From a virus: a DNA stretch of 32,000 bases. Position 1 is the stretch's first letter; every line of letters begins with the position of its first letter. The stretch is taken from IMG/VR virus record IMGVR_UViG_3300045988_146550, positions 1,207 to 33,206 of that record, one strand, 5' to 3'. Positions 1 to 32,000 of this stretch are shown one piece after another. The translations under genes were made by a program, and so were the position numbers. The notes beneath the pieces were generated by a model that saw only the letters and a program-made list of their open reading frames with translations, did not search any database and was not told the DNA's origin.

Positions 1-1
1 T

Positions 2-451
2 ATCAGTGAATACGGTTTAGAAAATGGACGCGTTGACTATGGAACTCTAGCAAAGGCTTTCGATGCCGTGTTAAACAATGACATCATGAACTTAACATAT
101 GACATAGGCTATTGGGAGCAAGTGAGCGGCATTATTGACAATTCAGAAGAAATAGAAGAGTTAGAAGAAAAAAGAGATGAGTTAGAAGAAGAAAACGAAA
201 GCAGCCCATCCCAAATTTTAGAAAATGAAATAAATGAAATAAATGAACAAATAGAAGAACTTGAAAATGAACAAGACAACGACCCCGAGGTATTTCAATG
301 GTTTATTGTGGATGATTGGGGCGCTAAACTTCTACAAGATATAAGCGAAATTGTGTATTACAACGAAAAGCTAGATATGTATTTATGGGGCGTTACACAT
401 TATGGTACATCATGGGATTATGTTCTTACGAACATTAAAATTGATTGGTAG
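2..451 (+). CDS. Hypothetical protein, 5'-truncated by window edge, with a strongly acidic E/N/D-rich middle segment
   Basis: Frame is open from nt 2 (no stop upstream of the GTG listed at 68) and stops at TAG 449-451. Contains IEELEEKRDELEEENE...NEINEINEQIEELENEQDND and a C-terminal WGVTHYGTSWDYV. No domain recognised. Confidence 0.5.
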   Translation: MSEYGLENGRVDYGTLAKAFDAVLNNDIMNLTYDIGYWEQVSGIIDNSEEIEELEEKRDELEEENESSPSQILENEINEINEQIEELENEQDNDPEVFQWFIVDDWGAKLLQDISEIVYYNEKLDMYLWGVTHYGTSWDYVLTNIKIDW

Positions 452-631
452 GTGTAATATTCCAATGTTAACACGCAAAGATCTTGACAAGATGAGCGCC
501 GTCCAGGTGCTCATACTTGCATTATTAAAATTCTACTTCTATATGTGTTTTGACATGTTGTTGATAGGCTTATTTTTAGGCCTATCAAACATAATACTAC
601 CACTTATTTATTAATTGCAGGAGGTTAAACA

Positions 632-904
632 ATGGAACTTTTAGAAATTAAATTATTGCATAAATACGCAAGAATAAGATCATATATGAATGATCTTATT
701 TCAGGTAATTACATTATTTATGATTTTCTTTATGAATGTTTAGTTGATCATATTGAATCTTTTATTTTTGATCTTGCTTATATAGAAAATGAGAAAGTCA
801 TAAATATTTATTATGATCAACTATTAAGCGATTCTAAACAAGTAAGTAACAAACTTTATACACTTGTTATAAATATTTTTGAAGATAATGAATGGAGGTT
901 TTAA
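632..904 (+). CDS. Hypothetical protein (90 aa)
   Basis: ATG preceded by gcaGGAGGttaaaca. No domain recognised. Confidence 0.6.
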   Translation: MELLEIKLLHKYARIRSYMNDLISGNYIIYDFLYECLVDHIESFIFDLAYIENEKVINIYYDQLLSDSKQVSNKLYTLVINIFEDNEWRF

Positions 905-906
905 AA

Positions 907-1137
907 ATGAATAACAAAGAATATATTGAATTTACAGAAAAAAAACTAGATCGACTAAATGGATCTAGCTGCAAACCTTACACAATAACCAAACATTTAA
1001 ACGGTTTATATGATCTTAATTATGGTTTAGATACCATTGTGTGGATGCTTGAACCGCGCGAACTTTGGTTATTTGTAAATACTTTGTATACGTTGGATAT
1101 TTTAGGAGGCCTTAAAAATGACAATATGGAAGCGTGA
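907..1137 (+). CDS. Hypothetical protein (76 aa)
   Basis: ATG at 907 lies 8 nt after GGAGG (894-898). The track start at 892 would overlap the upstream stop. Confidence 0.6.
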   Translation: MNNKEYIEFTEKKLDRLNGSSCKPYTITKHLNGLYDLNYGLDTIVWMLEPRELWLFVNTLYTLDILGGLKNDNMEA

Positions 1138-1705
1138 GCGAACTCATTTTAATTACTATATCACAAACGAAAGAAAGCAACCCCACATTTATGTTGAAGC
1201 GTTAGGAGCTCCCAGCGCTTCAACTGAAAAAATTTTAAAAGATCATGGTTTTAAGTTTGATCATAATAAATGCATGTATGCAGCAGCTCAAACAAATGAA
1301 TTAAGGCTTTTTGTCGCTCATGATCTTGATAAACTTTTCAATTATGATATTCATTTGTTTTTTAACACTGAAGCAAAAAAAGAACTTTTTGCGCCTGATA
1401 TCCAGGAAATAAAAGATATCTGTTATTATTTCAAAATTTATAAATGCTATATTGATATTTTAAACAAGGATCTTTTTAAGATCTGTAAGCCAGGCTCAAA
1501 AAGCTTGCTGGCAACTTACAACACTTATTCAAAAACTATAGACGTTTTTAATAGAAACAAATTACAAGAAAGTTATATATACAATGATGGAAAAATCGAA
1601 AAAATCAGTATTGAAAAAGCTGCACCAAAAAAGAAGAAAAAAGCAGCACTTACAGAACAACAAAAGATCAACAAAATGCTTGAAGAGTTTGAGTTTCCAT
1701 TTTAG
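1118..1705 (+). CDS. Hypothetical protein (195 aa), Lys-rich C-terminal region
   Basis: ATG preceded by ttAGGAGGcc. Contains APKKKKKAALTEQQ near the C-terminus. No domain recognised. Confidence 0.6.
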   Translation: MTIWKRERTHFNYYITNERKQPHIYVEALGAPSASTEKILKDHGFKFDHNKCMYAAAQTNELRLFVAHDLDKLFNYDIHLFFNTEAKKELFAPDIQEIKDICYYFKIYKCYIDILNKDLFKICKPGSKSLLATYNTYSKTIDVFNRNKLQESYIYNDGKIEKISIEKAAPKKKKKAALTEQQKINKMLEEFEFPF

Positions 1706-1717
1706 GAGGTAAAGAAA

Positions 1718-2032
1718 ATGAAAAAAACTGTTTACGATATTAAATGTTTATGTAATTTATTGCAATATATGAGCCGTGAACCAGGCTTATTCAGTAATGG
1801 ATATATTAGCTATATATCAATTGGAAGATATGCAAAATATGTTGATTTGCATTTTATGAATGGATCTGTTTACAATTTTGATTCATACACAAAAGCTTTT
1901 CTATATGATCAACTTTTAAGATATGCAAAAAAACATCTCGTAAAATGGGATCAAAAAGAAAAAAGCAAACGCGAAAAAAATCGCTTCAATCACGCAAAAA
2001 GAGAAATTGAAAAAATTGAAAAGGACTTGTAA
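1718..2032 (+). CDS. Hypothetical protein (104 aa), basic C-terminal tail
   Basis: ATG preceded by ttAGGAGGtaaagaaa. The stop codon lies in the loop of the downstream terminator hairpin. Confidence 0.6.
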   Translation: MKKTVYDIKCLCNLLQYMSREPGLFSNGYISYISIGRYAKYVDLHFMNGSVYNFDSYTKAFLYDQLLRYAKKHLVKWDQKEKSKREKNRFNHAKREIEKIEKDL

Positions 2033-2046
2033 AAGTCCTTTTTTTA
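2020..2046. terminator. Bidirectional rho-independent terminator between convergent blocks
   Basis: AAAGGACTT (2020-2028), loop gtaa, AAGTCCTTT (2033-2041), then a T-run. A-rich on the other side, so it can serve both strands. Confidence 0.7.
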
Positions 2047-2069
2047 ATGTCTTTTCAATTCTTTTTGAA

Positions 2070-2594
2070 TCAGCTTTTTTTGATTGGATTCGATGCGAAA
2101 AAGTTCATGAAAAGTTTAGTTTTAAACTCATATTCTTTTTGATCCATTTCTTTTATATCCAAAACTCTTTTAAATATCACTATCGCAATAAAGTTTGCAA
2201 ACAAGTTTGCATCTTTTTCTATTTCCTGATTCTCATAGTGTTTGCTGCTTGAATCTGCATAGTTTTCAAGTTCCTTTTTCCATATAGAAACACTTCTTTC
2301 ATCTATAGAAAACACTTTTTGATTCTTCTTATATACACATGCATATTGGTATAAATGTCTTATTTCATGTGCAAGATATATATAAACTAAACTACTATCT
2401 ATGGATGTATTCAGGTTTACACAAATTACATTTTCTTTTGGGTATGATGTGCATATGCTTGTATCTTTTACTTGAAAAAGTTCTTTATTGACTGGTTTAT
2501 GTTTAAGATCATAAACCTTATCATTTACTTTAAAGTAAACTTTTGGAATCTTTATATTTAATAGTGTGCATAGAAAACTTACATAATCATTCAT
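2070..2594 (-). CDS. HExxH zinc metallopeptidase, ImmA/IrrE (M78)-like
   Basis: Contains ...ICVNLNTSIDSSLVYIYLAHEIRHLYQ... followed by QEIEKDANLFANFIAI, matching the HExxH plus downstream E..(D/E)AN.FA pattern of ImmA/IrrE-type peptidases. Recognised by eye only. Confidence 0.5.
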   Translation of the reverse strand: MNDYVSFLCTLLNIKIPKVYFKVNDKVYDLKHKPVNKELFQVKDTSICTSYPKENVICVNLNTSIDSSLVYIYLAHEIRHLYQYACVYKKNQKVFSIDERSVSIWKKELENYADSSSKHYENQEIEKDANLFANFIAIVIFKRVLDIKEMDQKEYEFKTKLFMNFFASNPIKKS

Positions 2595-2600
2595 GCATCC

Positions 2601-2629
2601 ATTATATCTGAAAAACTTTATTTTGAAAA
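2601..2629 (-). promoter_or_regulatory. Putative promoter of the ImmA-like gene (TTTTCA-N17-TATAAT) giving a near-leaderless mRNA
   Basis: On the minus strand, -10 TATAAT is at 2606-2601 and -35 TTTTCA at 2629-2624. The ATG at 2594 is only 6 nt after the -10 and there is no convincing SD. The -35 sits inside a 10-bp direct repeat (plus-strand TGAAAAACTT at 2609-2618 and 2624-2633). Confidence 0.4.
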
Positions 2630-2631
2630 AC

Positions 2632-2907
2632 TTATTTATCTAAGATTGTAAACACTTTTAGTAAATTTGATTTTGAATAAAGTTGAAAATAATTTGAATC
2701 CTTTTTATGATTATTTCCAATATCTTTATTCAATAACTTTGCAACCAAACCATCAAACTTTTCTTTATTGACCATGAAATACCATAATACTTTAGAAATA
2801 TCTGTTCCTAAAGATATAATTTCTTCATAATCTGAACATACAACAACTATTTCTGTATGTTTATAGCTTATATAAATACGTCTATCTAAAAACTTGTCTT
2901 CAAACAT
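2632..2907 (-). CDS. Small K/F-rich protein, paralog A of a three-member family
   Basis: SD AAGGGGTG precedes the ATG. Shares the N-terminal M.E.KF...VVCS and the C-terminal L.KVF.ILDK with ORF 2919-3206. Confidence 0.65.
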   Translation of the reverse strand: MFEDKFLDRRIYISYKHTEIVVVCSDYEEIISLGTDISKVLWYFMVNKEKFDGLVAKLLNKDIGNNHKKDSNYFQLYSKSNLLKVFTILDK

Positions 2908-2918
2908 TCAAACACCCC

Positions 2919-3206
2919 TTACTTATCCAGGATCATAAAAACTTTTTCAAGTTGTTCTTGAGACGTTGGAAAAAACTTTTGAGATTCTTTTTCGTGTTTG
3001 CATAGAATCGAACCGTCAAAAAACTTTTTTAGTAACTGAGAAAACTTTTCTTTCTTCACATAATAAACATAATTCACAGACACATCTTCATCATCATGTG
3101 CATTGTATTCAAAAACTTTTTCAACCATCTTAGAACAAACAACACCAATTTGTACATTATCATATCTCACAAAAACTTCTTTGTAAGAAAACTTATTTTC
3201 GTCCAT
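2919..3206 (-). CDS. Small K/F-rich protein, paralog B
   Basis: Start moved to the ATG at 3206 (MDENKFSY...), which follows AGGAGTG. The C-terminus EKVFMILDK matches paralog A. Confidence 0.65.
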   Translation of the reverse strand: MDENKFSYKEVFVRYDNVQIGVVCSKMVEKVFEYNAHDDEDVSVNYVYYVKKEKFSQLLKKFFDGSILCKHEKESQKFFPTSQEQLEKVFMILDK

Positions 3207-3228
3207 TTCATCACTCCTAAAAAAATTT

Positions 3229-3570
3229 CTACATATCAATCAACGCTCTTAAAAACTTATTATATTCTTCTTCTGATTTTAGATAAAACTTATTGCAACC
3301 ATTCATTACGTCTTCATAGTTTAAGCAATCAATTTCATTATCTAAAAACTTTCTATATAAACTTTTGAATTGCGATTCACAAATATAATGCTTAATAACG
3401 AGTATACCATTCTTATCATAATTACACCTATAAAACTCTTCATCTGCCATATAAACACATACAATATGACCTTCCCATTGTACAAATAAACTTTCTGTAT
3501 TACGAATCAGAAAAAACTTTTTCACTTCTGTTAAAAACCTTCTCACAATATCACTCCTATTTATCTGCAA
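3229..3570 (-). CDS. Small K/F-rich protein, distant paralog C
   Basis: Has the same size class and similar HIVCVY / KFL / NKFLRALIDM motifs. Overlaps the upstream lipoprotein gene end by 14 nt. Confidence 0.55.
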   Translation of the reverse strand: MQINRSDIVRRFLTEVKKFFLIRNTESLFVQWEGHIVCVYMADEEFYRCNYDKNGILVIKHYICESQFKSLYRKFLDNEIDCLNYEDVMNGCNKFYLKSEEEYNKFLRALIDM

Positions 3571-3832
3571 TCGTTTCTACGTAACAATTATAATAAATAT
3601 ATCTTTTTCCATCATAGTCAAATTTTACACATCCACCATCCTTTGCTTCAATATCAATTTTCCCCTCATAACTTGCTAAAATTTTTCCATCTGCTGTATA
3701 CACATTGATTATTCTATCCAATCCACCATTCAAATCTGATTTTATATCAGTACCCCAACGATCCGCAGATGCACATCCAAATAAGGAAATGCCAATCATT
3801 CCAACCATTAATAATTTGTATATTTTATTCAT
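3557..3832 (-). CDS. Small secreted lipoprotein (91 aa), paralog of 3973-4374
   Basis: Signal peptide plus lipobox (MVGMIGISLFGC). Shares the YEGKIDIE... core with the neighbouring lipoprotein (VEGKISIE). Confidence 0.7.
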   Translation of the reverse strand: MNKIYKLLMVGMIGISLFGCASADRWGTDIKSDLNGGLDRIINVYTADGKILASYEGKIDIEAKDGGCVKFDYDGKRYIYYNCYVETIADK

Positions 3833-3972
3833 TTTATTCCTCTTTTCTATGTCCGATAACTATATATTATCAGACTAACCACAAACCTTTTAAAAGCCTA
3901 GTAAATAGGCTACTTTGTAACTCTTTTCTAAAATAAAAACTTTATGAATTTTTGAGCCATGCTATAATGTGT

Positions 3973-4374
3973 TTATTTATTTGTATCTTCTACGTTAATC
4001 AAGCCATGTTCAATCGTTTCTTTAGCAGGAAAGAATGTTATTTTATATCCATACGGATTTTCTTTTACCGAATCGGTCTGAATACTTGTATATGTTACAT
4101 CTTTTGATAAATGTGCATAGAACAATTTATATTTATCTTTTCCAGTTTTAATCGTTACATTCAAATCGCCATCACTATCTGTTTCAATAGATATTTTTCC
4201 TTCAACAGAAAACAACGGTTCATTTGTTCTAGTATTTAATGCCACAACCTTTCTCGATATTTTAAAGTTGTTTGCATCCACTCTTAAATTATGATTAGCT
4301 GTATCTGATTCTTGGCATCCTACCAAACCTAGACACATTGTCATTCCTAAAATTGCACATAATATTTTTTTCAT
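3973..4374 (-). CDS. Small secreted lipoprotein (133 aa)
   Basis: Signal peptide plus lipobox (MTMCLGLVGC). ATGA start/stop overlap with the upstream regulator gene. Confidence 0.7.
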   Translation of the reverse strand: MKKILCAILGMTMCLGLVGCQESDTANHNLRVDANNFKISRKVVALNTRTNEPLFSVEGKISIETDSDGDLNVTIKTGKDKYKLFYAHLSKDVTYTSIQTDSVKENPYGYKITFFPAKETIEHGLINVEDTNK

Positions 4375-4838
4375 TTGTTCAAATCTCCCATAACGAGCTT
4401 TTTAAGCTCTTTTTTCATTGCGTAATACATTTTCATTCTGCTACAGTACTTTTCTCCTGAAAGCTTCTCAAACGACTCTCCATTGATATAATGACGTTTC
4501 ATATACAAACGAATATCATCATCCGGAATAAGATCAATAATCGTTTCAACTTCTCTCATCTTTCCTAAGATAAGATTCTTGTCGTCTTCAAGCACTTTTT
4601 CTTTTGAAATAAACTTTACAAGAACATCATTAGTAATATCCTTATTTTTCTTTGAATCCAACCTTTGTTCAAACGATGGAGATTTTGGATCTGAAAATTC
4701 TTTTTTACGAACTTCCAAATCCTTCAAAATTCCATCCAACGATTTAAACTTTCTTTCATAAATCCTGAACATTTCAAGTTTTTTAATCAGTGTATCCACC
4801 TGAACATCTACATATTCTTCATAATCCGTTTTACTCAT
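4371..4838 (-). CDS. Putative late-gene transcriptional activator with a sigma-70 region-4-like C-terminal HTH (ArpU/RinA-type position)
   Basis: C-terminus reads DDIRLYMKRHYINGESFEKLSGEKYCSRMKMYYAMKKELKKL, which looks like a region-4 HTH. SD AGGAGA precedes the ATG. It lies at the distal end of the early/replication operon. Confidence 0.45.
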   Translation of the reverse strand: MSKTDYEEYVDVQVDTLIKKLEMFRIYERKFKSLDGILKDLEVRKKEFSDPKSPSFEQRLDSKKNKDITNDVLVKFISKEKVLEDDKNLILGKMREVETIIDLIPDDDIRLYMKRHYINGESFEKLSGEKYCSRMKMYYAMKKELKKLVMGDLNK

Positions 4839-4846
4839 CTTATCTC

Positions 4847-4993
4847 CTATGCAATCTCTTCAATTTCCTCAATGCTGCATGATGGGTGTTTCATATAGAA
4901 CTTATACATTGCCATACTTTTTGATTCCTCATGAACTTCAATCACACAAATATTATTGTCTTTAATATATTTAATCCTGTATTTCTTTAACAT
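4847..4993 (-). CDS. Possible small ORF (48 aa), not in track
   Basis: ATG at 4993 follows AAAGGA and overlaps the end of 4971-5204. Its TAG at 4847-4849 overlaps the SD of the next gene. No homology recognised. Confidence 0.3.
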   Translation of the reverse strand: MLKKYRIKYIKDNNICVIEVHEESKSMAMYKFYMKHPSCSIEEIEEIA

Positions 4994-5204
4994 CTTTTTC
5001 CTTTCTAAAAATAATCAAATGATTTATAACATTAAAAATACTCCATCCATTATTTAATAAGTCTTCAATATATGCACTACAACATATATCATCATATGTT
5101 ACTTTATATTCATGTTCAGGTTCTTTATTTTTTTTCAAATATTCAGGTACTTTTATTTTACTTCTATCAAATTCTTTTGGTTGATATCCATTCATATTAA
5201 CCAT
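4971..5204 (-). CDS. Hypothetical protein (77 aa)
   Basis: ORF in the tightly packed minus-strand operon. Confidence 0.55.
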   Translation of the reverse strand: MVNMNGYQPKEFDRSKIKVPEYLKKNKEPEHEYKVTYDDICCSAYIEDLLNNGWSIFNVINHLIIFRKEKDVKEIQD

Positions 5205-5223
5205 TCCACTTTCTCCAATCTAT

Positions 5224-5523
5224 TTATTTTTCAGCATCCTTCAAATACTCAAATTCTTTCAACAATTGATTCTTTGTTTGTTCAAACTCTGATTCGATTT
5301 GTTTTTGTACATCAATCTTAGTTTGTTTAAACCATTTCTTTTTGAACTTAGTAACTGATTCACGATAACGTTTTTCATCACAATCACATGATTGCCACCA
5401 TTCTAAATCGTGTAGAACTTCAACTAAATCTTTCATCATGCTATTTAATTGCGAATCAAACATTCTACCTACATATTCTTCTTCAATTCGGTTAAACATA
5501 TAACAATAACTTCCACCACTCAT
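5224..5523 (-). CDS. Hypothetical protein (99 aa)
   Basis: ORF in the tightly packed operon, abutting the upstream gene. Confidence 0.6.
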   Translation of the reverse strand: MSGGSYCYMFNRIEEEYVGRMFDSQLNSMMKDLVEVLHDLEWWQSCDCDEKRYRESVTKFKKKWFKQTKIDVQKQIESEFEQTKNQLLKEFEYLKDAEK

Positions 5524-5741
5524 TATTTAATCTCCTTTTTACGCATGTTCTCAAATCCTTCATAAGAACTGTGATACATACATTTGTATGCTCGCAAGTC
5601 CTTTTTCTTTTGTTCCAATTCGTGCATTAACACTTCATTCTGATCTTCTAAATTGTTGATTCTTCCAGATACAACAACCGAATACAACATCATTGCTGCA
5701 ATGCTACCGAAAAAGAGTCCTGCAATAAAATAAATCATCAC
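5523..5741 (-). CDS. Small membrane-anchored coiled-coil protein (72 aa)
   Basis: N-terminal hydrophobic helix MMIYFIAGLFFGSIAAMMLYSVVV followed by a charged helix. Start/stop overlaps on both sides. Confidence 0.6.
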   Translation of the reverse strand: MMIYFIAGLFFGSIAAMMLYSVVVSGRINNLEDQNEVLMHELEQKKKDLRAYKCMYHSSYEGFENMRKKEIK

Positions 5742-5968
5742 TCATTCTCTCCGACAAATTCAATCTGTTCTCTGTCTACGCAAAATCTAGTACCATCATT
5801 AAATTCGATGTCATACAAATATCTAGTCGTGCCAACTAGTACACAAATGTTTTGCTGATGAACAATATTACCAACTTGACCGATGTAATCTTCTTTGTGT
5901 TTACCAGTACTACTAATCAATTCTTCTTCATACGTATCATCTAAACTCAGTAATATAGCTTTCTGCAT
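5738..5968 (-). CDS. Hypothetical protein (76 aa)
   Basis: ORF whose stop overlaps the start of the downstream gene and which abuts the upstream gene. Confidence 0.6.
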   Translation of the reverse strand: MQKAILLSLDDTYEEELISSTGKHKEDYIGQVGNIVHQQNICVLVGTTRYLYDIEFNDGTRFCVDREQIEFVGENE

Positions 5969-6555
5969 TATTTGATTACCTCACAACTTTCTAGAATATC
6001 TTTAATCAATTCGTCACCATTAATATTCTTGAAATGTCCTTTTTCTTTCATTTCTTTTAGTAAACCCATTTCCTTGAACTTAAAATCAACCGAGAAATAT
6101 TGTAATAAATCATATTCAAATTGAGTTAATTTGTATGTTTGCTTTTCATACGGGCTTGCTAACCATTTAATCTTTTCTCCATGACAATTTCCGCCTTTAA
6201 ACGCACAATCGCAACATCTCGTATTCCAACAGTGTTTGATTTTTCCATTCACAAAAGCATAACGACCACCTGTTTTTAATAAATCCTCAAAATAATGATC
6301 AAGATTAGTTTCTTGATTGGACTCTGATCCAAGCCATCCTAATTCTTTACATTGTTGAATAATTGCCTGTAACTCATTTAAGTGAATGGTATGAAAGGTT
6401 TGATTAATTATTATTTGTTTACCATCCAAATAAAATATAACTGAATCAATTGGTCTAGAACATTTATTGTATCTGTAAGTATCATTTACTCCATACCTGG
6501 TATATTCTTTTTCAAATTCATACCCTAATTGCTTAAACATCTCTTTTGCATTCAT
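5968..6555 (-). CDS. AKEMF..LGY / ELGW family protein, member c, with a Cys-rich C-terminal extension
   Basis: N-terminus MNAKEMFKQLGY and LQAIIQQCKELGWLGSE are shared with the two upstream genes. The extension contains HCWNTRCCDCAFKGGNCHG. Confidence 0.65.
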   Translation of the reverse strand: MNAKEMFKQLGYEFEKEYTRYGVNDTYRYNKCSRPIDSVIFYLDGKQIIINQTFHTIHLNELQAIIQQCKELGWLGSESNQETNLDHYFEDLLKTGGRYAFVNGKIKHCWNTRCCDCAFKGGNCHGEKIKWLASPYEKQTYKLTQFEYDLLQYFSVDFKFKEMGLLKEMKEKGHFKNINGDELIKDILESCEVIK

Positions 6556-6565
6556 TATATCAACC

Positions 6566-6970
6566 TCAATCTACAATCTTTCTGCCACAATTTGGACAAT
6601 ACTTTGGTTTGAAATCAAAGTAATATCCTTCTCCATCATCTTCACCATTCACATACTCTTTATACTCAATTAAAGTTAATCCACAATGTGAACATATAAA
6701 TTCTTCCGTTGAATCATAATTAGAACCGTTGGTACAAGTTTCTTCTTCTAACCATCCGAGTTCCTTTAATTGTTGTTGAATTGCTTTTAATAAAGCTTTA
6801 TTTATCGTATATGCTTCATAGTCATCATACAATTCAACTTCTTTTTCTGTTAAATTAAACGTGATTTCAAAGTAACGAAACATTCCTTTTAGTTCTTTTG
6901 CATATATTATTTTTTTTGAATCTAAATTTCTTGTATATCCAAGTTTTTCAAACATTTCTTTTGCATTCAT
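6566..6970 (-). CDS. AKEMF..LGY / ELGW family protein, member b, with a C-terminal zinc ribbon
   Basis: Start placed at the ATG at 6970 (MNAKEMFEKLGY) by analogy with member c. The AGGAGA box is only 12 nt upstream, so the start is tentative. Contains CSHCG...CPNCG (CxxC...CxxC). Confidence 0.6.
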   Translation of the reverse strand: MNAKEMFEKLGYTRNLDSKKIIYAKELKGMFRYFEITFNLTEKEVELYDDYEAYTINKALLKAIQQQLKELGWLEEETCTNGSNYDSTEEFICSHCGLTLIEYKEYVNGEDDGEGYYFDFKPKYCPNCGRKIVD

Positions 6971-7223
6971 AAATAAATTCATCTCCTAATTCTTCCATTT
7001 GCTTTTGAATGGCTAATATCTCTTTGATACTTAAAATGTATGGGCAATATCCTCCGTTTGAGTCTAAGTAGTAAATAGCTTCATATGTTTTATCTTTTAA
7101 ATCAAACCGTATACAACAGAAACCGATTCCACTAGGCTTTTTGTATACAATAAACTGTTCATTTTGCAAATCCTGTCTTTCATAGCCTAATCTTTTGAAC
7201 ATCCCTTTAGCAGTTATTTTCAT
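6948..7223 (-). CDS. AKEMF..LGY / ELGW family protein, member a (short form)
   Basis: Contains MKITAKGMFKRLGY ... ILAIQKQMEELG. Confidence 0.6.
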   Translation of the reverse strand: MKITAKGMFKRLGYERQDLQNEQFIVYKKPSGIGFCCIRFDLKDKTYEAIYYLDSNGGYCPYILSIKEILAIQKQMEELGDEFIYECKRNV

Positions 7224-7698
7224 TTTGATTTCCCTTATATGGATTAGGCAGTGGCATCCACGCTAAACCATCTAATTCATTACCACTTTCCAGTTCATAA
7301 ATACCGCAATCTGGCGAATCCCATGAATCAATCCAAATACTTTCATCATCATACATACATTCTGCATCAGATACGAGTATACGCTCACCAATATCAGGCA
7401 ACTCACAATTAAGTACACCTTCTTCATCAAAAGTGAACGGAATCCATTTACTTGTTGTGCATTCTTGCTTGCTCCATTTAAGATGGCCTAAAAACTCTTT
7501 CATCATACTAACCTTTTGCTCAGTATCATTGATTTCTTTCGTTAAACTACTAAGATAATCTTTCTTCTCTGCATAATAGTGAAGTTCGTCTTGCTCGGCT
7601 TTAATTAAAGCTCTGATATCTTCTTTTAGACGTTCGCTTGCACCATTAAGTTGACTTTGATACATCTCAATTAATGTATCAATTCTTTCTTCAATCAT
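7207..7698 (-). CDS. DUF551-like phage protein with an N-terminal coiled coil
   Basis: C-terminal half has KWIPFT...LPDIGERILVSD ... LAWMPLPNPYKG, the typical DUF551 look (W...LP...VLV...WMPLPxP). Confidence 0.55.
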   Translation of the reverse strand: MIEERIDTLIEMYQSQLNGASERLKEDIRALIKAEQDELHYYAEKKDYLSSLTKEINDTEQKVSMMKEFLGHLKWSKQECTTSKWIPFTFDEEGVLNCELPDIGERILVSDAECMYDDESIWIDSWDSPDCGIYELESGNELDGLAWMPLPNPYKGNQNENNC

Positions 7699-7711
7699 TT
7701 TGATTCTCCTT

Positions 7712-8011
7712 TTAACTCATTAATTTATTTTTGTAACGATTATCCAATTCTTCCATAACATGCTTTCCACCATATAGTTTCGATGCGTAAACAATGTAGT
7801 CTAATTCATCTAGCATACTGTTCATCAAGTCTTTATTGGTACAGACAAATTTAATATTCTTTTGCAAAGATAAATAAATTTGCTCAATTTGTTTATCGAT
7901 TTCAGAAGCACTGCTTTTATCTAATCTGATAAAAGTATTTATTTTTATAGCATCTTCTCTTTGCTTTTTTCTTTCCTTTTCTAAGTTTTTTTTCAATTCT
8001 TTATTATTCAT
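7712..8011 (-). CDS. Hypothetical coiled-coil protein (99 aa)
   Basis: Start placed at the ATG at 8011 (MNNKELKK...). The longer track ORF would overlap the HNH gene by 59 nt. Confidence 0.55.
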   Translation of the reverse strand: MNNKELKKNLEKERKKQREDAIKINTFIRLDKSSASEIDKQIEQIYLSLQKNIKFVCTNKDLMNSMLDELDYIVYASKLYGGKHVMEELDNRYKNKLMS

Positions 8012-8357
8012 TTTCTTTCTCCTTTTCAAAATAAAATTTGATTTTCTTCTTATGCTCTTCAATCAATCCGTATTTCAATGCCAAACGATATATAAACGTT
8101 TTTTGCAATCTCTCATGCAATGTTTCTAAATTTTTTCTAAAATCATCTAAAGAATATGTACTTTTATAAAAGTTGCACATCCTACACGTTGGCATAAGGT
8201 TGTCTAAATCGTTACTACCATCCTTTCCGTATACAGATATTACATGATCTACTTGCATATCTTTGTAATCTAATTCACACCCACAATATGCACAATGACC
8301 GTTGTATTTTTTGTATACCTGTTCACGAATCTTTTTTTGTATTGGTTTTCTTAACAT
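8004..8357 (-). CDS. HNH endonuclease
   Basis: Contains CAYCGCEL...DMQVDHVISVYGKDGSNDLDNLMPTCRMCNFYK (CxxC, H-N-H, CxxC). SD GAGGA. Confidence 0.8.
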   Translation of the reverse strand: MLRKPIQKKIREQVYKKYNGHCAYCGCELDYKDMQVDHVISVYGKDGSNDLDNLMPTCRMCNFYKSTYSLDDFRKNLETLHERLQKTFIYRLALKYGLIEEHKKKIKFYFEKEKENE

Positions 8358-8358
8358 T

Positions 8359-8496
8359 TTATTCCTCGCTTTTATCGCTTTTATAAGTGCCTGTTAGCAA
8401 TAATAGCAATAAGAACCAATAACTGTAATTTGCACACATATAGCAGGTGATTCCAATTATTGCCAAATTGTATAACATACAAGCTATTTCAACCAT
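8359..8496 (-). CDS. Small hydrophobic protein (45 aa), not in track
   Basis: Strong SD GGAGGAT lies 4 nt before the ATG at 8496 (9 nt counted from the GGAGG core). Sequence MVEIACMLYNLAIIGITCYMCANYSYWFLLLLLLTGTYKSDKSEE. Fills the gap between flanking genes exactly. Confidence 0.5.
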   Translation of the reverse strand: MVEIACMLYNLAIIGITCYMCANYSYWFLLLLLLTGTYKSDKSEE

Positions 8497-8498
8497 TT

Positions 8499-8954
8499 CT
8501 ATCCTCCTACATTTGGGCAAATGCAATCCCAGTTATAATCATCGAATGTAACTTCTTCATCTTTGGTGATTTCTCCATCAATAATTTCAATGATTTGGTT
8601 AAAGCACATTCCACATTCAAATGCATGAATTCTCATATCAACTCCATATTGCTTACAAGAATTTAATAGTTCTTCCAAACTAATACCCCATGCGAATTCT
8701 GCTTCAAGTCCAATTGCAATTTTTCCTTCATCGTTCCAATCATAAATAAATTCATCTAAGTCAAGAATAAATCCTCTGCGAGTTCCTTTAATCCAGCATC
8801 TGCTACATTTAACACGACCATTATCATCATCCATCTTCAACGCTTCTAAATCTTCGCCGATATAAGTAACCGGTTGTAATCCTTCTAAAACAAATTTTGT
8901 TAAATTCTCTTTTGTACCTCTTACTCTTAAAGTTCCTACACACCAATTAGGCAT
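8499..8954 (-). CDS. Api92-like ferredoxin-fold (DUF1281-like) protein
   Basis: The N-terminus MPNWCVGTLRVRGTKENLTKF matches the MPNWC.N.L.v.G signature I associate with this family. By eye only. Confidence 0.4.
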   Translation of the reverse strand: MPNWCVGTLRVRGTKENLTKFVLEGLQPVTYIGEDLEALKMDDDNGRVKCSRCWIKGTRRGFILDLDEFIYDWNDEGKIAIGLEAEFAWGISLEELLNSCKQYGVDMRIHAFECGMCFNQIIEIIDGEITKDEEVTFDDYNWDCICPNVGG

Positions 8955-8971
8955 ATATAGTTAGCTCCTTT

Positions 8972-9262
8972 CTAGATTTTAACATCCTCATCTTGTGGCA
9001 TTTGATAAACTTGAACACCTTTAACAAATACGTAAGTACCATGACCAATATTATCTATCCTGTAATAGCCCGTATCTTCAATAGCATCTTGAATTTCATC
9101 TAATACCTTTAAAGCTTTTTCTTCGGTTGAATAGACACCTAATATGTCGATTCCTCTTTCTGAATATCCGTGTATGTAATATTCACTTTCATCTTTAGTG
9201 TTGTTAATTACTACTTGATTTACATTTAACAACACTTTTTTACTTTGACTTCTAATCCACAT
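8972..9262 (-). CDS. Hypothetical protein (96 aa)
   Basis: ORF in the operon. Confidence 0.6.
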   Translation of the reverse strand: MWIRSQSKKVLLNVNQVVINNTKDESEYYIHGYSERGIDILGVYSTEEKALKVLDEIQDAIEDTGYYRIDNIGHGTYVFVKGVQVYQMPQDEDVKI

Positions 9263-9265
9263 ATC

Positions 9266-9763
9266 CTAGTACCCGTTTGCTAACCTTTCTTTGTTAATTT
9301 CATTCTTACGAATATATTCTTTATAAATTTCTTCTAATGAAAATCCCATGTGCAATCCAAGTGCGATTACGTAAGCTAATACATCATCATCTTCTACACT
9401 ACCAAGTACACGACTATACACATAAGCTTTTCCAAGCTCTGAATCAAACTTTAGTGTCCTACAGTTATATTCAATGTCCTCATTTTGATAACGACAATCA
9501 CCATAAGTAATTTCGAACATTAACGCAAAATGAAGTGCATCTACATATTCTTCAAATACTTTAGCTACGTCTACAGGCTCTTGTGTAAATTTCCACCAGC
9601 ACCAATCTCCTTTTTGGGCATGCATCAATTCGCCTAATTCATCAAATAATGCACTTTCTAATTGTTGTCTAGAAACACTTGTAACATTGTGTTTCTTAAA
9701 CACTTCTGCATCATATTTCTTTTGTCTTTCCAACATATCTTCAATCATTTCTGTACTTGTCAT
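9266..9763 (-). CDS. dut: Dimeric (all-alpha, MazG-like) dUTPase
   Basis: Contains LERQKKYD..., ALFDELGELMHA...WKF, EEYVDALHFAL and a C-terminal YIRKNEINKERLANGY. Same layout as the dimeric dUTPases of staphylococcal phages (dUTPase_2-type). Confidence 0.65.
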   Translation of the reverse strand: MTSTEMIEDMLERQKKYDAEVFKKHNVTSVSRQQLESALFDELGELMHAQKGDWCWWKFTQEPVDVAKVFEEYVDALHFALMFEITYGDCRYQNEDIEYNCRTLKFDSELGKAYVYSRVLGSVEDDDVLAYVIALGLHMGFSLEEIYKEYIRKNEINKERLANGY

Positions 9764-9775
9764 TTCCTTCTCCTT

Positions 9776-10072
9776 TTATTCATCAATAAAATTTATGATA
9801 TACGTTAATTCTTTCATTGTTTTTATCGCTTCCTTTTTTGCAAATTGTAATGCTGCCCTTTTTGCTTCTTCGAAACTTTTAAACGAATCAAAAGGGCCTT
9901 CCATTTCTCCAAAATGCAATGTGCAATATACATAAAATGATTTTGGCTCACTCTTGTCCTTCTGGTACTCTACAATTATTACAATCGCTCTTCTTACATC
10001 ATCGTCATCAATCAATACGAGTTGTGTTTCTTTTTGCCATCCAAAGCTATATTTTTTCCATTCTAGTTTCAT
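9776..10072 (-). CDS. Hypothetical protein (98 aa)
   Basis: ORF in the operon. Confidence 0.6.
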   Translation of the reverse strand: MKLEWKKYSFGWQKETQLVLIDDDDVRRAIVIIVEYQKDKSEPKSFYVYCTLHFGEMEGPFDSFKSFEEAKRAALQFAKKEAIKTMKELTYIINFIDE

Positions 10073-10206
10073 ATTTACCTCACATTTTTAAAACAATCTA
10101 TTTTCCTTGCTACTTGAATCTGTTTGATTCATCTTCAATAAGAATGCAACCATTGTATTCTTTACCTTGCATTACAAACCTTTTAAACTAGCAAAATGTT
10201 AATCCA

Positions 10207-10647
10207 TTAGGATCTTTCACCTGTTATTAAATATTCATTTAATTTTCTATAAATGTTTTTTTCGTTGCTTTCAAACGCAACATTACTTGCTAAATTACAC
10301 GCCTTTCTTAAATAATCTAATTCTTCATCCGTCATAACATATCCTTTAACAGATACCTTACAAACAAGATTTCTATTTTCTTTGACAACAGTTTCCGACT
10401 TACTTTCTGTGCGCTTTTTATTAATTTTATTTCTTACAGGATAAAGGCCTGTTAAAAGTCCATATAAGAGCACTATACAAATTGGTCCTTCATAATTTTG
10501 TCCATCAAGAAACATCGAGCGAAGTTCTAAATCTTCGTTAAAATACAAAGGGCTATAATTCTCAAGTTTTCCTTCTGCCATAAAAACGTCATATGGTTCT
10601 AAGCCATTATCTTCCATGAACTTTTCAATTACTTTCGATTCAATCAT
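10207..10647 (-). CDS. Hypothetical protein (146 aa)
   Basis: ORF in the operon. The upstream gene's stop overlaps its start. Confidence 0.6.
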   Translation of the reverse strand: MIESKVIEKFMEDNGLEPYDVFMAEGKLENYSPLYFNEDLELRSMFLDGQNYEGPICIVLLYGLLTGLYPVRNKINKKRTESKSETVVKENRNLVCKVSVKGYVMTDEELDYLRKACNLASNVAFESNEKNIYRKLNEYLITGERS

Positions 10648-10850
10648 TCTATTTCCTCCAGTTCTATTTCTTCACATATTTTTACGATTATAAATCCATT
10701 CCTTGAATGTTTAATTTTTCCACATTTTTGTTTGCAGCACATCGATCTAAAACAATTAAGTGTTGTTTCTAGAAAAGATGCGCATTCATTCTCAGTGCCA
10801 ATGCACACTGGAAGGTCATCTTTATAAATTCCGTATATTTTTCGTGCCAT
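10644..10850 (-). CDS. Small Cys-rich hypothetical protein (68 aa)
   Basis: ORF abutting the upstream gene, with its stop overlapping the downstream start. Contains several Cys (CIGTENEC...CFRSMCCKQKCG). Confidence 0.55.
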   Translation of the reverse strand: MARKIYGIYKDDLPVCIGTENECASFLETTLNCFRSMCCKQKCGKIKHSRNGFIIVKICEEIELEEIE

Positions 10851-11641
10851 CAGTTCAACCTGTAATTCTTTCCGGGCTCTTTCTCGATTTCAAAGAAGAA
10901 ACCATTGCACTTTTCAACAATTCGTCCAACTACCGCTTCATTTATATCAATCATTTCCTGGCTTGTTCTTTCGCAAGATATGATCGTCTGCATGTTGTTG
11001 TTATAGCGATAATCAATCAAATCAAAGATTGCTTTATCATCCAATCGATTGGCGCTAGATTTGAATAAATCATCTAGATACAAGATTTGAGCGTGTTTAG
11101 CACGTTCTAGAAGCGAATAATCAAAATTGCTAATGGAATTACTCAACTCGATGTATCTGACGTACAGAACACGTTTATTTTGTTCTAACAACCAATTACT
11201 GATTCCTGAACATAGATGTGTTTTACCACATCCGCTCTGTCCTAAAAACATCAACCAATTGCAAGGAGTATGTTCTGCAAAATTGTTTTTACAATCCTGA
11301 ATATAATTCACTGCCATTTTTTTGATTGCTTCCTGCCAAGGATCAGATGCATCGAAGCTATTGATTCGTTTATTCAACAAATCTTTTAAACCACTGTTCT
11401 TTTTGTTCTTCTCAATCCACTCACTGCGATAGCTTGATAGCTTCTCACAGTCATTTCTTTTTGAACAAAATACCTTTGTTGCAGCCACCAGGTATTTCCC
11501 GTCATAATACGCTGGCTTTTCCCAAATACCACATGCACCGGCTGCCATGCATTTATCACAATCACTTTGGCAATGTTTGCTTTTAAGATATTTCTTATTT
11601 TCTTCATTTTGTTTTTGGATTATTTCACTAACTGGCTGCAT
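10850..11641 (-). CDS. DnaC/DnaI-type helicase loader (AAA+ ATPase) with a Cys-rich N-terminal domain
   Basis: Walker A GQSGCGKTHL and Walker B ILYLDDL. N-terminus has C24-x3-C-x2-C-x5-C ... C59-x5-C65, in line with the Zn-binding N-domain of DnaI-type loaders. Follows the initiator gene directly. Confidence 0.75.
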   Translation of the reverse strand: MQPVSEIIQKQNEENKKYLKSKHCQSDCDKCMAAGACGIWEKPAYYDGKYLVAATKVFCSKRNDCEKLSSYRSEWIEKNKKNSGLKDLLNKRINSFDASDPWQEAIKKMAVNYIQDCKNNFAEHTPCNWLMFLGQSGCGKTHLCSGISNWLLEQNKRVLYVRYIELSNSISNFDYSLLERAKHAQILYLDDLFKSSANRLDDKAIFDLIDYRYNNNMQTIISCERTSQEMIDINEAVVGRIVEKCNGFFFEIEKEPGKNYRLN

Positions 11642-12444
11642 TACATCTTCATTCCTTTCGTGATCACAAAATTATTTGTTTTTTGTTTAGGTGCTACACT
11701 GTTCAGATAAATTTCAAACTTAGATCCAAACAACGTATCCGGTCTTAGATACTTATTCATCTCTGTATCGTTTAACCATTCATGCGCTTTCACATCAATC
11801 ACAAGCTTAAAGTCTTCCAAGCTAAAGCCTTCATTCCATCTAGCCCGAATCTTCTCTCTAGCAATGCGATTACTGTGTTTGTAACGCTTTGAACATTTAG
11901 AATTCAAGTAGTCAATAATTTCAACATAAGGGATTGTTTCTGATGCTGATAAATCAGTGTCGTCGGAACTTTCTTTTATATTTCTTTTATTATTAACTGT
12001 GTATATAAATGTTTTATTAACTGTCTTACATTGGACAGATTTGTCTTTTGTACATTGGACAGATTTGTCTTTTGTACATTGGACAGATTCGGTAAATGCA
12101 TTGGGCAAATTTGACCAATCGATAGATAAAGCATTTTTTAACTTTTCACCCATATTTCCAAATGCATACCAGCTTGTTTGATTCCAAGGATTTTCATTGT
12201 AATTTCCTTTGATAATCAAATCTTCATCAACCATTTTTTGAAGTATTCTTTGTATCTTTTTTTCACTCCAGTATGGAAATAATTTTTTAAATCCTTTTGC
12301 AGAATTAAACGTCCAATATTTTCCATCATGATAGTTGTAATTATTTGCTTCATTTTTGTTGATCCAAAAACAAAACATATCAAATACAACAGCAACTTCA
12401 ATGCCGTATTTGTCGGCAATTGCAATTTCAAAACTGTGTTTCAT
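11641..12444 (-). CDS. Replication initiator / replisome organiser (DnaD-like N-terminus, conserved phage C-terminal domain)
   Basis: C-terminal IIDYLNSKCSKRYKHSNRIAREKIRARWNEGFSLEDFKLVIDVKAHEW...YLRPDTLFG is the Phg_2220_C-type motif of phage DnaD-domain proteins. Carries internal iterons. Confidence 0.75.
   Translation of the reverse strand: MKHSFEIAIADKYGIEVAVVFDMFCFWINKNEANNYNYHDGKYWTFNSAKGFKKLFPYWSEKKIQRILQKMVDEDLIIKGNYNENPWNQTSWYAFGNMGEKLKNALSIDWSNLPNAFTESVQCTKDKSVQCTKDKSVQCKTVNKTFIYTVNNKRNIKESSDDTDLSASETIPYVEIIDYLNSKCSKRYKHSNRIAREKIRARWNEGFSLEDFKLVIDVKAHEWLNDTEMNKYLRPDTLFGSKFEIYLNSVAPKQKTNNFVITKGMKM
11991..12113. repeat. Putative origin of replication: 24-bp iterons inside the initiator gene
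   Basis: CATTGGACAGATTTGTCTTTTGTA at 12029-12052 and 12053-12076 (identical). Partial copy at 12077-12089 and a degenerate copy at 12099-12113. TATTAACTGT occurs at 11991-12000 and 12015-12024, also 24 bp apart, flanking an AT-rich stretch. Confidence 0.65.
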
Positions 12445-12453
12445 TTCTTATCC

Positions 12454-12717
12454 TCAAAATAAAGACATCGTCTCTATTTTCTTTCTATTCCTTGTATTAC
12501 TTTTAGGTAGAATCACAAGCTCATAAAGCCTTCCATCTACCTGATAAAAACGATATGCTGCACCCATACAAGAAACATTTTTTCTTTGTACGAGAGCAGC
12601 TGTTATTCCATATTCTTCAAACATATAAGCTGCATCAGGAACTACTTGTAGAACCTCATATGATGCATTTTGAACCTGGATAACATCACCTGTATTAACA
12701 TTAGTAGCTTCTTTCAT
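12454..12717 (-). CDS. Hypothetical protein (87 aa)
   Basis: ATG preceded by GGGAGAAACAA. Confidence 0.6.
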   Translation of the reverse strand: MKEATNVNTGDVIQVQNASYEVLQVVPDAAYMFEEYGITAALVQRKNVSCMGAAYRFYQVDGRLYELVILPKSNTRNRKKIETMSLF

Positions 12718-12763
12718 TTGTTTCTCCCGTCTTGTATAATTACCTCGAAAAGAGGTAACTAAA

Positions 12764-13192
12764 ATGTTAAATATTGATCCAAATTATATTCTTGCCCTTA
12801 TTACTTTTGTAGCACTTATTTCTCCGTCTATTGCAAATTATATAAACTGCAAATACAACACTAAAATACGTAAATTTGAAATACTAGAAGACAGAAATTA
12901 TCAGTTGTCAATTTTCAAAAGAGATATTTATTTAAATTATCTTGAATGTGCATCTTACATTATTGTTTCTAAAACAATGAATATACAAAGCGAGCAACAA
13001 TATAAAACATATTTTTTAAAAGCTTTATCTATTTCAGATAATCAAATCACTGAATATTTAATCAGGATTAATGATTTAATTACTGATAAAAAATACAAAG
13101 ATGCATTTGCGTTGCTTCAAGAGCTATCTCCATTAATCCACAATCTAATTGAATTCGATATCTCTTTACACGAGCAAAAGACTGACAAGTAA
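12764..13192 (+). CDS. Membrane-anchored hypothetical protein (142 aa), an opposite-strand moron inside the early operon
   Basis: Own perfect -10 (TATAAT 12735-12740) and SD AGAGGT. N-terminal TM helix ILALITFVALISPSIANYI. No domain recognised. Confidence 0.6.
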   Translation: MLNIDPNYILALITFVALISPSIANYINCKYNTKIRKFEILEDRNYQLSIFKRDIYLNYLECASYIIVSKTMNIQSEQQYKTYFLKALSISDNQITEYLIRINDLITDKKYKDAFALLQELSPLIHNLIEFDISLHEQKTDK

Positions 13193-13315
13193 TACAATCA
13201 CTATTTCATAGATCCAATAAAGAACCACTCCTGGAAAATCCCATACAAAACAATTAACAACCGCTAAAATAAGGGCCATAATAATTATTACCGCCATTGT
13301 TGTTGTTGCTGTCAT
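13166..13315 (-). CDS. Possible small hydrophobic peptide (49 aa), not in track
   Basis: ATG at 13315 lies 5 nt after the recombinase stop. Sequence MTATTTMAVIIIMALILAVVNCFVWDFPGVVLYWIYEIVIVLLVSLLLV has two hydrophobic segments. The 3' end overlaps the convergent plus-strand ORF by 27 nt. The SD is weak. Confidence 0.3.
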   Translation of the reverse strand: MTATTTMAVIIIMALILAVVNCFVWDFPGVVLYWIYEIVIVLLVSLLLV

Positions 13316-13320
13316 ATTAC

Positions 13321-14220
13321 CTACTTTCTTTTCGCATAACTCAATGATTCAAGATTCTGCTTTTTCATTTTCCTTGTTGTACGAACATAGATTCTTGTAG
13401 TTTCTAAACTAGAATGTCCCAAAATGTCAGCCAATTCAGCAATGGCATTTTCACCATTCTGCATCAAATACTGAATTGCAAACAAATGTCTGAATGCATG
13501 AGGATGTACTTTACCAAGCTTAATCCCTCTGCATTTACCAGCAATCATCTTTAAGTCTCTAGATAACACACGAGCGTTTACAGGGCTTTTCTTATCAGAA
13601 GATGTAAATATATACCCTTCTTCAATTTTGTTGTCCTTGCAGTATTTAAGGAGTTCTCGTCGCAAGTCTGAACGTAGGATGATTCCTCTACCTTTTCCTT
13701 TGTTCATAACATACACATTATCATCCGTTACTGCTTCTACAGTGAAGAACTGTAGTTCACTCAAACGAATGCCCGTATACCCAAATACCTTCATGATCTC
13801 GTATAAGTCCATACGATTGATTTCTCGGGCTTTTTTCAATAGTCTTTGAAATTCATTAGGTTCTAGAATATCATCCAAAGAATCGTCTTTCTGGACTCTT
13901 ACGTTCTTCAATAAATTCTTTGAATAATATTTTTTAAGTTTCAGGAAATTGAAATCATCATCTGAATCTATGATTTCTGCATATTTAATAAATTTATTAA
14001 TTATCACAATATAGTTGTTTACTGTACTGATTTTATAATCATGCAGCAGTTTATCTTTAACACCAACTATATCGGACTTTTGTATTTCACCATCAGGCAA
14101 TGAGTCAACAAACAAAGTAGCAACATGCTTGTATTTACGAATGGTATTCTTACTTTTCTCATCCGCTGTTTCTTCTTCAATAAACCCGTCAATTTTTGTT
14201 TGTAACTCATCCTTAGTCAT
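13321..14220 (-). CDS. Tyrosine recombinase, XerC/XerD-like (299 aa)
   Basis: Catalytic signature present: TGIRLSEL (R), HPHAFRHLFA (H-x-x-R), LGHSSLETTRIYV (H...Y). N-terminal SAM-like domain and no arm-binding domain. Confidence 0.85.
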   Translation of the reverse strand: MTKDELQTKIDGFIEEETADEKSKNTIRKYKHVATLFVDSLPDGEIQKSDIVGVKDKLLHDYKISTVNNYIVIINKFIKYAEIIDSDDDFNFLKLKKYYSKNLLKNVRVQKDDSLDDILEPNEFQRLLKKAREINRMDLYEIMKVFGYTGIRLSELQFFTVEAVTDDNVYVMNKGKGRGIILRSDLRRELLKYCKDNKIEEGYIFTSSDKKSPVNARVLSRDLKMIAGKCRGIKLGKVHPHAFRHLFAIQYLMQNGENAIAELADILGHSSLETTRIYVRTTRKMKKQNLESLSYAKRK

Positions 14221-14221
14221 A

Positions 14222-14437
14222 TTACTTAACTACCTGGATGATTGTTGTAACCAAGATCTTAGTAGACAAGAACACACATACATTCAATGCAAGTAAAGCG
14301 ATATTAACAATCGTACACGCAACTACATAATTTCTTGGATTAGTTTTCTTGATGAGAAATTTGTCATCTACCTTATTAATCTCATAATTATCGAAATCGG
14401 GAATCACCCAATTTTCTTTTTCTTCTTTTTTTGCCAT
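14222..14437 (-). CDS. Small tail-anchored membrane protein (71 aa)
   Basis: Start moved to the ATG at 14437, 8 nt after AAGGAG. C-terminal TM helix VVACTIVNIALLALNVCVFL. Confidence 0.55.
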   Translation of the reverse strand: MAKKEEKENWVIPDFDNYEINKVDDKFLIKKTNPRNYVVACTIVNIALLALNVCVFLSTKILVTTIIQVVK

Positions 14438-14503
14438 TTTCATTACTCCTTTAATTTTCTGTGATATAATAATGATGTGGTTAATTTATGCAGGGCTGCT
14501 GCC

Positions 14504-14764
14504 CTAGCACTCTTGTCCAAGAGTGCTTTTTATTTGTTCCTTCCAAATGTCATTAAGCGCACTTTTAGTCTCAGGAAAATACTCAACAAATATTGGAGTG
14601 GGAACTGCAAGAATCTTTCCAAGCATAGTGTCTCGATATGATCCTTCAAATATTTCACCCTTTTTATTTTTTTGTCTGCGTAGATTATGTAAAATCTTTC
14701 TAGCCTGTGTATCTTTTACAGGTAAAACAAGCATCACATCTCTAACAGTCACATATGCTTTCAT
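14504..14764 (-). CDS. Excisionase/Cro-like HTH DNA-binding protein (86 aa)
   Basis: Start at the ATG at 14764 (MKAYVTVRDVMLVLPVKDTQARKILHNLRRQ...), coupled by ATGA to the upstream small ORF. The N-terminus resembles MerR/excisionase-type HTH proteins. Tentative. Confidence 0.4.
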   Translation of the reverse strand: MKAYVTVRDVMLVLPVKDTQARKILHNLRRQKNKKGEIFEGSYRDTMLGKILAVPTPIFVEYFPETKSALNDIWKEQIKSTLGQEC

Positions 14765-14910
14765 TTTTCTTCGTTCTCCTTTCCTTCTGAATCTTGAATT
14801 TTGCTTCGATCTAAAATACACGCGATATATCCTTGGTCATACTCTTCGATGTCATAACCCATCTTCTCAAGCTTTTCCAAGGCTTCTTTGACATTTTCAT
14901 CAGCTGACAT
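14761..14910 (-). CDS. Small acidic protein (49 aa), first gene of the rightward (lytic) operon, not in track
   Basis: GGAGGATGTG precedes the ATG at 14910. Sequence MSADENVKEALEKLEKMGYDIEEYDQGYIACILDRSKIQDSEGKENEEK. The stop overlaps the next start (ATGA). No HTH evident. Confidence 0.5.
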   Translation of the reverse strand: MSADENVKEALEKLEKMGYDIEEYDQGYIACILDRSKIQDSEGKENEEK

Positions 14911-14926
14911 CACATCCTCCTTACTC

Positions 14927-14992
14927 GTGTCTTACATACACATTATAGTGGCTTATAGCCACGTTGTAAAGTTTTTTGTGTCTTAAGTTTAC
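14927..14992. promoter_or_regulatory. Three 15-bp operator-like sites of the lysis/lysogeny switch
   Basis: GTGGCTTATAGCCAC (14948-14962) has perfect 6-bp inverted arms. GTGTCTTACATACAC (14927-14941) matches it at 11/15 positions and GTGTCTTAAGTTTAC (14978-14992) at 9/15. Site starts are 21 and 30 bp apart. Confidence 0.55.
14942..14970 (-). promoter_or_regulatory. Lytic (early) promoter TTTACA-N17-TATAAT
   Basis: On the minus strand, -35 is at 14970-14965 and -10 at 14947-14942. The perfect palindrome fills the spacer. Confidence 0.6.
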
Positions 14993-15016
14993 TTTTTATT
15001 TTTGCATTGCTATAAT
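14988..15016 (+). promoter_or_regulatory. Repressor promoter with extended -10 (TTTACT-N17 incl. TG-c-TATAAT)
   Basis: TATAAT at 15011-15016 is preceded by TGc (15008-15010). The -35-like TTTACT at 14988-14993 overlaps the third operator-like site. Confidence 0.55.
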
Positions 15017-15037
15017 ACATTTAAAGAGGTGGATTGA

Positions 15038-15439
15038 ATGGATGATAATATCGGTTTTAGAATAAATAAAGTTAGATCACAATTGAACTTAAGCATGGAA
15101 AAATTCGGCAATAAAATCGGTATTTCTAAAAGTTCTGTGAATAAATTAGAAAAAGGAATTAACCAGCCTTCAGAACAAACTATAAAATTAATTTGTAGTG
15201 TATATAACGTTGACTATGCATGGTTAACTCAAGGTGTTGGAGAAGATATTTTTATTTCCATTCCTGAATCAAAGATAGATCAAATCATGGAAGATTATGG
15301 CTTAACCGAAAAAGAGCGACCACTTGTTCGAGGATATTTGGAAGCGCCCGAAGAAGTCAGACAACAAGTTGCCGATTATTTAAATTCAATTGTCGAAAGA
15401 GAAATAGCAAGAAGAGAAAAAGAAAAGAACAACAAATAG
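15038..15439 (+). CDS. XRE/cI-type phage repressor (HTH_3) without a peptidase S24 domain
   Basis: Contains IGFRINKVRSQLNLSMEKFGNKIGISKSSVNKLEKGINQPSEQTIKLICSVYNVDYAWL. Only 133 aa, with a short acidic/basic helical C-terminus. Divergent from the early operon. Confidence 0.8.
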   Translation: MDDNIGFRINKVRSQLNLSMEKFGNKIGISKSSVNKLEKGINQPSEQTIKLICSVYNVDYAWLTQGVGEDIFISIPESKIDQIMEDYGLTEKERPLVRGYLEAPEEVRQQVADYLNSIVEREIARREKEKNNK

Positions 15440-15452
15440 GTTGTTCTTTTTT
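15424..15452 (+). terminator. Weak hairpin terminator/attenuator after the repressor gene
   Basis: AAAGAACAA (15424-15432), 8-nt loop, TTGTTCTTT (15441-15449), then TTT. The AT-rich stem overlaps the stop codon. Confidence 0.35.
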
Positions 15453-15525
15453 GGTTAGATTTATTGTATGATTAACATAGAAAATGGAAAGCGTTTACTT
15501 GGCGTAAACAAACGAGGGTTAAAAA

Positions 15526-16533
15526 ATGAAATTATTCAAAACTATTGGGATTTCTGTGCTTGCACTATCTATGTGTACAGGATGTACAAGCTACAAAGAA
15601 AGAGTTAAAGCTGATAACCAAATAGAGGAAATCACCGACAGAGAATCAGATGATTTAAAAGCTCAATCTTATGAGCTTGGTGATTTTACTATTTATTTAC
15701 CTAAATATTTTTCTAACACTAATGAAGAATCGGATGCATTATCTTTCAAAACATCTGATGAAAATTGCCAATATCCTATTTTATCAATTACAACAAATAG
15801 TGGAAATTTGACAGAAGATTCTGTAAAAGAGTTTATGAGTTATCAAGAAAATGACAACGACGGTTTTATAGAAGATGTTGACGATAGCTATGAAGTCAAA
15901 AATTTTCATACTAAAAATGGAAAAAGTTATTATTATTCTGAATTATCAGGCAATATGAACCTGGCAAAAGATGGAGAGGAAAATAACGATGCCGCAGATT
16001 TGTTCTATTATTTTATACCAAATAATAGAAGAACGTCTTACATGATTCTATTGATGATTCAACCAAAAGGGCATTTGAAGTACAATTATGAATCAGAATT
16101 TGACGAAATAGTTAGAAATATCAGTATTAATGATGAGGAAGATGAACAAAATAGTGAAAATGCAAGTTCTTCTTCAAGTAATTCATCTTCTTCAACAACT
16201 ACAACTACTCCAAGTACAAGTTCAAATGTATCAACTCCATCTCCAACAATGGGTGAAAAAAATGCGCTAGGATCTGCAAGAGAATATTTAAGCATTTCTG
16301 CATTCTCTTATTCAGGATTAATTCATCAACTAGAATATGAAGGTTACTCAACAGAAGAAGCCGCTTATGCAGCTGATAACTGCAACGCAAACTGGAACGA
16401 GCAGGCCGCTAAATCAGCAAAAGAATATTTAGACATATCGTCATTCTCTCGACAAGGATTAATAGATCAATTAATTTATGAAGGTTATACACAAGAACAA
16501 GCGGAATACGGTGCAACACAAAACGGGTATTAA
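15526..16533 (+). CDS. ltp: Ltp-family surface lipoprotein (superinfection exclusion) with an extra N-terminal domain
   Basis: Signal peptide plus Cys (VLALSMCTGC) and a Ser/Thr-rich linker (aa 213-240). Two C-terminal repeats, ALGSAREYLSISAFSYSGLIHQLEYEGYSTEEAAYAADN and AAKSAKEYLDISSFSRQGLIDQLIYEGYTQEQAEYGA, are typical of TP-J34 Ltp-type domains. Confidence 0.8.
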   Translation: MKLFKTIGISVLALSMCTGCTSYKERVKADNQIEEITDRESDDLKAQSYELGDFTIYLPKYFSNTNEESDALSFKTSDENCQYPILSITTNSGNLTEDSVKEFMSYQENDNDGFIEDVDDSYEVKNFHTKNGKSYYYSELSGNMNLAKDGEENNDAADLFYYFIPNNRRTSYMILLMIQPKGHLKYNYESEFDEIVRNISINDEEDEQNSENASSSSSNSSSSTTTTTPSTSSNVSTPSPTMGEKNALGSAREYLSISAFSYSGLIHQLEYEGYSTEEAAYAADNCNANWNEQAAKSAKEYLDISSFSRQGLIDQLIYEGYTQEQAEYGATQNGY

Positions 16534-16539
16534 AAGAAT

Positions 16540-16569
16540 AAGCTAGGGTAAATTCCCTAGCTTTTATTT
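16540..16569 (+). terminator. Rho-independent terminator of ltp
   Basis: AAGCTAGGG (16540-16548), loop taaatt, CCCTAGCTT (16555-16563), then TTATTT. Confidence 0.75.
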
Positions 16570-16706
16570 CCTCTTTGCCAACTACTTCATCAGACCAAAT
16601 TTTAGTCTTAATAGCATTCAAATCGTTCTGCAATTGAGATTCTCTTTTTTATTCAATTTAGTATTCTTCTTTTAAATTTGCGCGTAAATACCTATAGGTA
16701 TTAGTG

Positions 16707-16844
16707 TTATTCATTTTTAGATGATAACAGCAGTCTTTGTGCATGATTATATAGAATTTGCAAATCATCCACGTTAAGTTTTTCTGCTAGGATAATTAAT
16801 TTCGTTATCCATAAATCCCTTTCCATAAGATCATCCCTTTCCAT
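16707..16844 (-). CDS. Possible small ORF (45 aa, or 39 aa from a second ATG), not in track
   Basis: ATGGAAAGGGAT occurs twice in frame (ATGs at 16844 and 16826), and the first copy supplies an AAAGGGA SD for the second ATG. Followed by a 16-bp perfect palindrome AATACCTATAGGTATT (16687-16702). No homology recognised. Confidence 0.25.
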   Translation of the reverse strand: MERDDLMERDLWITKLIILAEKLNVDDLQILYNHAQRLLLSSKNE

Positions 16845-16993
16845 TCATTTTCTATGAATAAAAAGAAAAACGTTTTCCTTATTCTAATATAATAAGTCTT
16901 AAATTCTGTATGTCAATGTCTGTTTTGCATTAAATTGTACAAATATAATACTAAAAAGTGCAAGTGGTTATATATCACATTATCAGTATTGAA

Positions 16994-17010
16994 TTTTTTT
17001 CGGGGGGGGG
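16994..17010. repeat. Homopolymer pair T7-C-G9 in an intergenic region
   Basis: gaaTTTTTTTcGGGGGGGGGtagaattttt. A G9 run is conspicuous in DNA this AT-rich. GAATTTTT flanks it on both sides. Confidence 0.9.
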
Positions 17011-17180
17011 TAGAATTTTTAATGTACTTTTGGTTATATTATTAACTAATTTTGTTTTGTAAATATTTATTAATATTTTGCATTTTTCATTACTCTTTTT
17101 AAAATGTGATGTTATTATTCATGTGTACATGATAAATATTTTAGGCTTTTTTCTATTTCCTCAAGAAAAGATTAGCAGAG

Positions 17181-17231
17181 AATGAAAAACAGATAGTGGT
17201 GTTGAGCAGCATACACTATCTGTTTTTCATT
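17181..17231. terminator. Long perfect hairpin (18-bp stem, 15-nt loop), a bidirectional terminator candidate
   Basis: AATGAAAAACAGATAGTG (17181-17198) pairs with CACTATCTGTTTTTCATT (17214-17231). The right arm overlaps the last codons of the 57-aa ORF. Confidence 0.6.
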
Positions 17232-17389
17232 TTATATTCATTCATAACTTGTTTAATATCTTCACCAACTATATTCCAATCATTAGATAATGCTATATAG
17301 TCGTCATAAAACGATCCTGTTTTAATTTCAATTTTCGGAAATAAGTTTATACTTTTAATTCCTTTTATTACATAATCAATTATCTTCAT
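17216..17389 (-). CDS. Small protein (57 aa) immediately downstream of the PBECR-like gene, a candidate immunity/antitoxin partner, not in track
   Basis: SD AGAGGTG precedes the ATG at 17389, 15 nt after the upstream stop. Sequence MKIIDYVIKGIKSINLFPKIEIKTGSFYDDYIALSNDWNIVGEDIKQVMNEYKMKNR. Confidence 0.5.
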   Translation of the reverse strand: MKIIDYVIKGIKSINLFPKIEIKTGSFYDDYIALSNDWNIVGEDIKQVMNEYKMKNR

Positions 17390-17404
17390 ACACACCTCTA
17401 ACTA

Positions 17405-17773
17405 TTATAATTTATTTGTTTTTAATTTATTGTATTTAGTTTCATTTATTGGATAAATCGTTTTAATCTTTAATATTGGCCCTGAACTTATTCTAACTGC
17501 AACTAGTACATTGTCTTCCATTTTCTTAACAATTTGTAAGCTGTTATTCTTTTTGTCCTCCGATATAAAATCTGGATTAGAAACAATCAATGATAAATCT
17601 CTGAAAACAATATCTAAAAACAAAGGATCAGTAAAATCTTCTCTGTGTCTTTCTATATGATTTATTCTGTCATCATACAAAGCAATAGTTTTATCTTTAT
17701 ATGATTCATCTAATCCAAACGTTTCTATGTATTCATCTGTTATTTTATATAACATCTTTTTTGATTTATTCAT
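17405..17773 (-). CDS. PBECR-like (Barnase/EndoU/ColicinE5-D/RelE-like) predicted nuclease, stand-alone (122 aa)
   Basis: Start placed at the ATG at 17773, 7 nt after GGGAGA (the track uses an upstream TTG). The motif layout DDRINHIERHREDF...IVSNPDFISEDKKNNSLQIVKKMEDNVLVAVRIS...IKTIYPI resembles stand-alone PBECR domains. By eye only. Confidence 0.45.
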   Translation of the reverse strand: MNKSKKMLYKITDEYIETFGLDESYKDKTIALYDDRINHIERHREDFTDPLFLDIVFRDLSLIVSNPDFISEDKKNNSLQIVKKMEDNVLVAVRISSGPILKIKTIYPINETKYNKLKTNKL

Positions 17774-17799
17774 GATTATATCTCCCAAATATAAAGTAA

Positions 17800-17824
17800 A
17801 GGCCTTGTTGCATTAACAAGGCCT
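17800..17824 (-). terminator. Perfect 10-bp hairpin after the small membrane ORF
   Basis: AGGCCTTGTT, loop gcatt, AACAAGGCCT. It overlaps the ORF stop codon. The downstream tail on the minus strand is only moderately T-rich. Confidence 0.5.
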
Positions 17825-18041
17825 ACAATTTGTGTATATGGTGGGGCGATAGTTCCCACATCTCATCAGAATTTACATTCCTACCCTTGACACTTTCGTG
17901 CGCGATAGCCATCTTTCTATCCTCACATACACAATCAGAATGTTTTCTTTCAGCCAATAGACCTATCCAGTTCGAGGTGAACACAAACAACCCTACGGAA
18001 GCTATAAGCACTATGCATGCTGGAACACAATACTTAATCAT
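17823..18041 (-). CDS. Possible small membrane protein (72 aa) in a locally higher-GC islet
   Basis: N-terminal TM helix CVPACIVLIASVGLFVFTSNWIGLL. Weak SD. A hairpin follows directly. A mirror plus-strand ORF of the same length also exists, so coding status is uncertain. Confidence 0.35.
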   Translation of the reverse strand: MIKYCVPACIVLIASVGLFVFTSNWIGLLAERKHSDCVCEDRKMAIAHESVKGRNVNSDEMWELSPHHIHKL

Positions 18042-18186
18042 AGCTTAACAGAACCTAATCTGTGACAAACAAGATAGAGCAGCAAGCTTATCTTCATCCG
18101 TATATTACATTATTTGCTAGTGAATTTCAATCAAATTTCTCCTATTTTGTACTTTTTTGTAACATTGTGTAATCTAATATCACTTT

Positions 18187-19284
18187 TTATAACAACTTAT
18201 TCATCATATCTACAATACTCTTATCTTTTGTATCAAACCAGTGTGCATATGTATTGTGCAATGTTTCAACTGTATCTCCTAAGCGTTTGGCTATGTCAAA
18301 ATCTGAGAATCCAGCTCCTGCCATGTTATTAATTAGAAATGATGCGTGTGAATGTCTAAAATCATGAATTCTTATTTTAGGCAATCCATCATCTTTTTCT
18401 TTTGCCTTGTTATAAGCTTCATCAAATCTTCTTTGTACCGTCTGAGGTGATATTGGTTTATAGTATCCAAACACAAATTTATCTTTTGTGAAATCATCCC
18501 ATTTAGAACATTCTAGAAACCATTCACGAAGCATTTTAGACAAAGTATTAGGCATTGTGATAGTTCTATAGCTATTGTTTGTTTTTGGCGGTGTAAGCCA
18601 TTTATTAGGGTCTTTCTCTTTGTATCTATATGTTTTGTTGATGTCTATAGTTTGTTTTCTAAAATCAATGTCCTTCCATTGTAGGGCCATGGCTTCACCT
18701 TTTCGTAATCCCATATAGAATAAAACAGAATAAAAACATTTCATCATTTGTTCACCCACTTCTTCAATGAATAAATCAAAATCATATTGCTGCCATATTG
18801 TCATTTCTTCTTTTCTTTCATTAAGTCTTAGATCACGTTTCACATATGTCATTGGATTTGATTGGATGTATTCAGAAGTAACACCAAATTTATATAGCTT
18901 ATTTAAAAAGAAATATATTCTTGATACATATGCCTTTGAATATTTCTCATCAAATTTGTTGATCAAGTTTTGCATTTGCCTTTTATCTAAAAAATCAATA
19001 TCTTTCATTTCCTTAGAAAGAACATTGTACAAATATTCATCTGATTTTAAAGTTGATTCTTTTACGTACTTTTTGTTGTACTCCTTAAAAGCTTTATATA
19101 GTCTATCAAAATTCATATCTAATGGAAGCATAAAGAAATCTTTTCTGAATTCAACCTCAGCTTTCTGTGCTTCCCATTTAGAATCAAAACCACGCTTACG
19201 ATATCTCTTTATACATTTACCATCCTTATATATTTTTCCGGCAAACATATATTTTCCTGTCTTCTTATCTAATTCCACTGCCAT
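18187..19284 (-). CDS. int: Phage tyrosine integrase with an N-terminal arm-type DNA-binding domain
   Basis: N-terminus MAVELDKKTGKYMFAGKIYKDGKCIKRYRKRGFDSKWEAQKAE looks like an Arm-DBD. Catalytic residues present: YMGLRKGEA (R), IRIHDFRHSHASFLI (H-x-x-R), LHNTYAHW (Y). SD AGAGGG. Confidence 0.9.
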   Translation of the reverse strand: MAVELDKKTGKYMFAGKIYKDGKCIKRYRKRGFDSKWEAQKAEVEFRKDFFMLPLDMNFDRLYKAFKEYNKKYVKESTLKSDEYLYNVLSKEMKDIDFLDKRQMQNLINKFDEKYSKAYVSRIYFFLNKLYKFGVTSEYIQSNPMTYVKRDLRLNERKEEMTIWQQYDFDLFIEEVGEQMMKCFYSVLFYMGLRKGEAMALQWKDIDFRKQTIDINKTYRYKEKDPNKWLTPPKTNNSYRTITMPNTLSKMLREWFLECSKWDDFTKDKFVFGYYKPISPQTVQRRFDEAYNKAKEKDDGLPKIRIHDFRHSHASFLINNMAGAGFSDFDIAKRLGDTVETLHNTYAHWFDTKDKSIVDMMNKLL

Positions 19285-19306
19285 TTTTGTGCCCTCTTAT
19301 ATGTCC

Positions 19307-19335
19307 ATAATATGCAAAAAAGGGGTATAATTCAA
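19307..19335 (-). promoter_or_regulatory. Putative int promoter TTGAAT-N17-TATTAT
   Basis: On the minus strand, -35 is at 19335-19330 and -10 at 19312-19307. The inverted arm-type repeat GGGGTATA (19322-19329) lies inside the spacer. Confidence 0.45.
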
Positions 19336-19371
19336 TATTTTAATATCAAATTATACCCCAATATACCCCAA
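19322..19371. repeat. Arm-type integrase-binding repeat cluster
   Basis: TATACCCCAA is tandemly repeated (19352-19361 and 19362-19371), with an inverted copy GGGGTATA at 19322-19329. A further TACCCCAA lies at 19511-19518 on the other side of the core. Confidence 0.55.
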
Positions 19372-19372
19372 T

Positions 19373-19402
19373 GCAAATAAAAAAGCCTTTAAATAAAGGC
19401 TT
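19373..19402 (-). terminator. Rho-independent terminator directly after the tRNA-like att core
   Basis: AAGCCTTT (19383-19390), loop aaat, AAAGGCTT (19395-19402). On the minus strand it is followed by TTTTTTATTT. Confidence 0.7.
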
Positions 19403-19411
19403 AAATTTCAA

Positions 19412-19430
19412 TGGAGCAGATGAGGGGATT
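19412..19430 (-). other. att core: 19-nt copy of a tRNA 3' end (T-loop end, T-stem, acceptor strand, discriminator U, CCA)
   Basis: The minus strand reads AAT-CCCCT-CATCTGC-T-CCA, i.e. end of T-loop, 3' T-stem, 3' acceptor strand, discriminator, CCA. No D, anticodon or 5' acceptor arm upstream, so this is a fragment and not a gene. A 14-bp palindrome ATATCAATTGATAT lies at 19444-19457. Confidence 0.6.
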
Positions 19431-19547
19431 ATATAAATACCTCATATCAATTGATATTTGATGTTATTTACATCATTATCTACGTGTTTTGATAGCACTT
19501 TGTTGTTTTGTACCCCAAAATGTACCTCACTGCTTCACGCAAGAAAG

Positions 19548-19576
19548 ATAATACAGTATAAACCATATTATGTCAA
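19548..19576 (-). promoter_or_regulatory. Promoter TTGACA-N17-TATTAT just downstream of the endolysin gene, reading into the att core
   Basis: On the minus strand, -35 TTGACA is at 19576-19571 and -10 TATTAT at 19553-19548. Confidence 0.5.
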
Positions 19577-19604
19577 ACATTTTTTTGCTTTTTTATTTTA
19601 TTTT

Positions 19605-20366
19605 TTATTGAACCTCAATCAATGGGCCACAGTTTACCCAAACTCCGCCAATCTTTGCGAGATCATTTTTCACATTGACTTCATCAACACGAATTCTAGT
19701 AACGTAGACAATCGCATTTGTGGTATGCAATACATTGTCATTGTATCCATCAGAATTACGCACCTTGTCAACTAAGCTGATTGGAAACCAACCGCCTAAT
19801 TGAGCTAAATATGCACACAAATCACCATTGATTTGTTTCAAACCTTCATCTCCAATTTTCATCTGAACGGATGTCACATAACTACCTGCATGCAAGATCT
19901 GGTCAATCGCTTCTGCATGTTGTGGAATACTTGGTTTAGCTGCTCCTGTATTTGCGAAACATTTAGGTCTGAATGCAGTATCGAATGTAGCATAATAAGG
20001 CAATTTACAAAGTGTAAACGCTCCATTCTTACCCCCTTGGTTCTGACCTAAAAACCAACCGAACTTACCATCAATGTCTGAATCGAAAATTGCAATGTGT
20101 GAATACGGTGTCCATCCTGCTACTTCCTTGAATACTGCAATGTCACCAGGCTGCATAACGTTTACTTCATTACAATAATTTAAGATACCGTTAGTCTTAC
20201 GATTGTTCCAAATATCCTTAACAAAGTTACTTGTCGTACAATGAATTGCTTTATATCCTAAATCAATCATGTACTTCATAGTACCATCCCAGCATTGAGC
20301 ACCATAATATCCGTCAATGTCATAGGTTTTTCCGATTACTTTTTCTTTAAAATCATTATAATTCAT
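19605..20366 (-). CDS. Endolysin: N-terminal CHAP peptidase/amidase plus C-terminal cell-wall-binding region
   Basis: Contains YGAQCWDG (catalytic Cys) and GDIAVF...YSHIAIF (His). Immediately follows the holin, with SD GAGGAAGAG. Confidence 0.85.
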   Translation of the reverse strand: MNYNDFKEKVIGKTYDIDGYYGAQCWDGTMKYMIDLGYKAIHCTTSNFVKDIWNNRKTNGILNYCNEVNVMQPGDIAVFKEVAGWTPYSHIAIFDSDIDGKFGWFLGQNQGGKNGAFTLCKLPYYATFDTAFRPKCFANTGAAKPSIPQHAEAIDQILHAGSYVTSVQMKIGDEGLKQINGDLCAYLAQLGGWFPISLVDKVRNSDGYNDNVLHTTNAIVYVTRIRVDEVNVKNDLAKIGGVWVNCGPLIEVQ

Positions 20367-20591
20367 TTACTCTTCCTCTGGTACACTAATTTCAGGTAAT
20401 CCGCCAATACTAGTCAATAACGAAACAATACCTGACAAAACAGCTGACGAAATTACAACTCGCCAATCAACGGCTTCCAATAATGCAGATGCTCCAATAA
20501 CACCAACAGCAGTTTGAGCAATCGTCTTTAATGCTCTAATACTTGCATAATAGCCATATTGAATCCACCATTCTTTACTATATTTTTTCAT
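20367..20591 (-). CDS. Holin (74 aa, r1t / phi-LC3-like)
   Basis: Contains ASIRALKTIAQTAVGVIGA...DWRVVISSAVLSGIVSLLTSIGG with an acidic C-terminus. GGAGG lies 9 nt upstream. The gene abuts the endolysin gene. Confidence 0.75.
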   Translation of the reverse strand: MKKYSKEWWIQYGYYASIRALKTIAQTAVGVIGASALLEAVDWRVVISSAVLSGIVSLLTSIGGLPEISVPEEE

Positions 20592-20630
20592 TTACAAATA
20601 CCTCCTATCCTAATAATAGTATTTAAATCG

Positions 20631-20647
20631 TTTGTACACTGTACAAA
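20631..20647. promoter_or_regulatory. 17-bp palindrome TTTGTACA-C-TGTACAAA upstream of the holin gene
   Basis: Perfect 8-bp arms with a 1-nt centre, which cannot form a normal hairpin, so it is more likely a dimeric protein-binding site. Lies in the 79-bp gap before the holin. Confidence 0.3.
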
Positions 20648-20670
20648 ATAAAAGACCGTGTTTAACGGCC

Positions 20671-21144
20671 TTATTGATACATATTAAACATGTCTCGTAT
20701 ATGTGTCTTAATCATTGTTTTTTCTTCATCTGAATCAACGCATCCATGAATCATAGTTACGATTTGTTGCATACATTTCATAGTCTTATCTAATTCACGA
20801 TGAGACTTTTCCAAATCCATATCACCTTTTGTACGCTCATATTCTTCTTTGAACGCTTTATACTTTTTCAAATGTTCTGCAAGTTTATAAACAATATCTT
20901 CTGTTTCTGGATCATGAATATTATATCCATCATTATCTTCTTTTAATCGAGCTACAGTTGAAGCTCCATCTTTCCCTATCTCAATTTGATATTTATTTCT
21001 CATTGCTTCTATAGTTTCAATGTCTTTGATGTTATCTAAAGCTTGAGATAATGCATGGAAATAAGATTCTGCATATCCATATTTCTCTAACATGTTTACT
21101 GACTCATGCATTATCTTTTCATTAACTTCCATTGCTTTATGCAT
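20671..21144 (-). CDS. Hypothetical helical protein (157 aa)
   Basis: Start moved to the ATG at 21144, 5 nt after AGGTGA (the track uses the GTG at 21153). Confidence 0.6.
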   Translation of the reverse strand: MHKAMEVNEKIMHESVNMLEKYGYAESYFHALSQALDNIKDIETIEAMRNKYQIEIGKDGASTVARLKEDNDGYNIHDPETEDIVYKLAEHLKKYKAFKEEYERTKGDMDLEKSHRELDKTMKCMQQIVTMIHGCVDSDEEKTMIKTHIRDMFNMYQ

Positions 21145-21153
21145 ATTTTTCAC

Positions 21154-21573
21154 CTACGCAATCTTTTTAATGATGATATTTGCGTTTTGAACAGTTAAGT
21201 CTAAACCACTGTTATTTGCTAATGCAATTGTATAAGATGCACCACATGGAACTTGAATTAGAGTATCTCCACTTACATTTCCATACGCACTTGCAGTTGC
21301 AACAGTATAAATAGATTGTGTTCCACCAATTGCTTCTCCGTTTAGTTCAAGCACTAAAGAAGCTTGTCCTGCCGCTGCACTCGTAATATCCGCAGTATAA
21401 GTTACTTCATAGATACCTGGCTTTGTTAGTGTAAACAATCCACTTCCTAGATCATGAGCAAGCCAACCTTTACATGGACACTGGCAGGATTTACTTCTTA
21501 CACGATCTGTAGGAAACAATACATTATTTGAATTATCGACTGTCTGAACAGCCGTAGCAATACTATTAATCAT
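21154..21573 (-). CDS. BclA C-terminal-domain-like (C1q/TNF-type jelly-roll) protein without a collagen-like region
   Basis: Contains FTLTKPGIYEVTYTADITSAAAGQASLVLELNGEAIGGT...QNANIIIKKIA, which parallels the B. anthracis BclA CTD (ETGFYKITV...LTIQVNGVPVPGT...ASIIIEKVA). No GXX repeats. GGAGG SD. Confidence 0.5.
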   Translation of the reverse strand: MINSIATAVQTVDNSNNVLFPTDRVRSKSCQCPCKGWLAHDLGSGLFTLTKPGIYEVTYTADITSAAAGQASLVLELNGEAIGGTQSIYTVATASAYGNVSGDTLIQVPCGASYTIALANNSGLDLTVQNANIIIKKIA

Positions 21574-21587
21574 TTCTTTTATCCTCC

Positions 21588-21619
21588 TATTAAAATAGGG
21601 ATAGCCTTTCGACTATCCC
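21588..21619 (-). terminator. Hairpin terminator after the 210-aa gene
   Basis: GGGATAG (21598-21604), 8-nt loop, CTATCCC (21613-21619). On the minus strand it is followed by TATTTTAAT. Confidence 0.5.
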
Positions 21620-21660
21620 GTTAAATCCAAAGGCAATTGCCTAATCACATATGTGCTAGA

Positions 21661-22293
21661 TTATAAGTTGTTGTAGCCATTACATCCACATCCGTTGTTA
21701 TAAGCGTAATATGGTGAGCATGTAATGTAAGCTGGTTTTGGTGTTGGTTGCAAAGTATTAATGATGTTTGCTGATTGTGCCTGTTGACTTAATTGGAAAT
21801 TAGCCGTCAATAATTCACGATCACGATCAGCTAAACGATCACGTAATTCTTGCATAGTGTTTGCATTGATCAACGCACGTGTTGCTTCACCTTCTGAATG
21901 AATTGCTGTTGTAATGTCACAAGTATTTTTGAAACTTTGCGCATTTACATTGTCAATTGCTCTTTGAGTGTTGCAGCAGCATTCTTGTTGCTGAGCTTGC
22001 AAGTTTTGAAGTCCTAACTGATTAGTATAGCGACTTTCTAGTACGTCTCGTTGAGTTTGGCAACCTGTTTGAGATACATTTGTGTTTGTGTTAAAAATAT
22101 CTCGTTTAATGAATTCTTCATTTAATAAAGAATCATTTGCTAGGTTTCCATTGCCATATCCTCCATATCCTCCATATCCAAATAATACGAAGATTAGCAA
22201 GATCCAAATCCACCAACCTCCGCCGTTTCCAAAGCCGTCATCTCTTTCAGCTAAGTTGTAAGTTGGTTGAATTCCCATTCCGTTTTCCATCAT
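21661..22293 (-). CDS. G/Y-rich membrane protein with a Cys- and Gln-rich ectodomain (210 aa)
   Basis: Contains GFGNGGGWWIWILLIFVLFGYGGYGGYGNGN (YjcZ-like look), CQTQRD...QQQECCCNTQRAID...NTCDITT, and a C-terminal CSPYYAYNNGCGCNGYNNL. AGGAG lies 7 nt upstream. Confidence 0.65.
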   Translation of the reverse strand: MMENGMGIQPTYNLAERDDGFGNGGGWWIWILLIFVLFGYGGYGGYGNGNLANDSLLNEEFIKRDIFNTNTNVSQTGCQTQRDVLESRYTNQLGLQNLQAQQQECCCNTQRAIDNVNAQSFKNTCDITTAIHSEGEATRALINANTMQELRDRLADRDRELLTANFQLSQQAQSANIINTLQPTPKPAYITCSPYYAYNNGCGCNGYNNL

Positions 22294-22334
22294 ATATGTT
22301 CTCCTTTCTTTCTATAATAACGGTTTAGCCGTTG

Positions 22335-22577
22335 TTACCTGATTCCAAACTGTTTTGCCATTTGTTGCAGTTGTTGCTTTTGTTGTGGATTTAAATTACC
22401 CATCATCTGATTTAAAATCATTTGTGGATTTTGGCCACTGTTCATAAGCATTTGAAATTGTTGAAATGCTTGTGGATTTTTCTGTGACAACATATTCATT
22501 AACATTTGTTGGGGATTTCCCATATTCATCATATTCATTGGATTCATATTACCCATAATACTTTTTAAAGGATTCAT
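22335..22577 (-). CDS. M/N/Q/P-rich low-complexity protein (80 aa)
   Basis: Contains MGNMNPMNMMNMGNPQQMLMNMLSQKNPQAFQQFQMLMNSGQNPQMILNQMMGNLNPQQKQQLQQ. ATGA-coupled to the upstream gene. Confidence 0.6.
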   Translation of the reverse strand: MNPLKSIMGNMNPMNMMNMGNPQQMLMNMLSQKNPQAFQQFQMLMNSGQNPQMILNQMMGNLNPQQKQQLQQMAKQFGIR

Positions 22578-23014
22578 TTTGTTTGTGCTCCTTTCTTTGG
22601 CTGTTCATTAGCTTGTTTTGGTGGTTTGCTTAATGCACATATCAAATCATCTAATTTCTTTTCGATTCCATTTACACGATTTTCAATACTGTTAGAATTA
22701 TCTTCTGTGATTTCTTCAAATTTGAACTTTTTAAATGTTCCATCTAAAGATTTCATATAAAAAATAGATTTATTGTTATCAAATAAAATCGTTGGTAAAT
22801 TTGCATTCGCAAAGTTTCTAGCTTCCTGCTCGTCGTTCACCCATTTTCCATTAAAATCAAAATTGCCTTGTTGTTGTGGTGTAATCTGATTATTAATATT
22901 GATAGGTGGAATATTTGCATACTGTTGTACTTGCTGAATTTGTTGATCTATCATTTGTCTTTGTTGCATCAAACTGTCTATTCGTGCTTGTGCTGGATTA
23001 TAATTGTTATACAT
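22574..23014 (-). CDS. Q-rich protein (146 aa)
   Basis: Start moved to the ATG at 23014, 5 nt after AGAGGTGG. N-terminus reads DSLMQQRQMIDQQIQQVQQYANIPP. A globular-looking middle is followed by a Lys-rich tail. Confidence 0.6.
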   Translation of the reverse strand: MYNNYNPAQARIDSLMQQRQMIDQQIQQVQQYANIPPININNQITPQQQGNFDFNGKWVNDEQEARNFANANLPTILFDNNKSIFYMKSLDGTFKKFKFEEITEDNSNSIENRVNGIEKKLDDLICALSKPPKQANEQPKKGAQTK

Positions 23015-23089
23015 TTCAACCACCTCTTTATTACGCTTTAATTATATGGTTACGCAACAAATAATTTAATACTCGAATAATACTCATAA

Positions 23090-23129
23090 AATACCCAAAA
23101 TAAAATGAGCAACCATTATAGATTGCTCA
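23090..23129 (-). terminator. Strong rho-independent terminator ending the tail/fibre operon
   Basis: TGAGCAA (23106-23112), 10-nt loop, TTGCTCA (23123-23129). On the minus strand it is followed by TTTTATTTTGGG. Overlaps the stop codon of the sigma-r4 gene. Confidence 0.7.
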
Positions 23130-23349
23130 CATATTTATCGAACATTTTTCTTGCTTTGCATACTCTGTTTCTAATGGTTTGTACTTCCATATGTAATGCA
23201 TCTGCAATTTCGGTACATGACATGTCATATACGTATCTCATAATCAAAACCTGTTCATATTTCTTTCTTAATCCAACAGACTTGATAAGTATTAATGCAT
23301 CATTAGGACGTATCTCTTTTAATCTGTTAGCTTTGTTAATATAAACCAC
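23116..23349 (-). CDS. Orphan sigma-70 region-4 (HTH) mini-protein (about 77 aa)
   Basis: LRKKYEQVLIMRYVYDMSCTEIADALHMEVQTIRNRVCKARKMFDKY is a textbook region 4.2 HTH. No regions 2 or 3. The start is uncertain: GTG at 23349 has an AAGG only 2-3 nt upstream, and the next in-frame ATG is codon 36. Confidence 0.6.
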   Translation of the reverse strand: MVYINKANRLKEIRPNDALILIKSVGLRKKYEQVLIMRYVYDMSCTEIADALHMEVQTIRNRVCKARKMFDKYVSNL

Positions 23350-23357
23350 CGCCTTAA

Positions 23358-23591
23358 TTAAATTCGTTGGTTTGAATTAGCTTTGCAAGAACAATTATTC
23401 ACATGATCATCTTTCCAATAACCACAACAAACAATAGTAGAATAAAGAACAATAATTACTAGGATTAAAACCGTAATAATCGTTCTACTTGTTTTATAGT
23501 TTCTATCAATTAATTTTGAGCAAAAACCATAAATGTTATCTACTTTTTCCTCTACACTTTGAAGTTTCTTGTTTGCATCTTTAATATCCAT
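23358..23591 (-). CDS. Small membrane protein, N-terminal coiled coil plus C-terminal TM (XhlA-like topology)
   Basis: Contains KKLQSVEEKVDNIYGF...RTIITVLILVIIVLYSTIVCCGYW. Overlaps the upstream gene by 11 nt. Confidence 0.55.
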   Translation of the reverse strand: MDIKDANKKLQSVEEKVDNIYGFCSKLIDRNYKTSRTIITVLILVIIVLYSTIVCCGYWKDDHVNNCSCKANSNQRI

Positions 23592-23874
23592 TTTTATTAT
23601 GATCCTCCAACGCTTTTACACGATTAAACAAAGTAATTATTTGTTGTTTTAGTTCTGAAAGCTCCACTTCCATTGAATTGCTTCCTTTTTTTATTTCTGA
23701 AATTGAATCTTTTATATCACTTAAATCCGATTTAATATGTTCTAATTCATTCTTCAAAAATGCCATATTGGATATTTGCTCTCCATCCATCTTGCGTGTG
23801 CCACGATTATACGTAATAAACGCAATTACAAGCATGCATGCTGAAATAATAACGCTAAGATATTCACCACTCAT
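23581..23874 (-). CDS. Small membrane protein, N-terminal TM plus C-terminal coiled coil
   Basis: LSVIISACMLVIAFITY followed by a heptad-like LKNELEHIKSDLSDIKDSISEIKK...LSELKQQIITLFNRVKALE. Confidence 0.55.
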   Translation of the reverse strand: MSGEYLSVIISACMLVIAFITYNRGTRKMDGEQISNMAFLKNELEHIKSDLSDIKDSISEIKKGSNSMEVELSELKQQIITLFNRVKALEDHNKNGY

Positions 23875-23929
23875 ATTAGTTTTCCTTTCAAGTTTTCATT
23901 CTATTTAAATGCAATAATTTACTAATTTC

Positions 23930-24133
23930 TTATTTAGTTGACTGCTTCCATTTTAATTCAAAATCATCTTCTTTTTCGGTTGTATCTAACCACACTTGCT
24001 CTGTATAACCACAACCTTTGCATTCCATGATGCATAATCTAAGCGGGTATCCACAGCTATCTCGTTGTATGACATTACTTTTGCATTTTATTGACATTTT
24101 ATGTCTATGTATTATATTTGAAAATATATTCAT
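23930..24133 (-). CDS. Small Cys-containing protein (67 aa), possible zinc ribbon
   Basis: Contains CGYPLRLCIMECKGCGY. GAGGAGA lies 8 nt upstream. Confidence 0.5.
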   Translation of the reverse strand: MNIFSNIIHRHKMSIKCKSNVIQRDSCGYPLRLCIMECKGCGYTEQVWLDTTEKEDDFELKWKQSTK

Positions 24134-24196
24134 TACTTCATTCTCCTCTGTTTTAAAACATCTAATCTATGTCCTAATATAAAGAAATTTGGTTAA

Positions 24197-26782
24197 TTAG
24201 AGATAAATTCTGTGAATTTCTCCCAGAACATTCATAATATACAGCTCGTCATTCCAAATAAATACTGATTCTGGTTCTGTTGTATAGCCGATGTCAGACA
24301 TTTTTATCTTTGTTACCATATTTTCTTCAAATGGAGAAATCATACCTAAATAAATAGAACCATCTCCAGCCCAATTTGCACCGTAGCATTGCAATATATT
24401 TCCATTGTATACTAATGACCCTTGTGTGCAATTTAATGCAGGGATATTAAACGTTTTTAAAGAATTTGCGATTTCTAACGTAACGTTTCCATCTGAATGA
24501 TTTGGAAGTTTCCACTTTCTAATCCGTAATGCATTTGAATTATCTTCCAAATAACTATTTTTAATATATCCTATTACATAGATACATTGATTTTCATTAT
24601 CTATTGTTGCATTTGGATAATATTGCAAACTCTCTTCAGGACTTGGATAAGTGATTGTCTGTACAACTTCGGTATTATATGCCCCATCAGAATCTGTTAT
24701 ACGCAAAACAATTAATTTGTGTTCTGCAATATTCTCCATGCTCACGTATAAAAGTGGGTATATATCAGTTTTTGAGTATTTCTGTTTGCCAAAATTGATT
24801 GTATTACAGTGGTAAGTTGGCACGGGCGAAAGCACAATTTCACCAATTTTGTTTTTTAAAGCCAAATCATACATTACAATCTTTGACATTGTGTTACATG
24901 CAACAAATAAAATATTTTCATAAACACAACTTCCTTGTATTGATTGTCCTTCAAAAACAGAAGTATCGATTGACATATATTTATAATACGCTAATGTGTT
25001 TTTAGTAATTTCAATTTTCTTTCCTGAGTATGTTCCAAATATTGCATCCGCTGGTATTTTACATAATTTGTTTGAATACACATTATTAATTTTTTCGTAT
25101 GCTTTATTTGCAATCAAAACCAAAGTGATATATCTGTTTTCATCATAACTATTCGGTGTTGTAATTGTTACCTTATTATCAACATACAAAGAAATGGAAA
25201 TACGGACGAATTCTGTTTTTTTTGGTATATCAAATGTATCTTTTTGTACATATCCTTCCGAAGATAGCATTTTTCTGTTCTCATCAAAAAATGTACATCT
25301 GATTTTCCAAAAAGAACCATCTTTATTATTCTGATATAATTTTAGTTCCTTACATCCACCACAATAAATAAGTTCTGGTCGAGAAATACATTCAGTATTA
25401 TCTTTGTGAAGAATTCCATTATATACACTACCTTGAATCCAATTTTTACTCAGGATTTCTTTTTTTGAAAAATTCATTTTCAAATTATCAAGCGATTCCG
25501 ATGAATACGTTAAAAATTTTGAATCTTCTTCTATAATAGGCATATGGCGATATTCTTCTACCGTTGTAGAAGAAGTTGAAGAAATAACAACTCTAAAAAT
25601 TTCACCTTTTTTAATAGGGAACGGTTCTGCCATCCACCCTGAATTAGAAATAAAATCACCAGATGACGTATATTTAGCAACACCGACCCGTTTACCAGAT
25701 GCTATATAAAATGTATAATCTCTGTCGGCTAAAAATTTGTCAGAAACAATTCTATATGAAATATCAGAAATATTTCCATCATCCATTAACCCACCAACAT
25801 TAAATGTAAGTAAAGCGTTTGAATAAATATATCCATTTGCAAATAAAGGAATGCCTTTATCAATTTTATCTATTTTAGCACTATTATAAGTGACAGACCC
25901 ATTTATCCAAACATGCCATTTTACAACACCATTTTCTTTTGCTGCTTTATTATAAAGTCCTAAAGCAACATAATCAGATTTTGCATATACATAAGATTTG
26001 TTTCCCTTAAAGCCAATTAAAGCTTCAAATGTTCCATCTGATTTTTTTCCAAATAACTGATAGTCGAGTGTTTCCATAGATTCTGCTGTAATTCCAATAA
26101 GTACACCCTTCGGCACTTTAAGATATTTTACGTCTTTTGTCGAACTGTGTGGTTGACCTGCGATAGTCTTGTAAGTTGAAGTAAATTCATTCAGAAATAC
26201 ATTTAGTTCATCTAAATCTTCCTGTAGTGAATTAACTTGTGATTGCAAATTTTCACTTTGTGTATTTATCATCTTTGATAATTCGTTATAGATTTGTGCA
26301 ATTCTATCTTCTTCCTCACTACTAGGTGTATAAGATTTAATATAAATTCCATCAGGTGTAGTTACAGATGCAATTTGTGTAGACCATCTTTGATCAATTA
26401 CACTTGAACTATTTTTAGTCACAACTGCGTTCATCGCAAAATGTAATACTCCTGAATTTTTCAAAGCATCAAATGGTACTTTCCATGCAAATTCACAATT
26501 ATCATTATTAATTGTTTTGTTAATCGCAATTGACTGACCCTTAACTCCCTTAGAATCAATCCAATTTATATAAACAATTGAATCTTGCATTTTTTGAATA
26601 TCAGATAACTTGTTTCTGATTCTAAATTTAATCAGTTTAGAATTTCCATCATATTGCACTCCGAACAATCTAGATACATTATTAATATTAATAGTATGTG
26701 TATCTGTATCAATCGTAAGATATTCATCATCATAATCATAAGCAACCGCATCAAAGCTTAGTCTTGCTTTCAATCCGTCCAT
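24197..26782 (-). CDS. Tail fibre / receptor-binding protein (861 aa)
   Basis: Largest distal tail gene. The N-terminus resembles BppU-type anchoring domains. Central coiled coil (NELSKMINTQSENLQSQVNSLQEDLDELNVFLNEF) and a long beta-rich C-terminus. AAGGAGA SD. Confidence 0.65.
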   Translation of the reverse strand: MDGLKARLSFDAVAYDYDDEYLTIDTDTHTININNVSRLFGVQYDGNSKLIKFRIRNKLSDIQKMQDSIVYINWIDSKGVKGQSIAINKTINNDNCEFAWKVPFDALKNSGVLHFAMNAVVTKNSSSVIDQRWSTQIASVTTPDGIYIKSYTPSSEEEDRIAQIYNELSKMINTQSENLQSQVNSLQEDLDELNVFLNEFTSTYKTIAGQPHSSTKDVKYLKVPKGVLIGITAESMETLDYQLFGKKSDGTFEALIGFKGNKSYVYAKSDYVALGLYNKAAKENGVVKWHVWINGSVTYNSAKIDKIDKGIPLFANGYIYSNALLTFNVGGLMDDGNISDISYRIVSDKFLADRDYTFYIASGKRVGVAKYTSSGDFISNSGWMAEPFPIKKGEIFRVVISSTSSTTVEEYRHMPIIEEDSKFLTYSSESLDNLKMNFSKKEILSKNWIQGSVYNGILHKDNTECISRPELIYCGGCKELKLYQNNKDGSFWKIRCTFFDENRKMLSSEGYVQKDTFDIPKKTEFVRISISLYVDNKVTITTPNSYDENRYITLVLIANKAYEKINNVYSNKLCKIPADAIFGTYSGKKIEITKNTLAYYKYMSIDTSVFEGQSIQGSCVYENILFVACNTMSKIVMYDLALKNKIGEIVLSPVPTYHCNTINFGKQKYSKTDIYPLLYVSMENIAEHKLIVLRITDSDGAYNTEVVQTITYPSPEESLQYYPNATIDNENQCIYVIGYIKNSYLEDNSNALRIRKWKLPNHSDGNVTLEIANSLKTFNIPALNCTQGSLVYNGNILQCYGANWAGDGSIYLGMISPFEENMVTKIKMSDIGYTTEPESVFIWNDELYIMNVLGEIHRIYL

Positions 26783-26784
26783 TT

Positions 26785-27078
26785 CTAGTCTCCTTTCACT
26801 TGAAGAATTCCTTTTAACGGTGTTTCTTTAATCCCATTAACATCAATACGAACCATCCAATTATAAACACCAACAGAAAGTTCATCCGTTTGGCAAATCA
26901 CTTTCAAAGATTCATCAATAGGAATTTTAATAAGTTCTTTGCCATCTTTATAAATAATGAACTCTAAAGAATCATCCTTACCAGGAACAAATACTTGCCC
27001 ATTCTTATACTTAATTAAAATATCTGTATAGATGGTATCTCCTTGATTTATGAAAATATGATCTCTTTTAATTTCCAT
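26785..27078 (-). CDS. Small beta-rich tail/baseplate accessory protein (97 aa)
   Basis: Start moved to the ATG at 27078, after GGAGAGG. Position within the baseplate cluster. Confidence 0.5.
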   Translation of the reverse strand: MEIKRDHIFINQGDTIYTDILIKYKNGQVFVPGKDDSLEFIIYKDGKELIKIPIDESLKVICQTDELSVGVYNWMVRIDVNGIKETPLKGILQVKGD

Positions 27079-27080
27079 TT

Positions 27081-28127
27081 TTAATCCTCTCCATATCTTT
27101 TTGCACCTTTCCATTTCAATCCTGTATCACAATAAAGCCTACATTTCTCAAATGTTTTTCCATCACTACTCAAAACAAGTGATTTTCCTTTTTTCCAATT
27201 ATTTCCATCAAAGACCCATACTTCTCTATAAGATGCAGATGCAATAATATAAAAGTAATAATAATTGCTTGTTCTTCCTAAAGTATCTGTTACATAAACA
27301 AACATTCTATACTCATTCCCATTCGACACTTTAAATTCCTTTGTAAGATTATCTGAAGTTAAATTACTTCCCATACCATCATAATCCCAATGACTCTTTG
27401 TAACATGCGCATCATCCGTTGTATGTGCAACGCACACTGCTTTATCATACTTATCATCAATATGAGATATAGTTACATCTACACTCGTTACAGATATCTT
27501 TTTATAGTCTTCTAACGTTGTTGCTTCTAATACTGTTTGAAGTAAATACGATCCCGAACAGTCGGCCATAAACGGTTCGATATGAAATTCATAACTTGTC
27601 GAGCCTTTCAATTCGCTTACAATATGTGTTCCGTTTAATCTATCCAAAATAAATTTTTGCGTTGCAATTGAATAAATACGCAAAGTATACAAATTATAAG
27701 GATTTGTTTTTAGCCTTCCATAAATAGAAATTGAGGTACTATTAATATCTGATATCTCTGCTTCATACGTTGGCAGTTCAATCTCAGGTGTAGTCAATCT
27801 TGCTATTCCTGATAAATTAGGCCATCCTTGACAACTCGCATTCCATTCAAAAGACCGTTGCCTATTGCAGTACATAGGATCATTAATTTGTCCTAGATAA
27901 TACCATCCTGAATCTTGGATATAGTTTAAATCCCACCTTGAAATAGTTTTAGAAAGTCCTCCAAGAGTAACAACATTGGTTGCTTGGATTTTGAAGTTTC
28001 CGGTATATCTAAACCTTACATCCGCTTTAAATCTTAAATTAGGATATGACCCTTCATATCTCTCATTGTAAGATTCAAATGTAAGCGTTAAATACGGATT
28101 ATAGGTTAATGTTGCTAAAACAGTCAT
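27081..28127 (-). CDS. Baseplate/tail protein of unknown function (348 aa)
   Basis: Position between the BppU-like and fibre genes. Beta-rich with many Y/T/S/N. GAGGAA SD. Confidence 0.5.
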   Translation of the reverse strand: MTVLATLTYNPYLTLTFESYNERYEGSYPNLRFKADVRFRYTGNFKIQATNVVTLGGLSKTISRWDLNYIQDSGWYYLGQINDPMYCNRQRSFEWNASCQGWPNLSGIARLTTPEIELPTYEAEISDINSTSISIYGRLKTNPYNLYTLRIYSIATQKFILDRLNGTHIVSELKGSTSYEFHIEPFMADCSGSYLLQTVLEATTLEDYKKISVTSVDVTISHIDDKYDKAVCVAHTTDDAHVTKSHWDYDGMGSNLTSDNLTKEFKVSNGNEYRMFVYVTDTLGRTSNYYYFYIIASASYREVWVFDGNNWKKGKSLVLSSDGKTFEKCRLYCDTGLKWKGAKRYGED

Positions 28128-28130
28128 GCG

Positions 28131-28727
28131 CTATTCCTCATATTTGATATAGATATCTCCGGCTTTATCACCATCTTGTACAACAGGATCTGAAGTACCA
28201 TATCTAACATTAACTGTTAATTTCAGTTGATTTTTAAATTGAGCCACATAATTTTCTAATTCATTTTTATATGCATTTGCTTTCGCAACCAATTCCATCA
28301 TAGATTTGTATTCTTCAGTCGATTCTAACGATTCCTGCGCTGCAAGATTATCAACAACCTTAATCTTAAAATTAAAAGTTGTGACAAATGTTCCACTAGA
28401 TTCTAATGTCACCTGGCATTCACAAATTCCTAATTCTGCTAAGATATTTTGAAAAGCTTCTGTATCTGAAAATTCAATTTCGTATGCATTTGAGTTTTCA
28501 AACCTTGATACAGATGTAGAACCAATGCTAACCATTAATCCACTCGGCTTTTTAGTCCATAAAATCGCATGCAAAGATTCATCAACATTTGAGCTATTAC
28601 TAGTAATCACATCATCACTGACAAAAATTCTTAATCCTCTTCCCGAATCAGCTCTTACCATTTCAACAATCAAGTTGTCGTTTGGCTTCGTTAAACTAAC
28701 GGTTAAATCATTATATACAATTGCCAT
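28131..28727 (-). CDS. Baseplate upper protein-like (BppU N-terminal domain-like)
   Basis: Start at the ATG at 28727 (MAIVYNDLTVSLTKPNDNLIVEMVRADSGRGLRIFV), which resembles the TP901-1 BppU N-terminus (ITLSTTEPNNNIGIVKLRHADVNSQAI). C-terminal coiled coil. Confidence 0.5.
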   Translation of the reverse strand: MAIVYNDLTVSLTKPNDNLIVEMVRADSGRGLRIFVSDDVITSNSSNVDESLHAILWTKKPSGLMVSIGSTSVSRFENSNAYEIEFSDTEAFQNILAELGICECQVTLESSGTFVTTFNFKIKVVDNLAAQESLESTEEYKSMMELVAKANAYKNELENYVAQFKNQLKLTVNVRYGTSDPVVQDGDKAGDIYIKYEE

Positions 28728-28728
28728 G

Positions 28729-30318
28729 TTATACCTCACTTTCTAATACAAGATCTAAATCTTCAGGCCGTTCTGTGATCAAGTTATAGGTCAATTTGTT
28801 TAAATAAAACCTTTCTCGTTTTCCAAAATCAGTCTCTACAAAAATTGAATCATTTATTTTTAACGCCTGTGCATTCGGCACATTGTATGGAAATAATTCT
28901 TCAAATTTAACAGACGTTTCCGTATTGGGTTCTTGTAACTCTTTTTCTAAAGATTTTTTAGCTTGTATTCTAAGATAGTTTCTTAGGTTCACTTCATTTG
29001 TAAATACGCCCAGTGTTGTTTTCTTTGCTTGTGAATCATCCGCAATCAATTTGATATCGGAATATTCTTTCACATCAATTCTGTGAATTTCATTTGTATC
29101 CCAATTACTAGCCTTGATAATCTCGTGATTTGGTAGAAGTCGTCCATTATATGCTTTAGGTATGATTCCTGTAACTACATTTTCCATTGATTTTTTCTGA
29201 GTGTATTCAGACATTTCTTTATTACTTATAAAGAAATCATTTGGCTTCAAATTGGAAGCATAATAATCTGGATTTCCAAAGTAGCAATCATAATTGTTGA
29301 ACATCGCAACATATCTGTTATTTTCACATTCAGGCCATCGGTTCATCATAGAATTTTCTTCTGTCCCAAACAAACATTGAATCAGATTATATCTAATCCA
29401 ATATGCCGTTTGTGTAGAATCCACATCTTCAATCATCCATTTACACGCATTTCCAACTTCGGCAGTACCTCTATCAGCAACAATAACTTTGTTTCCGTTG
29501 CCAATACTCGTTGAACTAGTATAGATGCCATAATATATGTTTATATACGGTGCAATTTCATAATTAGATCCACTATTAATGAACCACCATTTCTCAGAAT
29601 TATCTGAAGGGCTTTCGGAAAGGCTTCCTAACACAACCTTTCCTGAATCCAATTTAAGCCATCTACATGAACATAAAGATAAAATTCCATATATATCTCC
29701 ATATTTGTCTGACCCTACTTTTTTCAACATGAAAGTCTGTGCAGACGTTCTGTTTTTTTGATACATTTGTAATTGTATAGATGCATCTTCACTTGCGCTT
29801 GGAACATCCAAACAATACCCACTATTCTGAACATTTCGGAAATAAACGATTTTTTCATCCTCTGCATTAACATTTGTATAATTTGCATATTTTCCATGTC
29901 CATAAATTTTATAAGGATAATTTGGTCGAGACTTTGTGATAATATCATTTGCGGTATTTATCGCATCTTGCCACACACCACTCATAGTACGATCATCAAA
30001 CACAAACACTTCTTTTTGAGAATCAAAGAACACATGTGTTGCATAGCATGTATATGTATCGCTTTGTTTGTTGTATTTTGGATACACAATTCTATATAAC
30101 TGTGGTTCTTCAAAATTTATATCCACTTTAAACACGGATTCATCACTGATTTCCATACCCATCAAATCACTTTTTGGAAATTCTATTTCTACGTACCAAA
30201 TAGAATTTCTTCCAAACACTGCTTTAGCACTAACACAATGTTTTAAAATCACATCTCCATTACGTTCTTTCATTTGTGCATATGTTGTTTTTTTTCTAGA
30301 AAAGAATAAATGAATCAT
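28729..30318 (-). CDS. Tail tip protein (Tal-position) with an inserted ricin-type beta-trefoil lectin module
   Basis: Immediately follows Dit. Residues ~157-298 show three lectin-like subrepeats ending QTFML, EKWWF and CKWMI (the (QxW)3 pattern). Confidence 0.6.
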   Translation of the reverse strand: MIHLFFSRKKTTYAQMKERNGDVILKHCVSAKAVFGRNSIWYVEIEFPKSDLMGMEISDESVFKVDINFEEPQLYRIVYPKYNKQSDTYTCYATHVFFDSQKEVFVFDDRTMSGVWQDAINTANDIITKSRPNYPYKIYGHGKYANYTNVNAEDEKIVYFRNVQNSGYCLDVPSASEDASIQLQMYQKNRTSAQTFMLKKVGSDKYGDIYGILSLCSCRWLKLDSGKVVLGSLSESPSDNSEKWWFINSGSNYEIAPYINIYYGIYTSSTSIGNGNKVIVADRGTAEVGNACKWMIEDVDSTQTAYWIRYNLIQCLFGTEENSMMNRWPECENNRYVAMFNNYDCYFGNPDYYASNLKPNDFFISNKEMSEYTQKKSMENVVTGIIPKAYNGRLLPNHEIIKASNWDTNEIHRIDVKEYSDIKLIADDSQAKKTTLGVFTNEVNLRNYLRIQAKKSLEKELQEPNTETSVKFEELFPYNVPNAQALKINDSIFVETDFGKRERFYLNKLTYNLITERPEDLDLVLESEV

Positions 30319-30320
30319 AT

Positions 30321-31103
30321 TTATTTCTCCCTATAATTACGTATAATTTCTGCACGAATAGCGCCAATATCTGTTGTGATCAATACATTATTTGAACCAT
30401 AATTAAATTTAAGCCCGTCAAAAGATCCACTTGTTTTCAATGTGTCATATTTATACGTTCCATTTTTATAGTATGTTTTCATATAAGAATTTTCCGTATT
30501 GATTTCAACATAAGAAATATCCGATGTACCGTTAAAAGGATTTGTGATTGTAAAATTATTTCCATTACAATTGATCGTAATGGTTTTTGCGTTCATAGAA
30601 GTATTATATAAACGATAGATTGGATATGCTGTTTCATAATAATTCGCAAGTTCTACCTTTTTTCCACTTACAATATCGTACGGCCTTGAGTATTTATTTA
30701 CGTATCTGTACGGTTCACAAATAAATGTGATTGTAAATTCACTTCCTCGTCCAAAGTCTCTAGAATCCATATCGAACGTTACATTTTTTACCTTCCAATA
30801 ATGTTCTCTATCATCACTAGTTAACTCCAATATTCCTTTATTTCCGTTGAAATATTGTTGGATTTTATAGATACGATCTAGATATTCTTTCTTGCTATTC
30901 AAAACAAAGTTGCATTTAATAGGAATTTTGCGATCTTGATATACATCTGTATGACGATACGATGTAGTACCGTCACCAAGTGTAGATGTTTCTACAATTT
31001 CCTCTGCCATAGGAATAACAGGACGTTCGCTTACCTTTAATAAATACATAATATTTTGCGTATAACGCAGTTTATTTTCAGGTGTAAATCTAAAATGATA
31101 CAT
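30321..31103 (-). CDS. Distal tail protein (Dit)
   Basis: About 260 aa, directly after the tape measure gene. Start placed at the ATG at 31103, 8 nt after GGAGG. Beta-rich. Confidence 0.6.
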   Translation of the reverse strand: MYHFRFTPENKLRYTQNIMYLLKVSERPVIPMAEEIVETSTLGDGTTSYRHTDVYQDRKIPIKCNFVLNSKKEYLDRIYKIQQYFNGNKGILELTSDDREHYWKVKNVTFDMDSRDFGRGSEFTITFICEPYRYVNKYSRPYDIVSGKKVELANYYETAYPIYRLYNTSMNAKTITINCNGNNFTITNPFNGTSDISYVEINTENSYMKTYYKNGTYKYDTLKTSGSFDGLKFNYGSNNVLITTDIGAIRAEIIRNYREK

Positions 31104-31104
31104 T

Positions 31105-32000
31105 CTATGAACCTCCATTTCCCCATGATTTCAACATATCTCGAATTGATATAATTTCTTGTACAGTATCTGTAACAACATTTCCATCCAATTGCATAGG
31201 TTGTAGATTGATTGTTAGATCACAATTTCCAATCGCATTAATCATTTGATCCAATCTATTTGTGATTGCACTCAAATTTATATTACCAACGCTTCCATAG
31301 CTTCGTGATGTAGTTCCACCCATAATAGCTGTTGTAGCATTCGCAACAGATGCATATGGACTGATATCTGAATATGTAGCAATCTTATCCGCATCCATTG
31401 GCATTATATCCGTGTCAACTACAGGTTTATCCGCATTAAACAAAGATTGTGGGAAATATTTTTTATTGTCATCACCTTCAACAACTCTTGTCTTTTTTAT
31501 AGTTGTATGTGTAACCGTGATAGGATGACTGTCTGCATAACTTTGAGCTTTATCAATATTTGATTTAATATCTGAATAAGCTTTAGCAGAGCTTGTAACC
31601 ATACCGTCTAAGTGAGGTTGCAGTGATTTTTCCATCTTTCCGCCCATACTTCCAACAGCAGCTGATGTAGTTCCGTCATTCGCAAATGCATCCGCAATAC
31701 CAGTGATTGATTTGTCAGCTTGTTTTTTCATCTTTTCACCGGCTTCTTTCATTTTCGGATCTGTGTCTTGCATCATTTTAGTTACCGCATCTCCAACAGA
31801 CATTTGTCCACTAGCAACTTTTTCAGCTACATCAGCAGGAATTTGTTGTCCTTCAATACCAGCAGTTTGAACTGCCTGTGCCAATGTAATTAAATTGTTC
31901 ATGGCATTGGTTGCTTCTGTGATACTTCCACAATTTGCAAGAATACTATTGGCTACACTCATAGGAATAGAACCACCGATCATACCGGCTTGATCTACAA
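31105..32000 (-). CDS. Tape measure protein, C-terminal part (continues beyond the window)
   Basis: Frame is open to the window edge. A/G/S/T/M-rich helical sequence. Position directly upstream of Dit/Tal. Confidence 0.65.
   Translation of the reverse strand, partial: VDQAGMIGGSIPMSVANSILANCGSITEATNAMNNLITLAQAVQTAGIEGQQIPADVAEKVASGQMSVGDAVTKMMQDTDPKMKEAGEKMKKQADKSITGIADAFANDGTTSAAVGSMGGKMEKSLQPHLDGMVTSSAKAYSDIKSNIDKAQSYADSHPITVTHTTIKKTRVVEGDDNKKYFPQSLFNADKPVVDTDIMPMDADKIATYSDISPYASVANATTAIMGGTTSRSYGSVGNINLSAITNRLDQMINAIGNCDLTINLQPMQLDGNVVTDTVQEIISIRDMLKSWGNGGS

Follow-up and report, generated by a model that had tools for sequence, protein, structure and literature searches.

A dispensable zincin-like metallopeptidase gene in a phage genome, linked neither to the cI-type repressor nor to the small paralogs beside it

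Layout and variability of the locus

The stretch of viral DNA analysed here (the window) comprises 32,000 nucleotides of IMG/VR record IMGVR_UViG_3300045988_146550 (positions 1,207 to 33,206) and carries, on its minus strand at positions 2070 to 2594, the gene of a stand-alone zincin-like metallopeptidase of 174 amino acids (aa), which was characterized by its open reading frame (ORF), a family alignment, an AlphaFold2 model and dN/dS values. The translated protein contains the sequence HEIRH (H76 to H80) and, further along, E124-I-E126-K-D128-A-N-L-F-A133. A protein with these motifs had been placed at the end of the early operon by the first-pass annotation, and both the reading frame and the conservation of the motifs were confirmed: in an alignment of 56 family sequences, H76, E77, R79, H80, Q83, W105, Q123, E126, D128, A129 and F132 were invariant or nearly so, and HEIRH and EIEKDANLFA are therefore a family signature rather than a chance occurrence. 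The median dN/dS of the peptidase among close relatives was 0.16, which places the gene under purifying selection. In one cluster at 90% identity (P0008, 24 member sequences) H76 is replaced by Y, so catalysis may not always be needed. Truncated or frameshifted peptidase copies were also found (P0039 to P0041, and locus L010). When 3' ends were compared at 15 loci, an A7 homopolymer (2075 to 2081, minus strand) was found in the window copy and in L009, against A8 in most relatives. As a result of this frameshift the window peptidase is about 10 aa shorter at the C-terminus than its relatives, and ends in ...NPIKKS rather than ...NPIKKKLIQKELKRH. Either a genuine polymorphism or a sequencing error in the homopolymer could account for the A7 variant.

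Three small genes precede the peptidase gene on the minus strand, namely paralog A (91 aa, 2632 to 2907), which has a good Shine-Dalgarno sequence, paralog B (95 aa, 2919 to 3206), which starts at ATG 3206 after an AGGAG box in a frame that is open as far as 3239, and paralog C (3229 to 3570). The ORF of paralog C gives 113 aa from TTG 3570, but its probable start is GTG 3546 (105 aa), which is preceded by AGGAG at 3558-3554, and the relatives are called at 105-109 aa. Paralogs A and B were 36% identical (E=2e-13) and B and C 25% identical (E=2e-5), while A and C were not significantly similar alone; all three aligned colinearly. The earlier description of three tandem paralogs (91, 95 and 113 aa) thus held, except for the length of C.

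The paralogs and the spacer before the peptidase gene are overlain by an array of 16 copies of AAGTTTT (2580 to 3942, minus strand), the only copies on that strand of the whole window. Copies occur in all three reading phases, as well as in the peptidase spacer and the first codons of the peptidase. K-F dipeptides were encoded as AAG-TTT in 10 of 10 cases in the array compared with 5 of 27 elsewhere, and 21 of 24 synonymous sites inside the motif were invariant, compared with 162 of 278 outside it. The array was kept in all close relatives, including those lacking the peptidase, and was absent elsewhere. Start-to-start distances, judged by eye, showed no regular period of ~10.5 bp. The array is strand-specific.

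The spacer itself (2595 to 2631, minus strand) is 37 nt long and consists largely of two copies of the 15-nt unit AAATAAAGTTTTTCA, the repeat spanning 2609-2637. It contains a promoter-like site on the minus strand, TTTTCA (2629-2624) and TATAAT (2606-2601) separated by 17 nt, which matches the consensus at 10 of 12 positions; 6 nt separate the -10 box from the ATG at 2594, and there is no Shine-Dalgarno sequence. Among 17 relatives the spacer hardly varied, L021 having three repeat units. The gene of a diverged homologue, from a second phage lineage, has TAAAAT followed after 6 nt by ATG, again with no Shine-Dalgarno sequence, and is preceded by a hairpin. Promoter-like sites were not enriched in this AT-rich window (28 found, 30.5 expected from shuffles), so a promoter of the peptidase's own, giving a leaderless transcript, is plausible but unproven. 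Of the proposal that the gene is the last of the early operon and has a near-leaderless promoter, the position and the conserved -10 box 6 nt before the ATG were borne out, and the promoter itself stays at that strength. Between the peptidase gene and a convergent gene (1718 to 2032) lies a hairpin of 10 pairs with flanking A and T runs (2019 to 2042), which is terminator-like and could serve both strands. A search of Rfam returned no RNA family in the region.

The distribution of the gene was determined in 17 syntenic genomes of close relatives, which had been fetched independently of the peptidase. It was present in 13 and absent from four (L004, L007, L016 and L022), in which homology stops at window position ~2639 and resumes at ~1690-1720, leaving a clean segment of ~0.9 kb missing. 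The gap holds 198-228 bp in three of the four; in L004 it is about 0.8 kb long and contains another gene. The segment missing as a block (1718 to 2638) comprises the peptidase gene and its spacer, together with the convergent gene (104 aa) and the hairpin between the two. The peptidase cassette is thus dispensable, and polymorphic in its presence between conserved flanks.

Family, fold and wider distribution of the peptidase

A profile search against 1.84 billion proteins retrieved 88 relatives, mostly of 170-190 aa, and the family comprises about 90 representatives at 50% identity, with the common motif HExRHxYQ...W...Y.NQ.iE.DA.aF in the family alignment. The protein had been called ImmA/IrrE-like, with a profile search for Peptidase_M78/DUF955 suggested as a check. 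The window protein did not match PF06114 (Peptidase_M78, gathering score 22 bits) at E<=0.1, and in Pfam scans of individual members this family was matched weakly by 3 of 56 relatives (best E=2.4e-4). The best Pfam family was DUF6782 (PF20573), a putative metallopeptidase family matched by 26 of the 56 members (best E=1.6e-7); the match of the window protein itself was below threshold, at 19.7 bits relative to a gathering score of 27 (profile positions 73-115 of 241). Two distant relatives, P0126 (30.3 bits) and P0197 (27.5 bits), exceeded that score, with only ~50-60 positions aligned, and the matches as a whole span ~45-60 of the 241 profile positions, a strand and a helix around HExxH. None of the papers in the literature collection searched mentions DUF6782. 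A sequence-profile search of the PDB with the peptidase produced noise only, NCBIfam and PADLOC gave no meaningful match for the peptidase or the paralogs, and PHROGs returned one weak family, of unannotated function and uninformative on defence or anti-defence. No match was found by DNA and protein searches of a phage record collection, and a GTDB genome scan revealed a single locus, in an uncultured Solobacterium metagenome-assembled genome.

Structure prediction from 12 close homologues gave an unusable model (pLDDT 48), and the addition of distant relatives raised the confidence of the AlphaFold2 model to a pLDDT of 90.1 and a pTM of 0.88. The model has strands within residues 18-60, a helix at 67-88 with HExxH and a helix at 124-141 with E126 and D128; as predicted, this mixed beta-sheet, HExxH helix and downstream helix with an acidic ligand correspond to the layout of the zincin/gluzincin fold class. 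All meaningful structural neighbours in Foldseek were zincins (lethal factor, abylysin, IrrE and SprT-like proteins), with TM-scores below 0.5, which support the fold class alone and no specific family. The modelled peptidase is accordingly best described as a generic zincin that resembles anthrax lethal factor, abylysin and IrrE weakly (TM 0.3-0.45). IrrE (3dti) matched the model at E=0.064 and TMq 0.38, with lethal factor, abylysin and SprT-like proteins scoring similarly, and the best viral neighbour was an 'IrrE N-terminal-like' protein (E=2.8e-4, TM 0.43). A zincin-type fold with IrrE among its neighbours was thus recovered, but the likeness to IrrE is weak (TM 0.38-0.43) and shared with other zincins, and the label ImmA/IrrE-like holds for motif and fold-class resemblance and not by profile.

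Proteins of the ImmA/IrrE/MpaR group (Peptidase_M78, COG2856, PF06114) share with the window protein the character of a small cytoplasmic HExxH zincin on Firmicutes mobile elements, and a downstream helix of the form E-x-[D/E]-A-N-x-F-A. The M78 motif is E-x-E-A-N-x-F-A, with the third-ligand Glu about 25-30 residues after HExxH; in IrrE, with ligands H82, H86 and E113, this spacing is ~27. In the window protein the E126-x-D128-A-N-x-F-A helix lies 46 residues after H80, and an additional conserved helix with W105 is found between both motifs. Besides this extra helix and TM-scores of just 0.38-0.43, the window gene differs from that group in lying apart from the repressor, in not being inherited together with it and in being dispensable in relatives. 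A similarly long spacing is seen in lethal factor (ligands H686, H690 and E735). The catalytic domain of anthrax lethal factor (M34) and abylysin-type minigluzincins were the top PDB structural neighbours of the model; the difference from them is apparent in E values of 7e-3 to 4e-2, TM-scores of 0.3-0.45, identities of 12-18% and the lack of any sequence-profile match.

Homologues occurred in several other kinds of element, and the carriers of this optional cassette are phages and conjugative elements of gut Erysipelotrichaceae. One slot, present in 35 copies in the second phage lineage, is occupied in 13 of them by a homologue of 36-38% identity, and in the others by different small, often acidic, proteins or a TnpB-like insertion. 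Elsewhere, homologues lay on the opposite strand where early and late genes meet (L085, L086), in the interval from lysis genes to integrase (L011, L080, L082) and in conjugative or integrative elements (L012 to L015, L078), and some of the elements with homologues carry S24-type repressors. An HTH_3 gene directly upstream of a homologue, ending 1 nt ahead of it, was seen only in L080 among the contexts examined, and is compatible with an ImmR/ImmA-like pairing; a small gene that precedes the L085 homologue, considered as a possible counterpart, had no Pfam match and no similarity to the L080 gene.

Residues ~53-136, the catalytic core, have homologues in the C-terminal domains of P0197, P0193, P0161 and P0189, and aligned with the P0197 domain at an hhalign probability of 96.8% (E=2.3e-10, 36% identity, 80 columns); in the hmmsearch of 1.84 billion proteins, effector-type matches to the family profile had E values of 6.7e-6 to 8.6e-4. 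The gene of P0197 follows two WXG100 genes and precedes a small lipoprotein-like gene, and P0193 has an N-terminal WxG motif, read by eye from the sequence. Judged from these profile comparisons, the core recurs as the C-terminal domain of effectors of the type VII secretion system (T7SS) of the WXG/LXG type. The phage protein (174 aa) differs from such effectors in lacking an N-terminal trafficking domain, and in having its own N-terminal beta-sheet region and C-terminal helices.

Relation to the repressor, to toxins and to the paralogs

The XRE/HTH_3 repressor of the phage (133 aa; 15038 to 15439, plus strand) lies 12.4 kb from the peptidase gene, in agreement with the ~12 kb given earlier. 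Pfam matches of the HTH_3 type cover residues 8-69 only and Peptidase_S24 is absent, as expected from the earlier reading of an XRE protein without an autoprotease domain. Scans of 40 window proteins with Pfam detected no other peptidase family except the CHAP domain of the endolysin, in line with the earlier reading of a single protease-like gene. A hidden canonical ImmA gene was sought by a motif scan of all ORFs of the window and relatives, which returned only members of the peptidase's own family.

It had been suggested that the peptidase and this repressor form a displaced ImmR/ImmA-type switch. In one version of this switch, which we regard as unlikely, the peptidase would be a facultative ImmA-like anti-repressor, expressed at a low level from its leaderless mRNA in the lysogen. 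Upon stress it would cleave the repressor in its conserved C-terminal half, and a phage that lacks the gene would depend on a protease in trans. Such a role would suit a repressor with no S24 domain, a window with no other peptidase family and fetched relatives with no ImmA-type motif, and it is consistent with the resemblance of the E-x-D-A-N-x-F-A helix to the M78 motif, with IrrE and an IrrE-like phage protein as structural neighbours, and with the HTH_3 gene directly upstream of the L080 homologue. The C-terminal half of the repressor is nearly identical across three immunity alleles, so one protease could serve all, and phages that rely on a metalloprotease encoded elsewhere have a precedent in MpaR in Listeria (PMC6872733). 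The comparison of genomes nonetheless weakened the switch. Gene and repressor are 12.4 kb apart in all relatives, four of the 17 lack the gene, and the repressor of one of these four (L022) is 99.2% identical to that of L025, which has the gene; peptidase identity does not track the three immunity alleles. Operator-like GTGKCTTA repeats are present at 14927-14998, and none occurs near the peptidase promoter, the copies being confined to the switch region plus one unrelated site, which led us to reject control of that promoter by the repressor. The window protein also has no PF06114 match, 46 residues separate its HExxH from the Glu helix, as opposed to about 27 in IrrE, and its homologues occur both in elements whose repressors are of the S24 type and as domains of T7SS effectors. 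The peptidase is therefore probably not a dedicated anti-repressor, nor the missing partner of the cI-type repressor, and for induction of the phage a protease acting in trans or an anti-repressor are candidates.

The kinship with T7SS effectors raises the alternative of a toxic effector for abortive infection or host killing, that is, a growth-arresting protease neutralised by an unrecognised partner or expressed only late, which we consider quite unlikely. The catalytic core is common to LXG/WXG-type effectors with candidate immunity genes downstream; in the second phage lineage a PemK/MazF toxin gene (E=3e-18) is found two genes ahead of the homologue, and in an Amedibacterium integrative and conjugative element (ICE) the homologue is followed by a weak PemK-like gene. 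PemK is, however, present in all 35 slot-bearing genomes regardless of the peptidase, and MazF/PemK was rejected as a specific partner; no neighbour in the window resembled the candidate immunity proteins of the T7SS loci L083 or L084, no immunity candidate was recognised in the window, and PADLOC gave no match.

With respect to the paralogs, arrays of 2-4 copies without the peptidase were present in the four relatives lacking it, and in the relatives bearing it the last paralog before the gene varied between types A and B. Peptidase homologues with no paralog came from the second phage lineage, four additional prophage contexts, two conjugative or integrative elements and T7SS loci; the paralog HMM detected no paralog next to the homologues in the second lineage, ICEs and T7SS loci. 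The paralog profile had 212 matches, none with a Pfam domain, and among the matches listed these look like the same phage family. The paralogs were also considered as immunity proteins of the zincin, and their HMM matched neither the T7SS candidate immunity proteins nor the neighbours of other family members. One functional system of peptidase and paralogs, the latter being for example substrates, inhibitors, immunity proteins or protease-gated effectors, is very improbable, since each occurs without the other, even though they are adjacent and co-oriented in the window and 13 relatives, the AAGTTTT motif runs on from the paralog array into the peptidase spacer and first codons, and small-paralog arrays recall the immunity-gene arrays that occur next to toxin domains. 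By the comparative check set out with it, this refutes the earlier proposal of one conserved system: the paralogs are a separate, lineage-restricted gene family that shares the variable region with the peptidase, which is linked neither to them nor to the repressor.

Proposed role of the cassette and its significance

The promoter-like site, single gene and terminator-like hairpin, the presence/absence polymorphism among syntenic genomes and the position, either where early and late genes meet or flanked by lysis genes and integrase, are all shared with phage morons, although 'moron' denotes an arrangement and not a function, and expression in the lysogen is here presumed. The reading towards which we lean, with a confidence somewhat above even, is that of a self-contained accessory ('moron') cassette encoding a cytoplasmic stand-alone zinc metallopeptidase that most likely cleaves a protein of the host or of a rival element. 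The peptidase would bind zinc through H76 and H80, with E77 as the catalytic base and E126 (or E124), on the following conserved helix, as the putative third ligand. The cassette would be transcribed from its own promoter into a leaderless mRNA, end at its own terminator, and occupy a cargo slot where the early gene module meets the late one. The presumed substrate is a bacterial protein, belonging to the host or to a competing mobile element, and its cleavage would serve host takeover, anti-defence or inter-element conflict. The looser form of the earlier suggestion, a protease that works alone in anti-defence or conflict, is the role we favour, as yet unproven; PADLOC, NCBIfam and the informative PHROG families contained no match backing a role in defence or anti-defence.

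More speculatively, and in our estimate with well under an even chance, the gene may found an uncharacterised family of leaderless, cassette-borne zincin proteases that phages and conjugative elements of gut Erysipelotrichaceae direct against host or rival proteins, and whose catalytic module T7SS toxins may have taken over. Apart from the peptidase, AAGTTTT, with its 13-20 copies on a single strand of the paralog array, may on this reading be a nucleic-acid signal, to which some phage or host factor could bind.

Firmicutes prophages often encode short XRE repressors that lack an S24 domain, and the comparative genomics presented here indicates that pairing such a repressor with any nearby HExxH protein is an unsafe inference. 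The predicted leaderless arrangement is common to two diverged phage lineages. A hitherto unnamed zincin family is now defined by a confident model and a clear motif, and connects cargo genes of phages and ICEs to T7SS effector domains. If it proves to act on a defence or regulatory protein of the host, the family would represent a new protease class among the tools of conflict between mobile elements and their hosts.

Family and predicted fold of the peptidase

The last gene of the early operon, described in the first-pass annotation as encoding an ImmA/IrrE-like protease, was confirmed as an ORF of 174 aa (2070-2594, minus strand), in which HEIRH spans residues 76-80 and EIEKDANLFA residues 124-133. 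The product is about 10 residues short at its C-terminus as a result of an A7 tract where most relatives have A8. The peptidase is under purifying selection (median dN/dS 0.16); degraded copies and one H76Y variant were also found. In Pfam searches the window protein gave no match to Peptidase_M78, the profile (with DUF955) named in that annotation, and DUF6782 was the only hit, below threshold (19.7 bits; cut-off 27). A word-indexed search returned close relatives only (57-95% identity), whereas 88 proteins, mostly of 170-190 aa, were recovered when 1.84 billion representatives were searched exhaustively with HMMER; the family alignment gave the signature HExRHxYQ...W...Y.NQ.iE.DA.aF. When 56 members were scanned one by one, DUF6782 was matched in 26, DUF3920 in 6, SprT-like in 4 and Peptidase_M78 in 3.

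An AlphaFold2 model built with a deeper alignment was confident (pLDDT 90.1, pTM 0.88), with the predicted order of an N-terminal helix and four-stranded sheet, the HExxH helix (67-88), a helix containing W105 (conserved in the family), a helix with E126 and D128, and a C-terminal helix. Matches to the PDB in Foldseek were all weak (anthrax lethal factor, E=7e-3; abylysin; IrrE, E=0.064; TM 0.3-0.45), and among viral models an 'IrrE N-terminal-like' phage protein ranked first (E=2.8e-4, TM 0.43), with SprT-like and polyvalent-protein zincin domains next. Taken together, the Pfam, alignment and Foldseek results indicate that the protein is a predicted zincin of the gluzincin type, outside any named family. 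Its likeness to M78 (ImmA/IrrE) is one of motifs and fold class and goes no further, so that the original label holds at that level and is otherwise too specific.

In four longer family members (P0161, P0189, P0193 and P0197) the catalytic core is C-terminal, behind WXG/LXG trafficking-like regions, and in P0194 it follows a Listeria-Bacteroides repeat. The P0197 gene is preceded by two WXG100 genes and followed by a small lipoprotein-like gene, and hhalign of the close-homologue profile against P0197 covered the whole catalytic core (probability 96.8%, E=2.3e-10). This kinship with secreted effectors suggests that the zincin module may act on bacterial proteins in conflicts, a role in keeping with where it is found, namely in variable cargo slots of phages and ICEs.

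Genome layout and relation to the repressor

The window is a temperate siphovirus-like genome of about 30% G+C. The minus strand carries the tail and lysis genes (31983 to 19605), a tyrosine recombinase-type integrase gene at its usual site beside the lysis genes (18187-19284) and a long early operon that runs from about 14910 to 2070. The early operon encodes a second tyrosine recombinase (13321-14220; 299 aa, 97-99% conserved in relatives), a Phg_2220_C/DnaD-like initiator, a DnaC-like loader, a dUTPase_2 protein, an HNH nuclease and a DUF1492 regulator, and seems to begin with an acidic ORF of 49-50 aa with a strong Shine-Dalgarno sequence (14761-14913) rather than with the 105-aa ORF listed at first. 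Within the initiator gene a 24-nt unit is repeated perfectly in tandem (2.6 copies, 12027-12089); the repeat encodes a repeated SVQCTKDK peptide and probably marks origin iterons. The minus strand between the integrase and PBECR3 nuclease genes carries two neighbouring RNA motifs, drum (RF02958; 17935-18046, 74.8 bits) and skipping-rope (RF02924; 17833-17931, 57.9 bits), each above its Rfam gathering score; the 72-aa ORFs listed at 17833-18046 are probably spurious. Close relatives of the phage were 45-50-kb contigs from human metagenomes. The sole match among reference genomes was an uncultured Solobacterium MAG, and more distant members of the peptidase family have been annotated in Amedibacterium intestinale and in Longibaculum, which together place the hosts among the Erysipelotrichaceae.

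The 133-aa XRE repressor (15038-15439, plus strand) is divergent from the early operon, is followed by an Ltp-type lipoprotein gene and has, as first described, HTH_3-type domains only. Among 40 window proteins scanned, no other peptidase family was found except the endolysin CHAP domain, in line with the first-pass view of a single protease-like gene in the window. The stretch separating the repressor gene from the early operon contains three operator-like GTGKCTTA repeats (14927-14998), of which one is the palindrome GTGGCTTATAGCCAC; none was found near the putative peptidase promoter. The repressor occurs as three immunity alleles (L017-L027, L076), about 63%, 78% and 98-100% identical to the window protein. 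Nearly all the differences fall in the N-terminal HTH half; from about residue 65 onwards the alleles are almost the same, which suggests a common domain for dimerisation or signal sensing.

Relatives were retrieved independently of the peptidase, by way of paralog B or of the mid-operon dUTPase (flanks of 10 kb), and their gene content was tabulated. Among such loci covering the region, the peptidase was present in 13 of 17. In the other four (L004, L007, L016 and L022) homology breaks at the paralog A stop codon and picks up in a convergent 195-aa gene, the spacer with the putative promoter, the peptidase gene, the hairpin and a convergent 104-aa gene all being absent as one block. Peptidase identity was independent of the immunity allele (99% with a 63% identical repressor in L024; 93% with a 100% identical repressor in L027), and L022, which has no peptidase, and L025, which has one, share 99.2% identity in the repressor. 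These data remove the argument that the peptidase must be the repressor's partner. The protease may be facultative or supplied in trans, for which MpaR in Listeria is a precedent (PMC6872733); we consider a facultative anti-repressor role for this peptidase unlikely. The displaced ImmR/ImmA-type switch first proposed is unsupported by the comparison.

Expression signals, AAGTTTT array and upstream paralogs

A putative promoter (TTTTCA-17 nt-TATAAT) ends 6 nt ahead of the peptidase ATG, no Shine-Dalgarno sequence precedes the gene in the window, and a hairpin follows it (2042-2019), in agreement with the near-leaderless layout described earlier. The 37-nt spacer before the gene is built of 15-nt repeats and is nearly invariant in 17 relatives. 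In a second phage lineage, a diverged homologue lies just past a hairpin with a -10-like TAAAAT exactly 6 nt before its ATG, again without a Shine-Dalgarno sequence; ordinary Shine-Dalgarno sequences precede family members in other contexts. From this shared arrangement, a leaderless transcript is a reasonable inference for the two lineages.

The three upstream minus-strand genes are paralogs, A (2632-2907) and B (2919-3206) sharing 36% identity (E=2e-13), B and C (ORF 3229-3570) 25% (E=2e-5), and A and C being linked through B only. AGGAG boxes precede the B start (ATG 3206) and the probable C start (GTG 3546), which would make C 105 aa and not 113 aa. Every one of the 16 AAGTTTT copies on the minus strand of the 32-kb window falls within 2580-3942, and the 8-mer AAGTTTTT occurs 17 times against 6.3 expected, 11 of them inside 909 bp. 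The AAGTTTT copies run across the paralog genes, where they occupy all three reading phases, and reach the non-coding spacer before the peptidase gene; Lys-Phe dipeptides are written AAG-TTT in 10/10 cases in the paralogs versus 5/27 elsewhere in the window, and third-codon positions are invariant at 21/24 inside the motif versus 162/278 outside. The K/F-rich look of the paralogs is thus partly a nucleotide-level signal. Every close relative has 13-20 copies, with or without the peptidase, and the array is absent elsewhere.

With a paralog HMM, all close relatives showed 2-4 copies and the other fetched loci had none; when 5.8 billion proteins were searched with a profile, 212 matches were obtained, none with a Pfam domain, and those listed look like the same phage family. 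Peptidase homologues without any paralog occur in the second phage lineage, other phages and prophages, an ICE and an integrated element, so that the linkage is lineage-specific and incomplete, the outcome named beforehand as counting against a separate system of protease and paralogs. The comparison does not support that proposal.

Two small lipoprotein genes just upstream of the paralogs (3557-3832 and 3973-4374; DUF5052-like and Phage_VG64/phrog_478) are each variably present among relatives, so the whole stretch from ~1700 to ~4400 is a hypervariable cargo region. A plus-strand block of small genes (68-2032) is convergent with the early operon; its counterpart in L033, a second-lineage locus (15875-17151), is co-directional with early and late genes, and the block appears to have been inverted in one of the two lineages.

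Other homes of the peptidase family

In 13/35 loci of the second lineage the homologue (36-38% identical) occupies a slot that comes after a PemK/MazF gene and is flanked by two conserved small genes; in the remainder the slot holds other small acidic proteins or a TnpB-like insertion. The PemK/MazF toxin gene is itself conserved there (E=3e-18; L033 12879-14526, equivalent region in 35 IMG/VR loci) with no recognisable antitoxin, and several of the alternative cassettes after it encode very acidic small proteins. Two further phages have a homologue at the early/late junction on the opposite strand, and three prophages have one flanked by the lysis genes and the integrase; in one of these, which also encodes an S24-type repressor, an HTH_3 gene ends 1 nt before the homologue. 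In an Amedibacterium intestinale ICE (L012-L015, 5541-8558) that also carries relaxase, SSB and RadC, a LexA-like HTH+S24 repressor gene and a UmuC-like (IMS)/YolD pair lie upstream of the homologue, an arrangement that suggests SOS-linked expression of this family member. Another integrated element with a homologue carries an ArdC-N protein.

The observation behind the first-pass annotation is real. The reading we lean towards as most likely is an optional, self-contained zincin cassette that would act on a host or rival protein. The kinship with effectors, the conserved, putatively leaderless layout and the AAGTTTT array lend the finding some value.

Follow-up and report, generated by a model that had tools for sequence, protein, structure and literature searches.

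In the viral genome analyzed here, a small predicted RNase of the PBECR3 family has as its conserved partner a structured RNA, skipping-rope, which lies outside the interval (17181-17824) delimited by the first-pass annotation of this DNA; the functional unit extends beyond those coordinates. Among the loci that we fetched, PBECR3 never occurs without a skipping-rope RNA, whereas the RNA often occurs alone. The locus suggests an RNA-controlled toxin module. Taking the analyses below together, we tentatively read skipping-rope RNA and PBECR3 as a two-part RNA-protein module resembling a type III toxin-antitoxin or abortive-infection system, a reading that we hold with slightly less than even confidence. 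Throughout, "the window" denotes the whole stretch of DNA that was analyzed, 32,000 nucleotides in length. The elements of the locus follow one another on the minus strand in the order integrase, drum RNA, skipping-rope RNA, terminator, ribosome binding site (RBS) and PBECR3 gene, 57-aa gene, and long hairpin:

18187..19284, minus strand: tyrosine integrase, 365 aa (Pfam Phage_integrase, 69.5 bits, plus Arm-DNA-bind_4), the upstream neighbor of the RNAs
17935..18046, minus strand: drum RNA (Rfam RF02958, by cmscan), 3 nt upstream of the skipping-rope RNA
17833..17931, minus strand: skipping-rope RNA (Rfam RF02924, by cmscan), 59 nt upstream of PBECR3
17790..17824, minus strand: intrinsic terminator with a 10-bp GC-rich stem (17800-17824) and a T-rich tail (terminator scan and fold)
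17405..17773, minus strand: PBECR3 coding sequence, 122 aa (Pfam PF18812), with GGGAGA 7 nt before the ATG
17216..17389, minus strand: gene for a 57-aa protein of the PHROG 27385 family, starting 15 nt past the PBECR3 stop codon, with a GAGG RBS 5 nt before the ATG
17181..17231, no strand assigned: 18-bp perfect inverted repeat with a 15-nt loop (arms 17181-17198 and 17214-17231)

Genes for a holin and a CHAP endolysin lie directly upstream of the integrase on the same strand, and the integrase gene may be a source of read-through transcription into the drum and skipping-rope RNAs. The locus is flanked by the integrase and by Ltp/repressor genes, Ltp being a superinfection-exclusion gene. This integrase-proximal accessory site adjoining Ltp agrees with the first-pass annotation, which had described a moron position between int and the lysogeny genes. 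Deposited phages yielded no close DNA relative of the region (megablast, 16500-19500). Between integrase and PBECR3, an apparent 72-aa open reading frame (ORF) at 17823-18041 is a translated RNA gene, and N-terminal extensions of some database PBECR3 proteins have the same origin. Structured RNA genes can thus pass as ORFs or as protein extensions at such loci, which is a lesson for their annotation.

The 122-aa protein is a stand-alone member of PBECR3 and, from its sequence, is predicted to be an endoRNase with a BECR fold that needs no metal; the predicted catalytic residues are kept. It matches Pfam PF18812 with 52.5 bits (E = 5.6e-14; gathering score, 30), residues 9-115 aligning to profile positions 5-114 of 115, and the sole other Pfam match is to PBECR2 (29.8 bits). 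The PBECR-type motifs noted earlier, RINHIERHREDF and NPDFISEDKKNNSLQIVKK, are indeed present. The predicted active site comprises R42-H43 and K104-T105; position 42 is K or R in 41 of 48 homologues. The AlphaFold model has a pLDDT of 97.2, and its top Foldseek matches in the PDB are RelE/HigB/BrnT/ParE toxins, although these matches are weak (best E = 0.017; TM scores of 0.45-0.56; none at E ≤ 0.001). With H43 invariant (48/48), T or S at position 105 in 47/48, a pN/pS of 0.05, and a fold nearest to those of RelE/HigB toxins, the RNase looks active. Relatives in the colicin-like BECR group cleave tRNA, and for PBECR3 itself, a predicted RNase family, we know of no experimental test. PADLOC gave no match for the protein, even though it includes a model for AbiQ; PADLOC and NCBIfam together returned nothing meaningful for either the PBECR3 or the 57-aa protein; and tblastn with a divergent PBECR3 protein (P0074) found no match in deposited phages. 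The expectation that domains of this kind usually form part of giant polyvalent proteins fails for this subfamily, in which 100 of 101 phmmer representatives are proteins of about 54-194 aa. Solo phage versions of PBECR domains had already been recorded by Iyer et al. in 2017 (PMC5512222).

Both RNAs upstream of the gene are full-length matches to their Rfam models, skipping-rope with 57.9 bits (gathering score, 36.7; E = 1.5e-11) and drum with 74.8 bits (gathering score, 43; E = 1.6e-12; model positions 1-112). In PBECR3-linked copies of skipping-rope, 18 of 27 base pairs show compensatory changes. Drum was seen in this phage family only, among the PBECR3 loci scanned. Both motifs come from the survey of Weinberg et al. 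in 2017 (PMC5737381), and the copies in the window likewise exceed their Rfam thresholds and have a terminator after them. In that survey, skipping-rope was among the orphan RNA motifs judged "sophisticated" in structure, and no function or hypothesis was offered for skipping-rope or drum (PMC5737381). A candidate hammerhead ribozyme at 17850-17900 (CUGAUGAG plus GAAA motifs) was rejected, as Rfam assigns this segment to skipping-rope, for which no self-cleavage was reported (PMC5737381). Weinberg et al. had connected a protein domain with skipping-rope, which may or may not be PBECR3. In the literature that we searched, no paper names both PBECR and skipping-rope, and Iyer et al. mention no RNA partner of PBECR (PMC5512222).

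The association between protein and RNA was established from loci fetched by similarity to the PBECR3 protein alone, drawn from phage records, GTDB genomes, metagenomes, and IMG/VR; retrieval was based on the smaller alignment sets A3 and A6. A skipping-rope RNA lies 18-105 nt from PBECR3 in 25 of 26 clusters at 90% identity and in 17 of 17 at 60%; at the one exception, the contig ends 30 nt after the PBECR3 gene. When the search was instead begun from the RNA, 42 of 119 skipping-rope matches in IMG/VR had PBECR3 within 81 nt, 51 had adequate flanks with no PBECR3 in the fetched stretch, and 26 lay at a locus edge. In Erysipelotrichaceae genomes, the minimal module of RNA, terminator, and PBECR3 stands alone between housekeeping genes, at different sites. 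Toxin-antitoxin modules typically sit in this way.

These counts bear on the published proposal that phages use PBECR domains as offensive or anti-CRISPR RNases (PMC5512222), which we also count against the module reading, as it does not describe restrained toxins. Under that proposal, PBECR3 would serve host take-over, anti-CRISPR activity, or counter-defense, and its adjacency to the RNA would reflect shared boundaries of accessory cassettes, many of which, in phages, have a skipping-rope RNA marking their 3' end. Shared boundaries fit poorly with an RNA present in every one of the 17 protein clusters and with pairs that also occur outside prophages, between housekeeping genes. In addition, the solo PBECR3 here does not adjoin virion genes, which argues against a packaged, injected effector. 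We give this explanation little credence.

A skipping-rope RNA without PBECR3 has the same core as one beside it, and no alignment column discriminates the PBECR3-linked from the orphan sequences. The orphan RNAs occupy the 3' ends of quite varied transcripts, including after tail-fiber and portal genes, and their neighbors further include integrases, Doc, a CptN homologue, Abi_2, Gp49, SocA_Panacea, and DUF1828/1829. The idea of a second protein family that replaces PBECR3 beside orphan RNAs was rejected because these neighbors are heterogeneous, and a guess that the neighbor in one locus (L071) is ToxN-like was not borne out on checking.

Such one-sided dependence, in which the protein would be useless without the RNA and the RNA works alone, is what would be expected if PBECR3 were a dedicated processing or maturation endonuclease of skipping-rope, and perhaps of drum too, with the RNA as effector and the protein no toxin. 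Cas6 processes crRNA in a comparable manner. The shared RNA core, the location of orphan RNAs at the 3' ends of diverse transcripts, and the 3-nt spacing of drum and skipping-rope, apparently within one precursor, can all be accommodated by this explanation. However, most PBECR3-linked RNAs have their own promoter and terminator and would need little processing, and a terminator ahead of the RNase gene holds enzyme levels low compared with the RNA on which it is supposed to act. Isolated chromosomal modules moreover resemble selfish or defense islands, and the nearest folds are toxins. We consider a processing enzyme unlikely, yet deserving of some weight.

For the 57-aa ORF, which the first-pass annotation described as unannotated, located 15 nt downstream, and equipped with its own Shine-Dalgarno sequence, position and RBS are as stated. 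By its sequence conservation, it is a real gene: the reading frame is kept in at least 47 clusters at 77-96% identity, indels are in-frame, and pN/pS is 0.33. The word "unannotated" does not hold, as public metagenome gene calls already include the ORF. It is not a conserved partner of PBECR3 but a gene cotranscribed downstream of it, and on this shared transcript it would be a small accessory gene in its own right. The combination of the two genes was found only in one phage family, to which the 57-aa gene is confined. No homologue adjoins any other PBECR3 lineage (29-66% identity, in prophages and chromosomes). In sister phages (L016-L019), the 57-aa gene and the skipping-rope RNA are retained and the PBECR3 gene is absent; in two others (L080/L108), a 71-aa homologue is followed by the gene for a DUF2335 membrane protein. 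The sole family match of the 57-aa protein is PHROG 27385, a family of unknown function, and its AlphaFold model is poor and uninformative (pLDDT, 62).

The claim that the 57-aa protein is the cognate antitoxin or immunity factor of PBECR3, in a type II-like pair, found no support in this survey, and we now regard it as very improbable. It has in its favor two adjacent, co-oriented genes 15 nt apart with an RBS each, the small protein immunity partners that BECR toxins usually have, and the survival of the 57-aa gene without the RNase, as is the case for orphan antitoxins. Weighing more heavily is the absence of the gene from all other PBECR3 lineages, even from chromosomal copies 64-66% identical to the PBECR3 studied here. 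In Streptococcus suis phages, PBECR3 lies directly between the lysin gene and the skipping-rope RNA, with no space for a partner ORF. The homologue beside the DUF2335 gene is paired with another protein instead, and profile searches (Pfam, PHROG, PADLOC, and NCBIfam) detected no antitoxin-like domain. The rates of change also differ strongly, with pN/pS of 0.33 versus 0.05 and, inside the phage family, protein identities of 84-98% for the 57-aa protein versus 98-100% for PBECR3.

The unusually long perfect inverted repeat said to close the gene pair was confirmed. Its 18-nt arms are 100% complementary, and the RNA fold has a free energy of -25.7 kcal/mol, a stability that none of 200 shuffled sequences reached (z = -5.0). 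The 5' arm consists of the last five codons and the stop codon of the 57-aa ORF. The hairpin is conserved in relatives, with one mismatch and no compensating change in the K54 variants. On the minus strand, it has no canonical U-tract and was not called by the terminator scan. It probably serves the module as a terminator or forms its 3' end, and the transcript carrying PBECR3 and the 57-aa gene would extend to this point.

The arrangement of terminators and promoters differs with the side on which the RNA lies. At RNA-upstream loci, a terminator is found between the skipping-rope RNA and the PBECR3 RBS in all cases (8/8), and the terminator sequences are unrelated. The window contains no promoter-like site between the terminator and the PBECR3 ATG, and we infer that PBECR3 is expressed by read-through. 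At RNA-downstream loci, 15 of 20 distinct examples carry a sigma-70 promoter that agrees with the consensus at 11 or more of 12 positions and ends 12-38 nt before the RNA (background, 0.0046 per search window). Both layouts favor an excess of RNA, the former by the terminator before PBECR3 and the latter by the RNA's own promoter. In the window itself, no convincing promoter was found for the drum and skipping-rope RNAs, the best candidate matching 9 of 12 positions.

A cis-regulatory or autoregulatory element, that is, a leader or 3' untranslated region of the PBECR3 mRNA with no trans function, would be in keeping with an RNA that always lies within about 105 nt of PBECR3 and usually on the same strand. 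In the window, moreover, the RNA precedes the gene, and the terminator could serve as an attenuator. Even so, we judge a purely cis-acting role improbable: the RNA may precede or follow the gene, at some loci in opposite orientation, copies that follow it mostly have a promoter of their own, and the RNA is frequent without PBECR3. Weinberg et al. likewise deemed riboswitch or leader roles improbable for skipping-rope (PMC5737381). The placement of the RNA on either side of the gene, with opposite orientation at four loci (L163, L164, L166, and L065), points to a skipping-rope RNA that would act in trans.

On the RNA-controlled toxin reading, skipping-rope RNA would be made in excess; in the window, most transcripts would end at the terminator, and read-through alone would reach the RNase gene. 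The RNA would bind the PBECR3 RNase and hold it inactive in the lysogen. If the RNA supply dropped or the RNA were titrated, for example, upon infection by another phage, PBECR3 would be freed and would cut cellular RNA, after which growth of the infected cell would halt. Toxicity, inhibition by the RNA, and a role in phage defense are thus proposed properties of the module.

In type III systems (ToxIN, CptIN, and TenpIN), the RNA partner precedes the endoRNase gene, and an intrinsic terminator between the two maintains an excess of RNA. These systems, borne by mobile elements and prophages, cause abortive infection, and orphan antitoxin-like RNAs are found in phages. The locus described here is similar in that a terminator (17800-17824) separates the RNA from the predicted RNase gene, past which read-through would likewise be required. 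It differs in its putative toxin, as PBECR3 has a predicted BECR fold and does not belong to the ToxN/AbiQ, CptN, or TenpN family, and in its RNA, a single structured RNA of 80-100 nt rather than an array of short tandem direct repeats; ToxI-like repeats were sought, and no tandem repeat was found between integrase and PBECR3. Furthermore, most PBECR3 lineages carry the RNA on the 3' side of the gene, under a promoter of its own. We count the nonrepetitive RNA, the unrelated toxin family, the missing PADLOC match, and the want of a convincing RNA promoter in the window against the module reading, along with the presence of the same RNA core after many other genes, given which the RNA may have its own function, served by PBECR3.

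AbiF, for which an RNA motif was reportedly defined in the same 2017 survey as skipping-rope, provides a direct precedent. In the AbiF-RCd22 system of the Clostridioides difficile phi027 prophage, a promoter, a structured RNA, a Rho-independent terminator, an RBS, and the toxin gene follow one another; the RNA is nonrepetitive with two hairpin motifs, and abiF, lacking a promoter between itself and the RNA, depends on read-through for its expression (bioRxiv 10.1101/2025.04.15.648962). RCd22 binds AbiF directly and neutralizes the toxin in cis and in trans (bioRxiv 10.1101/2025.04.15.648962). The window shows the same prophage-encoded order of RNA, terminator, RBS, and RNase gene, so that its layout matches that of an experimentally proven RNA-antitoxin system. 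The two differ in that AbiF is an Abi_2/HEPN protein and PBECR3 a predicted BECR-fold protein, the RNA families are distinct, and AbiF-RCd22 has been tested experimentally, whereas the present locus is known from sequence.

Among BECR-fold systems, RelBE/HigBA type II, colicin D/E5, and CDI pairs consist of a small BECR/RelE-fold RNase and a restraining partner encoded next door, an arrangement proposed here for a predicted BECR-fold RNase, and RelE/HigB-type toxins are the nearest, though weak, structural matches of PBECR3. In those pairs, the partner is a protein, whereas here the one small protein encoded beside the RNase does not accompany it across lineages. The PBECR domains of polyvalent proteins and MuF fusions (PMC5512222) belong to the same Pfam family, PF18812; in contrast to them, the protein studied here stands alone, is encoded at an accessory site and not in a block of virion genes, and has a structured RNA as its constant neighbor.

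A more specific proposal is that skipping-rope is a nonrepetitive RNA antitoxin of solo PBECR3 proteins, which would form a new type III-like family of BECR toxins in Firmicutes prophages and chromosomes, and that the orphan RNAs are phage decoys for escape. Pseudo-ToxI is such a decoy, permitting escape from ToxIN. We regard this extended version as possible but rather doubtful. Linking skipping-rope to PBECR3 merges two open questions, the function of the RNA and the activity of the protein. If the RNA-antitoxin reading is true, PBECR3 would be the first BECR/RelE-fold toxin whose inhibitor is an RNA and not a protein, a prophage-borne defense family would be added in gut Firmicutes and in Streptococcus suis phages, and phages that carry skipping-rope RNA alone would have an explanation.

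The two-gene locus proposed by the first-pass annotation, in which a predicted RNase gene and a 57-aa partner are closed by a hairpin, is present on the minus strand of the window, as confirmed by gene calls, a profile match, and the hairpin itself. Two Rfam structured RNAs, drum and skipping-rope, lie just upstream of the RNase gene, which is referred to here by its Pfam family, PBECR3.

Features of the locus and its surroundings
13321-14220, minus strand: second tyrosine recombinase (299 aa; Phage_integrase, 69 bits)
15038-15439: HTH repressor, on the same flank of the locus as Ltp
15526-16533: Ltp-type superinfection-exclusion lipoprotein, flanking the locus on the side away from the integrase
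17181-17231: hairpin, a perfect 18-bp inverted repeat (arms 17181-17198 and 17214-17231) with a 15-nt loop
17216-17389, minus strand: 57-aa ORF, beginning 15 nt past the PBECR3 stop and preceded by a GAGG site of its own
17405-17773, minus strand: PBECR3 gene (CDS, 122 aa); its ribosome-binding site, GGGAGA, precedes the ATG by 7 nt
17800-17824, minus strand: stem of an intrinsic terminator, with a T-rich tail, after the skipping-rope RNA
17833-17931, minus (gene) strand: skipping-rope RNA RF02924 (Rfam, 57.9 bits; gathering score, 36.7)
17935-18046, minus (gene) strand: drum RNA RF02958 (Rfam, 74.8 bits; gathering score, 43)
18187-19284: tyrosine integrase, flanking the locus on the other side

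Because holin and CHAP endolysin genes lie directly upstream of the integrase, the window captures a temperate phage in its excised or circular form, at the junction of lysis genes and integrase. In gut metagenome contigs, relatives occupy integration sites beside tRNA genes adjacent to thrS. Among GTDB genomes, those with the closest PBECR3 homologues belong to Erysipelotrichaceae, making that family the likely host. The second recombinase, located within the early/replication region and conserved in all relatives, is unusual for a phage already having an integrase. The ∼620 nt separating the Ltp terminator from the hairpin (16564-17180) are AT-rich and contain no convincing gene; within them are a perfect direct repeat of 12 nt (16815-16826 and 16833-16844), a run of eight G residues near 17003-17011, and, on the minus strand, an 11/12 promoter-like site (16916-16889).

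The motifs on which the PBECR-type assignment had been based are present in the 122-aa protein, and the assignment was upheld by a Pfam search, in which PBECR3 (PF18812) was matched over nearly its whole profile at 52.5 bits (gathering score, 30; E = 5.6e-14) and PBECR2 was matched more weakly. The accompanying statement that such domains are normally embedded in giant polyvalent proteins fails for this subfamily. When 1.84 billion cluster representatives were searched exhaustively with phmmer, 101 relatives were retrieved, all but one of them small (about 54 to 194 aa); judging from these relatives, the subfamily is therefore stand-alone rather than a domain of giant polyvalent proteins. Solo phage versions of PBECR domains were already noted by Iyer et al. 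2017 (PMC5512222). Across 48 aligned relatives, every sequence has H43 (with K/R before it in 41) and 47 have T/S105; P67 and P108 are nearly invariant. This combination of a histidine with a C-terminal Thr/Ser is the one described for PBECR RNases (Iyer et al. 2017, PMC5512222) and colicin-D-like RNases. The AlphaFold model is confident (pLDDT 97.2), and its best PDB matches are RelE/HigB/BrnT/ParE toxins, although these are weak (best E, 0.017; TM, 0.45 to 0.56). In Streptococcus suis phages, the PBECR3 gene is flanked by the lysin gene and the end of the prophage; the homologue in L001 (3950-4363, KX077890) and L002 is annotated "spbA protein" in GenBank, occupies the classic streptococcal toxin-moron position from lysin gene to att site, and is followed after 18 nt by a skipping-rope RNA.

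The 57-aa ORF is a real gene, with its frame kept in at least 47 clusters at 77 to 96% identity and all indels in-frame; all of these clusters belong to one prophage family. Constraint changes sharply over the 15 nt between the two genes. Within the phage family of the window, pN/pS is 0.05 for PBECR3 versus 0.33 for the 57-aa gene, and protein identity is 98 to 100% versus 84 to 98%; PBECR3 is thus under strong purifying selection. The proposed role of the 57-aa protein as antitoxin or immunity partner did not hold up, as no homologue lies beside any other PBECR3 gene: none was found beside the 64 to 66% identical chromosomal copies, in five Erysipelotrichaceae genomes, or in S. suis phages or other IMG/VR phages. 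In the sister phages L016 to L019, the terminator and PBECR3 segment gives way to ∼115 nt of unrelated sequence that includes a terminator of its own (L016 5860-5975), and the 57-aa gene is retained despite the missing PBECR3 gene. One junction coincides exactly with the 3' end of skipping-rope and the other with the ribosome-binding site of the 57-aa gene, suggesting that cassettes are exchanged as modules at the edge of the RNA. Two further sister phages, L080 and L108, share integrase, Ltp, and repressor genes with the window phage. Their integrase-proximal cassette (L080 3891-4701; L108 1-726) comprises a 71-aa homologue of the 57-aa protein (hhalign probability, 97.8%) preceding a DUF2335 membrane protein, a skipping-rope RNA, and a terminator, with no PBECR3 gene and no drum RNA. 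Given this distribution (one family, persistence without PBECR3, and a DUF2335 neighbor), pairing of a PBECR3 toxin with the 57-aa protein as antitoxin is not supported. The family corresponds to PHROG 27385, annotated without function, and the structure model of the 57-aa protein is poor.

The hairpin is indeed an unusually long perfect one. Its RNA fold reaches -25.7 kcal/mol (z = -5.0; 0 of 200 shuffles fold as well), its 5' arm consists of the final five codons and stop of the 57-aa ORF, and it is conserved in relatives. Because a canonical U-tract is lacking, we can only infer that the hairpin most plausibly ends the transcript.

In alignments, an apparent 72-aa ORF (17823-18041, minus strand) shares a peptide with N-terminal extensions of two database homologues and with a small ORF upstream of a third, a sign that what is conserved is an element of the nucleotide sequence and not a gene. 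The 72-aa reading frame in fact results from translating the drum and skipping-rope RNAs. Elsewhere, gene callers have run PBECR3 ORFs through the RNA (database homologues P0010 and P0061, with N-termini such as "MWELSPHQIH"; also L003 1290-1373), and this read-through yields false N-terminal PBECR3 extensions in protein databases. Drum lies between the integrase and skipping-rope, 3 nt from the latter; of the PBECR3 loci scanned, only those of this phage family have it. The PBECR3 ribosome-binding site lies ∼15 nt past the terminator stem, and a sequence scan of the window found no promoter-like site between terminator and ATG.

PBECR3 loci were gathered by protein similarity alone (tblastn of phage records, exact-protein look-ups, GTDB genomes, and two independent IMG/VR scans) and then screened for RNA by Rfam or pattern matching. 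A skipping-rope RNA lies 18 to 105 nt from the PBECR3 gene in every evaluable locus. By cluster, the RNA is present in 17/17 at 60% identity and 25/26 at 90%; in the sole exception, only 30 nt of contig remain beyond the gene. Compensatory changes across the PBECR3-linked copies support 18 of 27 RNA pairs. For a reverse census, a skipping-rope sequence pattern was used, which matched at least 119 IMG/VR stretches. Among the 119 matches listed, 42 have a PBECR3 ORF within 81 nt, 51 have adequate flanks and no PBECR3 in the fetched stretch, and 26 sit at a locus edge. The two censuses, one from the protein and one from the RNA, therefore establish a one-sided association: PBECR3 never occurs without skipping-rope in evaluable loci, yet the RNA often occurs without PBECR3. 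Set beside these counts, coincidental adjacency of RNA and gene is a less likely explanation.

Orphan and PBECR3-linked RNAs have an identical conserved core. The orphans usually lie 11 to 60 nt after a same-strand gene of one of many kinds; neighbors include tail fibre, portal, integrase, Doc/Fic, Abi_2, Gp49/HigB-like, SocA_Panacea, and DUF1828/1829 genes, as well as a homologue of the type III toxin CptN (PDB 4rmo; E = 7e-22). Toxin or abortive-infection genes often adjoin orphan RNAs (L083 1103-1684; L057 9444-9836; L125 2423-2899; L120 287-658; L145 2167-3054). Four such RNAs lie 11 to 170 nt after the gene (CptN homologue, Doc/Fic, Abi_2, and SocA_Panacea protein), and in the fifth case the RNA precedes a Gp49/HigB-like gene by 155 nt. 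Skipping-rope may mark defence cassettes more generally. Two copies lie near one PBECR3 gene in L166 (716-798 and 1505-1587, both on the opposite strand) and in L168 (1795-1873 and 1902-1981).

The RNA lies upstream of PBECR3 in this phage family and in the Erysipelotrichaceae chromosomal copies. All eight RNA-upstream loci have an intrinsic terminator between RNA and start codon, with stems unrelated in sequence, and promoter-like sites precede the RNA in L003, L021, and L007 (a perfect 12/12 match in the last). Most phage lineages carry the RNA downstream, followed by a terminator; of 20 distinct downstream loci, 15 have a sigma-70 promoter (11/12 positions or better) that ends 12 to 38 nt before the RNA (background rate of such matches, 0.0046 per scan window). 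In several loci (L040, L102, L144, and others), the PBECR3 TGA stop lies inside the -35 hexamer, TTGACA, of a strong promoter for the downstream RNA. Both layouts should yield far more of the RNA than of the RNase mRNA. In four loci (L163, L164, L166, and L065), RNA and PBECR3 are on opposite strands, and this variability in side and strand argues for an RNA acting in trans; cis-regulation of the gene by the RNA is less likely. In Erysipelotrichaceae, a minimal unit of RNA, terminator, and PBECR3 stands alone between housekeeping genes at different sites (for example, between recA and rny, or beside a PcrA-type helicase gene); in L003 to L006, it lies beside a sucrose operon.

The best-supported reading, which we consider highly probable, is that skipping-rope and PBECR3 form a functional RNA-RNase pair. 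As a mechanism, we tentatively favor a type III-like toxin-antitoxin or abortive-infection system, in which abundant skipping-rope RNA would hold the scarce BECR RNase inactive and a failing RNA supply would free it. This mechanism is favored because of the one-sided dependence, the RNA excess expected from both layouts, the autonomous minimal module, and the accessory locus next to Ltp, and further because AbiF-RCd22 provides a direct precedent. The abiF RNA motif reportedly comes from the same 2017 survey as skipping-rope. RCd22, an RNA of the abiF motif, binds directly to the prophage toxin AbiF and thereby neutralises it, and that locus has the same layout as the PBECR3 locus: promoter, RNA, terminator, ribosome-binding site, and toxin gene (bioRxiv 10.1101/2025.04.15.648962). 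Since its toxin fold differs and its RNA is not a repeat array, the PBECR3 locus belongs to none of the described type III families. In the main rival reading, PBECR3 would process, or otherwise assist, an RNA with a function of its own, and the orphan RNAs would be explained equally well.

Skipping-rope was already described in 2017 by Weinberg et al. (PMC5737381), who found no self-cleavage and offered no hypothesis. No paper naming both PBECR and skipping-rope was found in the literature searched, and a 2026 survey of BECR RNases treats protein immunity partners only. Through the pairing of skipping-rope with PBECR3, one experiment could test what an orphan structured RNA and a predicted RNase family do.

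Follow-up and report, generated by a model that had tools for sequence, protein, structure and literature searches.

The closest described counterparts of the locus analysed here are found in the lytic cassettes of Bacillus prophages and among the spore-associated BclA and ENA proteins. The PBSX and SPbeta cassettes (xepA/yomS, xhlA/bhlA, holin, endolysin) encode the beta-sandwich oligomers XepA and YomS, the former of which is cytotoxic (PMC6834076). Regarding BclA and ENA, the crystal structure of F-BclA-CTD is available as PDB 9H38, and the N-terminal connectors of ENA have been described (PMC12357932). Rz/LysB-type i-spanins and the accessory genes known as morons provide further points of comparison.

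Organisation of the cassette

The window, i.e. the whole stretch of 32,000 nucleotides of phage DNA that was analysed, carries a five-gene cassette (P1 to P5), a copy of an undescribed, self-contained module that is very widespread in gut phages. All five ORFs are real, lie on the minus strand where the preliminary description had placed them, and are each preceded by a ribosome-binding site. The features of the region are the following:

30321-31118, Dit
23581..23874, minus strand, XhlA-like context gene, 97 aa, N-terminal TM helix and coiled coil
23358..23591, minus strand, Cys-tailed membrane protein (context), 77 aa, single-pass
23116..23349, minus strand, sigma-r4 protein, 77 aa, sigma-70 region 4 (HTH) alone
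23105..23130, minus strand, intrinsic terminator 1, 10-bp stem followed by TTTATTTT
23041..23085, minus strand, putative module promoter, read from sequence
22574..23014, minus strand, P1, 146 aa from ATG, SD AAAGAGGTGG
22335..22577, minus strand, P2, 80 aa
21661..22293, minus strand, P3, 210 aa, core protein
21598..21619, minus strand, hairpin after P3 with a T-rich tail; the P4 SD begins 5 nt beyond
21154..21573, minus strand, P4, 139 aa
20671..21144, minus strand, P5, 157 aa from ATG, 160 aa from GTG
20652..20672, minus strand, intrinsic terminator 3, hairpin-plus-T, closing the cassette
20632..20646, no strand assigned, perfect palindrome TTGTACAcTGTACAA, located after terminator 3 and before the holin RBS
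20367..20591, minus strand, holin, 74 aa (Pfam Phage_r1t_holin 1.4e-11; PHROG 443 3.9e-15)
19605..20366, minus strand, CHAP-domain endolysin, 253 aa (Pfam CHAP 8.5e-6, above cut-off)

P1 and P2 are coupled as first proposed, the P2 ATG overlapping the P1 stop codon (ATGA); the ORF lister starts P1 at the GTG at 23023, giving 149 aa. The odd composition reported earlier is also found when amino acids are counted: P2 contains 21% Q, 16% N and 20% M (window background 3.0, 6.8 and 2.9%, respectively), P1 12% Q and 14% N, and P3 3.8% C, 9.5% G and 12% N. Purifying selection acts on P1-P5 and on the sigma-r4 gene, with a pN/pS of 0.055-0.15 for the six genes (0.15 for sigma-r4, 0.08 for P1, 0.065 for P2, 0.055 for P3 and 0.086 for P5), as calculated for each gene from between 4 and 86 near-identical loci (10 in the case of P3). 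These values resemble those of the holin and the endolysin.

The cassette is transcriptionally insulated. A terminator scan recovered the hairpins noted at first sight as hairpin-plus-T sites on the minus strand, and it yielded 7 sites in 5.5 kb versus 2.0 +/- 1.3 in shuffles. Terminator 1, thought to end the tail/fibre operon, overlaps the sigma-r4 stop codon. Among 17 diverse loci, at least 13 have a GC hairpin with a T-run immediately before P1, and a similar structure is found after P3 in about 16 of the 41 diverse groups compared; in the window, this post-P3 hairpin is likely a partial terminator or an mRNA 3' stabiliser. The putative module promoter combines a direct repeat of GAGTATTA (23085-23078 and 23074-23067), whose second copy overlaps a weak -35 (TTAAAT), with a perfect -10 TATAAT at 23046-23041. 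It escaped a consensus scan because its -35 fits at only 3 of 6 positions. The equivalent site of another locus (L089) contains TAGTAT three times plus TATAAT. At the other end of the cassette, the palindrome TTGTACAcTGTACAA, whose only exact match in the window is this site, may possibly be an operator or promoter part for the lysis genes.

The small gene immediately upstream does encode an orphan sigma region-4 protein (Pfam Sigma70_r4_2 2e-10, above cut-off), with Phage_antitermQ as second Pfam match (2e-4) and PHROG matches to sigma and Q-like families. Sigma region 2 (core binding, -10 recognition) has no match in the 77-aa protein and, since region 4 alone matched, this is not a complete sigma factor. 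At least 15 of 42 P3 groups have a small HTH gene of this type just before P1, about 1.05 kb ahead of the P3 start; these genes fall into three sequence clusters. The sigma-r4 gene therefore really belongs with the cassette, and its product is likely the module regulator.

As for the surroundings, the cassette had been described as wedged between the tail-fibre and lysis modules. The holin and the endolysin, which also matches PHROG endolysin families, indeed lie downstream, but an XhlA-like gene is already present upstream, so that the cassette sits inside or beside the lysis region. The XhlA-like protein has a Kyte-Doolittle (KD) maximum of 1.96 at residue 3 and weak PHROG matches to 'hemolysin' (XhlA) families 1193 and 937. 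The gene for the 77-aa Cys-tailed membrane protein (KD maximum 2.98, 6.5% Cys) is restricted to the window's own lineage. Four small genes, including the XhlA-like one, separate the cassette from an 861-aa ORF considered to be the tail fibre; PHROG gave no match for this ORF, and only its position suggests a fibre.

Distribution of the module in phages

In a survey of 132 loci, forming 42 P3 groups at 85% identity, the order and strand of P1-P2-P3 are constant in nearly all untruncated loci, P1 preceding P2-P3 in about 33 of the 42 groups. The module opens with a sigma-r4 HTH gene and a terminator. P1-P2-P3 come next, often with a hairpin behind them, and a beta-rich gene (P4 or P4b) and a helical gene (P5, DUF7841 or 'C7') complete it; the synteny search suggested earlier finds the trio together with a BclA-C gene in other phages. 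Carriers are phages of Erysipelotrichia, Clostridia and Negativicutes, including Phascolarctobacterium and Megasphaera prophages on 545-kb and 205-kb contigs. A reduced form without P1 and P2, comprising DUF7841, P3 and a weak P4b-like gene, occurs in crAss-like phages. In two of these (cr1_1 and cr52_1), a holin (PHROG 199, 4e-6) is near P3, and a gene weakly similar to Rz spanins (PHROG 739, 7e-4) or annotated as LysB/FtsL-like is followed by the DUF7841 protein, P3 and the weakly P4b-like protein; in cr1_1, a 'transpeptidase catalytic domain' gene lies two genes further.

The module repeatedly adjoins XhlA-like, holin, spanin-like or endolysin genes. The order XhlA-like gene, TM protein, module, holin and CHAP endolysin is common to the window and L003, a CHAP endolysin is downstream of the module in L073, an endolysin lies directly upstream in L095 and L107, and a holin and a PG-binding gene in L136. 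Besides, XhlA-type genes of PHROG 937 precede the module in L102, L125 and L128 (2e-9 to 7e-13), and an xhlA HMM built here has matches in L134 and L108. Other positions are also seen. In L093, minor head and scaffold genes flank the module, in L113 and L125 it follows the major head protein, and in L123, L095, L112 and L116 it is beside an integrase, primase, methyltransferase or terminase gene. Dulem virus 39 carries it in the replication region, and CPD1 3.4 kb past the holin. Linkage to lysis genes is absent in L093, L113, L123, L116 and Dulem 39.

The proteins of the module

P3 begins with an acidic N-tail and a hydrophobic segment flanked by G/W/Y. A helical region, in which CCC and NTC are invariant, leads into a long helix, which is followed by the motif PAY(I/L)TCSPY, likewise invariant, and by a G/C/Y tail. 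Its family comprises 5545 clusters at 90% identity, none with a name or a Pfam domain, and 1150 at 50% identity. The latter are all stand-alone proteins with lengths of about 200-280 aa, and no fusion to a head domain was found among 150 P3 representatives. The proteins contain a median of 10 Cys and 1-3 copies of a 29-aa repeat bounded by CCC motifs, and in L104 and L106 P3 is split at the CCC motif by 1.1-kb inserts with an endonuclease-like ORF. AF2 gave no usable structure (pLDDT 45). This protein had been read as containing a membrane segment, and a G/Y-rich YjcZ-like segment had been noted in the cassette. A hydrophobic stretch is indeed present, but with a KD 19-residue maximum of 1.54, compared to 2.0-3.0 for the holin and the neighbouring TM proteins, and no flanking positive charges or positive-inside signal, its nature as a membrane segment is plausible, not secure. 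NCBIfam did not support the YjcZ resemblance, the YjcZ/SscA 'tiny TM' model (TIGR01732) giving no match to the P3 N-segment at E<=1. An optional gene directly after P3 encodes P6, a small protein that combines a coiled coil with a hydrophobic stretch.

In the structure predicted for P1, the Q/N-rich N-terminus contains a helix, residues 55-100 form a small alpha/beta domain (pLDDT >90 with AF2 and 64 sequences), and another helix lies at the C-terminus. The model matches no PDB fold (best E = 0.37), and its matches in BFVD, down to 1.5e-14, are all uncharacterised gut-phage proteins. P2 is helical and M/N/Q-rich, with 'NP' repeats, NP being invariant in the family alignment, and a C-terminal end ...QFGIR; a homologue is CPD1 gp037 (E 2e-7). 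It has no real PDB or Pfam match: TALE matches were discounted as summed repeats, and STI1, XPC-binding and SurA-type matches as coming from single members only at E ~0.02. P5 is an acidic helical protein whose slot is filled elsewhere by DUF7841 or 'C7' proteins; its N-terminus is homologous to CPD1 gp042 (3e-7) and its C-terminus to a 247-aa protein of Dulem virus 39 (2e-4), while no match was found in the PDB.

The statement that the cassette is not standard virion or lysis equipment is supported. The sequences of P1, P2, P3 and P5 have no significant match in Pfam, NCBIfam, PADLOC or the PDB; PADLOC 2.0 models gave only noise (JetA, E 0.008-0.04 across 24 residues). No enzymatic or nucleic-acid-sensing domain was found in the module, and P1, P2, P4 and P5 contain no candidate for a signal peptide or a TM segment (KD maxima <=0.92).

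P4 is the one protein of assigned fold family, and the first impression of a BclA-CTD-like protein is confirmed. It scores 41.4 bits against Pfam BclA_C (PF18573; cut-off 38, E=1.6e-10), a model matched by 12 of 21 family members, and the family profile aligns end to end with 9H38 (E=3.7e-8, residues 5-134 of 135), the next PDB entries being BclA, ExsF and C1q at E 0.1-0.7. RefSeq names it 'BclA C-terminal domain-containing protein'. P4 is thus a true BclA-C/C1q-TNF-type domain, as judged by homology, and it shares with BclA the lack of a signal peptide. It differs from BclA in being a stand-alone, phage-encoded protein of about 139 aa, always paired with P1-P3, whose host is non-sporulating, and in which neither a collagen-like GXX run nor an N-terminal exosporium leader is present. 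The absence of collagen repeats had been pointed out before, and it extends to the 120 P4 relatives listed, which are 135-142 aa long and contain BclA_C alone or no Pfam domain, without any head-stalk fusion. P4 is as conserved as P3, with no receptor-driven diversification seen. In other phages, the same slot is occupied by P4b, a beta-rich, Cys-rich protein unrelated to P4 and whose profile finds nothing significant in the PDB. The two are mutually exclusive (P4 in 17 and P4b in 19 of 42 P3 groups, never both), and both carry Cys motifs near the N-terminus (SCQCPC in P4). Neither they nor their neighbours give a DUF3992 or DUF4183 (ENA) Pfam signal.

Possible functions

We tentatively favour, at somewhat less than even chances, a late, lysis-coupled module acting at the cell envelope and built around P3. 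Downstream of the sigma-region-4-type HTH gene and a terminator, the module would be transcribed late from its own promoter, in the order P1-P2-P3, optional hairpin, and exchangeable beta-rich and helical proteins. P3 would be a Cys-rich coiled-coil rod anchored by its short hydrophobic N-terminal segment. In overall layout it would resemble XhlA, BhlA or Rz-type lysis proteins, and it would act as the working core of the module at the cytoplasmic membrane. P1 (low-complexity region, small domain and helix) and P2 (small Met/Gln-rich helical protein) may assist or scaffold P3, and a P4 trimer and P5 would be less abundant partners produced by read-through of the post-P3 hairpin. Since P1, P2, P4 and P5 have no export signal, they would act only inside the cell or after its opening by holin and endolysin. 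The module may influence lysis or egress. In favour of this reading are the constant gene order, the insulation, the recurrent lysis-gene neighbourhood in unrelated phages, the hydrophobic N-segment and long helix of P3, and the optional P6. The host range, which includes non-sporulating, monoderm and diderm bacteria, fits a function common to all phage infections.

The PBSX and SPbeta cassettes come close to this picture: they share a beta-rich oligomer-type protein without signal peptide as well as small TM-helix and coiled-coil proteins beside holin and endolysin, and XhlA-type genes also recur upstream of the module. However, PBSX lacks counterparts of P1, P2 and P3, and the module has its own regulator and terminators; PDB profile searches revealed no sequence similarity of P4, P4b and P3 to XepA or YomS, and neither appears among the matches of P4, P4b and P5. 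In the same line, P3 resembles i-spanins by its N-terminal hydrophobic anchor, coiled-coil rod and conserved cysteines, and in crAss-like phages it lies two genes after the weakly Rz-like or LysB/FtsL-annotated gene. Nevertheless, most module hosts are monoderm, neither an o-spanin partner nor sequence similarity is found, and in crAss-like phages P3 co-exists with that separate spanin-like gene. The end of a late operon is a classic insertion site for morons; adjacency to lysis genes alone is therefore weak evidence. Several observations also speak against a lysis role: a canonical holin and endolysin are already present, the modules of several phages are not beside recognisable lysis genes, and the hydrophobic segment of P3 is short and devoid of a positive-inside signal. 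Moreover, no lysis protein is known to have Cys-rich tails, a trimer of the C1q/BclA type or low-complexity regions rich in Q/N/Y/G.

Another reading, which we regard as rather unlikely, is a collagen-free analogue of BclA/ENA-type fibres, with P3 as a trimeric, Cys-cross-linkable stalk whose length would be set by the 29-aa CCC-bounded repeat, P4 or P4b as the head, and P1/P2 as scaffold or chaperone. Such a fibre would assemble inside the cytoplasm with no secretion step, much as spore appendages form within the mother cell. Lysis would then expose it, or it would decorate virions as an adhesive. In favour of this, the head of the tip fibrillum, F-BclA-CTD, has a homologue in P4, and the mutual exclusion of P4 and P4b looks like head swapping. 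The N-terminal Cys motifs of both recall ENA connectors, and small beta-sandwich subunits with Cys-bearing N-termini would be a more general likeness to S-/L-ENA (DUF3992) and F-ENA (DUF4183). By analogy, cytoplasmic assembly, release by lysis of the producing cell and C1q-type head partners may also be shared. The Cys content of P3, with its invariant CCC, its GC-rich tail and its 1-3 repeat copies, would suit a stalk, the hairpin after P3 would yield more stalk than head, signal peptides are absent, and the module often follows tail or head genes.

No module protein has a DUF3992 or DUF4183 match, and the hosts include non-spore-formers and, through their phages, Bacteroidota. The lack of stalk-head fusions among the 150 P3 representatives and the 120 P4 relatives listed, as well as the P3-like conservation of P4, also argue against a fibre. 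Besides, own terminators, a regulator and replication-region placements are unusual for virion genes, the AF2 result provides no P3 structure, and both gut lumen and cytoplasm are reducing environments. A broader form of this reading, likewise rather unlikely, is that gut phages of several orders (Firmicutes siphophages, crAss-like) carry a self-regulated kit for a collagen-free, Cys-cross-linkable stalk with an exchangeable head, made in the cytoplasm with no secretion step and analogous to BclA/ENA spore fibres. Deployed at lysis, such an assembly might tether or clump virions and cell ghosts, or stick to gut surfaces, and would represent a new class of phage-made extracellular structure.

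We also hold it improbable that the module is a moron expressed from the prophage, whose membrane-tethered complex would serve lysogenic conversion, superinfection exclusion or anti-phage defence. Like morons, it is terminator-bounded, with its own candidate promoter and highly variable insertion sites, with homing-endonuclease-type genes nearby; carriers include integrase-bearing phages and integrated prophages, and in L091 the phage part ends with the module, a host ABC-transporter gene coming next. Yet a conserved order of 5-7 genes with a dedicated HTH gene and strong purifying selection differs from fast-turnover defence or conversion cargo, as does a distribution far wider than that of typical morons, which spans phage orders and exceeds 1000 clusters at 50% identity. 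PADLOC matches, enzymatic or sensing domains and export signals for a surface function are lacking, and the reduced form occurs in crAss-like phages. These are, as far as we know, not classical temperate phages.

Finally, a sporulation-linked module remodelling the spore coat or exosporium of the host, as put forward in the preliminary description from the BclA-C homology of P4, the spore-coat-like composition (Q-rich, G/Y-rich, Cys-rich) and, in addition, a weak YppG-like match of P5 (E 0.0065, below cut-off), is highly improbable and largely refuted as a general explanation: collagen repeats, exosporium leader and YjcZ/TIGR01732 match are absent, the module also resides in Phascolarctobacterium, Megasphaera and, in reduced form, crAss-like phages, and the reading fails at this locus since the host, Holdemanella biformis, is classed as a Former-Spore-Former and as not ethanol resistant (PMC8340488 Table S3). 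Some carriers do infect spore-formers, for instance the C. perfringens phages, and a sporulation role could survive at most as a lineage-specific side use.

Gene organization of the cassette

All genes of interest in the window lie on the minus strand, where the cassette genes P1-P5 stand among the following features, the terminators being those of a terminator scan:

30321-31118, minus strand: Dit, one of the tail genes
24197-26782, minus strand: 861-aa ORF
23930-24133, minus strand: 67-aa ORF
23581-23874, minus strand: XhlA-like protein, 97 aa, with a TM helix and a coiled coil
23358-23591, minus strand: single-pass TM protein, 77 aa, with the Cys-rich tail CCGYWKDDHVNNCSCK
23116-23349, minus strand: HTH protein, 77 aa, sigma-70 region 4 only (Sigma70_r4_2, 2e-10)
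23130-23105, minus strand: hairpin-plus-T terminator
22574-23014, minus strand: P1, 146 aa
22335-22577, minus strand: P2, 80 aa, in ATGA overlap with P1
21661-22293, minus strand: P3, 210 aa
21619-21598, minus strand: hairpin-plus-T terminator
21154-21573, minus strand: P4, 139 aa
20671-21144, minus strand: P5, 157 aa
20672-20652, minus strand: hairpin-plus-T terminator
20367-20591, minus strand: r1t-type holin
19605-20366, minus strand: CHAP endolysin
18187-19284, minus strand: integrase

The terminator-bounded cassette of compositionally biased proteins that the preliminary description had noticed was confirmed in terms of coordinates, terminators, composition and pN/pS, and the compositions proved correct on recount. 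The putative tail fibre placed upstream of it, the 861-aa ORF, is assigned that role only by its position behind Dit and the tail genes, and has no PHROG match at E<=1e-3. The 77-aa TM protein at 23358-23591 is restricted to the phage lineage of the window. The pN/pS values of the sigma-r4 gene and P1-P5 (0.055-0.15, from 4-86 near-identical loci per gene and 10 for P3) are in the same range as those of the holin and endolysin, so that P2 too, for all its low complexity, is a genuine gene under constraint.

The terminator scan of the region returned 7 sites, against 2.0 +/- 1.3 in shuffled sequences. The first terminator and the sigma-r4 stop codon overlap, and the second terminator ends 5 nt ahead of the P4 SD. 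Between the first terminator and P1, two copies of the direct repeat GAGTATTA (23067-23085, minus strand) are followed by a perfect -10 TATAAT (23046-23041) with a weak -35, and it is to these repeats that the sigma-r4-only protein may bind. At the same place in a related phage (L089), upstream of 606, TAGTAT occurs three times. Besides, a perfect palindrome, TTGTACAcTGTACAA, lies at 20632-20646 between the last cassette terminator and the holin RBS; no other exact copy exists in the window, and the palindrome is a putative operator or promoter element of the lysis genes. In the early region, TTGTACATTGGACAG occurs twice in identical form at a spacing of 24 nt (12048-12062 and 12072-12086) and is related to this palindrome at 2 mismatches, and the three sites may be bound by one shared regulator.

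A large ordered module

Loci were collected from viral (80) and genome (46) sequences in addition to phage records, iterative HMMs were built from them, and gene orders were counted per P3 group (42 groups at 85% identity). The cassette proved to be a single representative of a large module with a set gene order. P1-P2-P3 keep the same order on one strand in nearly all loci that are not cut off. The slot behind P3 holds P4 in 17 groups and P4b, a Cys-rich beta-type protein unrelated to P4, in 19, the two never occurring together. The next slot is taken by P5, by a DUF7841 protein (Pfam E down to 5e-27) or by a protein named C7, all combinations being seen, and in some loci P3 is followed by P6, a protein of 70-80 aa that combines a hydrophobic stretch with a coiled coil. 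Neither P4 and P4b nor P5 and either C5 or C7 proved related when compared by hhalign (probability at most 3%).

A small sigma-r4/LuxR-type HTH gene, belonging to one of three sequence clusters, directly precedes P1 in at least 15 of the 42 groups. A GC-rich hairpin with a T-run stands ahead of P1 in at least 13 of 17 diverse loci, and a hairpin with a T-run behind P3 in about 16 of 41 groups, so that being bounded by terminators is a conserved property of the module and not a local accident. Megablast of the cassette region against the INPHARED phages gave no match. Apart from BclA_C (P4) and the uninformative DUF7841, no description of the module was found in Pfam, NCBIfam, PADLOC or the PDB, nor in the searchable literature, which was covered for BclA-like phage genes, DUF7841 and the TCSPY motif and included the Yutin 2021 crAss paper. 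It is rated as an undescribed kind of phage module whose function is predicted only.

The core protein P3

At 90% identity, 5545 clusters are related to P3; of the 120 listed, not one carries a Pfam domain or an informative name. An exhaustive HMM search yielded 1150 clusters at 50% identity (546 at E<=1e-10), all of them stand-alone proteins of about 200-280 aa. The protein starts with an acidic N-tail and a short hydrophobic segment flanked by G/W/Y, continues with an invariant CCC bordering a 29-aa repeat in 1-3 copies, an invariant NTC and a long helix, and closes with an invariant P-A-Y-(I/L)-T-C-S-P-Y motif and a G/C/Y-rich tail; the median number of Cys per protein is 10. An AF2 prediction from a 24-sequence alignment reached a pLDDT of 45 and is unusable as a model. 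Its hydrophobic segment falls short of those found in the holin and TM proteins nearby, and no positive-inside signal accompanies it; anchoring of P3 in the membrane is therefore considered likely but not secure.

P4 and the partner proteins

The resemblance of the 139-aa P4 to the BclA C-terminal domain, noticed earlier from the sequence alone, is upheld, and the sequence comparisons identify P4 as a genuine BclA-C/C1q-type domain. It scores 41.4 bits against Pfam BclA_C (cut-off 38), which is matched by 12 of 21 P4 family members, and the family profile aligns end to end with PDB 9H38 (E=3.7e-8), the C-terminal C1q-like domain of F-BclA, which forms the collagen-like tip fibrillum on the F-ENA, an endospore appendage in Bacillus thuringiensis (PMC12357932). 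RefSeq names P4 'BclA C-terminal domain-containing protein [Holdemanella biformis]'. Unlike BclA, P4 stands alone: together with its 120 listed relatives it measures 135-142 aa, without a collagen region. A 221-aa protein of a 3119-nt ENA contig (P0162) shares 96% identity with P1 across 92% of the length of P1 and matches BclA_C as well, reflecting either a P1-P4 fusion by deletion or an assembly artefact.

P1 consists of a variable Q/N/Y/P-rich N-terminus, a small alpha/beta domain and a helix. The alpha/beta domain is confidently modelled by AF2 (pLDDT above 90), has no match among PDB folds (best E 0.37) and finds only uncharacterised gut-phage proteins in BFVD; a GerQ-like reading of P1 was dropped, no PDB match being found. 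P2 is small, helical and marked by 'NP' repeats, and PDB and Pfam profile searches found no real relatives of known function for it. Its strong matches to TALE effectors are sums of weak repeat matches, 0 stretches passing alone, and likeness to STI1/DP or ubiquilin, with single-member matches only (E about 0.02-0.03), is a lead and not a finding. Profile searches of P1, P2, P3, P4b and P5 against the PDB gave nothing real, and P1, P2, P3 and P5 met only noise or unnamed PHROGs in Pfam, NCBIfam, PADLOC and PHROGs. Ferritin- or CotJC-like C7 and BhlA-like P6 were dropped for want of Pfam support. No candidate signal peptide or TM segment was found in P1, P2, P4 or P5.

Hosts and carriers

Exact-sequence look-up assigns the window proteins to Holdemanella biformis (WP_302129787.1, WP_302129786.1) and records P1 on 451 contigs. 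Prophages of Phascolarctobacterium and Megasphaera, in large contigs (545 and 205 kb, respectively), also carry the module, as do contigs assigned by binning to Ruminococcus, Lachnospiraceae, Anaerofustis and others, C. perfringens phages of the CPD1 type, and phages from lemur and rodent guts. Unexpected carriers are the Suoliviridae crAss-like phages cr1_1, cr52_1, cr53_1, cr115_1 and cr125_1, whose P3 homologue is annotated 'spike protein/glycoprotein'. HMM searches of crAss-like loci detected full-length P3 (E 3e-43 and 2e-31), an adjoining DUF7841 protein (E about 1e-36) and a weak P4b-like protein (E 5e-4), and did not detect P1 or P2.

At two positions that are Gln in cr1_1, the P3 homologue of cr52_1 (L138, 4659-5582) has TAG codons in frame, consistent with TAG-to-Gln recoding. 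Its N-terminus bears a P2-like Met/Asn-rich stretch, and P2 may thus be fused to P3 in this phage.

Genomic neighbourhood and possible role

In the window and in locus L003, the XhlA-like gene, the TM protein and the sigma-r4 gene precede the module, and the holin and endolysin follow it. Elsewhere an endolysin lies downstream (L073) or just upstream (L095, L107), a holin and a PG-binding gene lie upstream (L136), an XhlA-type gene lies upstream (L102, L125, L128; PHROG 937, 2e-9 to 7e-13), or matches occur to the xhlA HMM built in this analysis (L134, L108). In cr1_1, a holin (PHROG 199), a weakly Rz-like protein (PHROG 739, 7e-4), the DUF7841 protein and P3 are followed by a weakly P4b-like protein, two small genes and a 'transpeptidase catalytic domain' protein, while in cr52_1 a gene annotated LysB/FtsL-like comes before DUF7841 and P3. 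In other phages, the module is flanked by minor head and scaffold genes, the major head protein, integrase, primase, DNA methyltransferases, terminase or host DNA, and in Dulem virus 39 it lies within the replication region. From these varied flanks and recurrent lysis neighbours, it follows that the module is mobile, with a preference for the lysis region that is clear but not universal. An accessory role in the tail fibre is weakened by the variable insertion sites.

The reading tentatively preferred, at somewhat less than even confidence, is that of a late, lysis-coupled envelope module, in which P3 would serve as the membrane-tethered core and the whole would act late, coupled to lysis. 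It is based on the repeated position of the module amid genes for XhlA, holin, spanin-like proteins and endolysin, from Firmicutes siphophages to Crassvirales, on the layout of P3 and P6, which resembles that of XhlA/Rz, on the absence of export signals, and on the precedent of XepA and YomS, beta-sandwich proteins in Bacillus prophage lytic cassettes (PMC6834076). If true, a role in lysis or egress would add an unrecognised component, common to monoderm and diderm hosts, to a process considered well understood.

A collagen-free stalk-and-head assembly akin to BclA/ENA, or a virion decoration, is regarded as unlikely, even though the homology of P4 to BclA-C, the mutual exclusivity of P4 and P4b, the Cys-rich connectors and the variable number of rod repeats speak for it. 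It is compatible with the lysis-coupled reading, the former bearing on what is built and the latter on when and where. Such a structure, if built, would represent a novel type of phage product with a bearing on gut persistence and adhesion. The same low probability is given to a unit of the moron type that would serve lysogenic conversion, exclusion or defence, in favour of which stand the transcriptional insulation of the unit, its varying insertion sites, and carriers that possess an integrase or are integrated. Finally, the link to sporulation proposed in the preliminary description is contradicted by the host and carrier range, that is a host listed as a former spore-former (H. biformis DSM 3989, not ethanol resistant; Browne et al. 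2021, PMC8340488, Table S3), Negativicutes and crAss-like phages, which excludes a sporulation-specific role and makes this reading highly improbable.

P3, which numbers over 5500 clusters at 90% identity and over 1100 at 50%, is nameless, without a Pfam domain and without literature found; its place in the gene order is nevertheless fixed, and the purifying selection on it is strong. The phages that carry it infect major bacteria of the human gut (Holdemanella, Lachnospiraceae, Ruminococcus, Negativicutes, C. perfringens and the hosts of crAss-like phages). The cultivable host, the small genes and the clear motifs for mutation (CCC, PAYxTCSPY) make the module a tractable target.

Inserted elements and RNA motifs

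Homing-endonuclease-type genes occur in or beside the module. In the C. perfringens phage CPD1 (L002), a 216-aa ORF rich in Cys pairs, without a Pfam match, lies between P2 and P3 (5005-5655) and may encode a homing endonuclease. In two loci (L104, 5983-7121; L106, 999-2111), the P3 gene is interrupted exactly at the invariant CCC by 1.1-kb inserts, each with a 272-274-aa ORF, that of L104 being GIY-YIG-like. Rfam gave no match at the gathering threshold in the interrupted P3 loci and, by E-value threshold, a sub-threshold group I intron match at 6735-6961 of L104 (31 bits, E=1.2e-4); the insert is probably a self-splicing intron.

In the window, a drum RNA (RF02958; 17935-18046, minus strand, 74.8 bits) and a skipping-rope RNA (RF02924; 17833-17931, minus strand, 57.9 bits), both above the Rfam gathering score, lie adjacent to each other just downstream of the integrase and overlap spurious 72-aa ORFs.
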